From NCBI GenBank assembly GCA_014896305.1, contig JADBKQ010000012.1:62128-126127 (forward strand): a DNA stretch of 64,000 bases, given 5' to 3'. This DNA comes from Limnochordaceae bacterium (GTDB lineage Bacteria > Bacillota > Limnochordia > Limnochordales > DUMU01). A model generated the notes under the pieces. It worked only from the letters and a program-made list of their open reading frames with translations, ran no database searches and was not told the origin of the DNA. The position numbers were made by a program, and so were the translations under genes. Shown piece by piece: positions 1 to 64,000 of this stretch (the first letter of the stretch is position 1; each line of letters opens with the position of its first letter).

Positions 1-251
1 GGCTGTCTAAACCGGGGGCTGCCATTCCACCCGCTCAGCGCTGGATGTCTCTGCGGCAATACGCGAACGACATCCGCAATGAACCGCGCTACCGGCAGGC
101 GGTGGCCGCTGCCGCGAGGGGTGACCCCATTTTGTACCTGGCGGAACTTCTGGCCGCTGGTTACAGCGACGACCCGACGTACTTCTTTCAAGTAGAGTGC
201 ATCCTGCGTCGTCACATCCTGCCGTTGCTGAGCCAGCAGGCTCAGGCCTGA
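1..251 (+). CDS. C-terminal part of a glucosaminidase (FlgJ/LytD-type muramidase) domain protein; 5' end lies outside the window
   Basis: Frame 3 is open from the window edge to the stop at 249-251. The tail [33 protein letters not shown] parallels the tail of the complete paralog at 17216-17719 (YANLILEAPRYAQAAAVRSDP..AAGYATDPSY). Confidence 0.6.
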
Positions 252-1573
252 TCCCGGGACAGGGGCATGGTCATGCAATGCGGACCCCCGCGACCTCGCC
301 CCAACTCGGCCCCTTCGATCTCGATGACCTCGAGGCCGTGCCGGCGCAAGACGCGGTTGGTCGCCTGGTTGCGGTTGTAACAAACGACCCGACCCGAGCC
401 GATGGCCAACGTGTTGGTGCTATCCGCCCACTGTTCACGAGCGGAGGTGATGGGGTCGTCACTGCCCGACGCGATGATCTCGACCTCGGGCAGCCCCAGT
501 ACCCGGGCCAGAGCCGCGGCCAGGTCAGGGACTCTCTCTGCCCGTGGCCGCACAGGGGTCAAAGCACCTGGCTCGGATCTTTCCGATGGGTAGAGCGTTT
601 CCCGAGCTGTCACCCCGGGCAGCAGCCGGAAGAGGCGAAGCTCGGCTCGAACCCCCGGGTACAGCAGAAACTTGTCCCAGTCCACCATGGTAAACACGGT
701 GTCGAGGTGCATGAACGCGCGCCGGGCCGGAATCTGAATCACCAGGATCTCCTCATACGGGCCGACCGGTTGCAGGAGTCTTGCACCGACCATTTCAATG
801 GCTTCTTCCGTGGTGCGTTCACTGAGCCCCAACACCAGTCCGCGTGAACCAGCGACCAGCACGTCACCTCCCTCGAGGCTGCCCGGCAGGGGCTGGTTGA
901 ACCAGGCGGTGACCTCGCTGTCACGGAACAGGGGGTGATACTCCAAGAGAAACCGCCAAAACACTGTCTCCCGTCGCCGGGCGGCGCTGGCCATCTCCCC
1001 GATCAGCAACCGCTCGCCCACCATGGCGGCGGGGTCTCGGGTGAAATACAGGCTGGGTAACGGTGTGAGGCAGAAAGGGAAACTGTGACGCGTGAGGTCG
1101 GAGAGGGTGGGCGACGGATAGGGGTGAAAGGTGCGCAGCTCCCTTTTGCGCACCCCAGTAATCAGGGTCTGCACCAATCGTTGCGGCTCGAGGTTGTTCA
1201 GGTAGTCACGTAGGACCAGCCACCAGGCGGGGGTGGCCGGGGGCCAGCGCTGAAGGCTGGCATCGATCAGGGAGTTTTTCAGTTCAGGCTGGCTGCGAAG
1301 TACCTCGGTCAACAGGTCTTCCAGATAGTAGACCGTGGTGCCTGCGGCCCGCAGAGTCTCTACGAACCGATCGTGTTCTTCCTGAGCCCGTTCCAGCCAG
1401 GGGATCTCGTCGAACAGCAGGTCGTTGAGGTAGGCGGGCACGAGCTGCTCGAGCTCTGACCCCGGCCGGTGAACCAGAAGCGCCTGCAACGTCCCTACTT
1501 CCGAGTCGACGCGGGGTCGGCGCAGCCTTCGCAGCGCGTGGTACGAGGTGGGGAGAATCAGCGAATTACCCAC
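242..1573 (-). CDS. arcA: arginine deiminase
   Basis: 443-aa ORF with a GTG start. ADI motifs are present: [20 protein letters not shown] and the C-terminal catalytic Cys motif [10 protein letters not shown]. Confidence 0.9.
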
Positions 1574-1738
1574 GGGTGCTTCACCACTTCTAATCAGGCA
1601 TCACCAGGATGCTCGCTGTTAGCATTCCCCCGAGTGCCAGGTTCGATCGTCGGAAAGATAGATCCTGGGTTGGCAATTCCCCGCTGGTCAGGCCCGACTG
1701 CCCCCGCGGTCGTATCCAGACCAGGCTGGCGTCTCTAG

Positions 1739-2548
1739 CTAGAAGGGTAGGTCCTGCACGGCCTGCTCGATCTCCGCGTCCTGGGCTGCCGCTGCTTGCG
1801 GGCTCACCCGGGACTCCAGTGGGCAGATACTCTGAAAATCACAGTACCGGCAGAGCGGGTTGGATACCGGCAGAAACTGCTGGTCGGACTCGATCGCCTG
1901 GATCAGCTTACGGACCCGTTCCCGTACGGCCTCGATCTCCGCTTGCCCAAACTGCAGGGTGATGGGTTGGGGCCGGTCCAAATAAAGGTAGGAAATGCGG
2001 GAGACTGGCTGCCCAAACGTCGCCTCGGCCATCAACCAGTAGACGGGTAGCTGCAGGTCATGCTGGACGTAGGCCAGGCTGGAAGGGGCTTTGCCGGTCT
2101 TGTAGTCGATAAGGTGAAGCGAGCCATCGGGCTCCCGGTCCACGCGGTCGATCTTGCCCAGGAGGGCATTTTTCTCGTCGACGGGGCATTCCACCCATTC
2201 TTCCAGCTTGTAGGGGATCACCCGAGTGTCCTGCTGGTTGAAGAACTGTTCGAGCAGTGCCAGCCCTCTCTTCCCGTAGGGGATCTCCGCGGCAGCATCG
2301 GCAAAGGTCTCCCGCCGCTTGCCATCGCTGGCCCAGGCCCGCCGGAACAGATGGTGCAAGAGGTCGAGCGTCCGCTCCTGCGGAGCGGTTTCGAAAAAGT
2401 GGCGCAGGGCGGCGTGGATCTGGTTCCCGAGGTACAGCTCGGGGCGGGGCTTTTCGAACTGGGGCCCCAGGTTGTCAATGTAGATAAAGCGGTACTTGCG
2501 AGGACAGGTCTCATATGTCTTCAAGCGGCTGGGGCTGAACTTTTCCAC
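1739..2548 (-). CDS. PD-(D/E)XK nuclease, Cas4/RecB-like with 4-Cys cluster
   Basis: 269 aa. It has an N-terminal Cys (YETCPRKY), IDRVD...LIDYKTGK (D..D-x-K core), QLPVYWL (QxxxY) and C-terminal CRYCDFQSIC. GTG start with GGAAGGGA upstream. Confidence 0.7.
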   Translation of the reverse strand: MEKFSPSRLKTYETCPRKYRFIYIDNLGPQFEKPRPELYLGNQIHAALRHFFETAPQERTLDLLHHLFRRAWASDGKRRETFADAAAEIPYGKRGLALLEQFFNQQDTRVIPYKLEEWVECPVDEKNALLGKIDRVDREPDGSLHLIDYKTGKAPSSLAYVQHDLQLPVYWLMAEATFGQPVSRISYLYLDRPQPITLQFGQAEIEAVRERVRKLIQAIESDQQFLPVSNPLCRYCDFQSICPLESRVSPQAAAAQDAEIEQAVQDLPF

Positions 2549-2778
2549 GTCTATCCCTTCCGTGTACGCGGTACGCGCAAGATGAAGAGCGGTGCCTCGG
2601 GTAGGCGCACCCGCTGGAAGTGCTGTTCAAGAAAGGGCCGTCGATCTCCTTCTGCCCCAGGCCGTCGTATCTTCGCGCGTGGTCACGATGGCTGCTGCGT
2701 GCGGGATTTCGTCAAGAGTCCCGGCCGCGGGGTCTGGCCCCGGCACCACCCGCAGGCCGTCCGGGCAGCCACCCGTGA

Positions 2779-3615
2779 TCAGCGGTCTGGCAGGCAATCG
2801 GGGCTCAGCAGGCGGGCGGGCAATCCGTGCTCCACGAGAAACGTAGCCGCCCGGGCGACGTCCTGGTCACCAGCTGCCCGTACGTCCGCCAGCGGTGAAC
2901 GGTCGCCCAGCGCTGTCCACTTGGGCTCACCTAGTTTGGTGAACGGCAACAGTTCTACCCTGGTCACATTGGGCAGGCTGGACACATAGGCAGCCAACGG
3001 CTCCAGGTTGGCCGGAGTGTCCGTAATGCCCGGGATGATGACGACCCGGATCCAGGCCGGGATAGCGTGCTCGGCCAGGTAGGCGGCGAAGCGGCGGGTC
3101 GGCTCCGGCGGCACTCCCGTCAGACGCAGGTGTAAGGCCCGATCCATCGCTTTGAGAGAAAGCAGTACCAGATCGGTTTGTGCCAGCAAGTCAGTGACGG
3201 CCTGCTGCCGGAGCGAAGCAAATCCGGACGTGTCGAGCGCCGTGTGAATGCCGGCTTGGTGACACCTGTGAAACAGGGAGGCAACGAAGGGGGCTTGAAG
3301 CAGCGGTTCACCACCGGAGACCGTCACCCCGCCCCCCGAGGCCTCCATGTACGGTCGATAGCGAAGAAGTTGGGCCCAGACCTGGTCCACGGTCATGAGT
3401 TGCCCGCCCGAGCGAGACCAGGTGTCGCGGTTATGGCAGTAGGCGCAATGCAGAGGACATCCCTGTAGGAAGATCACGAATCGCAGTCCTGGCCCATCCA
3501 GAGTCCCCATCGTCTCGACCGAGTGCACTTGACCGCAGGGGACAGTTGACAGTTTCAGGGCTGTCTGTTCCAGCGGACACTGCGTAACCTCGGCCTTGCC
3601 CATCGCTACTGCCAT
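2779..3615 (-). CDS. pflA: pyruvate formate-lyase activating enzyme (radical SAM)
   Basis: HSVETMGTLDGPGLRFVIFLQGCPLHCAYCHNRDTW matches the PflA N-terminus and its CxxxCxxC radical-SAM motif. It lies directly downstream of pflB. The start could be ATG 3615 or 3603. Confidence 0.9.
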   Translation of the reverse strand: MAVAMGKAEVTQCPLEQTALKLSTVPCGQVHSVETMGTLDGPGLRFVIFLQGCPLHCAYCHNRDTWSRSGGQLMTVDQVWAQLLRYRPYMEASGGGVTVSGGEPLLQAPFVASLFHRCHQAGIHTALDTSGFASLRQQAVTDLLAQTDLVLLSLKAMDRALHLRLTGVPPEPTRRFAAYLAEHAIPAWIRVVIIPGITDTPANLEPLAAYVSSLPNVTRVELLPFTKLGEPKWTALGDRSPLADVRAAGDQDVARAATFLVEHGLPARLLSPDCLPDR

Positions 3616-3661
3616 AACCTGACTGACCTTCTTTCCTCTACATAACGAGCATGACGACCGT

Positions 3662-5929
3662 TTACAAGCGTTCGTGGAAGGTGCGATGGATCACCTCGAG
3701 CTGCTGCTCCCGGGTGAGCCGGACGAAGTTGACGGCATACCCAGAGACCCGGATGGTCAACTGCGGGTACTTTTCCGGATGGTCCATCGCGTCGAGCAAC
3801 GTCTCCCGGTTCAACACGTTGACGTTGATGTGATGACCGCCCCTGGTAAAGTACCCGTCCAGCAGGCCCACCAGGTTGGTGACCCGGTCCGGCTCGCTTT
3901 TGCCCAGCACGGACGGAATGATGGAGAAGGTGTAGGAGATACCGTCCTGAGCGTCCGCGTAGGGGAGCTTGGCCACAGAGTTGCAGGAGGCGACGGCGCC
4001 GTTGCGATCGCGACCGTGCATGGGGTTCGCTCCGGGAGCGAACGGTTCACCAGCCTTACGACCATCCGGCGTAGTACCTGTCTTCTTGCCGTAGACCACG
4101 TTGGAGGTGATGGTCAGTACGGAAAGGGTAGGCACGGCGTGGCGGTACGTCGGCTGGCGGCGCAGTTTCTCCGCAAACCGGTGCACCAGGTCTACGGCGA
4201 TGGCATCGACACGGTCGTCATCGTTCCCGTAGGCCGGCCATTCCCCTTCGACCTGGAAGTCGACGGCAATCCCCTGCTCGTCCCGTATGGGTTTCACCTT
4301 GGCATACTTGATCGCCGACAGCGAGTCGGCCGCGACCGACAGGCCAGCGATGCCGCAAGCCATGGTACGATAGACGTCTTCGTCGTGCAACGCCATCTGC
4401 AGGCTCTCGTAGCAATACTTATCGTGCATGTAGTGAATGATGTTGAGGGCGTTCATGTACGTTTGAGCCAGCCAATCCAGCATCCGGTCGTAAGCAGCCA
4501 TGACTTTGTCGTAGTCGAGGACTTCGTCCCGGATGGGCGGCATGGCCGGGCCTACTTGTTGCCGGGTCTTCTCGTCGATGCCCCCGTTGATCGCATACAA
4601 CAGTGCCTTCGCCAGGTTGGCCCTGGCACCGAAGAACTGCATCTGTTTGCCGATTCGCATGGCCGAGACACAGCAGGCGATGCCGTAATCGTCGCCCCAG
4701 TACGGCCGCATCAGGTCATCGTTTTCGTACTGGATCGCTGACGTGTCGGTGGAGACCTGCGCGCAGAAGCGCTTCCAGGCAGCAGGGAGATGGCTGGACC
4801 ACAAGACGGTCAAGTTGGGCTCTGGAGCGGGCCCCAGGTTGTACAGGGTCTGCAAGAAACGGAAACTGTTGCGGGTTACCAGGGGTCGGCCATCTACGCC
4901 CATACCGCCCAAGCTCTCGGTGACCCAGGTGGGGTCGCCGGAGAAGAGCTCGTTGTACTCAGGCGTGCGCAGGAAGCGAACCAGGCGCAGCTTGATGATG
5001 AACTGATCTGCCAGCTCCTGGGCCTCTGCTTCGGTGAGCGTTCCTTGCTGGAGGTCATGCTCTACGTAAATGTCCAGGAACGTCGAGACCCGTCCGAGGC
5101 TCATGGCCGCACCATTCTGTTGTTTGACAGCAGCCAGGTAGGCGAAGTACAGCCACTGGTAGGCCTCTTTCGCGTTCCGGGCCGGGCCGGAGATATCGAA
5201 GCCATAGGAGGCGGCCATCTGCTTGAGCTGTTCGAGGGCGCGGATCTGTTCCGTGATCTCTTCCCGATCGCGGATGGTCTCCTCGTTCAGGTTGGCGGTC
5301 TCCAGGCGGGTCAGCGCCTCCTGCTTGCGCCGAATCAGGAAGTCCACGCCGTACAGAGCGACGCGCCGGTAGTCCCCAATGATGCGCCCACGGCCGTACG
5401 CATCCGGCAGGCCGGTGATGATACCGGCATGGCGAGCTTTGCGGATCTCCGGCGTGTAAGCGTCGAACACACCCTGGTTATGGGTCTTGCGATAGTCTGT
5501 AAAGACCTTTTTCACTTCAGGGTCGAGGGTATACCCATAAGCCGAGCAGGCCTGTTCGACCATACGGATACCACCAAAAGGCATGATCGCCCGGCGCAGA
5601 GGGGCATCCGTCTGGAGTCCCACGATCACTTCGTCCTCCCGGTCAATGTACCCGGGCTGGTGGGAGGTGATGGTGGAAGGCGTATGGGTATCGACATCGA
5701 GGACGCCCTTTTGCTGTTCAAGGGCAAGCAGCTCCTGGCAGCGTCGCCACAGGCGTTGGGTAGCCGCGGACGGGCCTTCCAGGAACGAGGCATCTCCTAC
5801 GTAAGGGGTGTAGTTGCGCTGGATGAAATCCCGTACGTCGATGCGGTGCTGCCACGGCCCTGGTACCCAGTCTTGCCAGGCATCAGGGATGGCGTCGGAA
5901 CGAGAAGACACAACCGTTGCAACGGCCAT
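3662..5929 (-). CDS. pflB: formate C-acetyltransferase (pyruvate formate-lyase)
   Basis: 755 aa. It has the active-site [26 protein letters not shown] and the C-terminal glycyl-radical motif [26 protein letters not shown]. Confidence 0.95.
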
Positions 5930-6313
5930 AGGACCGAGGCTCCTTTCTCTGACTGGTTCCTGGGGGAGGCGTTGGGTTGGGGCAGAGGGAGGTGCTCCCG
6001 GAATCCGTGCAAGTTACCACATTCACAAGACTCCTCTTCTGGCACCTCCCTGCCGCACTAACCTTTCCCTGCGAAAACGCCGTGACCGTACGTGACCAGC
6101 AGGCAAGGTTTCCTCCCGTGCCGGCCAATCACTGCTGGCTGTCTTCCGCAGCACGCAAAGGTCAACCGTAACTCCAGGAACCTGCAGCTGTCACACCACA
6201 GCAATTATACTCCCGCGTATGTGTCACAGGGGACGAGTTTTGTAACAAATCGGTTAACACACTTGATGGATATTGACAGAAGGGGGCACGGTCGATAGGC
6301 TATCAGCAAGGGC

Positions 6314-6329
6314 TGTGATGATGTTCACA
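6314..6329. promoter_or_regulatory. Rex/CRP-FNR-type palindrome TGTGAT-GATG-TTCACA upstream of adhE
   Basis: TGTGA-N6-TCACA inverted repeat about 115 nt upstream of the adhE start. It matches the Rex consensus TTGTGAAnnnnTTCACAA at 12 of 14 specified positions. It lies about 36 bp downstream of a TTGACA hexamer (6273-6278). Confidence 0.45.
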
Positions 6330-6443
6330 ATCACAATAAACCATGGTCTGACAGTCCAGGAGAATCGGGCCGGCCGGGGGGCAGCGACCCACCGCCATGG
6401 CTGGCCGGACGCCCTCCGGGCTGTCGAAGGGGAGGCAGTCAGT

Positions 6444-9248
6444 ATGGCAGGACGCAGCGCAGGACGTGGTGATGGAGCGACCGTTCCCAACGAGCCGCTG
6501 AAACCAGCGAATCGACCCAGCCACCCGGCGGTAATGGGAACGAGCCTTGGCGACGGCACGACAGGTGACGCCATTGCCGAGGAGGAGCGTGGGCCGCGTG
6601 CGCAGGACCAAGCCATCGACGAGGTGGTTGCCCGGGCGAGGGCGGCGGCGGCGACGCTGCGGTCGTTCACCCAGGAACAGGTCGATGCGATCGTGAAGGC
6701 GATGGCGATCGCGGGTTTGGCCCACCATGAGGAGTTAGCTCGGCTGGCGGTGGAAGAGACGGGCATGGGGGTCTACGAGGACAAGGTCCAAAAGAACCTC
6801 TTTGCCACGGAATATGTCTACAACGACATCCGCGAGCAACGGACGGTGGGCGTCCTGCGAGATTGTCCGCAAGAAGGTTACATGGAGGTGGCGGAACCGA
6901 TCGGGGTCATCGCCGGTATTACACCGGTGACCAACCCCACGGCGACCACTCTGTTCAAGAGTCTGATTAGCCTCAAAACCCGCAACGCCATCGTCTTTTC
7001 GTTTCATCCCAAGGCACTTCGCTGTAGCGCCCAGGCCGCCCGGATCATGCGGGAGGCGGCGGTCCGCGCGGGGGCTCCTGCCGACTGCATTCAATGGCTG
7101 GAGCCGGTCAGCCTGGAGACCACGCAGGCGCTCATGCGTCACCCGGGGGTAGACATCATTCTTGCTACCGGCGGGGCGGGCATGGTGCAAGCCGCCTACT
7201 CCTCCGGCAAGCCGGCGCTGGGCGTTGGGCCAGGCAACGTGCCGGCGTACATCGAGCGGTCGGCTGATCTGCGCCAGGCCGTGGCCGATATTGTGCTCAG
7301 CAAGACGTTTGACAACGGGATGATCTGTGCCTCTGAGCAGGCAGTTATCGTCGATGCGGCTGTCGATGCCGAGGTGCGAGGACTCTTCACGGAGCTGGGT
7401 TGCTACTTTCTGACCGAGGAAGAGGCGCACCGGCTGGAGCAAGTCATGTTCTCGCCACCAAGTGGTGCGATCAACCCGGCCATCGTCGGACAAAGCGCCG
7501 CCAGGATTGCGCAGTTGGCTGGGATTCCTGTTCCTGCGGCCACGAAAGTCCTGCTCGTGTGCGAGGAAGGGGTGGGCCCGGGCCATCCGTTCACTCGGGA
7601 GAAGCTGTCGCCGGTGCTGGCCTATCTGGTGGTGCACGACTACCGGGAAGGGGTGGAGCGTTGCCAGCAGATGACGGAGTATTACGGGGTGGGGCACACG
7701 GCCGTGCTGCACTCGCAAAACCCTGACGCCATGTGTCTCTTCCGCGAACAGGTGCGGGCCGGGCGCCTGCTGATCAACCAGCCCTCTGCTCTGGGGGCGA
7801 TCGGCGACCTGTACAACTTTGCCACCCCATCGCTGACGTTGGGCTGTGGCACGATGGGGCACAATTCGACGACCGCCAATGTGAGTGTACAGCAGTTGCT
7901 CAACGTCAAGCGGGTGACCACCCGGCGTCCCCGCCTGCAGTGGCTGCGCATCCCTCCCGAGATCTACTTTGAACCGGGCGCTATCCAGTACCTGGCGGAG
8001 CTACCGACCCGACGCGCTTTCATCGTGACCGACCCGACCATGGTCAAGCTGGGGTATGTGGAGCGGGCAAAGCACTTTCTGGACCAGGCGGGCATCCAGG
8101 TGCAGGTCTTTTCGGATGTCGAGCCGGATCCGTCCGTCGACACCGTGCGGGCCGGCGCCCAGGCGATGACGCATTTCGAACCGGACTGCATCATTGCTCT
8201 AGGCGGAGGCTCGGCCATGGATGCAGCCAAAGGCATGTGGATGTTCTATGAGCATCCCGAAGCCCGTTTCGACGAACTGCGGCTCAAGTTTCTGTTCATC
8301 CGAAAGCGGACCGTCCGGTTCCCTCACTTGGGCGGGAAAGCGCTGTTTGTGGCCATCCCTACCACCAGCGGCACGGGCTCTGAGGGAACGGCCTTTGCGG
8401 TGATCACCGACCGCACGAAGAACGTTAAGTACCCGGTCACCGATTACGAGTTCACCCCGGACGTGGCCATCATCGACCCGGATCTGGTCATGACGGTGCC
8501 ACCCCGCCTCACGGCGGATACAGGCGTGGATGCTCTCGTTCACGCGATCGAAGCGTACGTGTCGGTGATGGCTTCGGACTTCACGGACGGACTGGCGCTG
8601 CATGCGGCGGAGCTGATCTTCACCTACCTGCCGCGGGCCTACCGCAACGGCAACGACCGCCAGGCACGCACCAAGATGCACTACGCCGCTACCATTGCGG
8701 GCCTGGCGTTTAGCAACGCCTTCCTGGGGATCAATCACAGCCTGGCCCACGTGGTGGGCGCTCGCTTCCACGTTCCCCACGGGCGCGCCAACGCCGTCTT
8801 GCTGCCTTACGTGATCCGGTACAATGCGGCCTTGCCCAGCAAACTGGTGGCCTATCCGCAATATAGCTGGCCCCGGGCGGCCGAGCGCTACGCGGAGCTG
8901 GCCCGCCGTCTCGGCCTGCCGGCCGGCACGGCTCAGGAGGGAGTGGCCAGTCTACTGCAAGCGGTCGACCGGCTACTGACCCAGGTGGAGATGCCGCACA
9001 CGTTTGCCGCCGCCGGGGTGGACGTGCCAGCGTTTCTGGCGCAAGTCGACGAGATGGCGGAGATCGCCTTCAATGACCAGTGCACCGGGGTCAACCCCCG
9101 GCTGCCGCTGGTGCACGAGTTGGCTGCGATCTTGCGGGAGGCGTGTGGAACGCCAGAGTCCTCGCCCAATGGGGTTATGGTAACGGATGCCAGGGCGAAA
9201 CCCCAGAGCTGCTCCCCTGCACCGGTCGTGGGGAAACCGACGGCATAA
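6444..9248 (+). CDS. adhE: bifunctional acetaldehyde-CoA / alcohol dehydrogenase
   Basis: The ALDH half has [15 protein letters not shown] (catalytic Cys). The Fe-ADH half has [19 protein letters not shown] and His-rich metal motifs. The start is set at ATG 6444 (AAGGGGAGG 8 nt upstream), because the ORF-track start at 6273 falls inside promoter-like sequence. Confidence 0.9.
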
Positions 9249-9324
9249 GGAGCCCAGCCCGAAGACGAGTACGGGAGGCGCCCAAACAAAAGCGAGCGTC
9301 CCCCACCCAGGACCACCCTAGAAC

Positions 9325-10665
9325 CTAGAACCGATCGTTCCGTGGAACATACGGCGCGCCGGGCGGGAAGAGCACATCCAGAAGCTCGACCTGCTCGGCC
9401 GTGGCCTGCACCGACGGAGCTGCCAGGACTTCGGCGGCCGGACGATAGCCCAAGAAAAGCTGGGTAAAGAGCTCTTGTGGCAGACTCACCGCGCCCACCG
9501 CCGGCGTGGCCACGCTGGCCAACCGGAGCGGGCCGCCAGGTTCTTCGTTCCACAGGTGAACCGCCTGCGGCCGGCAGGGGGTGGCGTCGGAGGCAGCGAC
9601 GAACGGGTTGGGCGAGAGATCCGGCCGCGGGCTGTTGGCATCCCAGATGGCCAACTGCAGGTCAATAGCCCGATCGGGGCTGGCTGCAGGACGGACGCCG
9701 GCAGACACGGTGGAGGACGAGCCGCAGGAGGAGGCGGCCAGCCGCTGGTCGAGGACCGGGAGGAGCTTGCGCAGGCTGCGTTCCAGATTGATGACACGAG
9801 CCATGGAACCACGGTCGAAGGCGTAAGTGGTCGTGATCTCACAGCCATAGTACCGCAGGCGGCGGGCCAGGTCCGATTCGGGATGCAGGAAAAACGTGAT
9901 CTGTCCGACCCGCCGTTCCACCGCCAGCCGCCCCAGGTGACCGATGAGGAAATCCAGACCCCGCTCGTCGTCCGCCTCGGCTTCCGAGACGGTCACTTCT
10001 TCGTCATTGCGGTCGAGGGTCACGTAGCCAACCACCTTTTCGAAGAGCCCTTCCCCTTCCACCAGGACGAAGACTTCGGTCTGCCGTCCCCAGGTCGATC
10101 CCAGGCGGAACCCCCACCAGGTGCTGGGCTGGCGATCGAGGTAGCCAGTACGGTGAGAATTCTTCGCCTTGTACAGCTCCAGAACAGGCCCCAGGTCCCG
10201 TTCTGGCTGGTAGGGGCGCAGGTGGCGGGCAGGCGAGGTAGCAGCTGCAGAAGGCGTTCGCGCTGGCTCTTGTCCGACCGCTTCCGCCAGGCGCGTCGGC
10301 ATCGTCAGCCGGCTATCGATGAGGCTGGTGATGAAACCGTAGCGGTGGTAAAAGTTGTGGATGCCAAACAGGACCGAAACATCGAAGCCGGTCTCGTCCA
10401 TATGCTGAACGGCCGCCGAGAGCATCAGCCGGGCGTACCCTTTCTTGCGCAGCGCGGGAAGGGTTTGTACGCCGCCTATACCGCCCATTCGCAAGACGGA
10501 TTCATCGACGTGCATGGGCAAATCGTGAATGATCAGCCGGCTGCTCTCCTCTTCGCCCAGCATGACCTGGACGAGGATCTGCCGGGCCTCGGGCGTAGAG
10601 AAGCGAACCGTTGGTTCGGATGTCGCAGAAGGATGTACTGCGTTTTCTTTTTCTTTCATAGCCAT
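9325..10665 (-). CDS. GNAT family N-acetyltransferase, Eis-like (GNAT + SCP2-like C-terminal region)
   Basis: Acetyl-CoA motif region GGVQTLPALRKKGYARLMLSAAVQHMDETGFDVSVLFGIHNFYHRYGF. The start is moved to ATG 10665 (MAMKEKEN), since the upstream 99 codons of the ORF show no domain-like sequence. Confidence 0.65.
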   Translation of the reverse strand: MAMKEKENAVHPSATSEPTVRFSTPEARQILVQVMLGEEESSRLIIHDLPMHVDESVLRMGGIGGVQTLPALRKKGYARLMLSAAVQHMDETGFDVSVLFGIHNFYHRYGFITSLIDSRLTMPTRLAEAVGQEPARTPSAAATSPARHLRPYQPERDLGPVLELYKAKNSHRTGYLDRQPSTWWGFRLGSTWGRQTEVFVLVEGEGLFEKVVGYVTLDRNDEEVTVSEAEADDERGLDFLIGHLGRLAVERRVGQITFFLHPESDLARRLRYYGCEITTTYAFDRGSMARVINLERSLRKLLPVLDQRLAASSCGSSSTVSAGVRPAASPDRAIDLQLAIWDANSPRPDLSPNPFVAASDATPCRPQAVHLWNEEPGGPLRLASVATPAVGAVSLPQELFTQLFLGYRPAAEVLAAPSVQATAEQVELLDVLFPPGAPYVPRNDRF

Positions 10666-11003
10666 GTGCGACCCAACACCTTTCGTGAGCCCGCCGCAAC
10701 GGCGCAGACTCCAACACGCCGCTCCAATAGGCGAGCGATGTTTTCCCTCAGGAGAACCGAAGTACTCCACGAAAGATACGCCGCTTTCCATTGCATTCCT
10801 TCCCTGCCTCCACTCCATAGCCACCCCTGCTTCCAATTCGTGGTTAGCCGTGGGCAGGCTGGAGCACAACGCTTGGGCAGCAGCGTCAAGGGAACGCCGG
10901 GCGAATGGAAGGGAAAGCAACGTAGGGGCGCGCCTGTGAACGCCAGAGCAAGAGCCGGGCAAAGAGGGAAACGTTGAGGTACCTAGGAGATACGACTTAG
11001 GAC

Positions 11004-11032
11004 TTGCACAGTATCTCCGAAGGCGGTATTAC
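11004..11032 (+). promoter_or_regulatory. candidate sigma-70 promoter TTGCAC-17-TATTAC for the 11066-13848 operon
   Basis: The hexamers have 17-nt spacing and sit about 35 nt upstream of GTG 11066. The spacer overlaps the 8-bp inverted repeat GGAGATAC (10986-10993) / GTATCTCC (11011-11018). Confidence 0.35.
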
Positions 11033-11065
11033 TAAGGGGAAGTACCGAGCTTTGGAGGGATCGAC

Positions 11066-11569
11066 GTGCTACGGAATAAGCTCTTTTTAGGTCTCCTGGT
11101 GGGCCTCTTGTTTGTGACGGTGGTCACGGGGTGGGCGGCGGCTGAAAGCGGGCCGGCGTACATCATCATTGCGGATGTGGTGCGGGGTACCCAGAATGCG
11201 ACCGGTCCGTCCTGCGTGCTCAACAATGTCTTCAAGCTGGGTGAGCAGGTGGTCTTTCGGGCGGATGTGTACGACGCCACCACAGGGCAGCTTCTGGATC
11301 AGCAGGATATCGAGCGTTTGGGGCTGAAGGTGGAGGCGCAGGTGGACGGGGTCGGAACCTTCCCCCTGCGTTACGGGCCGCATCCCAAGGAACAGCCGCA
11401 AGTCAACTTCTGGTCTGGGGCGTGGCAGATTCCTGGGGTGTTCAAGACCGGCTATTTCGCCTGGTCCATCGTGGTCACCGACAAGCAGGGGCGGAAGGCG
11501 GTCTATCAACCGGTAGGGTCACGCCGCCCGCAGATGTCCGGTTCGTGGCTGGTCATTGAGAAGCGGTAG
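11066..11569 (+). CDS. small secreted protein of unknown function (Ig-like/beta-sandwich by composition)
   Basis: GTG start with GGAGGG 6 nt upstream. The N-terminus is signal-peptide-like (MLRNKLFLGLLVGLLFVTVVTGWAAAES). No motif was recognised. Confidence 0.6.
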   Translation: MLRNKLFLGLLVGLLFVTVVTGWAAAESGPAYIIIADVVRGTQNATGPSCVLNNVFKLGEQVVFRADVYDATTGQLLDQQDIERLGLKVEAQVDGVGTFPLRYGPHPKEQPQVNFWSGAWQIPGVFKTGYFAWSIVVTDKQGRKAVYQPVGSRRPQMSGSWLVIEKR

Positions 11570-11621
11570 TTGTATGGAAAACACCTGGGCCAGGTTCATA
11601 TGGCCGGCGGGGGGATCACGC

Positions 11622-13199
11622 ATGCAGACAAAAAGGGTTCTTAGCCTGTCCTTGAGCTTGGCCCTGGCGGTCTCCGGAGTGCTGCTGGGCGGCGCAGGGC
11701 TAACGTGGGCGGATGAAGCGGCCGCCCCGGCAGTAGCGATCCTGGACCTCGAGCCGACCCAGGCGGTGGTCGGGCAGATGGTCCAGGTGACCGGTAGCGG
11801 CTTTGCGCCGGGCACAACTGTACAGTTGTTGTGGGAGACGTACGACGGACACTGGGAACTCAGCCGGAATGCCCAGGGCGAGTATACCGGCACATCGCTG
11901 GGTCCACGGTTCACGCCGTCGGTGAGGCCGCTGGGGGAAGAGGTGGTGGCCGACGCCACGGGGCGTTTCGCCACCCGGTTCGCCGTGCCGGAGGACTACG
12001 GTGGGGTTCACAACATCCTGGCCGTGCCGGCGGCAAAAGCCCAGGCGGCGCTGACACAGGCCGGCCTTCCAGGCGAAGCGGTGATTACCCAGGCAGGCTT
12101 GCGGGTTTTACCCAGCGTGACGTATGCGCCGACCACAGGGCCGGTGGGAACTCTGATCACCATTACCATCAAGGGACTCAACAGCCCTCATGAGGTCGAA
12201 GGCTGGTACCAGCTTCTCTATGACAACAAACTGACCGGCAGCATCAGTGGGGTCACCACGCGGGGCACGGCGATGGTCACCATTCCTGCCACGGGCGACG
12301 TCGGGATGCACTACATCGACATTCAAAACGGCCCCTTCGGTTCACCCTACCGGGCGCTGGAGAGCTCCCCTTATGCTTACATGCCCGTGTTTCGCCTCTC
12401 GTTCCGGATCACCCCCGGTGAACCGGTGCTGCCACCCCCTCCGTCCCAGCAGGTGCCGGCACCTCGCCGCGGAGTGGAGCCGGCAGGTCAGGGGCCGGCC
12501 ATCTGGTTTGATCCGCAGGAAGGTGCGGTAGGGACGCCTGCTACCTTGTACGGCAAGGGTTTTGCGCCCGGGGCGAAGGTTTCCCTCGAGATCTACGGGC
12601 AGTACGGGAGCCGGGTGACGCCAGAGGGCTTCCGGCCCGTCAGCCAGCCCTTGCTGACGGTGACAGCCGACCGGGAAGGCCGGATCGAGCAGTCGCTCTC
12701 CTTACCGGATACGCATGGAGGTTACCATCGGGTTGGGGCGTGGGTGGAAGGCAAGGAACTGGCCACGACCGGGCTGACCATCGATCGGACTCCCTTCTCC
12801 TTTGGACCAGCGGGCAGTACGGGTGACCAGGAAACCGGGACCGGGGCCTATCCGCGAGTATCGCAGGGCACGTTGCTCGACCTGCATCTGAAAGGGGTGG
12901 GGTGGACCGAAACGGAGAACATCTTCGCCATCGTATACGATAATTCGTTCGTCGGCTACTCCTGCGGGTTCAGCACGTTCGGGGATGTGGTAACGTACTT
13001 GACGGCAACCGGAGGACCAGGCTGGCACTTTATCGACCTGTATCCTTCGTTTTATCGCAACGAGAAGTATGCCGAAGCGGTGGAAGCGCCGTTTTTGTAC
13101 CGTTTCCCGCTACTGAGTTGGAAGGACCATCCACAGCCTTTTGTGCTTCACTACGCGTTCGAGATCGTCGATGAGGCTGGGACCAAGAGCAAGAACTAA
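11622..13199 (+). CDS. secreted repeat protein, (A-B)x2 IPT/TIG-like modules, unknown function
   Basis: ATG 11622 gives MQTKRVLSLSLSLALAVSGVLLGGAGLTWA (signal peptide). Two homologous two-domain units (nt about 11736-12419 and 12498-13169) are separated by a Pro-rich linker. Confidence 0.65.
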   Translation: MQTKRVLSLSLSLALAVSGVLLGGAGLTWADEAAAPAVAILDLEPTQAVVGQMVQVTGSGFAPGTTVQLLWETYDGHWELSRNAQGEYTGTSLGPRFTPSVRPLGEEVVADATGRFATRFAVPEDYGGVHNILAVPAAKAQAALTQAGLPGEAVITQAGLRVLPSVTYAPTTGPVGTLITITIKGLNSPHEVEGWYQLLYDNKLTGSISGVTTRGTAMVTIPATGDVGMHYIDIQNGPFGSPYRALESSPYAYMPVFRLSFRITPGEPVLPPPPSQQVPAPRRGVEPAGQGPAIWFDPQEGAVGTPATLYGKGFAPGAKVSLEIYGQYGSRVTPEGFRPVSQPLLTVTADREGRIEQSLSLPDTHGGYHRVGAWVEGKELATTGLTIDRTPFSFGPAGSTGDQETGTGAYPRVSQGTLLDLHLKGVGWTETENIFAIVYDNSFVGYSCGFSTFGDVVTYLTATGGPGWHFIDLYPSFYRNEKYAEAVEAPFLYRFPLLSWKDHPQPFVLHYAFEIVDEAGTKSKN

Positions 13200-13218
13200 A
13201 CGGGATGAGGTGTGTGAA

Positions 13219-13848
13219 GTGGGATCGTATTCAGGTTCTGTGGCAAAGCCACGGACCTCTTCTCGCTCCAGTGAGCAGAAGAGCAGCACAGCTGAGAGAG
13301 GCCAGGCTACAACTGCTGCTGCGTCTGCGGAGCGCTGGGCCGGCAGTGAGACAGAGGCGGACGTGGCTCAGGTACAAAGCCTTGCCGACTCCTGGGTGGG
13401 TCGACTGCTGGTCCTGTTGCGGGTGGCCCAGGGGTTGGTGATGGCCCGGATGGCGTACGTATTGGCGTTCAAAGGCGGATGGGATGCGTTTGGCAATGCC
13501 AGCAGTTTGATCCCTTCCGTGGTCCAGGGGCCCCTGGGCAACGTGTTCACGAATCTGTACGGTAACCAGGTCGCGTTGTGGCTGATCATCCTGGGAGCGA
13601 CAGCGGTGGCGATTTCCCTCGTGAGTGGCTTCCTCGTCCGGTTGGGGTCTGCTGTCGGCGCCCTCATGGCTCTCTCTTTCTACCTGGCCGATCTACCGCC
13701 TGCCGACGGGTGGATCAATCTACGCCTGCTGTATCTGGTCGGGCTTGCCCTGATTGCGGCCGGCCGGACCGGGTGCAGGTGGGGAGTGGATCGCTGGTTA
13801 GCGGGGGTGGAACGCCGGCAGCCGTGGTTGCGCTGGATCGCAGGCTAG
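13219..13848 (+). CDS. DoxX-like integral membrane protein
   Basis: The C-terminal 150 aa contain four hydrophobic helices (LLVLLRVAQGLVMARMAYVL.., VALWLIILGATAVAISLVSGFLV.., GALMALSFYL.., LLYLVGLALIAAG) resembling DoxX/DoxD. The start is uncertain (GTG 13210/13219, GAGGTG upstream). Confidence 0.45.
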   Translation: MGSYSGSVAKPRTSSRSSEQKSSTAERGQATTAAASAERWAGSETEADVAQVQSLADSWVGRLLVLLRVAQGLVMARMAYVLAFKGGWDAFGNASSLIPSVVQGPLGNVFTNLYGNQVALWLIILGATAVAISLVSGFLVRLGSAVGALMALSFYLADLPPADGWINLRLLYLVGLALIAAGRTGCRWGVDRWLAGVERRQPWLRWIAG

Positions 13849-14011
13849 GCTCTGCTGGGCGGTAGGGAGCGCATGGCAGATGGATGTTCACGAGCAGGGC
13901 GAGGAGGGCTGGTGTTTTTTAGGGGTAGCTGCTCGTCCTGCTGGGCGTGGTCCACATCGGCCATGCGCTCTGTCGCCCGGGGCTGCGTCCGGTTCTGGTG
14001 CGGCTATGGAG

Positions 14012-14677
14012 CTATTCGCTGGCTGTAATCTTCAAGTATGAGAAACCGGCGACCGTCTGGTTGGTCCGAAAAGCCACGTAATCTCCGGAAACGATGGGTT
14101 GAGGGTCGGTCCATTCCTTTACTAACTGGTCGTTGAGGTAGACCTGCATCAGACCTGTGTCGGTATGGAAGACCACTTTGAACCGGTAGGTTTCCCCAAC
14201 CATGGCGGCGTATTCCGGCATGTCCCACTGCGCCACCAGCTTGTTGTCCACCGACTTGTAGAGCTTCAGGACGGTACTGGCCTGAAACAAAAAATACGAG
14301 TTGCCGTGGTTTGGTTCCGTTCCGGAGTCGGCCAGGAAGTGGACGCCGGCCAGGGGCGCCCAGGAGGCGTACGCCTCCACCATCGAAACTTCCCACTCGT
14401 ACGTGAGCACCTTTCCTTGCTGAGGTACCTTGGCGTAGATGTTCGTGATGTCCGTGTAGGGGTCATAATTCTTCATCTGGCCGTTTTCCACTGCCCAATC
14501 GCCCGCCACGGCCACCCAGTCGGCGGGCGGCTGGTCGAATTCCTGGTCGTAGATCACTACGGGCTCTGCAGCCTGGGCCAGGCCCGCGGCGAGCCCACCG
14601 GCCACGGCAACGGCGATCAGGGTCAACACCAACCCAACTGCAAGCCGCCTCCACTGCTGGCTGTCGGTCCGGTTCAC
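14012..14677 (-). CDS. membrane-anchored/secreted concanavalin-A-like (LamG/jelly-roll) protein
   Basis: GTG 14677 is preceded by AAGGAGGG at 8 nt. There is an N-terminal anchor LAVGLVLTLIAVAVAGGLAAGLAQA. The pattern DWVAVAGDWAVENGQ...YRFKVVF...VAFRTNQ is typical of lectin/glucanase-fold domains. Confidence 0.55.
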   Translation of the reverse strand: MNRTDSQQWRRLAVGLVLTLIAVAVAGGLAAGLAQAAEPVVIYDQEFDQPPADWVAVAGDWAVENGQMKNYDPYTDITNIYAKVPQQGKVLTYEWEVSMVEAYASWAPLAGVHFLADSGTEPNHGNSYFLFQASTVLKLYKSVDNKLVAQWDMPEYAAMVGETYRFKVVFHTDTGLMQVYLNDQLVKEWTDPQPIVSGDYVAFRTNQTVAGFSYLKITASE

Positions 14678-14695
14678 GGTGACTTCCCTCCTTGT

Positions 14696-14729
14696 GCATG
14701 GTACACGTTGGGCATGGTACGCATGGTAC
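14696..14729. repeat. three copies of the 9-mer GCATGGTAC directly upstream of the RBS of the 14012-14677 gene
   Basis: Copies lie at 14696-14704, 14712-14720 and 14721-14729. On the coding (minus) strand they read GTACCATGC. Confidence 0.8.
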
Positions 14730-14954
14730 ATCCTGCTCCCGGCGCAACCTCGCTCCAAAACGATGAACACCAGCCTCATTGTCGTTCGCCAGCGGTGAGG
14801 ACATTCCTTCTTGCCGCGGACGAGCCCTCCGCTCCGTCCTCATCTGTGACGACTGGGGGACGGGCGGCAGGATTCGCTAGACATGTGTCGAACGCACGGA
14901 GGGGTTGCTCAATCGTTTCTTGTCACATTAGCCATCATGAGGAGGGTTGCCCTG

Positions 14955-16253
14955 ATGAGGCAGGCGCGGAAAGGACTTTTCACCCTGTTCACACTGGTGG
15001 TTTTGCTGGCCTGGGCTGGTGGCAACGGCTGGCAAGCCCTGGCTGCCACTGAGCCGGTACGGCTGCGTGTGGCAGTCTGGGGGACACCGGCGGATTACCA
15101 GGAGATCGTGGACGCATTCAAAAAGGCGAACCCAGGCGTGGACGTCCGTTTGGAACCGTCAGGGTGGGGCGAGTACTGGAGCCGTCTGCAGACACAGATT
15201 GCGGGTGGGGTGGCACCGGATGTGGTCCGCATGAGTGGCGCGTACCTGGGGGACTTCGCGGCGGACGGCGCGCTGGTGCCGCTCGACTCGTGGATTGCTC
15301 GCGATAAGGTGGACCTGAGCCAGTACTTCAATACGGGCGACATCTTCCGGTACGCGGGGCACATCTATGGGCTCCCCGAGTATGGCGACATCATGGGGAT
15401 TTACTACAACATTGACCGCTTCGAACAAAGGGGCGTGCCCGCTCCCAGCGATCGCTGGCAGTGGAGTGATCTGGCTGCAGCTGCGAAGAAACTAACGGTG
15501 TACAAGGCTGATGGGACCGTACAACAATGGGGGTTGTTGTTGGACCTGTTCATCGGGGGGAACGGCCAGACGTCCTGGGTGAATTTCCTCCTCCAGAACG
15601 GTACAAGAGCGCTGGATGAGACCAAGACCCGCGCGTTGTTCGACCAGCCCGCCGCCATAGAGGCGATCCAGTTCCTGGCCGACCTCTACCAGAAAGATCA
15701 CTCCATCCCGAGCTATCCGGAAGTCGATTTCACGTTCCAGAGCTTTACGGATGAGAAAGCGGCGATGATGTACGCCATCGTTCCTATCGGTATCCCATAT
15801 ATCGGGCAAAACGCCCGCTTCCGCTGGGACATTGGGCCGATGGCTCGGCAAAAGAGGATGGCTTCCGAGACGAACTTCGTAGGCTTTGCCATCACACGGG
15901 GAGCAAAAAACCCGGAGCTGGCCTGGAAGTTCGTACAATTCGTTGCCGGCCCGGTGGGACAAGCTGTGATCGCCCGTAAGCGGGCGGGACTGCCTGCCTT
16001 GAAGGCAGCGGCCTTCTCGGCGGAGTTCTTGGTCCCTGAGAAGGCGCCCCGGCGGCTGGCGGAGGTGCTACAGGCAACGACGCCGTACACGTACGACCTG
16101 CAGTTCACCCCCGGCTGGAGTGAGTGGACGTTGGCTGCCGACCAACAGGTGACACAGGCGGTGCTGGGCACGGTGTCGGTACAGCAAGCGATGCGGACGG
16201 CCACCGAGAAAGTGAACGCCATCCTGGCCCGCGCTCGAGGGGCTAAGAAGTAG
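14955..16253 (+). CDS. ABC transporter sugar-binding protein (family 1 SBP), no adjacent permease genes
   Basis: ATG 14955 has GAGGAGGG 8 nt upstream. It has a signal peptide (MRQARKGLFTLFTLVVLLAWAGG) and the typical SBP_bac_1 layout (VAVWGTPADYQEI.., GGVAPDVVRMSG.., PEYGDIMGIYYN). Confidence 0.8.
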   Translation: MRQARKGLFTLFTLVVLLAWAGGNGWQALAATEPVRLRVAVWGTPADYQEIVDAFKKANPGVDVRLEPSGWGEYWSRLQTQIAGGVAPDVVRMSGAYLGDFAADGALVPLDSWIARDKVDLSQYFNTGDIFRYAGHIYGLPEYGDIMGIYYNIDRFEQRGVPAPSDRWQWSDLAAAAKKLTVYKADGTVQQWGLLLDLFIGGNGQTSWVNFLLQNGTRALDETKTRALFDQPAAIEAIQFLADLYQKDHSIPSYPEVDFTFQSFTDEKAAMMYAIVPIGIPYIGQNARFRWDIGPMARQKRMASETNFVGFAITRGAKNPELAWKFVQFVAGPVGQAVIARKRAGLPALKAAAFSAEFLVPEKAPRRLAEVLQATTPYTYDLQFTPGWSEWTLAADQQVTQAVLGTVSVQQAMRTATEKVNAILARARGAKK

Positions 16254-16396
16254 CCTTGCAACCCTCCTGTGAGTCAACACCAGTGGCCGCAGTCTCCAGC
16301 CCTGGGGAGGGCAACACGGGCCGCACGTCGGGCGAGGTGGCGCAGGCTCTGTTGTCGGCAATGTTGTCAGGAAACAGCGCGGGCCTGGACAAGGTC

Positions 16397-16437
16397 GAAC
16401 AGCAGCAAGGCCATCGCCTTGCTGCTGTTTCGTTGTC
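16397..16437. terminator. bidirectional rho-independent terminator between convergent genes
   Basis: 13-14 bp perfect stem GAACAGCAGCAAGG / CCTTGCTGCTGTTT with a 6-nt loop, followed by TTTCGTTGT. Confidence 0.7.
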
Positions 16438-16499
16438 CAGCTGTTACGGCCAGCATGGTGCGGCCCGCAGCACGTGCCGGGGACCGGACATGACCCGCG

Positions 16500-16823
16500 C
16501 TACTTCTCCGTGGCGGCCCGCAGGTGCTCTTCCACGACCTTGATCTTCTCTTCCATGGCGTGCGGGTGATCGCGCCGGTCGTCGATCTTGATGACCGTGG
16601 AGATGCGGGCTGCCCCTGCAGCTGCCACTGCCTCTTCCATCTCCAGGATGGCGTCAAAGATCTCTGCGAGCTCCCCTTCCATATTGGTGAACATAGGATC
16701 GAGCCTGACCCGAATGCTGGGATGGCGGGCCAGCACCCTTTCTGCTTCCGCCACGAACCGGCTCACGCTGGTCTCACCTGTCCCGATAGGGGTGATGCTG
16801 ACGGCTACGATGGCACGAGCCAT
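16500..16823 (-). CDS. MTH1187/YkoF-family (DUF77) thiamine-binding-like protein
   Basis: MARAIVAVSITPIGTGETSVSRFVAEAERVL... is the characteristic N-terminus of the about 100-aa family. ATG 16823 has GGGGGAG upstream. Confidence 0.75.
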   Translation of the reverse strand: MARAIVAVSITPIGTGETSVSRFVAEAERVLARHPSIRVRLDPMFTNMEGELAEIFDAILEMEEAVAAAGAARISTVIKIDDRRDHPHAMEEKIKVVEEHLRAATEK

Positions 16824-17215
16824 TCTCACTCCCCCTCACTTCGAGAGATGATGAGATGATGCAACTGGATCCGACGGCCCCTTCAACTGGACCTGCGTGT
16901 CTAGCGTAGCTCAGTACAGGGCATGTGTACATCCCAGTTCGCCATGCGGCATCTGGGACGTCCATGCCGCCGCTCTATCGACCGGCCTTAACGCCCCTGC
17001 GAGGGCTGGCATGGGGCTGGCCTGGCGCTGGTTCAGTGGCCGCGGCCTCCCGTAGCTTTGCACCCTGACGGACAGGGAGTGCGGCTCCAACCAGGAGCGG
17101 AGTCCTGTTTGCGCCCAACTTGGGAAGGGCGGACGACGCCGGTGGGAGGGGCGGCCCGTACCCTGGTCCCTAGTCAGGAAAATCTGGCTCGAAACAGATC
17201 GACTGGGAGAGCGGG

Positions 17216-17719
17216 GTGGGGCAACGCATGGAACCAGAAGAGTTCGTCCGGTTCTTATACCCGTCTGCGAAACAAGTAGAGCAGGAGACAGGGATCAGCG
17301 CCGCCGCCATGATCGCACAGGCGGCGCTGGAGACCGGCTGGTTGAAGACAACCGTCAAAGACCGGTACGACGGGCGGGCTAGTTACAATCTGTTTAACCT
17401 GACCGGAGAAGGACCTGCCGGTTCGGTGCGAGCGCTCGACAGTGAACACTGGGTAGGGGGACAGCGCACCATCGAGCACCGCTTCCGGGCCTACCACTCC
17501 TACGAAGAATCGTTTCGCGACTATGCCAATCTGATCCTCGAGGCGCCCCGTTACGCTCAGGCAGCCGCCGTCCGGAGCGATCCCTTGCGGTATGTTGCTG
17601 CCTTGCGGGCGGCAGGATATGCGACCGACCCGTCCTATGTGCAGAAGGTAGAGTCCATCCTGCTCAAGTATGTCTGGCCCGCGATGAACCGTATCGAGGC
17701 CGGGGCGCAGCAGTCCTGA
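17216..17719 (+). CDS. glucosaminidase (muramidase, FlgJ C-terminal-like) domain protein
   Basis: GISAAAMIAQAALETGWLK..NLFNL..FRAYHSYEESFRDYANLI..YATDPSY. No signal peptide is present. The start is GTG 17216 or ATG 17228. Confidence 0.8.
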   Translation: MGQRMEPEEFVRFLYPSAKQVEQETGISAAAMIAQAALETGWLKTTVKDRYDGRASYNLFNLTGEGPAGSVRALDSEHWVGGQRTIEHRFRAYHSYEESFRDYANLILEAPRYAQAAAVRSDPLRYVAALRAAGYATDPSYVQKVESILLKYVWPAMNRIEAGAQQS

Positions 17720-17740
17720 CCGCACGAATCCCGCCATCAC

Positions 17741-17779
17741 CCAGGGCGGTCCGGTTGCGCCGTGCCGTGACCGCCCTGG
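17741..17779. terminator. stem-loop between convergent genes
   Basis: 10-bp perfect stem CCAGGGCGGT / ACCGCCCTGG with a 19-nt loop. There is no clear U-tract. Confidence 0.4.
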
Positions 17780-17877
17780 CGGCGTTGGATCATACGCGCG
17801 TCTCTCCTAGGGTGCGGTTCCCACATAGCCCAAACAGCGGCCGGCGTTCGGGCCTTATGTGGCTTGGGCGGACCGGG

Positions 17878-18618
17878 CTAGAACTCGATCCGTACTCCGG
17901 CAAAGAGCCCCCCGGACCTCTGCGCCCACAGTTCGGCGCTGTCTTTCTTCGCCGTTTGCATCATCTGGCGATACCCGGCTTCCAGATTGATTCCGCTCCA
18001 GATCGCATAGGAGACGGCGCCCTGCAAATCCACATAGGTCGAGGTATACTCCGGCGGAGTCTTGCCGCTGTCATCCTTCACGGTGACTCTGGGCCCATAC
18101 AAAGCCTGGGCCTGAACCGTCAAGCCAGGTGTCAAGGTGACGATGGCTCTTCCGCCCACGAGCAATCCGGACGAACGGACATTGTACTTGACGGCGGACG
18201 CACCCGATCCCCAAATGAAGCCATTGTCTGCCGTCAGGTAACCCACCGACGGACCAACCTTGAGCGCTCCCTGGTTAAGGACGAGGTAGGAAGCGTTCAC
18301 CAGCAATTGGCTGCTGTCGACCGAGAATTTCTGGTTGTCCTGCTGGCCAGCCAACCCTGGCGCGGTAGCATACTGCAGCTCCGTCACGAGGTTGGGCAGG
18401 ATGGAGACGGAACCACGAACCGTGGCAGCCGCTCCGGCTATGAATTGATCCCCGGGAGTCGTGCCGGGAAACGATACCGTACTTTCCAGTTTCCAATAGT
18501 CCGCTCCCAGGCGCACCGACTCCGCCTGGGCGGGCGTCCAGACACCCAAAGCGAGGACCCCTGCCACCGCCGCCATTGCACCAAGCCTCGAGAAACGGGA
18601 GGAGAGCAGCTTTTTCAT
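17878..18618 (-). CDS. predicted outer-membrane beta-barrel protein
   Basis: ATG 18618 has AGGAGGTG 8 nt upstream. The signal peptide ends AQA|ES. The body has alternating hydrophobic/polar stretches rich in G, S, T and Y. The C-terminal beta-signal ends ...FAGVRIEF with a terminal Phe. Confidence 0.65.
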   Translation of the reverse strand: MKKLLSSRFSRLGAMAAVAGVLALGVWTPAQAESVRLGADYWKLESTVSFPGTTPGDQFIAGAAATVRGSVSILPNLVTELQYATAPGLAGQQDNQKFSVDSSQLLVNASYLVLNQGALKVGPSVGYLTADNGFIWGSGASAVKYNVRSSGLLVGGRAIVTLTPGLTVQAQALYGPRVTVKDDSGKTPPEYTSTYVDLQGAVSYAIWSGINLEAGYRQMMQTAKKDSAELWAQRSGGLFAGVRIEF

Positions 18619-19113
18619 CGGTATGCACCTCCTGATCGTTGTCCGACGGGCACCGTGCAAACAGATGTGAATGACTTTTTTGGCCAGAGCTCAGCCCAGA
18701 CCGTGACTACGCCCAACCATCAGCGCGACTTACCTGCTACCTGTTTCATGACATGAGGACACCACACCACCTCCTCTTGGGAACGACGGTGCGGGTTCAC
18801 TCTTCGTTCGACGAGCTTTCTGCTGCTGCGAAAGACTGTGCCGGCCGCCAGCCCCGCTCGGTCTTGGAAATGGCCGGCCTTCCCCGCCTACGGGCGGGGA
18901 CCCGAATCTTGCTATACCGCCCCCACAGCAAGGGCAGACAGGACCATTCTTCCACCTAGCCTCCACAAGTGCACGTTCGCCATCGAGCCCATTCTACCCT
19001 GGAAGGTCAAGCCAGTCAAGGGGATCATTGCAGCCAGGCCTGAGATTGCGAGACGGGTCACCCCCCTGAGGAGAGAGGGGCAGATACAGCACCCGCCCGG
19101 ATAGACCTTATCG

Positions 19114-19200
19114 TTGCGCAAAACTCTCCACAAAATCTCGTTCAAAAATTAGGAGGAACTCTTACCGAGACGTCGAAACATAGCTCTTGTTATTGCGCAA
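19114..19200. promoter_or_regulatory. two copies of the 8-bp palindrome TTGCGCAA upstream of the GH2-lacI operon (candidate LacI-family operators)
   Basis: TTGCGCAA occurs at 19114-19121 and 19193-19200 (79 bp apart). The second copy is 35 bp upstream of ATG 19235. The central CG is typical of LacI-family operators. Confidence 0.35.
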
Positions 19201-19234
19201 CATGGACTCCGCAATTTGAGCAGGGGAGACGTCT

Positions 19235-22200
19235 ATGCGCCAGGTCTTAGATTTGTGCAGCGATGCGGTACCCGCTGGAGACGATAGCCGGGCAGCAGAG
19301 TGGTGGGTTACGCACTGCCGGCCGGGGCGGGGCGAGACCCTCGGGTGGCCGGCCTGGACGGCACAGCAAGCGCAGGAGCGGCGATGGACCAGGTCTGCTG
19401 ATGCAGCCGGGGCAGAAGAGGCGGCTTACAGCGGTTGGCAGGAGACACGGGAGAAGTGGATTGCGGCTCGGGTGCCCGGGGATGTTCATCTCGACCTTTT
19501 GCGGGTCGGGATCATTCCGGAGCCGATGGAAGGGCGTAATTTCACCGCCTTGGAGTGGGTGGAGCAGGAAGAATGGTGGTACCTGTGCTCCTTCAATCTT
19601 GCTGAGGAGCAGGTGAAAGCTGCCCAGGACAGTGGTGCGGAACTGGTATTCGAAGGCATCGATACGGAGGCTCGCATCTGGATAAACGGCCAGTTGCTAG
19701 GCGGGGGAGCCAATATGTTCCGTACGTTTCGCTTCCTCGTAACGGACAAGCTGAAGTCCGGCGAGAATACCCTGGCGGTGCAGGTGAGTGCCGGTCTGGA
19801 GGGAGTGCATAAAGGATCAATCCGGAGACTGGCCCGTTCTTGGAACCAGGATGACCTGCGGCGGCTGTGGCTGCGCAAAGCGCAGTTCGGGTTCGGCTGG
19901 GATTGGGCGCCACGCCTCGCAAGCTGCGGGATTTGGCGTCCCGTCCGGTTGGAACTGCTGGGAACCATCGCGTTGCGCAACGTTCAAGTGAAAGAGGTTT
20001 TGCCAGCAGGTCCTCTACCGGCGGACCGTCCCGTACCAGCTACCGTCCACATCGAGGCAGAAGTAGACTCTGCCTTGCCGAGCTTTGTCGACGTGGGGGT
20101 AGTTGCAAGCTGGAGTCCACTTTCCAAGCCGGTTGCGCCGGACGATCCTGATAGTTCCACGGCTGGGAGCCGGGATCCTGATGGCCTGATTGCTGGTTGT
20201 CGGGATGGTTCGGGGCGCTCGGAGGTGTTTCGCCGGCGGCTCTTCCCGGGCCGCAACCGCCTGGGCATCCGTATGGAGTTGCCCCACGTTTGGCCCTGGT
20301 GGCCCCGCCCGCTTGGTACCCCCTTCCTTTATGAACTGGAGTTGACCGTGACGATGCCGGCGGCTGCCAGTGATGGCGAGGCCGCGAGTGGCTCTGCCAC
20401 CATTCTTGACGAACTGCGTCTCCGTTATGGCTTCCGCCGCATCGAGTTGCGGCAGACGCCCCGGCCCATGGTGATGCCTGACACGGACGAGGAGATTAAG
20501 GGTTTACCCTTGGGTGAGGCGACCACGTTCACCTTCTTTATAAATGGTGTGCCGGTCTTCGCTCAGGGAGGCAACTGGGTACCGGCCGACTGCCTGCCGG
20601 CCAGGGTCACGGTGGAGAAGTACCGGTTCCTGCTGGCGCGGGCGGCGGAGGCCGGCTGTAACCTGTTGCGAGTCTGGGGCGGCGGTATTTATGAGCACCC
20701 CCTCTTCTACGATCTCTGCGATGAACTGGGCATCATGGTCTGGCAGGAGTTCATGTTTGCCTGCGGTTACTACCCCGACTTTGATGCTGAGTTCAGGGCA
20801 GAGGTGGAAGCGGAGGCCGAGGAGGTCGTCCGCCGTCTGCGCCACCACCCGTGCCTTGTCATCTGGGCGGGCAACAACGAGATCGCGACCATGGCCTGGG
20901 GGCACTGGAAGTACGGTGGGCAAATCGATCCAGAGGCAACCGTTTCTCACGGTAGGCAGGTTGCACACGGTTCACCCGCGGCGGCTGTACGCCAGTACCC
21001 CGGCCAGCTGCTGTTTGAGGAAGTCCTCGCCGGAGTTTGTGCCCGGTGCGATCCGAGCCGGCCCTATCTCCCGTCCTCCCCCATCGCGCAACCGGGAGTC
21101 GAACCCGACTATCCCTGGCAGGGCGACACCCATACCTGGTATCCGGCGGTAGACTACGAAAACGACTACGGGCGAGATGCGAGCGGGTTCTGCAGCGAGT
21201 TCGGCTGTGTCGGACCGGCAGACAGAGAAAGCCTGTGCCAGGCGGTGCCGGCCCTCCGGGAGGTAGCCGGCGGCAGTCCGGGCGGCGGGCAACCCTACGG
21301 TGAACTGCTTCGCCGCCTCCCGGAGCTGCGTGACCACGTTCATCCCGCGGAGGAGGCGATGGTACGCTGGCGACTCCAAGCGCACCTTTTGGGGTCGGAA
21401 GCCCGAGATCTGTGGGGGAACGGTACGGGGCGTACCGCACAGGAGACAGCGGAGGTACGGGCGGCCGGCGAGGTCCTCGGCGGGCTGCCGCTGACGGAGT
21501 GGGTGCGCCTGGGTCAGTTGCTGCAGGCAGAAGTCTTGCGGTACGCTTTCAGCCACTATCGGCGGCGGCTGTGGGACTGCAGCGGTTCACTGCTCTGGAT
21601 GTGGGACGATGCCTGGCCGGAGACAGGTTGGACGCCGGTTGACTACTACGGCCGCCCGAAAGCACTCTACTTCGTGCTTCGCCGTCTTTTCAAGCCCGTC
21701 TTGCTCGTATGGCGCAAGGTTCGCCGCTCCGGTGAACCGAGTACTTTCAGACGGGTAGATTGGTTCGAGCTTTACGGGATCAATATACTGCGCCAGCCGG
21801 TGCAAGGCCGGCTGCGGTATGGTTGGTGGCGGTTCACCGATCACCGGCCGGAGTTGACCGAGGAGACCGTGGAGATTCCGCCTCTCAGCAGCCGGCGTTT
21901 GACCGGCAAGGTGGCTCCGCCCGCTGATCCGGCGCTGGCGGCGGCTGGGGCGGTCTATGCGGAGCTCGCTACCGACGGGCAAACGCTTTTGCAGGCCAGG
22001 GAGTTTGCCGTCCCGTGGGGCGAACTCAATCTGCCCTCCAGGCCCGAAATCCATACCGTGGTTCAAGATGGGCACGTCGGGATGGTGAGCGAGAGCTTTG
22101 CCTGGGATGTGAAGGTACACGGTCTGCCGCCATCCTGGCTGGTGGGGGTGGGTACGGACGCCGGCTCACGGGACGGTGGGGGGGTGGCCACAGACCGAGG

Positions 22201-22411
22201 GGCGGCTACCTGGCCGGTGGCGAACGTTCCGGCGAGGCTGCCCTACGATGACCATTTCGATCTTTTCCCGGGAAAGGTGCACTGGGTAACGGCGACGGAT
22301 GTCCTCGAGCAGGTTGGGGGACGCGTGCAGGATCTGACGGGGACAGCTGTCAATCAGCTGGTGCGGGCTTTGCAGGAAAGCTTGAAAATGTTGATGTCTG
22401 GGAGGAACTAA
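19235..22411 (+). CDS. glycoside hydrolase family 2, beta-mannosidase-like
   Basis: VPGDVHLDLLRVGIIPEP, FEGIDTEARIWINGQ, FGWDWAPRL, LRVWGGGIYE, acid/base WAGNNEI and nucleophile FCSEFG. It is 1058 aa with low-complexity inserts. Confidence 0.8.
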   Translation: MRQVLDLCSDAVPAGDDSRAAEWWVTHCRPGRGETLGWPAWTAQQAQERRWTRSADAAGAEEAAYSGWQETREKWIAARVPGDVHLDLLRVGIIPEPMEGRNFTALEWVEQEEWWYLCSFNLAEEQVKAAQDSGAELVFEGIDTEARIWINGQLLGGGANMFRTFRFLVTDKLKSGENTLAVQVSAGLEGVHKGSIRRLARSWNQDDLRRLWLRKAQFGFGWDWAPRLASCGIWRPVRLELLGTIALRNVQVKEVLPAGPLPADRPVPATVHIEAEVDSALPSFVDVGVVASWSPLSKPVAPDDPDSSTAGSRDPDGLIAGCRDGSGRSEVFRRRLFPGRNRLGIRMELPHVWPWWPRPLGTPFLYELELTVTMPAAASDGEAASGSATILDELRLRYGFRRIELRQTPRPMVMPDTDEEIKGLPLGEATTFTFFINGVPVFAQGGNWVPADCLPARVTVEKYRFLLARAAEAGCNLLRVWGGGIYEHPLFYDLCDELGIMVWQEFMFACGYYPDFDAEFRAEVEAEAEEVVRRLRHHPCLVIWAGNNEIATMAWGHWKYGGQIDPEATVSHGRQVAHGSPAAAVRQYPGQLLFEEVLAGVCARCDPSRPYLPSSPIAQPGVEPDYPWQGDTHTWYPAVDYENDYGRDASGFCSEFGCVGPADRESLCQAVPALREVAGGSPGGGQPYGELLRRLPELRDHVHPAEEAMVRWRLQAHLLGSEARDLWGNGTGRTAQETAEVRAAGEVLGGLPLTEWVRLGQLLQAEVLRYAFSHYRRRLWDCSGSLLWMWDDAWPETGWTPVDYYGRPKALYFVLRRLFKPVLLVWRKVRRSGEPSTFRRVDWFELYGINILRQPVQGRLRYGWWRFTDHRPELTEETVEIPPLSSRRLTGKVAPPADPALAAAGAVYAELATDGQTLLQAREFAVPWGELNLPSRPEIHTVVQDGHVGMVSESFAWDVKVHGLPPSWLVGVGTDAGSRDGGGVATDRGAATWPVANVPARLPYDDHFDLFPGKVHWVTATDVLEQVGGRVQDLTGTAVNQLVRALQESLKMLMSGRN

Positions 22412-23739
22412 TGGTGGTTGAGAGGGTGGCTGATCGGGTTACGCTGCGGAATATTGCTGCGATTGCGGGAGTTGCCCCTTCCACGGTTTACCGGGCGTTG
22501 ACCGGCAAGGAAGGGGTGGGTGCGGAGACCCGCGAACGCATTGTGCAACTGGCGCAGCAGATGGGTATCCGGCTGCAGCCGCTGCGGCCAGGCGGGGGCG
22601 GGACGAAGCCAGCAGCGGGATTGACCGACTCCCCCTGGTTGCAGTCCGGGCTTGCCCAGCCTACGTTGGCAATCACGCTGATCATCGATTCCCGCAACAA
22701 CCCGTTTCTGCGGGACCTTGCAGACAATCCCTTCTATCTTGAACTGATTGCGGGCATTTCCGAGGCGAGCCAGGCGCTGGGGTATCGCCTCTCCGTCGAG
22801 ATCGCGGCATCAGAGGCAGATCTCGTCTCCCTTTTCCAACACATTGTCCCGGAGATCGACTGGAAGCGGACCACTACCGACGAAATCGTTCTACCCGATC
22901 GGCGTCGCACGCTTTCTCGCGTCTTCGGCCGGGGAATCGTCTGGCTCGGTTATCAGCCGTATGACGCCTACATGCCTTGGATCCCGGTGTTGGCCCGCCT
23001 GGGCGTCCCGACCGTCTTATGCGACCATTACGTCAACAATCTTCCCTGTGACGCAGTGGTCAGCGACAACATCGGTGGCGCGCGGGAATTGGGCGCCCAC
23101 GTGGCCGGGCTGGGGCACCGGCGGGTCTGTATCTTACGCCAGGCCCTGACCTCGGCCGCATCCTGGGAGCGCACGCTGGGATTTCAAGCGGCGCTTTATG
23201 AAGCCGGCCTCAGACTCGATGACGTTCAACTAATCGCTGCCAACCCGACGTTCGAAGGGGGATACGATGCGTTGCCCGAGGCGTTGGAGAGCGGCGCGAC
23301 CGCCATTCTCTGCGGCAACGACATGATGGCGATGGGGGTTCTTCGGCGGGCGGCGGAGCTCGGGGTCAAAGTACCCGAATCCCTGTCTGTCTGTGGCTTC
23401 GACGACATTGCCACCAGCGGGCGACTAACCCCGGCGCTGACAACGGCCAGGGTGGACCAGCGGGCGATCGGCAGAGAAGCGTTGCGCCGTCTCTGGACTC
23501 TCAGTCAGCTCGCTCTGGCCGCGGGTGCGGAAGCGACGGAACCGGCCAAAGACGCAGTCAGGGAAGTGCCCGGGGATGGTGTGGCAGTTGCCAGCGGGCA
23601 ACACGGTGACGGGGAGGTGCTGCGGGGTATCAGGATTGTTGTGCCGACGCGGTTGGTCGTGCGGGAAACGACGGGGCCGGCCCCGGACAAGTTGGTGGCC
23701 GTCGCTACCTCGGCACGGGCTACCGAGAGGGAGGAGTGA
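22411..23739 (+). CDS. LacI family transcriptional regulator
   Basis: HTH VTLRNIAAIAGVAPSTVYRALTGKEGV..TRERIVQLAQQMG followed by a periplasmic-binding-fold core. The ATG overlaps the GH2 stop (TAATG). Confidence 0.85.
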   Translation: MVVERVADRVTLRNIAAIAGVAPSTVYRALTGKEGVGAETRERIVQLAQQMGIRLQPLRPGGGGTKPAAGLTDSPWLQSGLAQPTLAITLIIDSRNNPFLRDLADNPFYLELIAGISEASQALGYRLSVEIAASEADLVSLFQHIVPEIDWKRTTTDEIVLPDRRRTLSRVFGRGIVWLGYQPYDAYMPWIPVLARLGVPTVLCDHYVNNLPCDAVVSDNIGGARELGAHVAGLGHRRVCILRQALTSAASWERTLGFQAALYEAGLRLDDVQLIAANPTFEGGYDALPEALESGATAILCGNDMMAMGVLRRAAELGVKVPESLSVCGFDDIATSGRLTPALTTARVDQRAIGREALRRLWTLSQLALAAGAEATEPAKDAVREVPGDGVAVASGQHGDGEVLRGIRIVVPTRLVVRETTGPAPDKLVAVATSARATEREE

Positions 23740-23746
23740 GTTTGCC

Positions 23747-25582
23747 GTGGAACGTTTGCCGGGTGTATCGTTGCCCTCTGAGTTCTTGGCTTTGGTTTGG
23801 TCATTCGTGACGGTGGTGGCCATCTCTCTAGTTTCCATCGCTTCCTATGTCCAGGCCGCGGAAGCGCTGCCCCCGCAGATCACGGCCGTGACTCCGAACC
23901 GCACCTCAGTTCCTCGCTACTCACTGCTGCAACTTCAGGTCGAGCTCGAGGCCGAGTATGACAACCCGTTCGATCCCGACCAGATCGATTTGCAGGCCGT
24001 TTTCACCTCACCAACTGGGCGCGTCCTGCGTGTACCAGGATTTTTCATGCTTCCCTACACTCGTGAGAGTGCCCCCGGTGAGGTCGAGTGGCTTTCTTAT
24101 CCGGGTCCCGGACAGTGGCAGATTCGGTTCACGCCGGATGAGGTAGGCGATTGGACTTTTGTCGTTTTGCTCAAAACGCCGCAAGGAGAGGCGCAGAGCA
24201 GCGGCGGCCGGTTTGTTGTGACTCCCAGCGACGCCCCCGGGTTCATCCGGGTGAATAAGGAGAACCCGCGGGGTTTTGCTTTCGATAACGGCCAGCCCTT
24301 CTGGGGGATCGGCGAAAACATGGGCTGGTACGGAAGTCGGAAGAGCGGGGATTATGACGTCTGGTTGAACCATCTGGCGGAGAACGGCGGCAATCTGATT
24401 CGGGTATGGATGGCGTCGTGGGGGTTCGGGATCGAGTGGGACGGGCCGGATGGACTGGGCAATTATCTCTTCCGTCAGGATCGTGCCTACCAGCTCGACC
24501 TGCTGTTTGAGAGGGCACAGGAACTGGGCATCAAGATCATCCTGGTGTTGAACAACCATGGTCAGTTGAGTGCCCGGGTCAACCCCGAATGGGATAGGAA
24601 TCCTTACAACGTTCGTAACGGAGGTCCCCTGTCGCGGCCGACCGACTTCTTCACTGATCCCAAGGCCAAGGAGCTCTTCCGCCGACGCCTGCGGTACATC
24701 GTGGCACGCTGGGGCTATGCGACCAATCTCTTTGCCTGGGAGTTCTGGAACGAGGTAGATCTGACCGACGACTACGATGCAGAAAGTGTAACGGCCTGGC
24801 ACCGTGAGATGGCCGGTGTGTTGCGGACGCTTGATCCGTTTGACCACATGATCACAACCAGTTTCTCCGATTACCGACAAGAACCGTCTATTTGGATGTT
24901 ACCTGGCATCGATTTCACCATGACGCACTTCTACGGGCAGCCACCCCGGGGTGACCCGGATCCGGCCAAATCCGTCCTCCAGAGAGACCGGGATAAGCGC
25001 AGGTTCGATAAACCAACCTTCACTGCCGAGTATGGGCTGGACTGGTCGGCACCGTCCGCTCAGGATCCGGATGGCACTCACCTGCACGACATCCTTTGGG
25101 CCAGTACCGTCAGCGGTGCTGCCGCCAGCGCCATGACGTGGTGGTGGGACAATTACGTTGACCCACGCAATCTTTACCGTCATTTCCGGCCGGTGAGTGA
25201 GTTCGTGGCCCGCATCGGGGCTGGTTCGCTGGCAGGAGAACCTTTCTCAGCTCGTGTGAGCGGTGTGCCGTCCGGCCGCAGGATCGAGGCGTACGGTGAA
25301 AAGGGGCCAAACGGGGTGACAGTGCTTTGGGTGCGGGACGCCCGGGCCACGTGGGCGGAGATGAAACAGGGATACCAGCCGCAGCCTGTCTCAGGGCTAT
25401 CGGTCGAGCTCAGCGGGTTGGCTGCCGGACGTTACGCCGTTCTCTGGTGGGACACGGTCGAGGGCAAACCTGTTCGCGAGACGACTGCCATTGTCGGCGC
25501 GACCGACCAAACTCTGGTTCTTGACATTCCTGACTTCCAACGGGATATAGCTGCTGCCATCCTACCCGAGAGGCAACCCTAG
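23747..25582 (+). CDS. secreted clan GH-A glycoside hydrolase (DUF5060-like N-domain + GH5-like catalytic domain)
   Basis: GTG 23747 follows GGAGGAG. It has an N-terminal hydrophobic signal. It also has NLIRVWM, the acid/base region FAWEFWNEVD and the nucleophile region FTAEYG. Confidence 0.7.
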   Translation: MERLPGVSLPSEFLALVWSFVTVVAISLVSIASYVQAAEALPPQITAVTPNRTSVPRYSLLQLQVELEAEYDNPFDPDQIDLQAVFTSPTGRVLRVPGFFMLPYTRESAPGEVEWLSYPGPGQWQIRFTPDEVGDWTFVVLLKTPQGEAQSSGGRFVVTPSDAPGFIRVNKENPRGFAFDNGQPFWGIGENMGWYGSRKSGDYDVWLNHLAENGGNLIRVWMASWGFGIEWDGPDGLGNYLFRQDRAYQLDLLFERAQELGIKIILVLNNHGQLSARVNPEWDRNPYNVRNGGPLSRPTDFFTDPKAKELFRRRLRYIVARWGYATNLFAWEFWNEVDLTDDYDAESVTAWHREMAGVLRTLDPFDHMITTSFSDYRQEPSIWMLPGIDFTMTHFYGQPPRGDPDPAKSVLQRDRDKRRFDKPTFTAEYGLDWSAPSAQDPDGTHLHDILWASTVSGAAASAMTWWWDNYVDPRNLYRHFRPVSEFVARIGAGSLAGEPFSARVSGVPSGRRIEAYGEKGPNGVTVLWVRDARATWAEMKQGYQPQPVSGLSVELSGLAAGRYAVLWWDTVEGKPVRETTAIVGATDQTLVLDIPDFQRDIAAAILPERQP

Positions 25583-25732
25583 CGTCTGGGAGAAGTTGGC
25601 ATAGACGCTGGGCCCATTTGTAAGGAGGTGACAGACGCAAAAGGCGCGTTACTGAAGTTGGTAAGGGACGGTCCTTAAGTGCCAGGGGAGGTCTGCAGGT
25701 CCGGGAGGTAAACGGTCAAGGAGGCATGAAAG

Positions 25733-27055
25733 ATGCTGACTTTGCTCCGGGCGAAGACTTTGTTGCAGAAGGCTGAGTTCCTTTTGGGTTTGGTGCTCGC
25801 CGCCAGTCTGCTGACTCCCGTTGGCCAGGTGCTGGAAGCCAAGACTACCGTCACCGTCTGGTATCCATGGAATGATTTTGACGGCGAGTTGTTCGTGGCC
25901 CGCACCAAAGAGTTTAACCAGCTCCAGAGCGAAGTGGAGATTAAGCCGGTATTCGTGGAAGGAGGCGGAATTCCCAACGGAAAGTTATCTATTGCCGTGG
26001 CTACTGGAAAAGTGCCAGATCTAGTTCTCTACTGGGGCTCTGAACAAGCTGGATCTCTGGGAGCAGCCAAGGTTCTTCAGCCAATCGATCGCTGGTTGAA
26101 GGAAGCACAGATCGATTCCACAGACTACTTCCCAGCGGCCTGGATGGCAAATGTGTACCAAGACAAAGTGTATGGCATCCCAGAGATGCTAAACGTTAAT
26201 CTCCTCTTCTACAATAACCGGAGTTTTGACGAAGCTGGACTCGATTCTACCAAACCTCCTTCTACTATTACGGAAATAGACGAAGTTTCCTACAAGATCA
26301 CTAAGTTTAGCGCCGATCGCCAGCTCACACGAATGGGATGGGTTCCATGGTCCTGGCAAGGGCATGAATTCTTCTGGAGCTGGGCATTTAGCGCAAACAT
26401 CTATCAACACAGTAAACTTTCTGTGAATAGTCCTCAGGTCCTGGCAGCTCTACGCTGGCAAGCCAACTACATGAACCGTTACGGGCTGGCAAACGTAGAG
26501 AACTTCCTCTCCGGGGACGCCGAAAACGGCGGAAACGTTGACTATTTCGCCGATGGCCGGCTGGTGATGCGGATCGATGGTGAGTGGAAGATCCGGTTCT
26601 ACCTGCAAGAGACACAAGGCAAGGTTAGTTTTGCAGTTGCTCCTGCACCGACCGCCGACCCGTCGCGTCCTCGCCCGTCATGGGTCTTTGGCAACACGTG
26701 GTACGTACCGTCGGGAGCCAAACACCCAGCGGAGGCGCTGAAGTTCGTGGCTTGGTTCAACCAGCCCGAGCTCTCCCGAGACGTTGCCGATAAGGTATGG
26801 AATGTTTCGCCAGTAATCAAAGCTGCTCAAAGCCAAAAGCTCCTTAACGATCATCAATTCCGCGTAGCCATCCAGCAGGTGGGTTCGCCGGGTGCCGGCA
26901 CCAACTTTACCTCCAAGTACTTGACAAGAATCCAGCAAGAAGTCCACGACGCCTTCTGGAACGGAATCCACCAGAAGGACACGCCCGAAAACGTGCTCAA
27001 CAAGGCACAGCAGGCTCTCGAAGCCTTCATTGCCTCACAGGGTGGTCCAGACTGA
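25733..27055 (+). CDS. ABC transporter sugar-binding protein (family 1 SBP), no adjacent permease genes
   Basis: It has a signal peptide, then TVTVWYPWNDFDGEL.., GKVPDLVLYWGSE.., IPEMLNVNLLFYNN. AAGGAGG lies 8 nt upstream of ATG 25733. Confidence 0.8.
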   Translation: MLTLLRAKTLLQKAEFLLGLVLAASLLTPVGQVLEAKTTVTVWYPWNDFDGELFVARTKEFNQLQSEVEIKPVFVEGGGIPNGKLSIAVATGKVPDLVLYWGSEQAGSLGAAKVLQPIDRWLKEAQIDSTDYFPAAWMANVYQDKVYGIPEMLNVNLLFYNNRSFDEAGLDSTKPPSTITEIDEVSYKITKFSADRQLTRMGWVPWSWQGHEFFWSWAFSANIYQHSKLSVNSPQVLAALRWQANYMNRYGLANVENFLSGDAENGGNVDYFADGRLVMRIDGEWKIRFYLQETQGKVSFAVAPAPTADPSRPRPSWVFGNTWYVPSGAKHPAEALKFVAWFNQPELSRDVADKVWNVSPVIKAAQSQKLLNDHQFRVAIQQVGSPGAGTNFTSKYLTRIQQEVHDAFWNGIHQKDTPENVLNKAQQALEAFIASQGGPD

Positions 27056-27139
27056 GTGAGTCAAAGTCGTAAAGGGTCAGAAGGGTGCTGGGTTTTCCCG
27101 GAGTAAACATCTACGATAGAGCGAAAGGAGAAGATTGGG

Positions 27140-27739
27140 ATGTTGAGACTGGTCAAACTGACGTCGTTTGCGGTAACCGCATTGTTGCTCATCGCAGGGC
27201 TGGCAGGAATGGCGCAAGCCGAGAAGGTCGTGCTGGCCGATTTCGAGCAGCTGGGTGTAGCGGCAGATGGATCCCTACCGGATTGGGTTTTGAAGGAAGC
27301 CGGCACCAAGCTGGTTCTCACGTCCGACCCGCAACTGGTCAGCCAGGGGAACAGGGCACTGCAGGTTTTCATGACTGTTACCAAGGATCAAAACCGAGCC
27401 ATGTTGCAACTGCTGACCCATGGTGCTAACTGGTCCGACTTGACTGGTCTATATGTTGACGTTTACAACCCGTTGGAAGAGAGCGTCGACCTGATCGTGG
27501 CGATTCAGACCGCCAACTGGGACTGGAAAGAATTTGCTTCCATAACGCTCGACCCGGGCTGGAATCGGGACGTATACATTTCGTTTAACCAACCATTCTG
27601 GAAGTCGTCTGCCACGGGCTGGGCATATACATCAGTGTTAACGGACAAAGAGGAGGTAAATGGTCTGAACTTCATGTTTGTCGTATACAATGCTGGTGAC
27701 TGCATGTTTGCCATCGATAACATCCGTGTGGAGAGGTGA
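27140..27739 (+). CDS. secreted carbohydrate-binding-module-like protein
   Basis: The signal peptide ends MAQA|EK. It has ADFEQLG...W....GNRALQVF...DLTGLYVDVYNP...GWNRDVYISF...FAIDNIRVER, the beta-sandwich CBM pattern. Confidence 0.55.
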   Translation: MLRLVKLTSFAVTALLLIAGLAGMAQAEKVVLADFEQLGVAADGSLPDWVLKEAGTKLVLTSDPQLVSQGNRALQVFMTVTKDQNRAMLQLLTHGANWSDLTGLYVDVYNPLEESVDLIVAIQTANWDWKEFASITLDPGWNRDVYISFNQPFWKSSATGWAYTSVLTDKEEVNGLNFMFVVYNAGDCMFAIDNIRVER

Positions 27740-27834
27740 GCTCCAGTTTACACGTGTGGGGAGTGAGAGATCGATAGGGGGCGCACGTCTAGTGGTTGGT
27801 TGTGCAGGAAGCTATGTATTCGGTCGCAGTGTGA

Positions 27835-28085
27835 TGTATCGTCAGCTTCTGTTATGTGTCCTTGCTTGAGCGAGCCATGGTGGCCAATCTGTTGAGCATT
27901 CCGTAGGAAGACGTGGCCGGAATAACGGCAGGAATCAATCATTTCGCTTGGTTCCTCCAGATCGGTGACCGGTGGGGCGGCCTGGACCTGTATCCGGCTG
28001 TTCGCGATGCATGTGCTGGCGGTGTCCTCGCAGATTGGCCACTTACCGAAGCCATATCCCAGCGTACGGGATACCTTTTGTCGAA
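27835..28085 (+). pseudogene. internal fragment of a GH4 glycosidase gene (about 80 codons, in-frame TAG at 27904-27906)
   Basis: IVSFCYVSLLERAMVANLLSIP*EDVAGITAGINHFAWFLQIGDRWGGLDLYPAV...RTGYLLSKS parallels the GH4 region VGLCH....LG...E.V...AGINH.AWF....G.DLYP....FGY..TES. It is truncated on both sides. Confidence 0.6.
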
Positions 28086-28301
28086 GTCCCTCTCGGCAAA
28101 GCCGTGCAGGTACTGCTCTGGCAAAAGCTCCGAAACCTCCTGTGAGCGCCGCGCAACCAAGGGCAGGATTCGGCTCTCGAACCGCTCCTCCAGGTTCCGC
28201 ATCCGCTGGCGGCGAATGGTGATGGTGCGCGGGCGTGTCGTCACCTTCGGCGGCTTACCGTACCCTTTCCGGTAGCCGGAGGGGGCGTCCACGGTAGCCT
28301 G
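28085..28301 (-). mobile_element. fragment of an IS256-family (mutator-type) transposase gene
   Basis: DAPSGYRKGYGKPPKVTTRPRTITIRRQRMRNLEERFESRILPLVARRSQEVSELLPEQYLHGFAERDFD resembles the N-terminal third of IS256 transposases (RNGY..R.L.T..G.I.L.VPR.R..F.S.IL...QR.....L..LYL.G.S.RD). No catalytic DDE part and no inverted repeats were identified. Confidence 0.5.
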
Positions 28302-28427
28302 TTAGGCATATAGCGGTATTATAGTAACAGCAAAGAATAGGCTGTGCACAATGCTGGTACTACGAGATTGAGTACCTTCGCAACTCACCGAAAGTGTTCG
28401 ACGAAAGTTGGGGGGAAAGCCTGCTAG

Positions 28428-29297
28428 ATGACTACCGGAGATCCGTTGGATCCCCTTGGTTTTTCGGTGACGGGACGTCGCCAGCGAGCCAACGATCTGG
28501 ACGGCAAAACGTGGACCCGCTATTCGCTCAGTATTTGGAGTGATATCCGCAAAACTCGAGAAGAGATCGCTCTGGGTCACCCGGCACTTTTCCCGCAGGA
28601 GTTGGTCTTTCGGTTGCTCTCCATATTTCTCTCGGGTACCGGCAAGACCGTGCTGGACCCCTTTGCCGGCAGCGGCTCGACCGTAGTGGCCGCCGCCCGC
28701 TCCGGCCACCGGGGGATCGGCTTGGAGCTTTCTGCGGAATTCGTGGCAATGGCCAAACGACGCCTGAGCGAGCTCTACGCCTCCGTCGAGCCGCTTCTCG
28801 GGGAAGGGGAGATATGGGAGGCGGATGCCCACCGCTTACTTGAATACGTCCGACCGGACTCCGTGGACCTGGTCATCACCTCTCCCCCGTATTGGGATGT
28901 TCTCTCCCAGCGTCGGAGTGCGGACCACAAGCCCATCCGGGATTACCCGCACCCTCTGCCGCCTGCCGGGGATGACCGGGACCTGAGCCAGGTCAAAGAG
29001 TATGACCAGTTCCTGGATAAGCTTCAAACGATCTTTGCCGATGTACGTACTGTTCTGCGTCCAGGGGCGTACTGTGTGGTGGTGGTTATGGACTTGCGCA
29101 AGGGCGGCCGCTTCTATCCGTTTCATTCGGATCTGGCCCGTCATTTGCAGGAGGCGGGGTTGACGTTCGAAGATCTCGTAATCTGGGATCGACGGCAGGA
29201 GTATAACCGCCTCCGGCCTTTGGGCTACCCATCGGTCTTCCGGGTCAATAAGGTACACGAATATATCCTCATCTTCCGCCGACCCTTACAGCCATAA
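28428..29297 (+). CDS. N4/N6 DNA methyltransferase (SPPY type), no cognate endonuclease nearby
   Basis: HPALFPQELVFRLLSIFL..GKTVLDPFAGSGSTVVAA (motifs X/I) at aa 50-90 and DLVITSPPYWDV (motif IV) at aa about 147-158. The C-terminal VHEYILIFRR is typical of the PF01555 family. Confidence 0.8.
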   Translation: MTTGDPLDPLGFSVTGRRQRANDLDGKTWTRYSLSIWSDIRKTREEIALGHPALFPQELVFRLLSIFLSGTGKTVLDPFAGSGSTVVAAARSGHRGIGLELSAEFVAMAKRRLSELYASVEPLLGEGEIWEADAHRLLEYVRPDSVDLVITSPPYWDVLSQRRSADHKPIRDYPHPLPPAGDDRDLSQVKEYDQFLDKLQTIFADVRTVLRPGAYCVVVVMDLRKGGRFYPFHSDLARHLQEAGLTFEDLVIWDRRQEYNRLRPLGYPSVFRVNKVHEYILIFRRPLQP

Positions 29298-29589
29298 CAG
29301 GACTCCTCGCTGAAGCCGGTGGATGGCAAGAGCAGTCGCACAGCGTCGGCGGAGATCTTGCCGGGGGGGCAAACCACCCGCCGTCCGCCAGTCAACCTGG
29401 ACCGCACGGTGTGGAGCGCGTGGATTCCGACGCCTGCCATTGCATAACAGAAAACCGGGCGAGAATGGCCATCTCCCCTCCTTCGAGTCATCTGGCCCAT
29501 CCGCCCGGTGCTCATCTTCATCTCCGGCCGATCGTGCTGGGGCTGCGCTACTGGCCTTCGCCAACGGTAGCCCTCTGCCGCTGATGTCC

Positions 29590-31812
29590 CTACAACCTGA
29601 ACTGGTTGACGGCGGCACTCAGGTCCCGCGCTAGCTTCGCCAGCTGTTCTGCCGTGGTGGTCATCTCCTGAATCGAGGCGTTCATCTGCTCGGTGGAAGC
29701 GGAAACCTCCTCGCTGGAAGCGGCGTTCTCCTGTGAGACGGCAGCCAGGCTTTCCATGGATGTTCGAACCTCTTGCGTCCGTTCGGCCATGGCTGTCGCA
29801 GCCTCCTGGTTTTGCTGCGAGATGGCCCGGATCGCCTCCGTGCTGGCCCGCACGCTCTTACTGGCCTCCTCGAGGCGACGTGCGAGCTCCACCACCTGGG
29901 CGACTTTCTGACCGGTTTCCTCGGCTCCACTCCGGATCAACTCCAGCGCTTCGCCTGTCTCCCGGACCGTCTTGTTGCCGCTATCCACCTCTTGGGAACC
30001 CACCTGGATGGCTTCGACAGCCCGCTTGATCCCAGCCCGTACGTCTGCAACAATGTGGCCGATCTGTTGCGTTTCGTGAGATGAACGTTCGGCCAAACGT
30101 CGGATCTCCTCGGCCACCACGGCGAACCCCTTGCCTTGCTCGCCCACGCGAGCGGCTTCGATGGCAGCGTTGAGGGCGAGGAGGTTGGTCTGTTCGGCGA
30201 TGGACTGAATCACCTCTAGAATCTCACCGATGGCCTGGGAATGGCCCTCGAGCTCCCGCACCCGGGTGGCCACCTCCTCCGTGCTTTTCTGAATTCGGTC
30301 CATGCTGTTGACCATCCGCCCTACGGCTTCGCTGCCGGCGCTGGCAGTCTCTGCGTTTTGTTCACTGAGGATGCTGACCTCCTCGAGTGCCGACTGGGTC
30401 TGTGCCAGCGCCTGGTCCATACGGTTGGCGTCCTGGACGGTCTGCTCCACCGCCGCCCTTTGGCGGGTGGCCCCCTCAGCCAGCTGGGCAATGCGATCGA
30501 TCAGTTCCTGCACGTTCTGGCTGCTGGTACCTACTACCTTTGTCTGCTCCTGAGCCCCGGCGGCGACCTGGCTCACCGTCTGGGCAATCTGTTGCGTGGC
30601 GGCGGCTGCTTGCTGGCTGCCAGTGGCCAGATTCTGGCTCATCGTCTGAACCTGTTGGGCGGTGCCAGTAACCCGCTCCACAACTTGCCGCAGAGAGGCC
30701 AACATTCGTTGAACTGCCCCGGTCAGAATGGCTACTTCGTCATTCCCTTTGCGGTCGGCCACAGCGACGTCCAGGCGGCCGGCAGCCACCTCCTGGAGCA
30801 CGTGGGTCACCTGCTGCAACGGGTGGGCGATGCGACCTGATACGAAAACGGCCAGGAGGAGGCTGAGAATCAAGAGCAAGCCCAGGGCGACGAAAACGTA
30901 GAGCTGCATCTGGTGCGCCTCGGCCGACAACTCGGCCGAGGGACGGGCCACGAACAAGGTCCAATGGTTGCCGGTGTACGTTCCGTAACCGGTCAAAGGA
31001 GTAAATGCCGCCAGCCAGGGGGCATGGCCGATCTGGATCGTGACAACCCCGTCGTTGCCGGCGTCCGCCTGTTTCAGGGCGGGCTGGATGCCGGCCATGG
31101 CATTGCTCTGGAGAGCGCCGAATCCCGGGATCGTGGTGACATGCTGACCGGCCCGGTTGAGAACAAAGGCGTAGCCGTGCAGGTTCTGGTGCTTGTAGCT
31201 GTCGGTGACCTGGTCGACCAGCTGTTGTAGAGACTGCTGCGACAATTCCGCGGCGAGAACCCCCTGAATCATGCCATCCACCGACCAAACCGGGACAGCG
31301 ATGACAAGGGTCGGTTTACCACTGACCGGGCTGCTGGCCAGATCCTGCACGACCTCCTGTCCACCCATGGCCGACTGAAACCAGGTGGCGCTGGCCAGAT
31401 TGGTGGTGACAGCGGCGCCCTCACTGACGATGGGATTCCCCCCAGCGTCGAGCAGGTAGGCCGCGACAATCCCATTGTCGAGCGCCGAACGGACCGCTTT
31501 GGCTTTGATCTCTGGAGCTACATCGGGGCGCTGCATCGTTTCCAGCGTCGTGAGGTTACGGATGTCGCTCAGCCGTTCACTGATGAACTGGTCAAGTCGG
31601 TCGCCGAGCTCCTTGGCCTGAACCAGCATACTGGCCTGCATCTGCTGCACCACCGCTCGGTTGGTCAAAGAGCTGGCCAAGAAAGAGAGGGCTGCCGCCG
31701 GCCCCAGAGCGAGGACCACAAACCAGAGCAGTAACTGCAATCGCAAGCCGCGAAACTGCTCCCGCAGGCTGATATGCGTGTGGAACTGGGGATGTACTGG
31801 GTGCAATCTCAC
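29590..31812 (-). CDS. methyl-accepting chemotaxis protein (dCache-like sensor, HAMP, MA domain)
   Basis: It has two TM segments flanking an about 270-aa periplasmic domain, then HAMP ([21 protein letters not shown]) and the conserved signalling hairpin [41 protein letters not shown] 31812 follows AAGGAAGGA. Confidence 0.9.
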
Positions 31813-32210
31813 AGGGCATCCTTCCTTGGTTGACGTGATCAGAGTCAAAGGGGGCTCCTTCAGGGTATCGGCGTCTGCCTGCCGAATCTGAAGGAACCCG
31901 CTGGCAAATGCCCTGCTACTTTGCTCTTACCCCCACGCTCTTACCCGTTCACAGCTCCCGCCGTCAGCCCCGAGATCAGTTGGCTCTGCAAGAAGAGAAA
32001 CAAACAGGAGCAAAATGAGCACCTGCCCCACCATGAGCGGGTGCGCCTGGATGGTCCAGCTGGCCGGCGAAGCAGGAAAGAGTCGGCAAGTGGCGAACCC
32101 AACGACCGGTCGTGGCCCACTTCATCCAAACCGCCGGGGCCATGACGGCAGCAGACTGGTCGGTGAGGACAGCCGAGGGCGGTGCAACGAGAAAGGAAGA
32201 GTCAACGTCC

Positions 32211-33053
32211 ATGCGAATCGGGTTTGTCGACTACAAGCTCAATAACTTTCACACGAACACGTATCTGAAGTTGTTGCGGGGCGAGTTGAAGGGGCTGGGT
32301 GCCGTGGCGGCCGCTGCCTGGGGAATGGACGAGGAGTCCTCTCGCCAGTGGGCGGCAGAGAACCAGGTGCCGTGGTATGATTCTGCGCGGGCAGTGGCCG
32401 ACGCGGTCGATGGCGTCATGATCCTGTCGCCGGACAATCAAGAGTACCATCGGTCTCTGGCAGAGCAAGTGTTCCCGGCCGGCAAGCCTACCTTTATCGA
32501 CAAGACCTTTGCCACCTCGGTGGCGGATGGCGAGGCGATCTTCGCCATGGCCCACCAGCACCGGGTAAAGATCTTTTCGACCTCTGCCCTTCGCTTCACG
32601 CCGGCGTTCACTGACTATTTGGCCAGCCCCGATGCGGCCGGGCTTTTTGATCTGGCCATGGAAGGGCCGGCGACGTGGGAAAAGTATGCGGTGCACCAGG
32701 TAGAGCCCTTGGTCGCCGCGTTCGGCCCTCAATTGCGGCGGGTGCGGGCAACCCAGCACGACCCGAAGCTGGTCCGGGTGGATCTGGAGTGGAAGGATGG
32801 ACGAACGGGCCATATTACAGTGAATGGATACGGCTGGATTCCTTTCCGCCTGGTGGCAACCACCCCCTCCGGAGCAAAAGTCCTGGATATGAACGACGGC
32901 ACGTTTTACACCCGCCAACTCGAGCACATCATCGCTTTCTTCCGGGATGGGCAGCCGCCGGTGCCCGAAGAGCAAACGCTGGCTGTCGCCTGGGTTCTGG
33001 AGAATGTCCCCCGTTCATTGGCACAAGGAGGGGCCTGGGTTGAACGCGGGTAG
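32211..33053 (+). CDS. Gfo/Idh/MocA-like oxidoreductase
   Basis: MRIGFVDYKLNNFHTNTY..., AVDGVMILSPDNQEYHRSLAEQVFPAGKPTFIDKTFA (Rossmann N-domain of the family, degenerate GxGxxG). ATG 32211 follows GAAAGGAAGAG. Confidence 0.6.
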   Translation: MRIGFVDYKLNNFHTNTYLKLLRGELKGLGAVAAAAWGMDEESSRQWAAENQVPWYDSARAVADAVDGVMILSPDNQEYHRSLAEQVFPAGKPTFIDKTFATSVADGEAIFAMAHQHRVKIFSTSALRFTPAFTDYLASPDAAGLFDLAMEGPATWEKYAVHQVEPLVAAFGPQLRRVRATQHDPKLVRVDLEWKDGRTGHITVNGYGWIPFRLVATTPSGAKVLDMNDGTFYTRQLEHIIAFFRDGQPPVPEEQTLAVAWVLENVPRSLAQGGAWVERG

Positions 33054-33140
33054 CCCCGGTGAAGAATATAGACGCCCAATGCCTGAAGAAAAGGCATCGC
33101 TAAGCCAGGTGACAGGCTGAGGCAAGCTGAAGCCAATGGA

Positions 33141-33190
33141 AGGCTCGCACGTCTGGAGTTCTGTAGAACGGTCCAGGTTGGTGCGAGCCT
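33141..33190 (+). other. 50-nt extended hairpin between the oxidoreductase gene and the Mur-ligase gene
   Basis: AGGCTCGCAC-GT-CTGGA-GTTCT-GT-AGAAC-GG-TCCAG-GTTG-GTGCGAGCCT. It forms about 20 paired positions in three stacked helices and has no U-tract. Confidence 0.6.
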
Positions 33191-33295
33191 GTTGCTAATG
33201 TACTCGTTTACAGCAGGAAAATTCATCACTCGGCGAGGATAGGCTAGCAGACCCAAGCCTTCGTCGAGGCCGGCCGGGACCAAGGAGGACATGGG

Positions 33296-35005
33296 GTGCG
33301 ACTAGCAGATGTGTTGGCAGGAGTCGAGGCGCGACCGACAGACGTACGCAGTGGGCAGCCCCAGGGGACCGGCTTGCCTGCGGCCCAGGGTGGGCCAACG
33401 GTGCAGGATGTGGCGGACCTGGAGATCCGCGCGGTCACGGCGGACTCCCGTCAGGTACAGCCGGGTACGTTGTTTGTTGCCGTGCGCGGCACCCATCTGG
33501 ATGGCAATCAATTTCTAGCGGCTGCAGCCCAGGCGGGGGCGGCGGCAGCCCTGACCGACCTGCCGGAACGGACCGGTTGGCTGGAGGTCAACGGTCATCG
33601 CTGTCCCGTGCTGCCGGTAGCCGATGCCCGCAGGGCATTGGCATGGGCGGCAGCCAATTTCTATGGCCGCCCCGCCCAGCACCTGCAAGTCGTCGGAGTC
33701 ACCGGCACGCTAGGCAAGACCAGTGTCTCCCACCTCCTATTTGCCATACTGGCACAGGCAGGCGTTGAATGGCGACCAGGCCTCATCGGCTCCCTCGGGA
33801 TCCGCTGGGCCGATGTCTACAGGCCTTCCCCGTTGACGACTCCGGATGCGCTCACGTTGCAAAAGACCCTGGACGAGATGGTCCGGGCGAAGGTGCGAGT
33901 CCCGATTTTGGAGGTTTCTTCTCACGCGCAGCTGCAGCAGCGGGTGGAAGGCATCTCGTTTGCCGCTGCCGCCCTGTTGTGCCTGGTGCCTGGCGAGCAT
34001 GCGGATATCCATCCAGACTTTGCGCACTATGTGCAAGTCAAAGCGAAAATCTTGGCAGAACTGCAACAAGGTGCTCCTTTCGTGTACAACCTGGGTGACC
34101 CTCGGGTCGCACGATTGTTGCGCTCGTCTGCGAGATCCGGTGTGCTGGGCGACCTGCGCCATCCCGAGCAGTGGCCGTACGTACCGGTAGGGTATCAAGG
34201 GTTGGACGCAATTTCGCTGGTGGCGAATCCGTGGCTGACTCCTGAGGCCAAGAGCGCAGGTGCCGCCGGCAAGTCGGCAGAGTGGGACGGCCTGCTGACC
34301 GCCCACGGTCTGGTACAATTGCGTGAACCAGAGTTGACTCAAAACGGCAGTCGCTTTCGCATCGTGTCGGCTGCCCCACTCTGGACGGTGAACCGTAACT
34401 GGCGTGATCCGGTAGATTTCGTCTGTTCGCTGCCGCTGCTGGGATTGCACAACGTGGCCAATGCCATGGCCGCCGTCGCTACCGCTTTGACCCTGGGGGT
34501 GTCGCCCGAGGCGATCCAGGCAGGGCTGGCCCAGGCAAAACCCTTTCGACGCCGGATGGAAGTGATCCATCGTGGGGAATTTACGGTGATCGACGATACG
34601 ACGGGTCACCCCGCCAGCTTTGCTGCCCTCTTCCATGTGGTACGGCTGTGGCACCCCCGGCGAGTGTTGTTGCTGACCTCGGTGCGGGGGCAGAGGGGGG
34701 TGGCCATCAACCGGGCGAATGCCCTGGCAGTGGCTCAGGGGGTAGCAACGCTGCCAGTGGCGCACCTAGTGGTGACGGCAGCCTACGATTGCCCCAGCCC
34801 GCAACACCATCCTACCCCGGAGGAGACGGCGGCGTTCATCGACACGTTGCGCGGTCAGAGTGTGAAGTATGAGTTTGCTCCCGATCTGGTGGGGGCCCTC
34901 CGAAGGCTACTGGACCGGGTTCGGCCGGGTGATCTGGTGTTGCTGGCCGGCACGCAGAACCTCGACCAGGCCGCCCCCTTATTACAGCAACTCATCCAAG
35001 CCTAG
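33296..35005 (+). CDS. Mur ligase family protein, MurE-like but with degenerate substrate motifs
   Basis: MurE-like N-domain (AVTADSRQVQPGTLFVAVRGTHLDGNQF), P-loop GVTGTLGKTS, TTPDA, EVSSHA and GLHNVANAMAA. However, TNLxxDHLDYH is replaced by CLVPGEHADIHPDF, and there is no DNPR motif. Confidence 0.65.
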   Translation: MRLADVLAGVEARPTDVRSGQPQGTGLPAAQGGPTVQDVADLEIRAVTADSRQVQPGTLFVAVRGTHLDGNQFLAAAAQAGAAAALTDLPERTGWLEVNGHRCPVLPVADARRALAWAAANFYGRPAQHLQVVGVTGTLGKTSVSHLLFAILAQAGVEWRPGLIGSLGIRWADVYRPSPLTTPDALTLQKTLDEMVRAKVRVPILEVSSHAQLQQRVEGISFAAAALLCLVPGEHADIHPDFAHYVQVKAKILAELQQGAPFVYNLGDPRVARLLRSSARSGVLGDLRHPEQWPYVPVGYQGLDAISLVANPWLTPEAKSAGAAGKSAEWDGLLTAHGLVQLREPELTQNGSRFRIVSAAPLWTVNRNWRDPVDFVCSLPLLGLHNVANAMAAVATALTLGVSPEAIQAGLAQAKPFRRRMEVIHRGEFTVIDDTTGHPASFAALFHVVRLWHPRRVLLLTSVRGQRGVAINRANALAVAQGVATLPVAHLVVTAAYDCPSPQHHPTPEETAAFIDTLRGQSVKYEFAPDLVGALRRLLDRVRPGDLVLLAGTQNLDQAAPLLQQLIQA

Positions 35006-36426
35006 CGGCCGGCCGCTGCCGGGCTAAGCTCATCCTCTCGGAGATCGTCGTCGTCGCCCCTGCCAGGGGTCGTCTTGCGGTCGAGTTCTGTGGGATGAGA
35101 TTCCAGCTGCGGCAGCACCAAATCGCTGGTGTCGGATGTGGAGGAGGGCTGCTCCAAGGTTAGCTGCACCCGGCGAATGGCCCGCTCCCGCACCTCCACG
35201 GCGCGCAGTTGTAGAGGGCCAATACGAACCAGATCGCCGGTCCTGGGCAGGCGGCCCAGCCGGTCCACCATGAGACCGGAGACGGTGACGACGCCTTCGT
35301 CGGGCAGGTCCAGATCCAGCTCACGGTTGAGGCGGCGGACGGGGAGTTCACCGGAGAACTCATATCGCTGGGGCCCGACTTGCTTAATCTCGTCCACGTT
35401 GCCGGTTAACGCCGGGCGGTCGCCCGGGATATCCCCAAGAACTTCGCCAATCAGGTCGTGGAAGGTCACCAGACCAGAGGTTGTGCCATACTCGTCTACG
35501 GCCACGGCCATGCTGCAGCCGGTCTGCCGCATCTGTTCGAGCAGACGACGCACCTTCATGGTCTCGGGAACGGTAAGAATGGGCCGAACCAGCGTGGCGA
35601 TGGAGTCATGATCCCGCCCGGCCAACAGGGCCTGTAGGATATCCTGCCCGTAGACGACGCCGATCAGGTTGTCCGGGTCCTGGTCGTGAACCGGCAGTTT
35701 GGACAACTGATGCTGGCTCAGAAGGTTCGCAGCCTGTTCCACGGTGGCGGTGCGAGGCACACGCACGATCCGTTGACGAGGAAGAAGGATCTGGGAGACG
35801 GTGGTCTCTTCCAGTTCCACCACGCCGGAGAGCATGTCTTCCTGCTCTTCGTCAAGCGCGCCGGACTCTGCGCCCAGCGAAACCAGGGCTTTAATCTCAT
35901 CGAGGGTGATTTTAGGCTCGTGTCCCAGGCTGCCGCTATTCGTTCCCCGGGGGAACAGCAGGCGGATGACAAAGCGGCTGAGTGCGGAGTATGTCTGCAC
36001 CAGGGGGGCAAACACCACCATGACCAGCCTCACGAAGGGCAACACCCTAGGTGCGAACCGGTCAGCTCCATACACTGCCAAGGACTTCGGGAGAACCTCT
36101 CCGAAGGTGAGGATGAGCAGGGTCAAGGTGACGGTAGCGATCTCCGGACCGGCGTGTCCGAACCAGGCAATGGCCAGTTCTGTACCGAGCGCCGTCGCCG
36201 CGATGTTGACCAGATTGTTGCCAATGAGAATGGCACTGATGAAACGGTCGGGATGGCTCAGGAGCCGTTGCAGCCGAGTCGCAGCCGGATCCCCTTTGTC
36301 TGCCCGCTCGTGCAAGCGCAAGCGGTTGACGCTCATCAGCGCAGTTTCCGAAGCGGAGAAGAATCCTGACAGGAAAAGCAAGACCACGAGGAAGAGGAGT
36401 GAACGTAACGGAACCCCGTCTAACAC
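35002..36426 (-). CDS. CNNM/CorB-type hemolysin-family protein (DUF21 + CBS pair + CorC_HlyC)
   Basis: LSGFFSASETALMSVNRLRL.., ILIGNNLVNIAA.., a CBS pair and C-terminal VTVSGLMVDRLGRLPRTGD. GTG 36426 follows AGGAGGGG. Confidence 0.85.
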   Translation of the reverse strand: MLDGVPLRSLLFLVVLLFLSGFFSASETALMSVNRLRLHERADKGDPAATRLQRLLSHPDRFISAILIGNNLVNIAATALGTELAIAWFGHAGPEIATVTLTLLILTFGEVLPKSLAVYGADRFAPRVLPFVRLVMVVFAPLVQTYSALSRFVIRLLFPRGTNSGSLGHEPKITLDEIKALVSLGAESGALDEEQEDMLSGVVELEETTVSQILLPRQRIVRVPRTATVEQAANLLSQHQLSKLPVHDQDPDNLIGVVYGQDILQALLAGRDHDSIATLVRPILTVPETMKVRRLLEQMRQTGCSMAVAVDEYGTTSGLVTFHDLIGEVLGDIPGDRPALTGNVDEIKQVGPQRYEFSGELPVRRLNRELDLDLPDEGVVTVSGLMVDRLGRLPRTGDLVRIGPLQLRAVEVRERAIRRVQLTLEQPSSTSDTSDLVLPQLESHPTELDRKTTPGRGDDDDLREDELSPAAAGR

Positions 36427-36682
36427 GGGATATCCCCTCCTGTCTCTCACCGCAGCCGCCGCCGGTTACCGGCATTCTATGAGAAGGGGCCGCCAGGTAG
36501 TCGACACTGAGTGTTTCTGGTTTCTACAAAAATATCATAGCTCCTGTCTAGGGTTGGGGCAAGGCCGAGGGAGGGCCGCCGGCAGGCGACCAAGTCTACC
36601 GAAAACCACCGGGGTCTGAAGCTGCCCCTGAATCTGATCCAGACAGCCCAGACCCCGGCTGAGCCAGCGCCATCGGATTGGC

Positions 36683-36913
36683 TCAGTCAGACGTGGAAGT
36701 GGAAGAGGAAGCCGACTGGTGCGATCCGTGATGGACGGGCTTGGCTACATCAGGCGCACCAACCCCCGGAGCGGCGAAGTGGTACCGTCCAAACAGCTCT
36801 TTCAAATCGTCTCCGCCGCAATGGGGGCAGCGCGTCTCCTGTTTCTGGCTAAACGGCACTTGTACAGAAAACTCGGTGTGGCAATGCACACACCGAAACT
36901 CGTAACTGGGCAC
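36683..36913 (-). CDS. FmdB-family zinc-ribbon protein
   Basis: (V)PSYEFRCVHCHTEFSVQVPFSQKQETRCPHCGG is the CxxC...CxxC FmdB signature. GTG 36913 follows GGGAGGTG. Confidence 0.7.
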   Translation of the reverse strand: MPSYEFRCVHCHTEFSVQVPFSQKQETRCPHCGGDDLKELFGRYHFAAPGVGAPDVAKPVHHGSHQSASSSTSTSD

Positions 36914-36990
36914 GGATCCATGCACCTCCCAGGAACGCAGTATAGCGTTGTCCAGCTTCCGCGGCAAGCCAGGCCGGCCGGCCCGGATCG

Positions 36991-38505
36991 TTAGTCTGGC
37001 AAACCGGGAGGCGGACTCGTACTGGCTGGCCCCCGCTGCCTACGGTGGACCGCCGGAACAGGGCTGGAACGGGTTCGCTGCCACCAATCGTGCAACAGGC
37101 GGCGGAGCTGGTCAGGTGTATTCAGGGAGGGGTCGTCTAACACTTGTTCCAGCAGGTACCGTAAAGCCGCACCTACCATTGGGCCTGGTCCGACCCCCAA
37201 CTCTGCCATCACCTGGCGTCCGTCCAGGCACAAGTCTTGCGTCCGGAAGGCTTTTTGCTCGTGCAAGACCTCATCCAGAAGGTCTTCCAGGCGGTCAATG
37301 AACGGATTGGGCTCGTCGGGTGAGACGCCGCTTGCAATGTTGTCGGCTCGCCGCAGGGCCAACAGATCGCGAATCCATCGTTCGCCGTACTGCCCCAACC
37401 AGCGTCTGAGGGCTTTTTTGCCAACATCAGTGCCGTCCACCATGTGCATGCGGATCAAAGAAGCAAGGCGATCGGCCTGCGAGCGGGGTAGCCGCAGGCT
37501 CGCAGCGATCCTGCTCGCCATCTCGGCGCCCAGCGTGTCATGACAGTAGAAGTGGACCTGGCCGTCAGGGCTCATGGTGGCTGTCGCCGGCTTGGCAATG
37601 TCGTGCAGGAGAGCTGCCAGCCTCAGAATCGGGTCAGGAGGCACATTTTGCACGGCACGGATCAAATGGTCCAGCAGCGTAGGGACGCCCGGCTTGTCTT
37701 GGGGAAAATGGTGCGTGGCAGCCAGCTCGGGAATGATCCGGAAGAGTAGATCCAGGTCCTGGAGCTCCCACAGCCCCCACTGCGGATCCGGAGCAGCCAG
37801 CAGTCGCAAAAACTCGTCGCGAATCCGTTCCCGGCTCAGGTATTCGACCTGGGGCGCGTGCCGGCGAATAGCCGTACGCGTTTTCGACTCCAGGCGGAAG
37901 TGGTAAGGACGTAGTTCGGTGGCAAGGCGCACCGCTCGCAACAGGCGCAGCGCGTCTTCGTCGAAGCGCTGGTCGGGGTTGCCCACCGCCCGGATCAGCC
38001 GGCGTTCCAGGTCCTGCCGGCCGTGAACGGGGTCGACCAGTACCTCGGCCCACGGGTCGTAGGCAATGGCATTGATCGTAAAGTCGCGCCGGGCAAGATC
38101 TTCTTCTACGGAGTCACTGAACACAACCTTTTCCGGGTGACGAAGATCCCGAGAGCCCATTTCTTTGCGGTATGTGGTTACCTGCACGGGCTCATGGCGA
38201 TCCGGTTCACCGGCGAAGACAGTGACCGTGCCATAGGCGACCCCCGTCGGGACGCAGTGTACAAAGAGTGGCAGAACCTGTTCCGGCCGGGCATTGGTGG
38301 CTACATCCCAGTCATGGGGGGGCCGGCCCAGGAGACGGTCGCGTACACAGCCGCCGACGAGATGAGCTTTATAGCCGGCTGCGTGAAGTCGCCGGAGAAC
38401 ATCCTGGACTTGAGGGGGCAAGGGAGCAAGAGCCCCTCCGAATGAGCCATCCGTACTGGAATGAAGCGGTGGAGGTAGCACCCCGGTCTCCTCTCCGGCG
38501 ATCAT
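36991..38505 (-). CDS. cca: CCA-adding tRNA nucleotidyltransferase (with HD domain)
   Basis: HLVGGCVRDRLLGRPPHDWDVATNARPEQV (PolyA_pol head), RDFTINA, and HD region LLHDIAKP. Confidence 0.85.
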   Translation of the reverse strand: MIAGEETGVLPPPLHSSTDGSFGGALAPLPPQVQDVLRRLHAAGYKAHLVGGCVRDRLLGRPPHDWDVATNARPEQVLPLFVHCVPTGVAYGTVTVFAGEPDRHEPVQVTTYRKEMGSRDLRHPEKVVFSDSVEEDLARRDFTINAIAYDPWAEVLVDPVHGRQDLERRLIRAVGNPDQRFDEDALRLLRAVRLATELRPYHFRLESKTRTAIRRHAPQVEYLSRERIRDEFLRLLAAPDPQWGLWELQDLDLLFRIIPELAATHHFPQDKPGVPTLLDHLIRAVQNVPPDPILRLAALLHDIAKPATATMSPDGQVHFYCHDTLGAEMASRIAASLRLPRSQADRLASLIRMHMVDGTDVGKKALRRWLGQYGERWIRDLLALRRADNIASGVSPDEPNPFIDRLEDLLDEVLHEQKAFRTQDLCLDGRQVMAELGVGPGPMVGAALRYLLEQVLDDPSLNTPDQLRRLLHDWWQRTRSSPVPAVHRRQRGPASTSPPPGLPD

Positions 38506-38627
38506 CTGGCTGAAAGCCCCCTGCCGCCATTGTAACCAAAGGCTAGTCTGGGCACAAATGGTTGATCGAACGATGAAGGTGCCTGGCGTGCAGCCTGGTA
38601 GCTGGCGGACGGGAGCCGGGGACGATC

Positions 38628-38641
38628 GTGATAAATATCAC
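38628..38641. promoter_or_regulatory. Rex-type box 1 upstream of hyd operon (GTGAT-AAAT-ATCAC)
   Basis: tcGTGATAAATATCACaa has a GTGA-N6-TCAC core with a TCACAA right arm. It lies in an AT-richer patch of the 400-bp leader. Confidence 0.4.
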
Positions 38642-38721
38642 AATTTCTTTCCTGGCAAAGCCGCCGATGTGCGAAGAGGAGTTGCAAGATCCCGTTTTGG
38701 AGGGTATGATATCCACGTCAA

Positions 38722-38735
38722 GTGATACTGATCAC
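38722..38735. promoter_or_regulatory. Rex-type box 2 upstream of hyd operon (GTGAT-ACTG-ATCAC)
   Basis: aaGTGATACTGATCACaa has the same arms as box 1 and lies 94 bp downstream of it. Confidence 0.4.
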
Positions 38736-38864
38736 AATAGAAATCTGGGCGATTTACCAAACGGAAGGACGGACTCAAGGACGAAATGCTGGTCCGGACA
38801 CAAGTCCTGCCGGCCCGGGAGCGGCCTATACGGTACAGCTGTCAGGTACGGAAGATCATGGATC

Positions 38865-38879
38865 TGTGAAAGTCTTCAC
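38865..38879. promoter_or_regulatory. Rex-type box 3 upstream of hyd operon (TGTGAA-AGTC-TTCAC)
   Basis: cTGTGAAAGTCTTCACga matches TTGTGAAnnnnTTCACAA at 12 of 14 positions. It lies about 30 nt upstream of ATG 38908. Confidence 0.5.
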
Positions 38880-38907
38880 GAAGATCAAACAGTAGGAGGG
38901 AGATCGA

Positions 38908-39366
38908 ATGGCAATCAGCACAGCTCCGGCCCCAGGGCAGGTAACCACTGCCCGCCCGTCCATCATCGTGCTGCTACAGGAGGTCCAGGAAAAGTACGGC
39001 TACCTCCCCAGAGAAGAGGTGGTCCGCTGTGCCCGGGAAGCTGGCATATCGGTGGCTCAGGCGTACGGCGTAGCCAGCTTTTACAACCTGTTCAAGTTGA
39101 CGAAGCCGGGCAAGTACACCATCCGGATTTGCCAGGGCACTGCCTGCCATGTGCAGGGCGGACAGGGCGTTCTGGAGCGGCTCATGTCCGAGTTGAAGAT
39201 CCAGCCAGGGGAGACCACCGCCGACGGGCTGTTTAGCCTGGAGATCGTGGCTTGTCTGGGTGCTTGCAGCATGTCACCCACCATGGTCATCGGCGACCAG
39301 GTCTATGGGCGGGTTACCACCAAGGAGATTCCGCGCATTCTCAATCGGTACCGCAGGAAGGGGTAA
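38908..39366 (+). CDS. hydC: [FeFe] hydrogenase NuoE-like [2Fe-2S] subunit
   Basis: YGYLPREEV..., CQGTACHVQG, ACLGACSMSPTMVI. GGAGGGAG lies upstream. Confidence 0.85.
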   Translation: MAISTAPAPGQVTTARPSIIVLLQEVQEKYGYLPREEVVRCAREAGISVAQAYGVASFYNLFKLTKPGKYTIRICQGTACHVQGGQGVLERLMSELKIQPGETTADGLFSLEIVACLGACSMSPTMVIGDQVYGRVTTKEIPRILNRYRRKG

Positions 39367-39369
39367 ACC

Positions 39370-41346
39370 ATGGCGATTGCACAGCAGTGGGTAGGAACGG
39401 CTACCCGGCCTCTGGGTGTCCGTCCTCGCCAGCAGACGACCGAGCCCGTTTTCTACGTGGGAGCAGGGACGTGTGGCCTGGCTGCCGGGGCGGAGCGAGT
39501 ATTGTCCGTCCTCGAGGAGGAGCTGGCCAGCCGTCATGTTCCTGCCGTCGTCAAGAGGGTTGGTTGTATTGGAATGTGCAAGTGGGAAGTCATGGTGGAC
39601 ATCTGGCTTCCCAACCGTCCTCGCCTTTCTTTTGGGCCGGTGGATGACAAAAGCGTTAAACGGCTTCTCCACGAGTACATCGATAATGGCGTTGTGCCTG
39701 GCGATCTGCTCCTGGGGGTTGCCCTGGGGCATGAGCAGCCGTCGGAGGACATTCAGGCCACTGTCAGTCCGCAGGAGTGGCTGATGGCACCGGTGCAGCC
39801 GGGGCCGGATGAACCGGCAGCGCGCCAGCGGTTACCGTTGCTGCGGGAGCACCCCATGATGCGCAAGCAGCTGCGCATCGTGCTGCAAAACTGCGGCCTC
39901 ATCGATCCGGAATCCCTCGACGAGTACATTGAGGCGGGAGGGTACCAGGCCCTGCAGCAGGCGCTTTCCGACATGACCCCGGAGAAGGTCATTGAAGAGG
40001 TAAGCTTGTCTGGGCTGCGGGGGCGAGGTGGTGCAGGCTTCCCAACCGGGAAAAAGTGGCAGTTGGCCAGGCAGGCGAGCGGTTCACCCAAGTATATGAT
40101 CTGCAACGCCGACGAGGGCGATCCTGGCGCCTTTATGGACCGCAGCGTGCTGGAAGGCGATCCGTTCCGGGTACTGGAGGGCATGACCATCGGCGCCTAC
40201 GCGGTGGGAGCAAGCCAGGGGTTCGTTTATGTGCGGGCGGAGTATCCTCTGGCAGTCACCCGGCTGCGGCAGGCCATCGAGGCAGCCCGACGCGAAGGCT
40301 ACCTGGGAGAGCACATTCTGGGGACGGACTTTTCCTTTGATATTGACCTGAAGATCGGGGCAGGGGCGTTCGTCTGCGGCGAAGAGACCGCCCTCATCGC
40401 CTCGGTGGAAGGACGGCGCGGGATGCCCAGGCCACGGCCGCCCTACCCAGCCCAACGGGGAGTCTTTGGCTGCCCCACCAACATCAATAACGTGGAGACG
40501 TATGCGAACGTTCCCGATATCGTGCTGCGGGGGGGACGCTGGTTTGCCAGCATCGGCACGGAGAAGAGCAAAGGGACCAAGGTCTTTGCTCTCAGCGGCA
40601 AGGTGAAGTGGAGCGGGTTGATCGAGGTGCCGATGGGGATCCCCGTGCGGGAGATCATCTACGACATTGGCGGCGGCATCGTGGGGGACAAGAAGTTCAA
40701 AGCGGTGCAAATGGGCGGACCATCCGGCGGCTGCCTGCCGGAAGAGAAGCTCGACACCCCCGTGGATTACGATTCGCTGGTTCAGGCGGGGGTGATCATG
40801 GGGTCGGGCGGCATGGTGGTCATGGATGAGTCCAACTGTATGGTAGACGTTGCCCGGTTCTTCCTGAACTTCTGCAAAGACGAGTCATGTGGGCAGTGCA
40901 CGCCCTGCCGGGAAGGGATTACCCGGCTATACGGGATGCTCGAGAAAATGGTGCACCGGCCCGAGCCGAACGATGACAGCGCCCCCGAAGAGCGTCGCCA
41001 GCAGCTTGCTCAAGTGGAGCGGTTGGCCCGGGCGATTCGCGATACCTCGCTGTGTGGTTTGGGGCAAACCGCCCCCAACCCGGTGCTAAGCACGTTACGG
41101 TACTTTGGCGACGAGTACGTGGCTCACGTGGTCGAACATCGTTGCCCGGCCGGGGTCTGCAGCGATCTTCTGGTCTACAGCATCGATGCAGGGCTGTGCA
41201 CGGGCTGCGGTCTGTGTGCCCGCAACTGCCCGTCAGGGGCAATCGGCGGTGAAAAGGGGCAACCGTACCACATCAACCCGGACATCTGTCAGCGCTGCGT
41301 CCTCTGCCTGCGGATCTGCAATTTCGGCGCAGTCAAGGCCGCCTGA
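39370..41346 (+). CDS. hydB: [FeFe] hydrogenase NuoF-like flavoprotein subunit (NAD(P)H/FMN, Fe-S)
   Basis: GLRGRGGAGFPTGKKW, MICNADEGDPGAFMDR, ESCGQCTPCREG and two C-terminal CxxCxxCxxxCP ferredoxin motifs. Confidence 0.9.
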   Translation: MAIAQQWVGTATRPLGVRPRQQTTEPVFYVGAGTCGLAAGAERVLSVLEEELASRHVPAVVKRVGCIGMCKWEVMVDIWLPNRPRLSFGPVDDKSVKRLLHEYIDNGVVPGDLLLGVALGHEQPSEDIQATVSPQEWLMAPVQPGPDEPAARQRLPLLREHPMMRKQLRIVLQNCGLIDPESLDEYIEAGGYQALQQALSDMTPEKVIEEVSLSGLRGRGGAGFPTGKKWQLARQASGSPKYMICNADEGDPGAFMDRSVLEGDPFRVLEGMTIGAYAVGASQGFVYVRAEYPLAVTRLRQAIEAARREGYLGEHILGTDFSFDIDLKIGAGAFVCGEETALIASVEGRRGMPRPRPPYPAQRGVFGCPTNINNVETYANVPDIVLRGGRWFASIGTEKSKGTKVFALSGKVKWSGLIEVPMGIPVREIIYDIGGGIVGDKKFKAVQMGGPSGGCLPEEKLDTPVDYDSLVQAGVIMGSGGMVVMDESNCMVDVARFFLNFCKDESCGQCTPCREGITRLYGMLEKMVHRPEPNDDSAPEERRQQLAQVERLARAIRDTSLCGLGQTAPNPVLSTLRYFGDEYVAHVVEHRCPAGVCSDLLVYSIDAGLCTGCGLCARNCPSGAIGGEKGQPYHINPDICQRCVLCLRICNFGAVKAA

Positions 41347-41372
41347 GGGCTATGGAGAGGGGATGAAAGAAT

Positions 41373-43235
41373 ATGCAAAATGGCGCGATGGGTGGAACTG
41401 GGGTCAACGGTGCGACCCCCGGTGCGAATGCAGGCAAGCAGCTACCGGTCCAGGAGCAAACGGTGACCATTCGCGTCAACGGCCAGCCGGTGCAGGCTCG
41501 GGCGGGAGCGAATCTGCTGGAAGTGCTAAAGAACAATGGCTTTGGTGTACCGAGCCTGTGTTATCTCGAGAAGTTGCCGGCGATTGGCGCTTGCCGGCTT
41601 TGTTTGGTGGAAATCAAGGGAGTGCCGAAACTGCAAACCTCTTGCACCACGACGGTGAACGAGGGGATGGAGATCCTGACCCACTCCCCGCGGGTGCGGG
41701 AGGCTCGCCGGACCGTCTTGCAACTCTTGTTGGCCGACCACCCCAATGACTGCCTGTTTTGTGTGCGTTCCGGCGATTGTGAACTGCAGGCGTTGGCTCA
41801 GGAGTATGGCGTGCAGGACCGGCTGTTTGGCGAACCGCTGCGCCACTACGAGAAAGACCTGAGCACGCCGTCGCTGCAGTATGACCCGAACAAGTGTGTC
41901 TTGTGCGAACGGTGCGTGCGGACCTGCACCGAAGTTCAGACGGTGAACGCGATCGGACTTGTGCGCCGCGGCATCAAGATGCGGGTGGCGCCGCCGTTCG
42001 AGACAGACTGGGCAGAATGTGGCTGCACGTACTGCGGGCAGTGCGCCAAGGCCTGCCCAACGGGCGCTCTGACTGAGAAAGATGATACCGATAGGCTCTG
42101 GGCGGCGCTGGCGGATCCGGACAAGGTGGTCGTCGCTCAGATTGCACCGGCGGTCCGGGTAACCGTGGGAGAACGCTGGGCCACTCAACGTCGGCTAGGC
42201 CCCGCCGACATTCCAGCTGATTTCTCCGAGCGGATCGTTGCCGCCCTGAAGGCTGCCGGCGTACGGGCGGTGTTCGACACACAGTTCTCCGCGGACTTGA
42301 CGATCATGGAGGAGACCCACGAGTTCGTAGAGCGGCTGAAGCAGGGGAAACGGCTGCCGATCTTCACCTCTTGCTGCCCGGCCTGGGTTCGTTTTGTAGA
42401 GCTGTACTTCCCCCAATTGACGGAGCACTTGTCCAGCTGCAAGTCGCCCCAGGGAATGATGGGGGCACTGCTCAAGAGCTACTATGCCCGGAAGGTCGGA
42501 GTGGATCCGGCCGCGATCACGGTGGTGTCCATCATGCCCTGCACGGCCAAGAAGTTCGAGGCGACCCGGCCGGAGTTGGGGCAGAACGGGCGGCCAGACG
42601 TGGATATTGTCCTGACTACGCGTGAGTTGATCCGCTTCATGGAGCAAGCGGGGATCGACCCCGGCAGACTGGCGCCACAACCGTTCGATGACCCGCTAGG
42701 TGAGTCGACAGGGGCGGCAGCCATTTTCGGGGCGAGTGGCGGAGTGGCTGAGGCAGCGCTGCGGACGGCCCACTACCTGGTTACAGGGGAGGACCCGAAG
42801 TACATGGAGTTCAAGCAGGTGCGGGGTTGGGACAACCTGCGCAGTGCTGAACTGCAGCTAAACGGTACGACGGTGAAGTGCGCGGTCGTCAGTAGTCTTG
42901 GTGGGGCGCGCCGATTGCTGGAGTCGGGGCAATTCCAGGAGTACGATTTCGTGGAAGTCATGGCTTGCCCGGGTGGATGCGTCAACGGCGGTGGGCAGCT
43001 GCGGCAGGCAGGTAGTGATCGGGTCGCGCTGCGGGCGGCCGGCCTCTATGTGATCGATGAGAAAAAGCGAGAGCGGGCCTCCCATCATAATCCGGCCATA
43101 GCCGCGGTATACTCGGAGTTTCTGGGTGAACCTGGCTCCCCCGTGGCCCATCGCCTGCTGCACACACACTATTCTCCGCAGGATGTGGACACGATCCTGG
43201 CGGGGACGGGGGCAGCAGCTACTCGCGAGGAGTAG
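41373..43235 (+). CDS. hydA: [FeFe] hydrogenase catalytic subunit
   Basis: N-terminal 2Fe-2S and 4Fe-4S domains. H-cluster motifs are TSCCPAWV (L1), MPCTAKKFE (L2) and EVMACPGGCVNGGGQ (L3). Confidence 0.95.
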   Translation: MQNGAMGGTGVNGATPGANAGKQLPVQEQTVTIRVNGQPVQARAGANLLEVLKNNGFGVPSLCYLEKLPAIGACRLCLVEIKGVPKLQTSCTTTVNEGMEILTHSPRVREARRTVLQLLLADHPNDCLFCVRSGDCELQALAQEYGVQDRLFGEPLRHYEKDLSTPSLQYDPNKCVLCERCVRTCTEVQTVNAIGLVRRGIKMRVAPPFETDWAECGCTYCGQCAKACPTGALTEKDDTDRLWAALADPDKVVVAQIAPAVRVTVGERWATQRRLGPADIPADFSERIVAALKAAGVRAVFDTQFSADLTIMEETHEFVERLKQGKRLPIFTSCCPAWVRFVELYFPQLTEHLSSCKSPQGMMGALLKSYYARKVGVDPAAITVVSIMPCTAKKFEATRPELGQNGRPDVDIVLTTRELIRFMEQAGIDPGRLAPQPFDDPLGESTGAAAIFGASGGVAEAALRTAHYLVTGEDPKYMEFKQVRGWDNLRSAELQLNGTTVKCAVVSSLGGARRLLESGQFQEYDFVEVMACPGGCVNGGGQLRQAGSDRVALRAAGLYVIDEKKRERASHHNPAIAAVYSEFLGEPGSPVAHRLLHTHYSPQDVDTILAGTGAAATREE

Positions 43236-43238
43236 AGA

Positions 43239-43829
43239 GTGGAGGTCAGCTTACAAGAAAGGGGAGCGGCTCAAGTGGCGGTGGAAAAGCGAACGTTGGG
43301 CAAGGATGCCGCTTCACCGGAACCGGTGCGCATGCATGCCTTGTTCGTAGCCAGGAGCGCGGTGTTGCTGGCTCTGGCGATGGCGGTGCAGATGCTGGGG
43401 TTGCCGCAACTGGTGACCGGGAGTGTCGTAAATACGGTCTTATATCTGACAGCGTTGGCGGCGCCGCCTCTTTACGGGGTGGCGGTGGGTTGCTTGACAC
43501 CGGTCATTGCGTTGCTGCGGGGAATCCTGGCGGCACCGGCCGCACCGCTCGTGCCGTTCATCGCGGTGGGCAACGGGGTGTTGGTCTTGATCTTTTGGCT
43601 GTTTTGCCGCCGCATGCACTGGCAGGGCCGACACGTGGCCGGGGTGGTGGTGGCATCGGTGGTGAAGGCCGGTTGGTTGGCCGTGGCGGCCGGTTACCTG
43701 GTCCATGTGCCGGCCAAGCTGGTGGCGACGATGCAATGGCCGCAGCTGGTGACGGCGTTGATCGGCGGCGCGATCACGCTGGCCCTGCTCCCCGTGCTCC
43801 GTCCCTGGCTGAACAGGCAGGCCAGCTGA
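43239..43829 (+). CDS. small polytopic membrane protein, ECF-transporter S-component-like
   Basis: GTG 43239 lies 3 nt after the hydA stop, with GAGGAG 6 nt upstream. There are 5-6 hydrophobic helices (AVLLALAMAVQMLGLP.., GSVVNTVLYLTAL.., LVPFIAVGNGVLVLIFWLF.., GVVVASVVKAGWLAVAAGYL.., LVTALIGGAITLALLPVL). A terminator follows. Confidence 0.5.
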   Translation: MEVSLQERGAAQVAVEKRTLGKDAASPEPVRMHALFVARSAVLLALAMAVQMLGLPQLVTGSVVNTVLYLTALAAPPLYGVAVGCLTPVIALLRGILAAPAAPLVPFIAVGNGVLVLIFWLFCRRMHWQGRHVAGVVVASVVKAGWLAVAAGYLVHVPAKLVATMQWPQLVTALIGGAITLALLPVLRPWLNRQAS

Positions 43830-43861
43830 GGCCAAGCGGTACGCTGAGGTCGAGCGGAGAT

Positions 43862-43891
43862 GTGGGTCGCGTTCAGGCGGCCCACTTTTTT
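43862..43891 (+). terminator. rho-independent terminator closing the hyd operon
   Basis: 9-bp stem GTGGGTCGC / GCGGCCCAC (one G-U pair), 6-nt loop, then TTTTTT. Confidence 0.8.
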
Positions 43892-44101
43892 GTATGCGTG
43901 CGTGCGCGTGGTGTGTGCATATGGGTTCGGTGCCGCTCTCAAAAGGCTTTGTGCGTTCATGTGACCCTCGACAAAAGGAATCTCCCAGGCCATGGCGAAA
44001 TTGCCGGCGTGCGTCCGGCGAGTCGAAGCCCAGGTGACGGGCGGGATGGACCAGCGCAACACGGCTTTAGACCCAAGGTGGTCTGGGGGAGGCAGAAGCG
44101 G

Positions 44102-45437
44102 ATGCAATTCTCCCGCAAGCTAGCGTACAGCGGTGGGTCGCTGGGGTCGGGGTTACTGTCTCAGGCATTCAACACGTACATATTGTTTTTCTACTTGGAC
44201 TACCTGAAGGCACCGGCTCTGGCGATCGGAAGCGTGATGACCGCATATGGGATCTGGAATGCGATCAACGACCCTCTCTTCGGGCTAATCTCTGATCGCA
44301 CCCAAACCCGTTGGGGACGGCGCATCCCGTACATTGCCTTCGGAACCTTGCCTTTGATGATTGCATTCGCTCTCCTGTGGATGCCTCCGTTTACGAGCCA
44401 GCAGCCACATCTGCTGGTTGCATACTTTGCTTTGATGACATTTCTGTGGGATGGCCTTTATACCCTCGTGATCCTCAATTGGACGGCTCTTTTTCCCGAG
44501 ATGTTTCCGTCGCTGGCGGAGCGAAGTCAAGTGTCTGCCTTGAGGCAGATGTTTTCGATCATCGGCATGATTGGTGGCATTGCGTTGGTGCCCATGATTC
44601 GAGGAGCTATAGGTTGGGCCAATATGGGGATCTTGTTTGCGGTGATCTCGGGCATTTCGCTGTATGTCGCACTGGCAGGTTCAAGGGAGGATCCAGACAA
44701 GCTGAGCAAAGAGAAGCCAATAGGCTTGGTGGAATCCGTGACAAGGACTTTTACCACGCCTTCTTTTCCCTATTATGTGATAGCCAACTTTTTGATTCAG
44801 CTTGCTTTTACGATTCTTACCGCCGTGTTGCCGTTCTACATCAAGTACGTCCTGCACCTCAACGACAACCAGAGTACCGCGCTGCTCGGTACGGTGCTGG
44901 TCGTTGCCTTCCTGGCGATGCCGGCCTGGAGTGTGATCACGGCCCGCAAGGGCGGACGGACGGCCATGTTGATCGGCCTGGTCACCTTTGGCGTGCTCTT
45001 GTGGGGCTTCTGGTTTGCCCACAGCTTTGCCAGCGGCATGATGGCCGGTGCGCTGGCCGGGTTGGGGTTGGCCTCCTTGATGATGCTGCTCGACGTGTTG
45101 TTGGCTGACATCATCGATGAAGACGAGGTGCGGACGGGACAGCGGCGAGAGGGGGCGTTCTTCGGTATCCAGGCGTTCGTCATTCGCCTGGGCATCTCGG
45201 TGGAGTCCTTGCTGGTCACTTCCTTGCTCCACTCGGCGGGCTACGTAAGCAGGGCAGCCCACGCAACCAGCGGCTGTCATCCTGGTTCTGAGGCTATTGT
45301 TGTCGGGCATCCCCGCCCTCTTGCTCGCCATCGCCTGGGTCTGTGTCTGGTTTTACCCGCTGCATGGGGAGAAGCTGGCCCAGGTGCGGGCCGCTCTGAT
45401 GGCCAAGCGCCCGGAGGGGAGTCAGGCTCGCAGCTGA
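44102..45437 (+). pseudogene. GPH-family (glycoside-pentoside-hexuronide:cation symporter) MFS transporter with a +1 frame break near 45248
   Basis: MQFSRKLAYSGGSLGSGL..NDPLFGLISDRTQTRWGRRIPY is the GPH signature. After ..LLHSAGYV the hydrophobic last helix and tail (QPTQPAAVILVLRLLLSGIPALLLAIAWVCVWFYPLHGEKLAQVRAALMAKR..*) continue in the next frame (45249-45437). The original frame gives non-membrane sequence running into the convergent rbsK. Confidence 0.7.
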
Positions 45438-45534
45438 GAGGTCGCGCAGCCCGCTGGCTGAGGGCGATTGTGCCGGCAGCCAGCGAATCAGCCGGCGACG
45501 AGTACGCTAGCGTCGCCTTACCTGTTGTTCTTTA

Positions 45535-46527
45535 CTACTCAACGTTGTGTTGGCGCAGGAAGTCCGAGACTTCGTCGGCGGTGGGCAGGGAGGGCTGTGC
45601 ACCAGCCCGGGTGACAGAAAGAGCGGCCACGGCGCAGGCGTAACGGGCAGCGGCAGCCAGCGACTCGCCCCGGGTCAGGGCAACGGCTAGCCCACCGCAG
45701 AACGCATCACCGGCAGCGGTGGTGTCCACCACGCGCACAGGGAAGGCCGGTACCCATGTGGAGAAGGAACGATCGGCGACCAGAGCGCCCTGTTCACCGG
45801 CGGTAATGACGAGCTGATGGACCCCCTGCTGCAGGAGGGAGGTGGCAGCTGCGGCAGCCACCTCCCCCTTGACTCCGGCAGATTCGAGGCCGGGGACGGC
45901 TGCGGAAGCCAGAGCCAGGGCCTCGGGCTCATTGGGCACGAGAAGATCGACCAGGGGCCACCAGTCGTGGACGTACCGGGCGAGTAGTTCTCCGGAGGGA
46001 GCTGGGGCTGGATTGAGCAGCACACGGCAATGGTGCTGGGCAGCAACTCGCAGCGCGGTCGTGACGGTAGGCAAGGGGATTTCCAATTGGATCAGCACGA
46101 TCTGGGCCCAGGCGAACCATTCTGCAGCCGCCTCCACCTGGGCGGGGGAGAGAGCATGGTTTGCGCCGGGCACGACGATGATCCGGTTTTGGCCGTTGTC
46201 CTCCACCACGATCCATGCCGTCCCGGTGGGCGCGTCTGGGCAACGGCCGATGGCGGTGGTACAGATTCCTTCCTCGTTCAAATGCTGAACGAGCTGATCG
46301 CCAGCGGCGTCCTGCCCGACGTTGCCGAGGAAAGTGACGGATGCGCCCAGGCGGGCAGCCGCCACCGCCTGGTTCGCCCCTTTGCCGCCGGGGAAGCGTT
46401 GCAGGGAGCTGCCCAGTACGGTTTCACCCGCTTCCGGGGCATGCTGGACGCGAACCACCACGTCCTGGTTGATGCTGCCAACCACCAGAATACGGGGAGG
46501 CGCAGCTGTTTGCACGGACTCAGGCAT
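45535..46527 (-). CDS. rbsK: ribokinase
   Basis: ILVVGSINQDVVV, FPGGKGANQAVAAARLG and C-terminal VVDTTAAGDAFCGGLAVAL. ATG 46527 follows AAAGGAG. Confidence 0.85.
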   Translation of the reverse strand: MPESVQTAAPPRILVVGSINQDVVVRVQHAPEAGETVLGSSLQRFPGGKGANQAVAAARLGASVTFLGNVGQDAAGDQLVQHLNEEGICTTAIGRCPDAPTGTAWIVVEDNGQNRIIVVPGANHALSPAQVEAAAEWFAWAQIVLIQLEIPLPTVTTALRVAAQHHCRVLLNPAPAPSGELLARYVHDWWPLVDLLVPNEPEALALASAAVPGLESAGVKGEVAAAAATSLLQQGVHQLVITAGEQGALVADRSFSTWVPAFPVRVVDTTAAGDAFCGGLAVALTRGESLAAAARYACAVAALSVTRAGAQPSLPTADEVSDFLRQHNVE

Positions 46528-46704
46528 GGGGCAGGCTCCTTTCGTTTGGCGACGCCACCGGTTTCGACGCCAGCAGGTGCTTTCCTGCCGGTCAGAGAAG
46601 TCAACCTCCTGGCGGGGGATGGGGCGCGGAGCGCTGTTCAAGAGGGGACAGGGGTCGGGAGTGGAAGTATAGCAGGGATAGCCGCCGTGAAGGCCAAGGA
46701 GGGA

Positions 46705-48255
46705 ATGGGGTTGACGCGGTCAGTAGCGCACTGGGACGAGAAGTATCAGGAGTTGCAGCATCGGGTGGAAGAGGTGGTCAACCTGGGCCGAGCGGAGGGG
46801 GTGCTGAGCTGGGACCAGCAGACGTACATGCCTCCGGGTGGGGCGCAGGCGCGAGCAGAGTCGGCGGCGGCGCTGGCCCGGATCGTGCACGAGCGCATCA
46901 CCGACCCGCACACGGGCGAGTTGCTGAACGATCTTTCCACCACCTTGCCCGAACTCCATCCGGATTCGGTGGAAGCGGCCTTTTTGCGGGTGGTCAAGCG
47001 GGAGTACGACCGGCTGGTCAAGCTGCCTGCCCGCTGGGTAGAGGAGAACGCCCGGGTTTCGTCGTTGGCGCAGGTCGTGTGGGTTAAAGCGAAGCAGGAG
47101 AGCGATTTCTCCAGTTTTGCTCCGTATTTGGAACGGCTGTTTGCGCTGGCACGCGAGGCCGCGGACTACCTGGGGTACGAAGAGCGGCCCTACGATGCCC
47201 TGCTTGCACAATACGAACCCGGGGTGCGGGCGAGTCAGTTAGAGCGCTGGTTTGCGGAACTGAAACCCGTTCTGACCCGCCTGGTGCAGGAGATTGCCAG
47301 CAAGCAGCCGGGTGGCCTGCCAGCTACAGCGGACGACGAGCCGTTCGGCCCGGCAGCGGAGTTTCCCGATGCGCAGCAGTGGGAGTTGGGCCAGCGCGTA
47401 CTGCGGGCCATGGGCTTCGACTTTCAGCGGGGGCGGCAGGACCGGTCCATCCATCCGTTTACCACGTCGTTCTCACCGGGCGACGTACGGATCACAACGT
47501 GGATCGTGCCCCGTAATTTCCTCTCGGCTTTGTACTCGACGGTTCACGAGGGAGGGCATGCTCTCTACGAACAAGGAATACCGCCCGAGTTGAGCCGAAT
47601 TGGCCTGGGGCAGCCGTCACTGGGGGTGCACGAGTCGCAAAGCCGCCTGTGGGAAAACATTGTCGGACGATCACGGGAGTTTTGGCAGTATTGGCTGCCC
47701 CAGGCGCAAGAGCTGTTTCCGGGCCAGCTGTCAGGGTTTACCGTCGAGAGTATGTACCACTTGGTCAATCAGGTGCGACCGTCGTTCATTCGTACGGAGG
47801 CGGATGAGGTCACGTACAATCTTCACATCTTCGTCCGTTTTGAACTGGAGCTGGCGCTGCTGGAACGCCGTCTGGAGGTGGCGGAGTTGCCGGAGGCCTG
47901 GAATCGGAAAATGGAACAGTACCTGGGCATCTGTCCCCCGGACGCGGCGCGGGGGGTGCTTCAGGATGTGCACTGGTCCGATGGGCTGATCGGCTACTTC
48001 CCCACCTATGCGCTGGGCAACATCCTCTCGGCCCAGTTCTACGAGCAGGCGCTGGCAGAAGTCCCGTCCATTCCAGCGGAAATTGCCCGCGGCCATCTAT
48101 TGCCTCTGAAGGAGTGGCTCAACCAGCGAATTCATGTGCATGGGGGCAAGTATGAGTCGCAGGTCCTCGTTCAGAAGGTGACGGGGCAGCCGCTCGTGAC
48201 CCAACCCTATCTGCAGTACATTCAGGCGAAGTATAGCGAGTTGTATGGGCTGTAA
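46705..48255 (+). CDS. M32 family carboxypeptidase (Taq-type)
   Basis: LSWDQQTYMPPGG, zinc site HEGGHALYEQG, HESQSRLWEN, IRTEADEVTYNLHI. The start is ATG 46705 or GTG 46687. Confidence 0.85.
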   Translation: MGLTRSVAHWDEKYQELQHRVEEVVNLGRAEGVLSWDQQTYMPPGGAQARAESAAALARIVHERITDPHTGELLNDLSTTLPELHPDSVEAAFLRVVKREYDRLVKLPARWVEENARVSSLAQVVWVKAKQESDFSSFAPYLERLFALAREAADYLGYEERPYDALLAQYEPGVRASQLERWFAELKPVLTRLVQEIASKQPGGLPATADDEPFGPAAEFPDAQQWELGQRVLRAMGFDFQRGRQDRSIHPFTTSFSPGDVRITTWIVPRNFLSALYSTVHEGGHALYEQGIPPELSRIGLGQPSLGVHESQSRLWENIVGRSREFWQYWLPQAQELFPGQLSGFTVESMYHLVNQVRPSFIRTEADEVTYNLHIFVRFELELALLERRLEVAELPEAWNRKMEQYLGICPPDAARGVLQDVHWSDGLIGYFPTYALGNILSAQFYEQALAEVPSIPAEIARGHLLPLKEWLNQRIHVHGGKYESQVLVQKVTGQPLVTQPYLQYIQAKYSELYGL

Positions 48256-48369
48256 GTGTAAGCGGTGGGGGAGGGGTAGGGAGGCAGTGGACTCGAAAAG
48301 GGGCACAGCGCCCCGCCCCTTCCTGCCGGCCCGGTTCGACCAGGGGCTGAAGCTGTACTGCAATCGGGC

Positions 48370-49653
48370 TTATCTGCCCAAGGGCAGGATGGTGCTGCCC
48401 AACAGGACCAGGGTCAACAGCACGAGAAAGAGTACGGTCACCCAGACGATCACGTTGTAGACAGGGCCGTTCGTATGGGTGCCCATCAGCCGTCGGTTGT
48501 TGACCAGCCGCAACATGAAGATGAGGATGACCGGCAGCAGAAAGCCGTTGACGTCCTGAGCAAACAGCATCATGCGGACCAGGGAGAGGCCGGGGATGAG
48601 GGGCAGCAAGGCGCCGATCCCTAAGATCGAGGTAAAAAGCCAGAAGAAGACGGGGGCTTCCTTCCAGGAACGGTTGACGCTCCGTTCGAAGCCGAACGCT
48701 TCGCTCAGCGCGTAGGCTGTCGACAGGGGCAGGATGGCGGCGGCCAGAAAGCCTGCGGCAAAGAGGCCCACGGCAAAAAGGATCGTAGCATACGCGCCCG
48801 CGAACGGCTCGAGCGCGCGGGCGGCATCCTCCGCCGTCTGGATGTGGATACCATGAGGGAAGAGTGTGGCGGCTGTCGTCACGATGATGAAGAATGAAAC
48901 AAGGTCCGACCAGAGCGACCCGATGGTCACGTCCCACCGGACATAATGCAGATCCTGCACGGTTAATCCTTTGTCAACCACGGAAGCTTGCAGGTAGAAC
49001 TGCATCCAGGGCGTGATCGTGGTTCCCACCATGCCCACGAAAAGGAGCATGAATGAGGGAGTCCAATGGAAGCGGGGCACGACCGCTTGCCGCAAGACCA
49101 TGCCCCAGTCGGGCCGGATCAACAGGCCTGACAAAATGTACGTGATGAACGCTCCAGCCAGGATCAGGAAGATCCGTTCGAGGCGGCGGTACGAGCCAGC
49201 GGTCACCGACCACCAGACCACGACCGCCGTGATCGGGATGGTGACCCAGCGGGGCACTCCGAAGATCTCCAGGCTGGCGGCCATCCCGGCGAATTCGGAG
49301 GCCGTGGTGGCAAGATTGGCCAGGAGCAGGGTGAGCATGGCGAGAAAAGCCATTTTCACCCCGAATTCCTCCCGGATGAGGTCTGCCAATCCCCGTCCAG
49401 TGACTGTTCCCAGTCGCGCGGCCATCTCCTGGATCACCACTAGGCTGATCGTGACCAGAATCAGCCCCCACAACATGTCATACCCGAAGGTAGCCCCCAC
49501 GGTGGAGTAGGTGGTAATGCCCCCAGGATCGTTGTCGGCGTTCGCCGTGACCAGTCCGGGGCCGATCACGGACAGGGAGAGCATCAGCCGGACCCAGGCC
49601 GGGTGGGTGTGGAGACGTTCCCTGACATTCCTCAGCCACGTCATGACTACCAC
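48370..49653 (-). CDS. Nramp-related cation transporter with non-canonical binding-site residues (NRMT-like)
   Basis: Nramp layout with TM1 GPGLVTANADNDPGGITTYS (DPGG instead of DPGN) and TM6 FVGMVGTTITPWMQFYL (GTTITPW instead of GATVMPH). The start is GTG 49653 or ATG 49644, overlapping or abutting the upstream gene's stop. Confidence 0.75.
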   Translation of the reverse strand: MVVMTWLRNVRERLHTHPAWVRLMLSLSVIGPGLVTANADNDPGGITTYSTVGATFGYDMLWGLILVTISLVVIQEMAARLGTVTGRGLADLIREEFGVKMAFLAMLTLLLANLATTASEFAGMAASLEIFGVPRWVTIPITAVVVWWSVTAGSYRRLERIFLILAGAFITYILSGLLIRPDWGMVLRQAVVPRFHWTPSFMLLFVGMVGTTITPWMQFYLQASVVDKGLTVQDLHYVRWDVTIGSLWSDLVSFFIIVTTAATLFPHGIHIQTAEDAARALEPFAGAYATILFAVGLFAAGFLAAAILPLSTAYALSEAFGFERSVNRSWKEAPVFFWLFTSILGIGALLPLIPGLSLVRMMLFAQDVNGFLLPVILIFMLRLVNNRRLMGTHTNGPVYNVIVWVTVLFLVLLTLVLLGSTILPLGR

Positions 49654-50936
49654 AATCCTCCGCGCCGGCGCTCCGCACTGAAGATCTCATCCGCGTGCTC
49701 CGGCAGCGATACCACACCCACCAGGCGTTCGTCTTCATCGAGCACGGGCAGTGCCAGGAGGTCATACTTCGCCAGCATCTCACCAACGGTTTGGCGGTCG
49801 TCGTCGACATGGACGGCGATCACCTTCGTTCGCATGATCTCCTCGAGGCGGCAGGATGGGGCCGCCACGACCAGATCTCGCAAGGAGACGGTCCCTAGCA
49901 AGTGGCCAGCTTGATCCACAACGTACAGGTAATAGGTGCTGTTGGCTGGCGGCTTGAGCTGGCGGAGGGCGGCAATCGTCTCATCGGCGGTTTGCGTTTG
50001 GGGGAAGAAAATGAACTCCCGGCTCATCAATCGACCCGCCGTGTCCTCTTCATACTCGAGAAAGCTGCGCACTTGCTCTCCCTGCTCGGGCTTCATCGCT
50101 CCCAGCAGAGCCGCCGCCCGGTCGGCGCGCAGCTGGCTAAGGATGTCGGCCGCCTCATCGGCCGGCAGCGACTCCAACAGACTTAGCACCCGTTCGGGCG
50201 TAAGGCGGGCGAGAATCTGTTCCCGGGCTTCCGGCTCCACCTCGGTCAGCGTTTCGGCTGCGATCGCTGGGGTCAGAGCGCCGAGAACCGCGGTGCGTTC
50301 ACGGGTATGCAAGGCTTCCAGGATGTCGGCTAGATCGGCTGGGCGCAGGCGGGCGAGCCGCTCGTAGGGGACGCCCAGATGGAGGCGACCATCGCCCTCC
50401 AATTCGATTCGCTGGACATCCTGCCAGCGGATGAGAGTGTCCGGCAGACTGAGATGAAGCCGGGCCTCCGCCCAGTGAACCAGCGGGCGCAACCCCAGTC
50501 GCCGCAACAACCCGCGCAATCCCACGTCGACGGCGACGAGACGCAACCCCCCTCCGACTTCGTTGAACTTCAGATCGTTCACCCGGACGACCCGCAAGCC
50601 GTTGAGGTCGACGATCTGTTTGTCAAACAGAGTACGACGAATAGGCAGCCAGCTGGCTTCGGGGGCAACTGGGGCTGCCTTCGACAGGGCTTCGGCGGGC
50701 ACGGTCAGCGACAGATACTGACGCACCAGTACCTGAACCGTCCGCCAGGGAATGTACAGGGGAGAGGGCAGATCGGGGTGTCGTCGCGACCGGACTTCCA
50801 GCGCTACCACCGGCGGTAGCTCATCCTTATCCAGTTGAACGTAAATCTCGACGACTCGCCCCAGCTTACGTCCCTTGGCATCAATGACAGTCTTGGCCAG
50901 GAGGCGGCTGGCATGAATCTCCGGCACTACACTCAT
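49647..50936 (-). CDS. soluble PRC-barrel x2 / MgtE N-domain / CBS-pair protein (MgtE cytosolic module without channel domain)
   Basis: PRC-like LLAKTVIDAKGRKLGRVVEIYV and LFDKQIVDLNGLRVVRVNDL. MgtE_N repeats LRPADLADILEAL...LPADEAADILSQL. CBS pair (..YLYVVDQAGHLLGTVSLRDL.., ..LALPVLDEDERLVGVVS). No hydrophobic helices are present. Confidence 0.75.
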   Translation of the reverse strand: MSVVPEIHASRLLAKTVIDAKGRKLGRVVEIYVQLDKDELPPVVALEVRSRRHPDLPSPLYIPWRTVQVLVRQYLSLTVPAEALSKAAPVAPEASWLPIRRTLFDKQIVDLNGLRVVRVNDLKFNEVGGGLRLVAVDVGLRGLLRRLGLRPLVHWAEARLHLSLPDTLIRWQDVQRIELEGDGRLHLGVPYERLARLRPADLADILEALHTRERTAVLGALTPAIAAETLTEVEPEAREQILARLTPERVLSLLESLPADEAADILSQLRADRAAALLGAMKPEQGEQVRSFLEYEEDTAGRLMSREFIFFPQTQTADETIAALRQLKPPANSTYYLYVVDQAGHLLGTVSLRDLVVAAPSCRLEEIMRTKVIAVHVDDDRQTVGEMLAKYDLLALPVLDEDERLVGVVSLPEHADEIFSAERRRGGLW

Positions 50937-51058
50937 GCAGCATCGCCCTCTCTCCTTTCCCTGGTTCAGTAGTTTTCTCGAGCTCTCAAGCCGCAGAAGC
51001 TATCTGGGCCGTCGTACTCTATTATTCCGCTGCGCCGCTCCCGGCGCGGCTTGCCAGG

Positions 51059-52228
51059 CTAAGCCCGGGCGGCGGCAGCTACCTGGTCTAGCGCCTCGAC
51101 CCCCTGTTGGGTCCAGATCCCCAGGAAGTCGATCAGCTGATCCAAACTGGGGCTATGGCCGAAACGGACGTAGAAGCCGGAAGTAGCGGTGCCGACCAGC
51201 AAAGCCTCGGCCAGCGGCAGCCCCAGCAGCAGGCCGGTGCACAGGCCAGCGTTGAAGTTGTCGCCCGCCCCTGTCGTCAACTTGGGATTGGGTGTGTAGG
51301 GGCCGCTGATGCGGACGGTTTTGCCTTGCGCGTACGCCGCTGCTTCCTCAGTCGGGTGCACTACGGTCGCCCACAAATCGAGAGCCCGTCCAATGCGCTC
51401 CGTCAGTTCATCGAGCGGCAGGCGAACGCCGCTGTGAGGCGTGACCCCCAGGGCGGCAGCCACCTGGTCGGCTTCGTTACGGTTAAACCCGGCAATCACC
51501 CGGCCGAAGGGCCGAAACGCCTGGATGAGGTGGAGTGCTTCCTGAAGTTCTTCCACCGTCCGTTTGCGTGGATCCGCCAGATCGATGAAGAAAAACAGAT
51601 CGCGCGGTAGCGAGAGGGTGGGCAGAAACTCCTGCGTCAGATGCTGCCAGATCTCGGTCATGCGCGGCAGAATGGACCAGTCCACTAGAGCGACCAACGC
51701 CGACTGCTGAAAGAGACGGCTCAACTCTTCCCGAGGAACATGTTGCATCAGGTTATCCCAGGAGACATGCTTGATGGGCTCGAGCTTTCCCATCATCAAT
51801 TTGCCATCGCTGAACTCCAGAGCGTCCGTATGTCCTGGATCGGCGATGCCAATCACCTTCGCCCGCTGGGCCAGCTCTTGAAAGACAGGGTGCGGTGACG
51901 GCACGCCTACGCTACCGATGTAGGTGAGCGAGAACCCGTAAGAGACAAGGCTGTTGGCCATAATGGGGCCATTGCCGCCCAGCTTGATGGTACGCGGCAC
52001 CAGTTCGATGTTGGCGGAGAGCCCGGCCGCCTGGGCTACTCGCTCCGCGTAGGCAGCAATCGTCTCAAACCGGACGTAATGATCGACATCCAGCCGTTTG
52101 TCCACCACGTCGCAAATCTCATCGACGAAGCCGTCGAATCCCGCCAGGACGTGCAGCTGCGCAGGCTGCACCGACCGGTTTTGCAAATGCTGGCGAGCTT
52201 GCGCTGCCAAAACCTGTGAATCAATCAC
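51059..52228 (-). CDS. PfkB/ribokinase-superfamily carbohydrate kinase
   Basis: Anion-hole/catalytic motif TTGAGDNFNAGLCTGLLLG near the C-terminus and KLGGNGPIMAN near the N-terminus. GTG 52228 follows AAGGAGGAG. Confidence 0.65.
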   Translation of the reverse strand: MIDSQVLAAQARQHLQNRSVQPAQLHVLAGFDGFVDEICDVVDKRLDVDHYVRFETIAAYAERVAQAAGLSANIELVPRTIKLGGNGPIMANSLVSYGFSLTYIGSVGVPSPHPVFQELAQRAKVIGIADPGHTDALEFSDGKLMMGKLEPIKHVSWDNLMQHVPREELSRLFQQSALVALVDWSILPRMTEIWQHLTQEFLPTLSLPRDLFFFIDLADPRKRTVEELQEALHLIQAFRPFGRVIAGFNRNEADQVAAALGVTPHSGVRLPLDELTERIGRALDLWATVVHPTEEAAAYAQGKTVRISGPYTPNPKLTTGAGDNFNAGLCTGLLLGLPLAEALLVGTATSGFYVRFGHSPSLDQLIDFLGIWTQQGVEALDQVAAAARA

Positions 52229-52642
52229 CGGAACTCTCCTCCTTGCTCGATCCTCCCCCAGAACCGGGACCATACTGGTCGCATGCAGGAAATCTAAGCC
52301 GATCCCTTACGCAACCACCTTAACATACCACAAATAGCCGGGCCATAGCAGGGGCTCGAACCCATCTTGCGACTGCAGGTACATGGGAGGAGAGGCGTCG
52401 GGCTATGAATGAACAGGGACGACGGCAGGCCAGGGCAGCCCTGCTCGGAAAGATCGAGCCCTTCTTGGGTGTGGTATCATATCTATCGATAAGCTTTGAA
52501 CTCCGAACAATTCGGGGCGGAAAGCAACACAGAGTCTGGAGTTTTCTGAGAATCGGGTGGCGGTACATACCGTCAGTCGACATCCTTTGCTCGGCCCGGA
52601 TGAGCCGGTGAGGGACGCTCGGGAAGGAGGACGGGCAAGGAT

Positions 52643-53209
52643 ATGGGGCAAGGGGATAGCCAGGGGGCCAGAACGACGCGCTCATTGCCTGGCAAGGCAG
52701 ACAGTGGTCAGAAGGCGACTCCACCAGCCGAATCTGCACAGCCAGCCGAGGGTAGCAGTGCGCTGGAACGTCTCGATTATTTGTTGCGGGCGGTGAACCG
52801 GCGCCTGAACGGAGTGACCCGGTCCCGCCTGGGAGAGTTCGGATTGACGCTGCCTCGTTTTCACGTGCTGCTGACCCTGGGACGCTGCGGTCCGATGAGC
52901 ATGGGCCAGCTTCAGGAGCAGCTCAACCAGTCGCCTTCGAGCATTACGGAGCTCGTGGATGGACTGGTGAACGGTGGCTTGGCGGAGAGAGAGCGGACCA
53001 GCGAGGACCGGCGGGTGGTGGTGGTGCGTCTGACGCCCGCCGGGCAAACCACCTTGGCCCGGCTCAAGAGCTTTCGTTTGGAGGCCCTGGAGGAAGCCCT
53101 GAAGCAGGTCTTGCCGTCTGCTTGCCAGACCACCGTTGAGGTGCTAGAGCAATTGGAAAAGGCGTTGGGCGACGCGGGTACACCCACTGCGGCTGCACCG
53201 TCCGAATAA
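52643..53209 (+). CDS. MarR family transcriptional regulator
   Basis: Winged-HTH core LTLPRFHVLLTLGRCGPMSMGQLQEQLNQSPSSITELVDGLVNGGLAERERTSEDRRVVVVRLTPAGQ, preceded by a low-complexity N-terminal 40 aa. Confidence 0.8.
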   Translation: MGQGDSQGARTTRSLPGKADSGQKATPPAESAQPAEGSSALERLDYLLRAVNRRLNGVTRSRLGEFGLTLPRFHVLLTLGRCGPMSMGQLQEQLNQSPSSITELVDGLVNGGLAERERTSEDRRVVVVRLTPAGQTTLARLKSFRLEALEEALKQVLPSACQTTVEVLEQLEKALGDAGTPTAAAPSE

Positions 53210-53369
53210 GTAGTTCGGAAGAGCCGGAAGGTGGGTTGACAGAGAGTACCGGCGGGGGTATGATCCGGGCAAAGGTCAGATTTGGTCAGATGACCCCGGC
53301 CCGGCGGCGACGGTGGTTGCCGGCGGAAGGGCTGGCGGACACATCTGACAACGGATAGGGGGGCTTCCA

Positions 53370-54350
53370 GTGAGTGACGGAAAGGCAGCGTTTCGTGATC
53401 CGTTTTCACCCCTCATCGAGGCCGCCGCGGATGAGGTAGGACGGTCCCTGGTTCATATTCGGGTTCAAGTGATGACCCCGACTTATGCAGGCCTGCAGCC
53501 AGCCACCGGAGTAGGGTCAGGAATCGTTTGGGATGGGACAGGGCATGTCGTCACTAACGCGCACGTGGTAGACCAGGCCGGCATCGTCCAGGTTCGCCTG
53601 GCCGACGGGCGGCATTTTCCAGCGGAAGTCATCGGGCTCGATCCCGTCTATGACGTGGCGGTTTTGCTCTTGCCGTCGGAGGCTCGGCCCTTCCTGCAAC
53701 CCGCCCGCATTGGGGATTCAGATGCAGTTCGACCAGGCCAACTCGTCGTCGCGCTGGGCAGTCCCCTTGGATTGGAGAAGACGGTCACGTTTGGGGTGAT
53801 CAGCGCGAAAGACCGCTCTCTACTCTCTCCGAGTGGCCATCCGCTGGATGGGCTGCTGCAGACGGATGCAGCGATCAACCCGGGCAATTCCGGCGGCCCG
53901 CTGGCTACGTTGTCCGGCGAGGTAATCGGTCTCAACACGGCTATTCTAGCTACGGGGCAAGGGCTGGGATTCGCCATCCCGTCCAACCTCGTGCGCCGGG
54001 TGGTAGAGCAGCTAGTCTCCGGAGGGAGAGCGGCTCACCCCTGGCTGGGCGTGGTGGGCGAGCCGGAGGTGATCGATCCGGTCTGGGTATCCGTCTTTGA
54101 ATTGCCCACCGACCGGGGGGTGCTGGTGACGCAGGTGGTCGAAGGTAGCCCGGCCTGGCAAGCCGGCCTGCAGCCCGGAGACCTGATCGTGGCGGTGGAA
54201 GGAAAGCCGGTGGAGCAGGCGGGTGAGCTGCGGCGGGAGTTGGCCGGCCGGCGGGTGGGAGAGACCCTTTCGCTGACGTTGATTCGGGATGGTCGGGCCA
54301 TGGAGCGACAAGTCCGGCTGGCGGAGCTACCGCGGGCCTTGGCCTCTTGA
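53370..54350 (+). CDS. S1C (HtrA/DegP-like) serine protease with one PDZ domain
   Basis: Triad contexts TNAHVV, YDVAVLLL and NPGNSGGPL. PDZ region GVLVTQVVEGSPAWQAGLQPGDLIVAVEG. GTG start. An in-frame stop at 53346 excludes an N-terminal extension. Confidence 0.85.
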   Translation: MSDGKAAFRDPFSPLIEAAADEVGRSLVHIRVQVMTPTYAGLQPATGVGSGIVWDGTGHVVTNAHVVDQAGIVQVRLADGRHFPAEVIGLDPVYDVAVLLLPSEARPFLQPARIGDSDAVRPGQLVVALGSPLGLEKTVTFGVISAKDRSLLSPSGHPLDGLLQTDAAINPGNSGGPLATLSGEVIGLNTAILATGQGLGFAIPSNLVRRVVEQLVSGGRAAHPWLGVVGEPEVIDPVWVSVFELPTDRGVLVTQVVEGSPAWQAGLQPGDLIVAVEGKPVEQAGELRRELAGRRVGETLSLTLIRDGRAMERQVRLAELPRALAS

Positions 54351-54597
54351 GCCAGTGGCCACCTGAGAAGACGGCGGCAGGAGTATGGACTGGCTCTCGG
54401 GCCGCCCGCACAGGGGCACGATGAGGAGCACGAGTACAGGCCCACCAGTGGCAGGGATATAGTAGGCGCAGGCCGAAATCCTGGCCAGTTCGGGAGTGAT
54501 GGGTTGCGATCGGACCGACAGATCGTCTACCCGGTTCAATAGGCGGGTGGGGTGGATCATCGTTGGGCAGCAGGCGGAGGAAGGGGAGAGGCGAGGC

Positions 54598-55566
54598 ATG
54601 CGGCTCGGTCTGATCACGGACGAAGTGGGCCAGGACCTGGAGGAGGCCATCGCTCTAGCCCAGGAGTTCGGCATCCGGGATCTGGAGTTACGCACGGTCT
54701 GGGGGAGAAACGTTGTCGACCTTACCCTGGCGCAGGTCGATCAGGTGCGACGCCGGTTGGAGCAGGTCGGCATGCGGGTGGCGAGCGTGGCCGGCCCTGT
54801 GCTCAAATGCCCGTGGCCCTCGCCCCACCCAAGAGGGGCGCAAACCGGTGAGGGTGAGAATACCGGTGGAGGGACGGCGGTGCCGGTCGACTTGCATGGG
54901 GGTCCAGCTGAGGCATCGGTAGAGGAACATACCGGCCGGCTGTTTCAACGGGAACTGGAACTGGCGCAGGCGTGGGACGCTCCGTTCATCCGCATTTTCA
55001 GTTTCTGGCGACAGGTGGGACCCACCGTGCTCACCGACGATGAGGAGTTGGACGAGATCGCACGCTGGGTTGCACCCCTGCTGCCCGCGGCAGCGGCTGC
55101 AGGACGCCAGGTTCTCCTGGAAAACGAATATGCCTGTTCCATCGGCAGCGGTCAGGATAGCCGCCGGTTGCTAGAGCGGCCGGAACTGACTGGTTTGGGC
55201 CTCATCTGGGATCCGGGCAACGCGTTTTGGGTGGGAGAGCGACCGTACCCCGACGGGTATGAGCAAGTGAGGCGAGTCGACGAAGGCCGGCGGGTTCGCC
55301 ATGTTCACGTGAAGGATGCCCGGCGGACCGATCGTCCGGAGCAGCCGTACGAATGGGTGGCGGTGGGCGAGGGGGAAATCGACTATCCCGGCCAATTTGC
55401 TGCCCTGGCACGAGACGGCTTCGACGGCGTGCTCTCTCTGGAGACCCATTGGGACGAGCCGAGGCTGTCGGGTGTCGAACGGAGCCGTCGTTGCCTGCAG
55501 GGCATGGAGCAGGCGTTGCGCCAGGCAGGTCTGCGGCGCGACGGCGACGGAGAGTGGAGCTGGTAG
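54598..55566 (+). CDS. sugar phosphate isomerase/epimerase (xylose-isomerase-like TIM barrel)
   Basis: MRLGLITDEVGQDLEEAIALAQEFGIRDLELR.., VLLENEY.., IWDPGNAF.., HVHVKD.., LSLETHW. It contains a Gly/Pro-rich insert of about 45 aa. Confidence 0.75.
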   Translation: MRLGLITDEVGQDLEEAIALAQEFGIRDLELRTVWGRNVVDLTLAQVDQVRRRLEQVGMRVASVAGPVLKCPWPSPHPRGAQTGEGENTGGGTAVPVDLHGGPAEASVEEHTGRLFQRELELAQAWDAPFIRIFSFWRQVGPTVLTDDEELDEIARWVAPLLPAAAAAGRQVLLENEYACSIGSGQDSRRLLERPELTGLGLIWDPGNAFWVGERPYPDGYEQVRRVDEGRRVRHVHVKDARRTDRPEQPYEWVAVGEGEIDYPGQFAALARDGFDGVLSLETHWDEPRLSGVERSRRCLQGMEQALRQAGLRRDGDGEWSW

Positions 55567-55726
55567 CCGGTGGGGCTATAATGAGTACAGGAAACCTGGC
55601 CACGGGTTCTTCCGGCGGTTCCGGAGCACACTAGCCGGTGGGGATGCGGGGTGGCAACGGCAAGAGCGCGCTCCCAGCTGTGCAAGGGCCTGCTACCAGG
55701 ACCGGCATCAAGGAGGTGTTGGCTGG

Positions 55727-55951
55727 ATGGCTAAGGTCATCGATCCTGTCTGCAAGATGGAGGTTGACCCGGGGACTGCTCCCGCCAAGTCCGAGTATGG
55801 CGGCACCACGTATTACTTCTGCGCGCCTGGCTGCAAGCGGGCATTTGACAAGGACCCGGAAAAGTATATCCGCGGGGACGGCGTCGGCCACGCTCATGAA
55901 GCGGGGCAGACCGCTCATGGCCACGGCAGCCACGGCGGTCATTGCTGCTGA
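55727..55951 (+). CDS. YHS/TRASH-domain metal-binding protein with His-rich, CC-terminated tail
   Basis: AGGAGGTG lies 8 nt upstream. DPVCKMEV....YYFCAPGCKRAFDKDPEKY is the YHS motif. The tail is GHAHEAGQTAHGHGSHGGHCC. Confidence 0.8.
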   Translation: MAKVIDPVCKMEVDPGTAPAKSEYGGTTYYFCAPGCKRAFDKDPEKYIRGDGVGHAHEAGQTAHGHGSHGGHCC

Positions 55952-55979
55952 ACTCTGTCGAACCCGCGAACGTCACAGG

Positions 55980-56016
55980 GCGATGGGAAGCGTGGGGGCT
56001 CCCATCGCTCTTTTCG
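55980..56016 (+). terminator. rho-independent terminator after the YHS gene
   Basis: 9-bp perfect stem GCGATGGGA / TCCCATCGC with an 11-nt loop, followed by TCTTTTCG. Confidence 0.7.
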
Positions 56017-56243
56017 TATCGCTCTTTGTGATTTGCTTGAGACCATCGGGCCATCGTTCACTCCCGCGTCCGGGTTTCACACGGCCCATTTGGGCCTTGC
56101 CGGGCAGGAATGAGATGAGCTTTCCCGTATACATGTGGGGTGAGATGTTCGGGTCACAAGCCCACCATTGGGAGTATCCTTGCAGCCAGGCTAGCGGTCG
56201 TGGCCTCCTTGTGACCGACGAGTAGATTCAGGGGGGAGTTGCC

Positions 56244-57683
56244 ATAGACGGGGCTCCAGACCACTTATGGACGATTCTTGTAATTGCCGTCCTGGTAGCG
56301 ACGAATGCGTTCTTTGTCATGGCTTCGTTTGCCCTGGTCCGCGTGGGGGGAAGTCGCCGGGCCGAAGAGGGCGATGAGCCGGCGGGGGCGGAACGACTGG
56401 CCCGGAGGATCACCTCCCGGCTCGATGTGTACCTGCCCGCCGCACAGGTCGGAATATCCCTGGCCTCGTTGGGATTGGGGTGGCTGGGAACACCCGCCCT
56501 GGCCGCGGCAATTCGTTCGTTGCTAGCCTCAGGGTGGCAGCTTTCTGCTCGTTGGCTGAGCGTAGTGGCGGCAGGCATCGCCTTTGCGGTCGTCGCTTTC
56601 CTGCATGTGACCTTGGGTGAACTGGTGCCGCGCTCGGTGGCGACGCATCGCCCCGAGAGAACAGTGCGGAACACCGCCCGCCTGTTGCACACTTTCTACT
56701 GCATCGCCTTTCCTATCATTTGGCTGTTCCGTGCCGCCGCGGGGGCGGTCCTGCGACTCCTTCACCTGCAAGCCGCTCCCAGCGCTCACGTCCCCGCCTC
56801 CGACGAAGAGCTGCGCCTTCTGGTATCGACCAGCCATGAACAGGGCATGTTGGATGCGACCGAACGAGACCTTCTCGTCAACGTGTTCGATTTTAGCGAG
56901 CGGATTGCCAAGGAAGTGATGATCCCTCGCCAGGACATTGTCTGCATCTTTGTGGGCGATACCGTCCGTTCCATCGCTGAGACGGTGGCGCGGGTAGGAC
57001 ACACTCGTTATCCTCTTTGTGCCTCGGACAAAGACCACATTTTAGGGATCGTTCATGTGCGAGATCTGGTTCCCATCATCGGAGAAGCCGCTCGGACTCA
57101 GACGCTGGATCAGACTCCGGACCTGCGCCCCGTGTTACGAGAGGCGCTGCTGGTACCGGAAACCATGTCCGTCACCCAGGTACTGCGGGAATTGCAGCGT
57201 CGCCGCAGCCACATGGCCATCGTGGTCGACGAATACGGAGGAACTTCCGGCTTGCTCACCACGGAAGACATTGTGGAGGAGATTGTCGGGGAGATCTATG
57301 ACGAGTTCGACACGGAGCCGCCCAAGATCCAGGACCTCGGAAAAGGTTCCTACGAGCTAGACGGCGGTCTGTTGATCGAGGACGTGGAGCAGCTTTTGCA
57401 TGTGCCGTTGCGCGACCCCGATGTAGAGACGGTAGCCGGCCTCGTGTTCAACCGGTTGGGGCGAAAGCCCAAGCGAGGAGATTCCGTCTTGCTACAAGGG
57501 TTCCGCTTTCACGTGTTGGAGGTCCGCGGGCCTCGCATCGTGCGGTTGCGGGTCGATCCACTAGCGGTGAACTCGCCGACGTCATCGGTCGCCACGCCCT
57601 CCTCCGCCTCGTCGACGGTAGCCAGAGGAGTTCAGGCGGATCAAAGCGGATCGGATGGGACGCAGCGTCCGGAGCATTCTTGA
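56244..57683 (+). CDS. CNNM/CorB-type hemolysin-family protein (second copy); start codon unresolved
   Basis: DUF21 + CBS pair + CorC_HlyC (..LDVYLPAAQVGISLASLGLGW.., ..VDEYGGTSGLLTTEDIVEEIVGEI.., ..VAGLVFNRLGRKPKRGD). The first ATG (56319) falls inside predicted TM1 (LWTILVIAVLVATNAFFVMASFALV). The frame is open only back to the stop at 56223 and contains no ATG/GTG/TTG. ATA 56244 sits 5 nt after GGGGGGAG. Confidence 0.75.
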   Translation: MDGAPDHLWTILVIAVLVATNAFFVMASFALVRVGGSRRAEEGDEPAGAERLARRITSRLDVYLPAAQVGISLASLGLGWLGTPALAAAIRSLLASGWQLSARWLSVVAAGIAFAVVAFLHVTLGELVPRSVATHRPERTVRNTARLLHTFYCIAFPIIWLFRAAAGAVLRLLHLQAAPSAHVPASDEELRLLVSTSHEQGMLDATERDLLVNVFDFSERIAKEVMIPRQDIVCIFVGDTVRSIAETVARVGHTRYPLCASDKDHILGIVHVRDLVPIIGEAARTQTLDQTPDLRPVLREALLVPETMSVTQVLRELQRRRSHMAIVVDEYGGTSGLLTTEDIVEEIVGEIYDEFDTEPPKIQDLGKGSYELDGGLLIEDVEQLLHVPLRDPDVETVAGLVFNRLGRKPKRGDSVLLQGFRFHVLEVRGPRIVRLRVDPLAVNSPTSSVATPSSASSTVARGVQADQSGSDGTQRPEHS

Positions 57684-57863
57684 ACGCCTGGAGGAAGGTG
57701 GAAGATCCGCGTGTCCATGGCGGCCATGACCGGGGAGGTGGCCGGGACTGCGAACGGCCTCTTCGACCGCAGCAGGAAGCCATTCCCGTTCGTCGAATCC
57801 AATAGCGGGTTGTCCCGATCTCCTGTGAAAAGGAGTTTATGCTGATCAAAGAGGAGGATGCGG

Positions 57864-58889
57864 ATGATCAACGTGGGGGTGATTGGCGCAGGAACCATGG
57901 GTTCGACCCATGCCTACGCCTATGCCCAGCTACCCAACGCCAGGGTCGTGGGCGTTGCGGATATTGACGTGGAAAAAGCCCGGCGGGTCGTGGCACAATC
58001 GGGGGGCACGGCCTGGGCGACCGCTGAAGAGGCGATCGACAACCCTCAGGTGGATGTAGTGGACGTCTGCGTGCCGACGTTTCTGCACCGCCGGTACGTA
58101 GAGCAGGCGCTGGCTGCAGGCAAACATGTCTATTGTGAAAAGCCTCTGGCCCGCACTCTGGCGGACGGCTGGGCCATGGTACAGGCGGCCGAAAAGGCTG
58201 GACGGCAGCTGGGCGTGGGCCATGTGGTCCGTTTCTTTTCCAATTACAGGCAGGCCCGCGAGATGGTCCGGGAGGGCAAATTGGGGCAGATCGGCATCAT
58301 TCGTACCTCCCGGGGCGGCGGGGGGTTTCCCTATGCGTGGCAGGACTGGTACGCCAACTTCGAGTGGAGCGGCGGGATGATCCTGGACCTGCTCATTCAC
58401 GATTTTGACTGGCTGCGCTGGACGTTGGGGGAAGTGGAGCGGGTCTTTGCCCGCAGTACCCATGGCCGGGATTTCAACCGTGAGGAGTACGCGCTGGTGA
58501 CCTTGCGGTTTGCGAATGGGGCCATGGCCCACGTCGAGGGTACCTGGCTTCAAGCCGGTGGGTTTACTACCAGCTTCGAGATTTGTGGCAGCCAGGGAAT
58601 GCTCAGCTCGGACGCGGCCGAAACCCGGCCGCTGGTGCTGGTCACTCCTCCTTCACCGGCTGCACCGGGCGTGGCTGTGCCGGAAGTTCCCGGCGAGAGT
58701 CCCTACCTGGTAGAATTGCGGGCGTTCGTCGACGCCCTGGACGCCGGGCAGCCGGTGCCTGTGAATGGACGAGAGGGATACGAAGCGCTCAAAATTGCAT
58801 TGGCAGCGCTTCGCTCCGTGGAGACGGGGTTACCGGTCAATCCGGCGGAGCTGGAAGCAGAAGCCGGGTTGGCAGGGAAGGGGGAGTGA
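57864..58889 (+). CDS. Gfo/Idh/MocA family oxidoreductase
   Basis: MINVGVIGAGTMGSTHAYAY.., VDVCVPTFLHRRYVEQALAAGKHVYCEKPLA. AAAGAGGAGG lies 6 nt upstream of ATG 57864. Confidence 0.85.
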   Translation: MINVGVIGAGTMGSTHAYAYAQLPNARVVGVADIDVEKARRVVAQSGGTAWATAEEAIDNPQVDVVDVCVPTFLHRRYVEQALAAGKHVYCEKPLARTLADGWAMVQAAEKAGRQLGVGHVVRFFSNYRQAREMVREGKLGQIGIIRTSRGGGGFPYAWQDWYANFEWSGGMILDLLIHDFDWLRWTLGEVERVFARSTHGRDFNREEYALVTLRFANGAMAHVEGTWLQAGGFTTSFEICGSQGMLSSDAAETRPLVLVTPPSPAAPGVAVPEVPGESPYLVELRAFVDALDAGQPVPVNGREGYEALKIALAALRSVETGLPVNPAELEAEAGLAGKGE

Positions 58890-58894
58890 GGAGA

Positions 58895-59923
58895 ATGCAA
58901 ACCGACCGTTCGGTGGCCAAGCCGGCCCTGCGGCTGGGACTGCTGAGTCTCGCCCATGTGCACGCGCCGAGTTACGCGGCTTGCCTGGCCAGTCTGCCCG
59001 CTCAGGAGGCGCGGCTGGTGGGGATTTGGGACGACCAGGCGCAGCGGGGGCAGGCGGGAGCCCAACAGTATCATGCTGAGTATTTTTCCGACCTGGACCA
59101 GTTGCTCCAACAGGTGGACGCGGTCGTGATCGCCTCCACCAACCGGCAACACGAAGAGCTTGTGTTGGCTGCCATCCAGCACAAGGTAGCCGTGCTTTGC
59201 GAGAAACCGCTCTCCATTGACCAGACCTCGGCGGCCCGGATGGTGCAAGCGGCCCGCCAGGCGGGCGTCCCGCTGTTTACTGCCTTCCCGGTGCGCTTCA
59301 TGCCGGCGGTGGAACGGGCACGGGAGATCATCCGCAGTGGTAGGATTGGACGAGTCCTGGCCATCAATGGGACGAACCACGGGCAGATGCCGGGCGGGTG
59401 GTTCACCGACCCCAAGGAGTCAGGGGGCGGTTCGCTGATCGACCACACGGTGCATGTGGCTGATTTGATCCGTTGGTTTCTGGGGCGGGAGTTTACGCAG
59501 GTGTACGCGGAGTACGATCGCCGCCTGTATGACATTCCTACCGAGGACTGCGCTCTCCTGACGATGGAGATCGAGGGTGGTGTCTTTGCCACGCTGGACT
59601 CCAGCTGGAGCCGGCCGCGCTCCTTCCCCTTCTGGGGCGATGTCACCATGCAGATCCAGGGTACGGCGGGGGTAGTGCGCCTCAACGCCTTCGACGAGAC
59701 GATGACCTTCTACAATGATCAACAGATGCGTTCGGAATGGGTGTACACGGGGAGCAACGCAGACTTGCGCATGATTCAGGAGTTCGTGCGGGTCGTGCGG
59801 GATGGGGGTCCGACCCAGCTGGCCACCGGGGAGGACGGACTGCGGGCGGCGGAGGTCGCCTTCTTCGCCTATGAGGCTGGGCGTAGACACCGGCCGGTGG
59901 CTATCGCTCGGGTTGAAGTCTGA
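58895..59923 (+). CDS. Gfo/Idh/MocA family oxidoreductase
   Basis: LRLGLLSLAHVHAPSY.., AVVIASTNRQHEELVLAAIQHKVAVLCEKPLS. ATG 58895 lies 5 nt after the previous stop, with GGGGGAGTGAGGAG upstream. Confidence 0.8.
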   Translation: MQTDRSVAKPALRLGLLSLAHVHAPSYAACLASLPAQEARLVGIWDDQAQRGQAGAQQYHAEYFSDLDQLLQQVDAVVIASTNRQHEELVLAAIQHKVAVLCEKPLSIDQTSAARMVQAARQAGVPLFTAFPVRFMPAVERAREIIRSGRIGRVLAINGTNHGQMPGGWFTDPKESGGGSLIDHTVHVADLIRWFLGREFTQVYAEYDRRLYDIPTEDCALLTMEIEGGVFATLDSSWSRPRSFPFWGDVTMQIQGTAGVVRLNAFDETMTFYNDQQMRSEWVYTGSNADLRMIQEFVRVVRDGGPTQLATGEDGLRAAEVAFFAYEAGRRHRPVAIARVEV

Positions 59924-59951
59924 GCGGCGTACGAAAACCCAAATGACATCT

Positions 59952-59978
59952 GCCGGCTCCAGCTGGAGCCGGCTTTTT
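59952..59978 (+). terminator. rho-independent terminator
   Basis: GCCGGCTCC-AGCT-GGAGCCGGC (9-bp perfect stem) followed by TTTTT. Confidence 0.85.
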
Positions 59979-59985
59979 CACACCC

Positions 59986-60013
59986 TGGACAGGAAGGGTT
60001 CTTATAGTATACT
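59986..60013 (+). promoter_or_regulatory. candidate promoter TGGACA-16-TATACT for korAB
   Basis: The hexamers sit about 125 nt upstream of GTG 60138. The -10 region lies inside the 10-bp palindrome TAGTATACTA. Confidence 0.35.
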
Positions 60014-60137
60014 AAATACGAGGTTTACAAACTCACCGTACCCCGGTTTCCCGGCGGGCGCGCCCGAGTCGACCACGGGTCGGGTGGCCTGGGATGGCCC
60101 CGACGCCCCGCCAAAACAGGGGGAGGAGGAAGCGACT

Positions 60138-61997
60138 GTGAGCAATTCTGATCTCACCTTCCTGCTCGGGGGCGAGGCCGGCCAAGGGGTGGAATCCAGC
60201 GGAGCCGGTTTTGCCAAGGCATTGGCTCGGGGCGGCCTATCCGTATTGGGCACCCCGGACTACATGTCGCGGATCCGTGGAGGGCACAACTTCTTTTTGA
60301 TCCGCGCCGGCACGCAGCCGATCCATTCACCGGCAGAGAAGGTACACCTGCTTCTCGCGTTCGACGAAGAGACCTTGCAGCAGCATGCCGCGCAAGTGGT
60401 ACCGGGCGGCGGCATGATCTATGATGCCCGTTGGAAAGTGGACGAAGCCAAGTTACTGGACACTGGCGCTCAGCTGTTTCCAGTGCCGTTGGAGGAGATC
60501 GCGGAGACAGTGGGCGGCAACAAGCTGATGGCCAACACTGCCGCACTGGGAGCGGCGGCCGGCGTGGTGGGCTATGGCATCGAGTACCTGCACTCCGTGA
60601 TTGCGGACAACTTCCGCAGGAAGGGAGAGGCGGTGGTCGATGCCAACCGCCGGGTAGTGGAGGTGGCCTACGAGTATTCCGCTCAGCACTATGCTGACCG
60701 GTTTGAGTGGAAGCTGCCCGCCGTTTCCCCGCTGGGGCAGAGCCCCTGGGTACTGGCCAACGGCAACCAAGCGTTGGCCCTGGGGGCATTGGCGGCCGGC
60801 TGCCGGTTCATCTCAGCATATCCCATGACCCCGGCCTCCTCGATCTTTGAGTGGATGGTGGCCCACGGGGAGCAGTTCGGGGTGGTGACCAAGCAGACGG
60901 AGGACGAGATTGCGGCCATTGCCATGGCGATCGGAGCGGCCCACACCGGCGCCCGCGCCATGACGGCTACCTCTGGCGGCGGCTTTTCGCTCATGGTGGA
61001 ATCGCTGGGGTTGGCCGGCATGCTGGAAGAGCCGGTCGTGATCGTGGATGCCCAGCGCCCCGGCCCCTCCACGGGTATGCCGACCCGCACGGATCAGGCG
61101 GACCTGCTCTTTGTCATCCACGCCTCGCAGGGCGAGTTCCCTCGGATCGTCTTGGCTCCGGGAACGGTAGAGCAGGCTTTCGACATCGGGGCGCGCGCAT
61201 TCAACCTGGCCGAGAAATACCAGCTCCCGGTCATCATCCTGACCGATGCGTACCTGGCCAACACGGTGCAGACGGTGCCCAGGGCTGCTCTGAATCCATC
61301 TCAGGTCCAGGTCGACCGGGGCGAGCTGCTGGACGAGGAGCAGTTAGACAAGCTACAAGGACCCTACCTGCGCTACCGGTTGACCGACTCCGGGATCTCG
61401 CCCCGGGCGCTTCCGGGACATCCCCAGGCGGTCTATGTGTCCTCGTCGGATGAGCATACTCCGTCGGGGGCGTTCGAGGACGAGGATGCGCAAAACCGCA
61501 TTCAGATGAACGAGAAGCGACAGCGCAAGTTGGAGTCGGCTCGCCGGGCGATGCGGGCGCCGCAGCGCTATGGGGTTGAGCAGCCCGACTTCACGTTCCT
61601 GTGCTGGGGTTCCAGCGTGGGGGCGGTGCGCGAGGCGGTCGATGCGATCAACCGCGCGGGCGGTCGCGCGGCTCTGGTTCACCTGACGGATATGTGGCCC
61701 TTCCCTCAGCAGGCGGTGGCCGCGGCGCTGGCCAGGCCGGGGCGTCTCGTTCTGGTCGAGGGCAACCTTACTGGACAGTTGGGCCGGCTGTTGCGGGCCG
61801 AGACCGGCATCGTGCCCGACTATCAGATCCTGCGGGACGATGGTCGCCCCCTGTCCGCGGGTTACATCCTGCAAGCGTTGCGCCAGCTGACTGGACAGTC
61901 GCAGACGCCCCGCACGGACGGGAGGGATGGGGCGGTAGCGACCGACGGGACGGGCAGGAAGGAGGAGGAGTTCATTGTTGGACGCCAAGCTGTATAA
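60138..61997 (+). CDS. korA: 2-oxoacid:ferredoxin oxidoreductase subunit alpha
   Basis: GTG 60138 follows GGGAGGAGGAAG. It has LGGEAGQGVESSGAGFAKALARGG.., FISAYPMTPASSI.., TSGGGFSLM.., RPGPSTGMPTRTDQADL. Confidence 0.85.
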   Translation: MSNSDLTFLLGGEAGQGVESSGAGFAKALARGGLSVLGTPDYMSRIRGGHNFFLIRAGTQPIHSPAEKVHLLLAFDEETLQQHAAQVVPGGGMIYDARWKVDEAKLLDTGAQLFPVPLEEIAETVGGNKLMANTAALGAAAGVVGYGIEYLHSVIADNFRRKGEAVVDANRRVVEVAYEYSAQHYADRFEWKLPAVSPLGQSPWVLANGNQALALGALAAGCRFISAYPMTPASSIFEWMVAHGEQFGVVTKQTEDEIAAIAMAIGAAHTGARAMTATSGGGFSLMVESLGLAGMLEEPVVIVDAQRPGPSTGMPTRTDQADLLFVIHASQGEFPRIVLAPGTVEQAFDIGARAFNLAEKYQLPVIILTDAYLANTVQTVPRAALNPSQVQVDRGELLDEEQLDKLQGPYLRYRLTDSGISPRALPGHPQAVYVSSSDEHTPSGAFEDEDAQNRIQMNEKRQRKLESARRAMRAPQRYGVEQPDFTFLCWGSSVGAVREAVDAINRAGGRAALVHLTDMWPFPQQAVAAALARPGRLVLVEGNLTGQLGRLLRAETGIVPDYQILRDDGRPLSAGYILQALRQLTGQSQTPRTDGRDGAVATDGTGRKEEEFIVGRQAV

Positions 61998-62847
61998 GAG
62001 CGACACCAAACCGACCTGGTGTCCAGGGTGCGGTGACTATGGAATCCTGAACGCCGTTCGGCAGGCCTTGGTGGAGCTGGAGATCTATCCTCATGAAGTG
62101 ATGTTCGTGTCGGGGATCGGCTGCGGTAGCAAGCTGCCGGATTACATTCACGCCAACGGCATGACCACGCTGCACGGGCGGGCGTTGCCCATTGCCCAGG
62201 GGGTGAAGCTGGCCAATCCTCGCCTCCATGTCATTGCCGTTACGGGCGATGGGGATGGGTACGGCATCGGCGGCAACCACTTCCTTCATGCCGTGCGCCG
62301 GAACATTGGCATCACGCATATCGTGGAAAACAACATGGTCTACGGTCTTACGAAGGGTCAGTACTCTCCCACGAGCGCCCGCGGAACCGTTACCAAGACG
62401 ACGCCTGAGGGCGCGCCGGAGATTCCGGTGAACCCCCTCGCCTTGGCGTTGACCGGCGGGGCGACCTTCGTGGCCCGCGGCTTTGCCGGCGACCCGAAGT
62501 ATCTGGCGCAGATCATTGCCGCCGCGCTACAGCACCCCGGCTATGCGCTGGTCGACGTGCTCCAGCCCTGCGTGATCTTCAACCGGGTCAACACAGCCGC
62601 CTGGTACCGGGAGCGAGTCTACCACCTCGACGATGAACCAGGCTACGACCGGGCGGATTTGGCAGCTGCCCTGAAGAAGGCGTACGAGTGGGGCGACCGG
62701 ATTCCCACCGGGATCCTGTACGAGGTGCGAGAGCCGGCCTATGAGGAAACCCTCAGTGCATTGCGAAAGTTCGGCCCAGTCGCCACTCGCAAGCTGACGC
62801 CGCTGTCGCCCGAACAAAGCGGCCAACTGCTGGCCGAGCTAGCTTGA
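61975..62847 (+). CDS. korB: 2-oxoacid:ferredoxin oxidoreductase subunit beta (TPP-binding)
   Basis: PTWCPGCGDYGIL, SGIGCGS, GDGDGYGIGGNH, NNMVYGLTKGQ. TTG start (61975 or 61978) after GGAAGGAGGAGGAG. It overlaps the korA 3' end. Confidence 0.85.
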   Translation: MLDAKLYKSDTKPTWCPGCGDYGILNAVRQALVELEIYPHEVMFVSGIGCGSKLPDYIHANGMTTLHGRALPIAQGVKLANPRLHVIAVTGDGDGYGIGGNHFLHAVRRNIGITHIVENNMVYGLTKGQYSPTSARGTVTKTTPEGAPEIPVNPLALALTGGATFVARGFAGDPKYLAQIIAAALQHPGYALVDVLQPCVIFNRVNTAAWYRERVYHLDDEPGYDRADLAAALKKAYEWGDRIPTGILYEVREPAYEETLSALRKFGPVATRKLTPLSPEQSGQLLAELA

Positions 62848-62878
62848 TAGGGGGAGAGCAGGATAGTGTAGCGAGACC

Positions 62879-62916
62879 GGGGGACGTAGAGGGGCTGTAA
62901 CGTCCCCCGTTTTGTT
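62879..62916 (+). terminator. rho-independent terminator after korB
   Basis: GGGGGACGT / ACGTCCCCC 9-bp stem with a 12-nt loop, then GTTTTGTT. Confidence 0.75.
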
Positions 62917-63019
62917 GCCAGCCAGGCCAGATTCCCATAGAATGGGAGACAACGAGGCCGGGAGGCAGAACCCTGCCTGCGGGCTACCGCAGGCAGGTAG
63001 AGCTGGGGGCGTCGCAGCC

Positions 63020-63544
63020 GTGCAAAACGAGGAGCGACGACAACGATTGGTTCACCGGCTGCAGCTGGCCGGTAAACCGTTGACTGGCGGTGAACTGGCT
63101 GCCGCCTTCGGGGTGACGCGGCAGGTCATCGTACAGGACGTCGCCGTGTTGCGGGCGGGTGGACTGCCGGTGGTGGCCACTCCCCGGGGCTACCTCTGGA
63201 TTGGTGGCCAGATTGCCGCGCACCGCTTTCGGGACGTGCTGGCCGTACGGCACGGGCCGGATCTGACGCGTGCCGAACTGATGGCGTTGGTTCACAGTGG
63301 CTGCCGGGTGGTGGACGTGCTGGTGGAGCACCCGCTCTACGGGGAACTCCGGGGCGAGCTCCAGCTAGCCACGCCAGCCGACGTGGAGGACTTTTTGCAG
63401 CGCACGCAGGAAGGAAAGCAAGGTCTCCTGTCGTCGTTGACCGGGGGAGTCCACTATCACACCGTGGAGGCAGCGCAGGCTGAAGCGATCGGGCGAGCCC
63501 GAGAGTGCCTGCGGGAGCTGGGGATTTTGCTCGAAAACCCATGA
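63020..63544 (+). CDS. niaR: NiaR (HTH + 3H domain) transcriptional repressor of NAD synthesis
   Basis: RRQRLVHRLQLAGKPLTGGELAAAFGVTRQVIVQDVAVLRAGGLPVVATPRGY, with the 3H-domain His residues (..VRHGP.., ..VEHPLYGE.., ..GVHYHTV). The start is set to GTG 63020, because the longer ORF would begin inside the korB terminator. Confidence 0.75.
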   Translation: MQNEERRQRLVHRLQLAGKPLTGGELAAAFGVTRQVIVQDVAVLRAGGLPVVATPRGYLWIGGQIAAHRFRDVLAVRHGPDLTRAELMALVHSGCRVVDVLVEHPLYGELRGELQLATPADVEDFLQRTQEGKQGLLSSLTGGVHYHTVEAAQAEAIGRARECLRELGILLENP

Positions 63545-63599
63545 GCCATGAGCCAGTGAGATGAGAATAATGGGAACGGCAGGCAAAGGGAGTGGGCAG

Positions 63600-64000
63600 A
63601 TGCGGGTCATGCCGGTGGTGCCCCGGGGCTACTGTTACGGCGTGGTTGACGCAATTGGGCTGGCCAAGAAGGTGGCGGCAGACCCGCGATATCCGCGGCC
63701 GGTGCGGGTGTTGGGCCAGATCGTTCACAATCGACACATAGTGGAAGAGTTGTCCCGGCTGGGTGTAGAGACGCTCGATGGGGCCAACCGCTTGCAGCTC
63801 CTGGCTGACGTACACGACGGCACAGTGATCTTTACGGCGCACGGGGTTTCCCCGCAAGTACGGGAGGCAGCGAAGGAGCGGGGGTTGACCGTCGTCGATG
63901 CAACCTGCCCGGATGTGGAGAAAACCCATGCGCTGGTGCGCAAATTGGGGGCTGAAGGCTTCGCGATCTTGTACATCGGCAAGCGGGGACATCCGGAACC
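63600..64000 (+). CDS. ispH: 4-hydroxy-3-methylbut-2-enyl diphosphate reductase, N-terminal part (3' end outside window)
   Basis: My own translation from ATG 63600 gives MRVMPVVPRGYCYGVVDAIGLAKK..LGQIVHNRHIVEEL..IFTAHGVSPQV..VVDATCPDVEKTH. These are IspH signature segments, including the cluster Cys residues. Confidence 0.85.
   Translation, partial: MRVMPVVPRGYCYGVVDAIGLAKKVAADPRYPRPVRVLGQIVHNRHIVEELSRLGVETLDGANRLQLLADVHDGTVIFTAHGVSPQVREAAKERGLTVVDATCPDVEKTHALVRKLGAEGFAILYIGKRGHPE

Follow-up and report, generated by a model that had tools for sequence, protein, structure and literature searches.

Two adjoining ORFs on the minus strand of a Limnochordaceae (Bacillota) genome, located in a stretch of 64,000 nucleotides (hereafter, the window; all positions refer to it), encode a permease of the Nramp fold and, directly upstream of it, a soluble protein that resembles the cytosolic part of the Mg2+ channel MgtE. 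The question raised by this locus is whether an MgtE-type sensor that has no pore of its own may serve as a regulator of an unrelated carrier and, if so, which metal would be carried and sensed.

Gene junction and upstream region

The features that define the locus are as follows:

48370..49653, minus strand: Nramp-fold permease assigned to the NRMT clade, 427 aa long if started at GTG and 424 aa if started at ATG 49644
49647..50936, minus strand: accessory gene, encoding a soluble protein of 429 aa that lacks a membrane domain and has the architecture PRC-PRC-MgtE_N-CBS-CBS
49642..49661, minus strand: gene junction, with Shine-Dalgarno sequence, accessory stop codon and two candidate permease start codons
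50937..51058, minus strand: upstream intergenic region of 122 nt, devoid of an M-box riboswitch and of a consensus promoter

Both ORFs are present as given in the initial annotation of this DNA, whose observations were right in all details that we checked. The accessory gene ends with a TAG codon (49649-49647), and the permease gene can start either at GTG 49653-49651, which overlaps the end of the accessory gene by 7 nt, or at ATG 49644-49642, which lies 2 nt past the accessory stop. A Shine-Dalgarno sequence, GGAGGA, occupies positions 49661-49656. Since it is located 11 nt ahead of the ATG and just 2 nt ahead of the GTG, the former codon is the more plausible permease start as judged from the spacing. 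The two genes would thus abut with the ATG or overlap with the GTG and, given that their adjacency is conserved in other genomes (see below), the proposal that they are a tightly coupled pair holds. We suggest that they form one operon, in which translational coupling would lead to production of the two proteins in a fixed proportion.

The window was scanned in full with Rfam at gathering thresholds, and no match to the M-box (RF00380) or any other riboswitch was retrieved; a permissive scan of positions 50800-51400 yielded noise only. A promoter and terminator search of positions 48000-51400 revealed no promoter-like site and one terminator-like hairpin, which is located inside a gene and is below the shuffle expectation. 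Elsewhere, 6 out of 16 related loci that were scanned have an M-box Mg2+ riboswitch ahead of the accessory gene, and this links the accessory family to Mg2+. The M-box was used as a marker for the high-affinity Mg2+ subset of NrmT transporters by Shin et al. 2014 (PMC4072509); it is a marker of a subset and is not required for membership in the NRMT clade.

The permease and its metal site

The permease matches the Pfam Nramp profile (PF01566) with an E-value of 1.4e-100 and covers 356 of 357 profile positions. Its best structural relative is EleNRMT (7qia, E = 3e-124; 50% identity over 402 residues, ungapped), which is far closer than DraNramp (8e-29), the NRAT structure 8ont (6e-17) or canonical Nramps in general (E-values of ~1e-28 to 1e-10). 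The score against the NCBIfam MntH model, 150 bits, is under the cutoff of 430. Two motifs make up the site:

49519..49530, minus strand: TM1 site motif D42-P-G-G45 (codons GAT CCT GGG GGC), which provides DxxG of the NRMT signature
49006..49026, minus strand: TM6 site motif G210-T-T-I-T-P-W216, which provides TxxT of the same signature

Four substitutions relative to transition-metal Nramps (N to G, A to T, M to T and H to W) had been read from these motifs in the initial annotation. They are real, since the HMMER alignment to DraNramp pairs DPGG with DPGN and GTTITPW with GATV(M)PH (the chain aligned, 8e6i, has Ala at the Met position), while the alignment to EleNRMT pairs the same motifs with DAGG and GTTIAPW. 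The NRMT signature is defined as DxxG in TM1 and TxxA/T in TM6, which replace DxxN and AxxM (PMC8806188), and it is present in 61 of 64 partner permeases of other loci. Residues D42, G45 and T211 of the window permease are equivalent to D55, G58 and T224 of EleNRMT; all of D55, G58, E133, T224 and Q379 of the latter are conserved, and the TM3 Glu (E120) and TM10 Gln (Q366) are kept. As for the proton pathway, W216 occupies the position of the first TM6b His, where EleNRMT also has Trp, and the position of the second His aligns with Q or L. Canonical Nramp/MntH proteins (DraNramp, ScaDMT, EcoDMT) share with the permease the fold, the Pfam family and the TM1 Asp; however, where their DPGN/A..MPH site has Asn, Ala, Met and His, the permease has G, T, T and W, and its TM8-9 loop contains an extra conserved insertion. 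By these sequence comparisons, the permease is a member of the NRMT clade of the Nramp/SLC11 family, in agreement with the initial annotation.

EleNRMT (PDB 7QIA/7QIC/7QJI/7QJJ) was shown to carry both Mg2+ and Mn2+, to exclude Ca2+ and to transport in liposomes in the absence of a partner and without H+ coupling (Ramanadane et al., eLife 2022). By homology, the window permease would be a LeuT-fold uniporter uncoupled from protons, and its cargo would be largely hydrated Mg2+, plus Mn2+, accommodated by an enlarged site made of D42, G45, T211 and T214, with Q366 and E120 conserved as well. EleNRMT differs from it in having DAGG/TTIA rather than DPGG/TTIT and in coming from an actinomycetote, Eggerthella lenta, rather than from Limnochordaceae of the Bacillota; since EleNRMT was characterised without its partner, the likeness concerns the permease, not the pair.

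One may ask whether the physiological cargo of the same two proteins is instead Mn2+ (or Mn2+ and Fe2+), with the accessory protein sensing Mn2+, or else cytosolic Mg2+/ATP as a general status signal. The one NrmT tested to date that is encoded beside an MgtE-like protein and lacks a riboswitch, that of A. capsulatum, behaved mainly as a Mn2+ transporter: a mutant defective in Mn2+ uptake was rescued in full, whereas Mg2+ uptake was rescued at millimolar Mg2+ only (PMC4072509). The ability of EleNRMT to carry Mn2+ besides Mg2+ (PMC8806188) points in the same direction, as does the DPGG motif of the window permease, which retains the Pro of canonical DPGN, whereas the 61 other partner permeases mostly have DAGG. 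In addition, since the window locus has no M-box, either Mg2+ or Mn2+ could be the ion favoured by its permease. Against this stands the full NRMT signature, including T211, whose EleNRMT equivalent T224 is specifically needed for Mg2+ (PMC8806188), together with the absence of the Met whose thioether confers selectivity for transition metals. Moreover, the accessory protein retains all-oxygen acidic ligands of the Mg2+ type (see below), and orthologous operons in related Bacillota are under M-box control. We consider Mn2+ as the main physiological cargo to be somewhat unlikely. The initial annotation predicted a Mg2+-regulated two-component importer, which is still the most reasonable reading of the locus; its assignment of Mg2+ has to be tempered, given the lack of an M-box, the behaviour of A. 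capsulatum NrmT and the dual specificity of EleNRMT.

The soluble partner and its Mg2+ ligands

The accessory protein is composed of the following parts:

50694..50921, minus strand: PRC-barrel 1, residues 6-81 (Pfam PF05239, E = 7e-12)
50376..50651, minus strand: PRC-barrel 2, divergent, residues ~96-187 (weak Pfam PRC match, E = 0.05; homologues, hhalign and AlphaFold2)
50043..50348, minus strand: MgtE N-domain, residues 197-298 (PF03448, E = 1.8e-24)
49704..50027, minus strand: CBS pair, residues ~304-411 (two PF00571 matches, E = 5e-18)
49650..49706, minus strand: C-terminal helix, residues 411-429, a remnant of the MgtE plug helix (alignment; AlphaFold2 helix 411-425)

Two PRC-like segments had been proposed at the outset. 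The first was detected directly by Pfam; the second is by itself under the Pfam threshold and is nevertheless a true, divergent PRC barrel, because a PRC match is found in 14 of 16 family members (best E-value 2e-4), because hhalign relates the profiles of the two segments to each other with a probability of 92% (E = 5e-7) and because AlphaFold2 models the region as a confident beta domain, with strands plus helices at 140-160. As can be seen from the hhalign alignment, the second barrel contains a helical insertion of ~21 aa; it bears the motif VDxGxRGLLRRLG, the most conserved of the accessory family.

The rest of the protein is the cytosolic sensor module of MgtE without the pore, as the initial annotation had recognised. 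The best PDB match is the cytosolic domain of T. thermophilus MgtE (2yvy, E = 5e-41, 37% identity), and a Foldseek search with the AlphaFold2 model (pLDDT 85.6) retrieved the same structure (E = 1.5e-22, TMt 0.72). The protein is not an MgtE channel, since there is no match to the MgtE membrane domain (PF01769), the five-helix pore that contains the Mg1 Asp, the polypeptide ending 12 residues past the CBS pair; since its match to TIGR00400 (mgtE) covers only positions 26-244 of 450 and, at 161 bits, is under the cutoff of 232.75; and since its maximum 19-residue Kyte-Doolittle mean is 1.13, compared to 2.97 for the permease. The last value also bears out the earlier remark that the upstream protein has no hydrophobic helix. 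The possibility that the gene is a decaying MgtE pseudogene was considered and rejected, because full-length homologues of ~420 aa number in the thousands and 40 alignment columns are invariant across 22 diverse members.

We next compared the residues of the accessory protein with the Mg2+ sites of MgtE as defined by Maruyama et al. 2018 (PMC5882242), using the 2yvy alignment. In the N-domain, E228, D260 and D264 of the accessory protein correspond to E59 (Mg7), D91 (Mg4) and D95 (Mg6) of T. thermophilus MgtE; in the CBS pair, D392 corresponds to D226 (Mg5); and in the C-terminal helix, E413 and D416 correspond to D247 (Mg4) and D250 (Mg5). Most of these ligands are also kept among 65 partner proteins: D260 in 59 and D264 in 60 of them, Glu or Asp at position 228 in 60, Asp at position 413 in 53, and Asp or Glu at position 416 in 52. 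The Mg5 position equivalent to D226 is Asn in 43 of the 65 and Asp in the window protein. The plug-helix ligands of Mg2 and Mg3, E258 and D259 of MgtE, through which sensor and pore are coupled, are replaced by R424 and R425; the family consensus at the plug-helix ligand positions is R/K-R/K-R/K, and the R/K-rich tail is conserved. Thus, by alignment, the acidic ligands of the Mg4-Mg7 sites are retained in the accessory protein, and the Mg2/Mg3 plug-helix sites are lost. In MgtE, Mg4-Mg7 are inter-domain, low-affinity regulatory sites (PMC5882242). Since the acidic ligands that clamp the N-domain to the CBS pair are in place, the accessory protein should still switch its shape with Mg2+, from an open Mg2+-free to a compact Mg2+-bound form at millimolar cytosolic Mg2+.

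Compared to T. thermophilus MgtE (PDB 2YVX/2YVY/2ZY9), with which it shares the N-domain, the CBS pair and the Mg4-Mg7 ligands, the accessory protein lacks the PF01769 pore, has Arg-Arg in place of E258/D259 and carries two additional N-terminal PRC-barrels. The same tandem PRC extension is present on at least four full-length MgtE channels, and the RGLLRRLG insertion occurs on such channels too. The accessory protein was therefore, judging by sequence, most likely derived from this PRC-bearing MgtE subfamily through loss of the pore. For the same reason, a role of the PRC-barrels as an element for docking to NRMT is unlikely.

Conserved linkage and proposed regulation

A gene-neighbourhood check supports the pairing seen in the window. 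An NRMT gene adjoins the accessory gene in 64 of 80 accessory loci, which come from at least 12 phyla plus Methanobacterium; in 61 of the 64, it is located directly downstream on the same strand. The spacing in these 61 pairs from other genomes is between -30 and +35 nt in 44 cases, and an exact 4-nt overlap is observed in 15. Conversely, 71 of 73 informative metagenomic NRMT loci (97%) contain an accessory gene, in 70 cases upstream on the same strand. Adjacency of the two genes is thus far above chance, and the linkage is near-obligate. Natural fusions of the two proteins were absent among the best 120 matches of either search (with the accessory protein or with the permease).

The accessory protein might act independently of the permease, for example on some other target, so that adjacency would reflect nothing more than co-regulation of two Mg2+-homeostasis genes. 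Indeed, 13 of 80 accessory loci have no nearby NRMT. Such orphans occur in Armatimonadota, Chloroflexota and Clostridium, and an M-box still precedes one of them; other or additional targets are therefore conceivable. The genes downstream of the Clostridium orphans were considered as alternative partners; they encode SleB-like cell-wall hydrolases, apparently unrelated. The single co-expression test available, in which A. capsulatum ACP2976 was expressed together with ACP2977, left the rescue of a Mg2+-transport-deficient B. subtilis unaltered, rescue being the one outcome scored (PMC4072509). However, independent action is hard to reconcile with a partner at 97% of informative NRMT loci, with the many 4-nt overlaps and with linkage that spans bacteria and archaea; persistent, ordered and translationally coupled linkage of this kind is typical of physically interacting subunits. 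We regard independent action as very improbable, and infer that the two proteins interact.

The arrangement had been taken in the initial annotation to be uncharacterised. This is not the case: Shin et al. (PLoS Genet 2014; PMC4072509) reported an MgtE-like neighbour at most NrmT genes ('mgtE-nramp operons', their Fig S5) as the typical context, tested one pair, and proposed cytoplasmic feedback regulation by the MgtE-like partner, with chaperone activity as their alternative. The window locus is therefore an ordinary further example of the two-gene unit described in 2014, and it adds one example from an uncultured lineage to a family of thousands; the question of regulation by the partner likewise dates from that work, not from the present analysis. 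Gene order in the operons of that study (C. acetobutylicum Ca_c0685 and Ca_c3329; A. capsulatum ACP2976-ACP2977) is the same as in the window (PMC4072509). The Clostridium operons differ in being controlled by an M-box and in having the partner split into two genes, compared to a single 429-aa partner and no riboswitch here; in this respect the window locus is like the A. capsulatum pair. In those parts of the 2014 text that were searched, the partner is termed 'small' and PRC-barrels go unmentioned (PMC4072509). Full-text searches, which included Cellier 2022, a 2026 review of Mg2+ transporters and a 2026 DraNramp preprint, retrieved no characterisation of the accessory protein after 2014, and no direct evidence for its interaction with the permease was found in the literature searched. 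With the exception of the A. capsulatum co-expression, the functional and structural NRMT studies that we found dealt with the permease alone throughout. CabNRMT complemented on its own (PMC4072509) and EleNRMT alone transports; the partner is therefore dispensable for transport itself.

The most likely function of the locus, to which we assign a probability of roughly 0.55, is that of an H+-uncoupled Mg2+/Mn2+ importer inhibited by a detachable cytosolic Mg2+ sensor. When cytosolic Mg2+ is high enough to load the sensor, the latter would bind to the permease from the cytoplasmic side and inhibit it, creating negative feedback equivalent to that exerted by the built-in cytosolic domains of MgtE and CorA. 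A cation importer that is uncoupled and driven by the membrane potential would need such a brake against overload.

A different kind of assistance, in which the accessory protein, instead of being a gate, takes over the imported ion as a metal chaperone or buffer, or else promotes the assembly or stability of the permease, appears to us quite unlikely. In its favour, PRC-barrels in tandem typically serve protein-protein interaction, as in RimM and the reaction-centre H subunit. Chaperone activity is the alternative named by Shin et al. 2014 (PMC4072509), and the instability of EleNRMT alone in detergent, which required 11 consensus mutations, is compatible with a missing subunit (PMC8806188). 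On the other hand, the retained sites are low-affinity regulatory sites in MgtE and as such suit sensing rather than carrying (PMC5882242), and the PRC-barrels are also found on full-length MgtE and are therefore not specific to NRMT. Furthermore, an ion as plentiful in the cell as Mg2+ requires no chaperone.

Returning to inhibition by a detachable sensor, we can offer a more specific and more tentative version of it, about which we are rather less than confident: the PRC-PRC-MgtE_N-CBS protein may be a genuine regulatory subunit, detachable from the SLC11-family carrier that it serves, and its Mg2+-loaded closed form would block the inward-open vestibule of a monomeric NRMT from the cytoplasmic face. 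Docking might involve the C-terminal tail with its conserved Arg/Lys residues and, on the permease, the TM8-9 loop that is specific to NRMTs. If the partner does gate the permease, the modular, trans-acting MgtE sensor would be a useful example of regulatory domains moving between transporter folds, and the first in which a sensor of the MgtE type has been moved in trans onto an unrelated one. In that event, what has been studied to date under the name of NRMT, the published EleNRMT included, would be one half of a system, deprived of its regulation. The gene of a close EleNRMT relative, with 92% identity to the 7qia sequence, is preceded at a distance of 3 nt by a gene for a 450-aa PRC/MgtE_N/CBS protein.

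The permease and its upstream gene

Two minus-strand open reading frames had been described in the initial annotation, a permease and a protein encoded directly upstream, and ORF calling recovered both as described, with the following features in and around them.

51059-52273, minus strand: ketohexokinase-like PfkB gene (prokaryotic type, PF25270, 1.4e-58), upstream flank, 122 nt from the pair
49647-50936, minus strand: accessory gene, 429 aa, ATG start
48370-49653, minus strand: permease gene, 427 aa with the GTG start, 424 aa with ATG 49644
49530-49519, minus strand: TM1 motif D42-P-G-G45, codons GAT CCT GGG GGC
Permease residues 210-216, minus strand: GTTITPW
About 48650-48690: TM8-9 loop insertion, permease residues about 322-335
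46030-48255, plus strand (opposite to the pair): M32 carboxypeptidase, other flank, 741-aa ORF as listed
45535-46641, minus strand: PfkB/ribokinase-like gene, overlapping the listed M32 carboxypeptidase ORF

The junction reads GGAGGA-TTGTGG-TAG-TC-ATG. The accessory stop is TAG 49649-49647; a GTG start of the permease would give a 7-nt overlap and the ATG a 2-nt gap, in agreement with the earlier description of an overlapping or abutting start. Since 11 nt separate the GGAGGA Shine-Dalgarno sequence (49661-49656) from the ATG and only 2 nt separate it from the GTG, we favour the ATG as the putative start; the genes abut whichever start is used. No other metal-related genes are adjacent to the pair in the window. 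The M32 carboxypeptidase ORF is over-extended: its Pfam match begins at residue 242, which places the true start near 46750 and makes the overlap with the PfkB/ribokinase-like gene an ORF-calling artefact. Overlapping ORFs in other frames are numerous in the window, as expected for high-GC sequence.

The permease matches the whole Pfam Nramp profile (E=1.4e-100). It scores 150 bits with the NCBIfam MntH model (cutoff 430) and is thus no ordinary MntH. Among all PDB sequences, EleNRMT (7QIA and related entries) is by far its best match (E=3e-124, 402 residues aligned without a gap, 50% identity), compared with only 8e-29 for canonical Nramps and 6e-17 for the plant aluminium transporter NRAT. 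In HMMER alignments, DPGG pairs with DPGN of DraNramp and DAGG of EleNRMT, and GTTITPW with GATV(M)PH and GTTIAPW, respectively, as the proposed site substitutions require. Ramanadane et al. 2022 (PMC8806188) give DxxG-TxxA/T as the clade signature and report that EleNRMT cannot do without D55 and Q379 and requires T224 specifically for Mg2+. At the EleNRMT-equivalent positions the window permease carries D42, G45, T211, T214, E120 and Q366. Judged by sequence, all marks of NRMT membership are present, which bears out the original assignment, and the identity of both proteins is near certain.

The DPGG form of TM1 (49519-49530), retaining the Pro of the canonical DPGN motif, occurs in the window permease alone among 62 partner permeases; the others have DAGG, DASG or DATG. 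Relative to DraNramp, the cytoplasmic TM8-9 loop of NRMTs is extended by an insertion of ~11 residues that includes a conserved ..EAPxF motif and might serve as a partner contact site.

Domains and Mg2+ ligands of the accessory protein

The accessory had been interpreted as an MgtE sensor module lacking its pore, and domain analysis agrees. Pfam identifies PRC (residues 6-81), MgtE_N (197-298) and two CBS domains, the mgtE equivalog model matches at positions 26-244 of 450 only, with a score under cutoff, and no hydrophobic segment was found in the whole 429-aa protein. In the PDB, the cytosolic domain of T. thermophilus MgtE matches best (E=5e-41). A confident AlphaFold2 model built with 22 homologues as input (pLDDT 85.6) superposes through its C-terminal half on the cytosolic domain of MgtE in the Mg2+-bound state (Foldseek E=1.5e-22, TMt 0.72) and has a second beta domain at residues 96-187. 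Although this segment alone falls short of the Pfam PRC threshold (E=0.05), 14 of 16 homologous second segments match PRC and the profiles of the two segments align with an hhalign probability of 92%, so the two PRC-barrel-like segments originally proposed are real. The second contains an insertion of ~21 residues (hhalign) that carries VDxGxRGLLRRLG, the most conserved motif of the accessory family.

This architecture is very common (6159 matches at E<=1e-10 among 8000 candidates scored); among the 120 matches listed, almost all are 411-442 aa long with PRC, MgtE_N and CBS, and an identical protein has been recorded in a Limnochordaceae MAG. Full-length MgtE channels of 598-649 aa with PF01769 (homologues P0048 and P0062; scan loci L015:3711-5534 and L036:3998-5947) bear the same tandem PRC N-terminal extension and RGLLRRLG insertion. 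Hence the stand-alone accessory probably derived from this PRC-bearing MgtE subfamily via pore-domain loss or fission.

Mg2+ ligands were mapped from the accessory-TtMgtE alignment. Chain numbers run 3 ahead of residue numbers; this offset was verified on I28, I84, I190 and I242 and on six acidic residues that Maruyama et al. 2018 (PMC5882242) name.

MgtE Mg2+ ligands and aligned accessory residues
E59 (Mg7): E228
D91 and D247 (Mg4): D260 and E413
D95 (Mg6): D264
D226 and D250 (Mg5): D392 and D416

Across 65 NRMT-adjacent accessory proteins the Mg4-Mg7 positions are mostly acidic, except that of D226, which is Asn in 43. By contrast, the plug-helix ligands E258 and D259 (Mg2, Mg3), which couple sensor to pore in MgtE, are R424 and R425 in the window accessory, and the family consensus has three Arg/Lys residues at this point; the two full-length PRC-MgtE channels in the set, unlike the accessory, keep Glu. 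Thus the Mg2+-closing part of the sensor is kept and its output end is rebuilt.

Linkage of the two genes across genomes

Conservation of the neighbourhood, proposed earlier as a check, was evident from both sides. The search from the accessory, with one genome taken per species, gave 80 loci, from Dormibacterota, Armatimonadota, Chloroflexota, Nitrospirota, Bacteroidota, Desulfobacterota, Bacillota, Actinomycetota, Acidobacteriota, Omnitrophota, Patescibacteria, Margulisbacteria and the archaeon Methanobacterium. An NRMT-like permease adjoins the accessory in 64, directly downstream on the same strand in 61; gaps are -30 to +35 nt in 44 of these 61, and 15 have an exact 4-nt overlap. DxxG and TxxA-or-T are present in 61 of the 64 partners; the remaining three look to have been picked in the wrong reading frame. 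Of the 16 loci that lack a permease, two are full-length PRC-MgtE channels, one lies on a contig that stops right after the gene, and 13 are true orphans. In metagenomes, 71 of 80 NRMT loci have the accessory, which is upstream and on the permease strand in 70; in seven the upstream sequence is too short to judge, and just two are without it although 1400 nt or more of upstream sequence is present. For the permease, the link is thus nearly obligate; that the accessory functions independently of the permease is very improbable. Next to P0130, a close relative of EleNRMT with 92% identity to the 7QIA sequence, a 450-aa PRC/MgtE_N/CBS gene ends 3 nt before the permease start.

Translational coupling is not universal, since in L028, L034 and L040 the adjoining NRMT gene is on the opposite strand. 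Two Methanobacterium loci (L033, L069) share this gene order, with both genes on one strand, which implies a putative transfer as a unit between Bacteria and Archaea. The orphans (L010, L016, L027, L029, L032, L043, L044, L050, L052, L059, L060, L063 and L075) belong to Armatimonadota, Chloroflexota and Clostridium and have no NRMT within about 4 kb; that of Clostridium peptidivorans (L032) still lies behind an M-box riboswitch (3626-3791) and is followed by a SleB-like cell-wall hydrolase gene.

Proposed role in cation uptake

The arrangement was initially thought to be uncharacterised, which is incorrect: the clade received its name, NrmT, from Shin et al. 2014 (PMC4072509), who described an MgtE-like neighbour for most of its genes, split in two in C. 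acetobutylicum. Co-expression of the A. capsulatum pair did not improve rescue of Mg2+ uptake. These authors speculated that the MgtE-like fragment either regulates transport through feedback from the cytoplasm or acts as a metal chaperone, and the mechanism predicted in the initial annotation is the same; its interpretation was right on protein identities and probable roles and wrong on novelty. A chaperone or stability role appears unlikely to us. The neighbour gene is absent from the searched text of the 2022 EleNRMT structural paper, and we found no paper on the accessory after Shin et al. 2014. The arrangement is thus known, and the locus points to the question of how NRMTs are regulated.

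EleNRMT transports Mg2+ and Mn2+ in an uncoupled manner. Where the membrane potential drives a cation uniporter, a brake is needed. In MgtE and CorA, the brake is supplied by Mg2+-binding cytosolic domains. That of MgtE is covered in Maruyama et al. 2018 (PMC5882242). We infer, giving the model as a whole a probability of roughly 0.55, that the accessory acts in trans as a Mg2+-dependent inhibitor of the permease and would be produced in stoichiometric amounts with it. Retention of the Mg4-Mg7 ligands, the basic tail in place of the pore-coupling acidic residues and the tight, ordered linkage fit this model. Of 16 related loci, 6 have an M-box riboswitch ahead of the accessory gene, which ties the family to Mg2+ homeostasis. 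The main alternative to Mg2+-dependent inhibition of a Mg2+ importer, the same architecture with Mn2+ as cargo, is less likely; it is favoured by the lack of an M-box at the window locus and by the A. capsulatum precedent, in which, according to Shin et al. (PMC4072509), a riboswitch-less permease rescued Mn2+ uptake instead.
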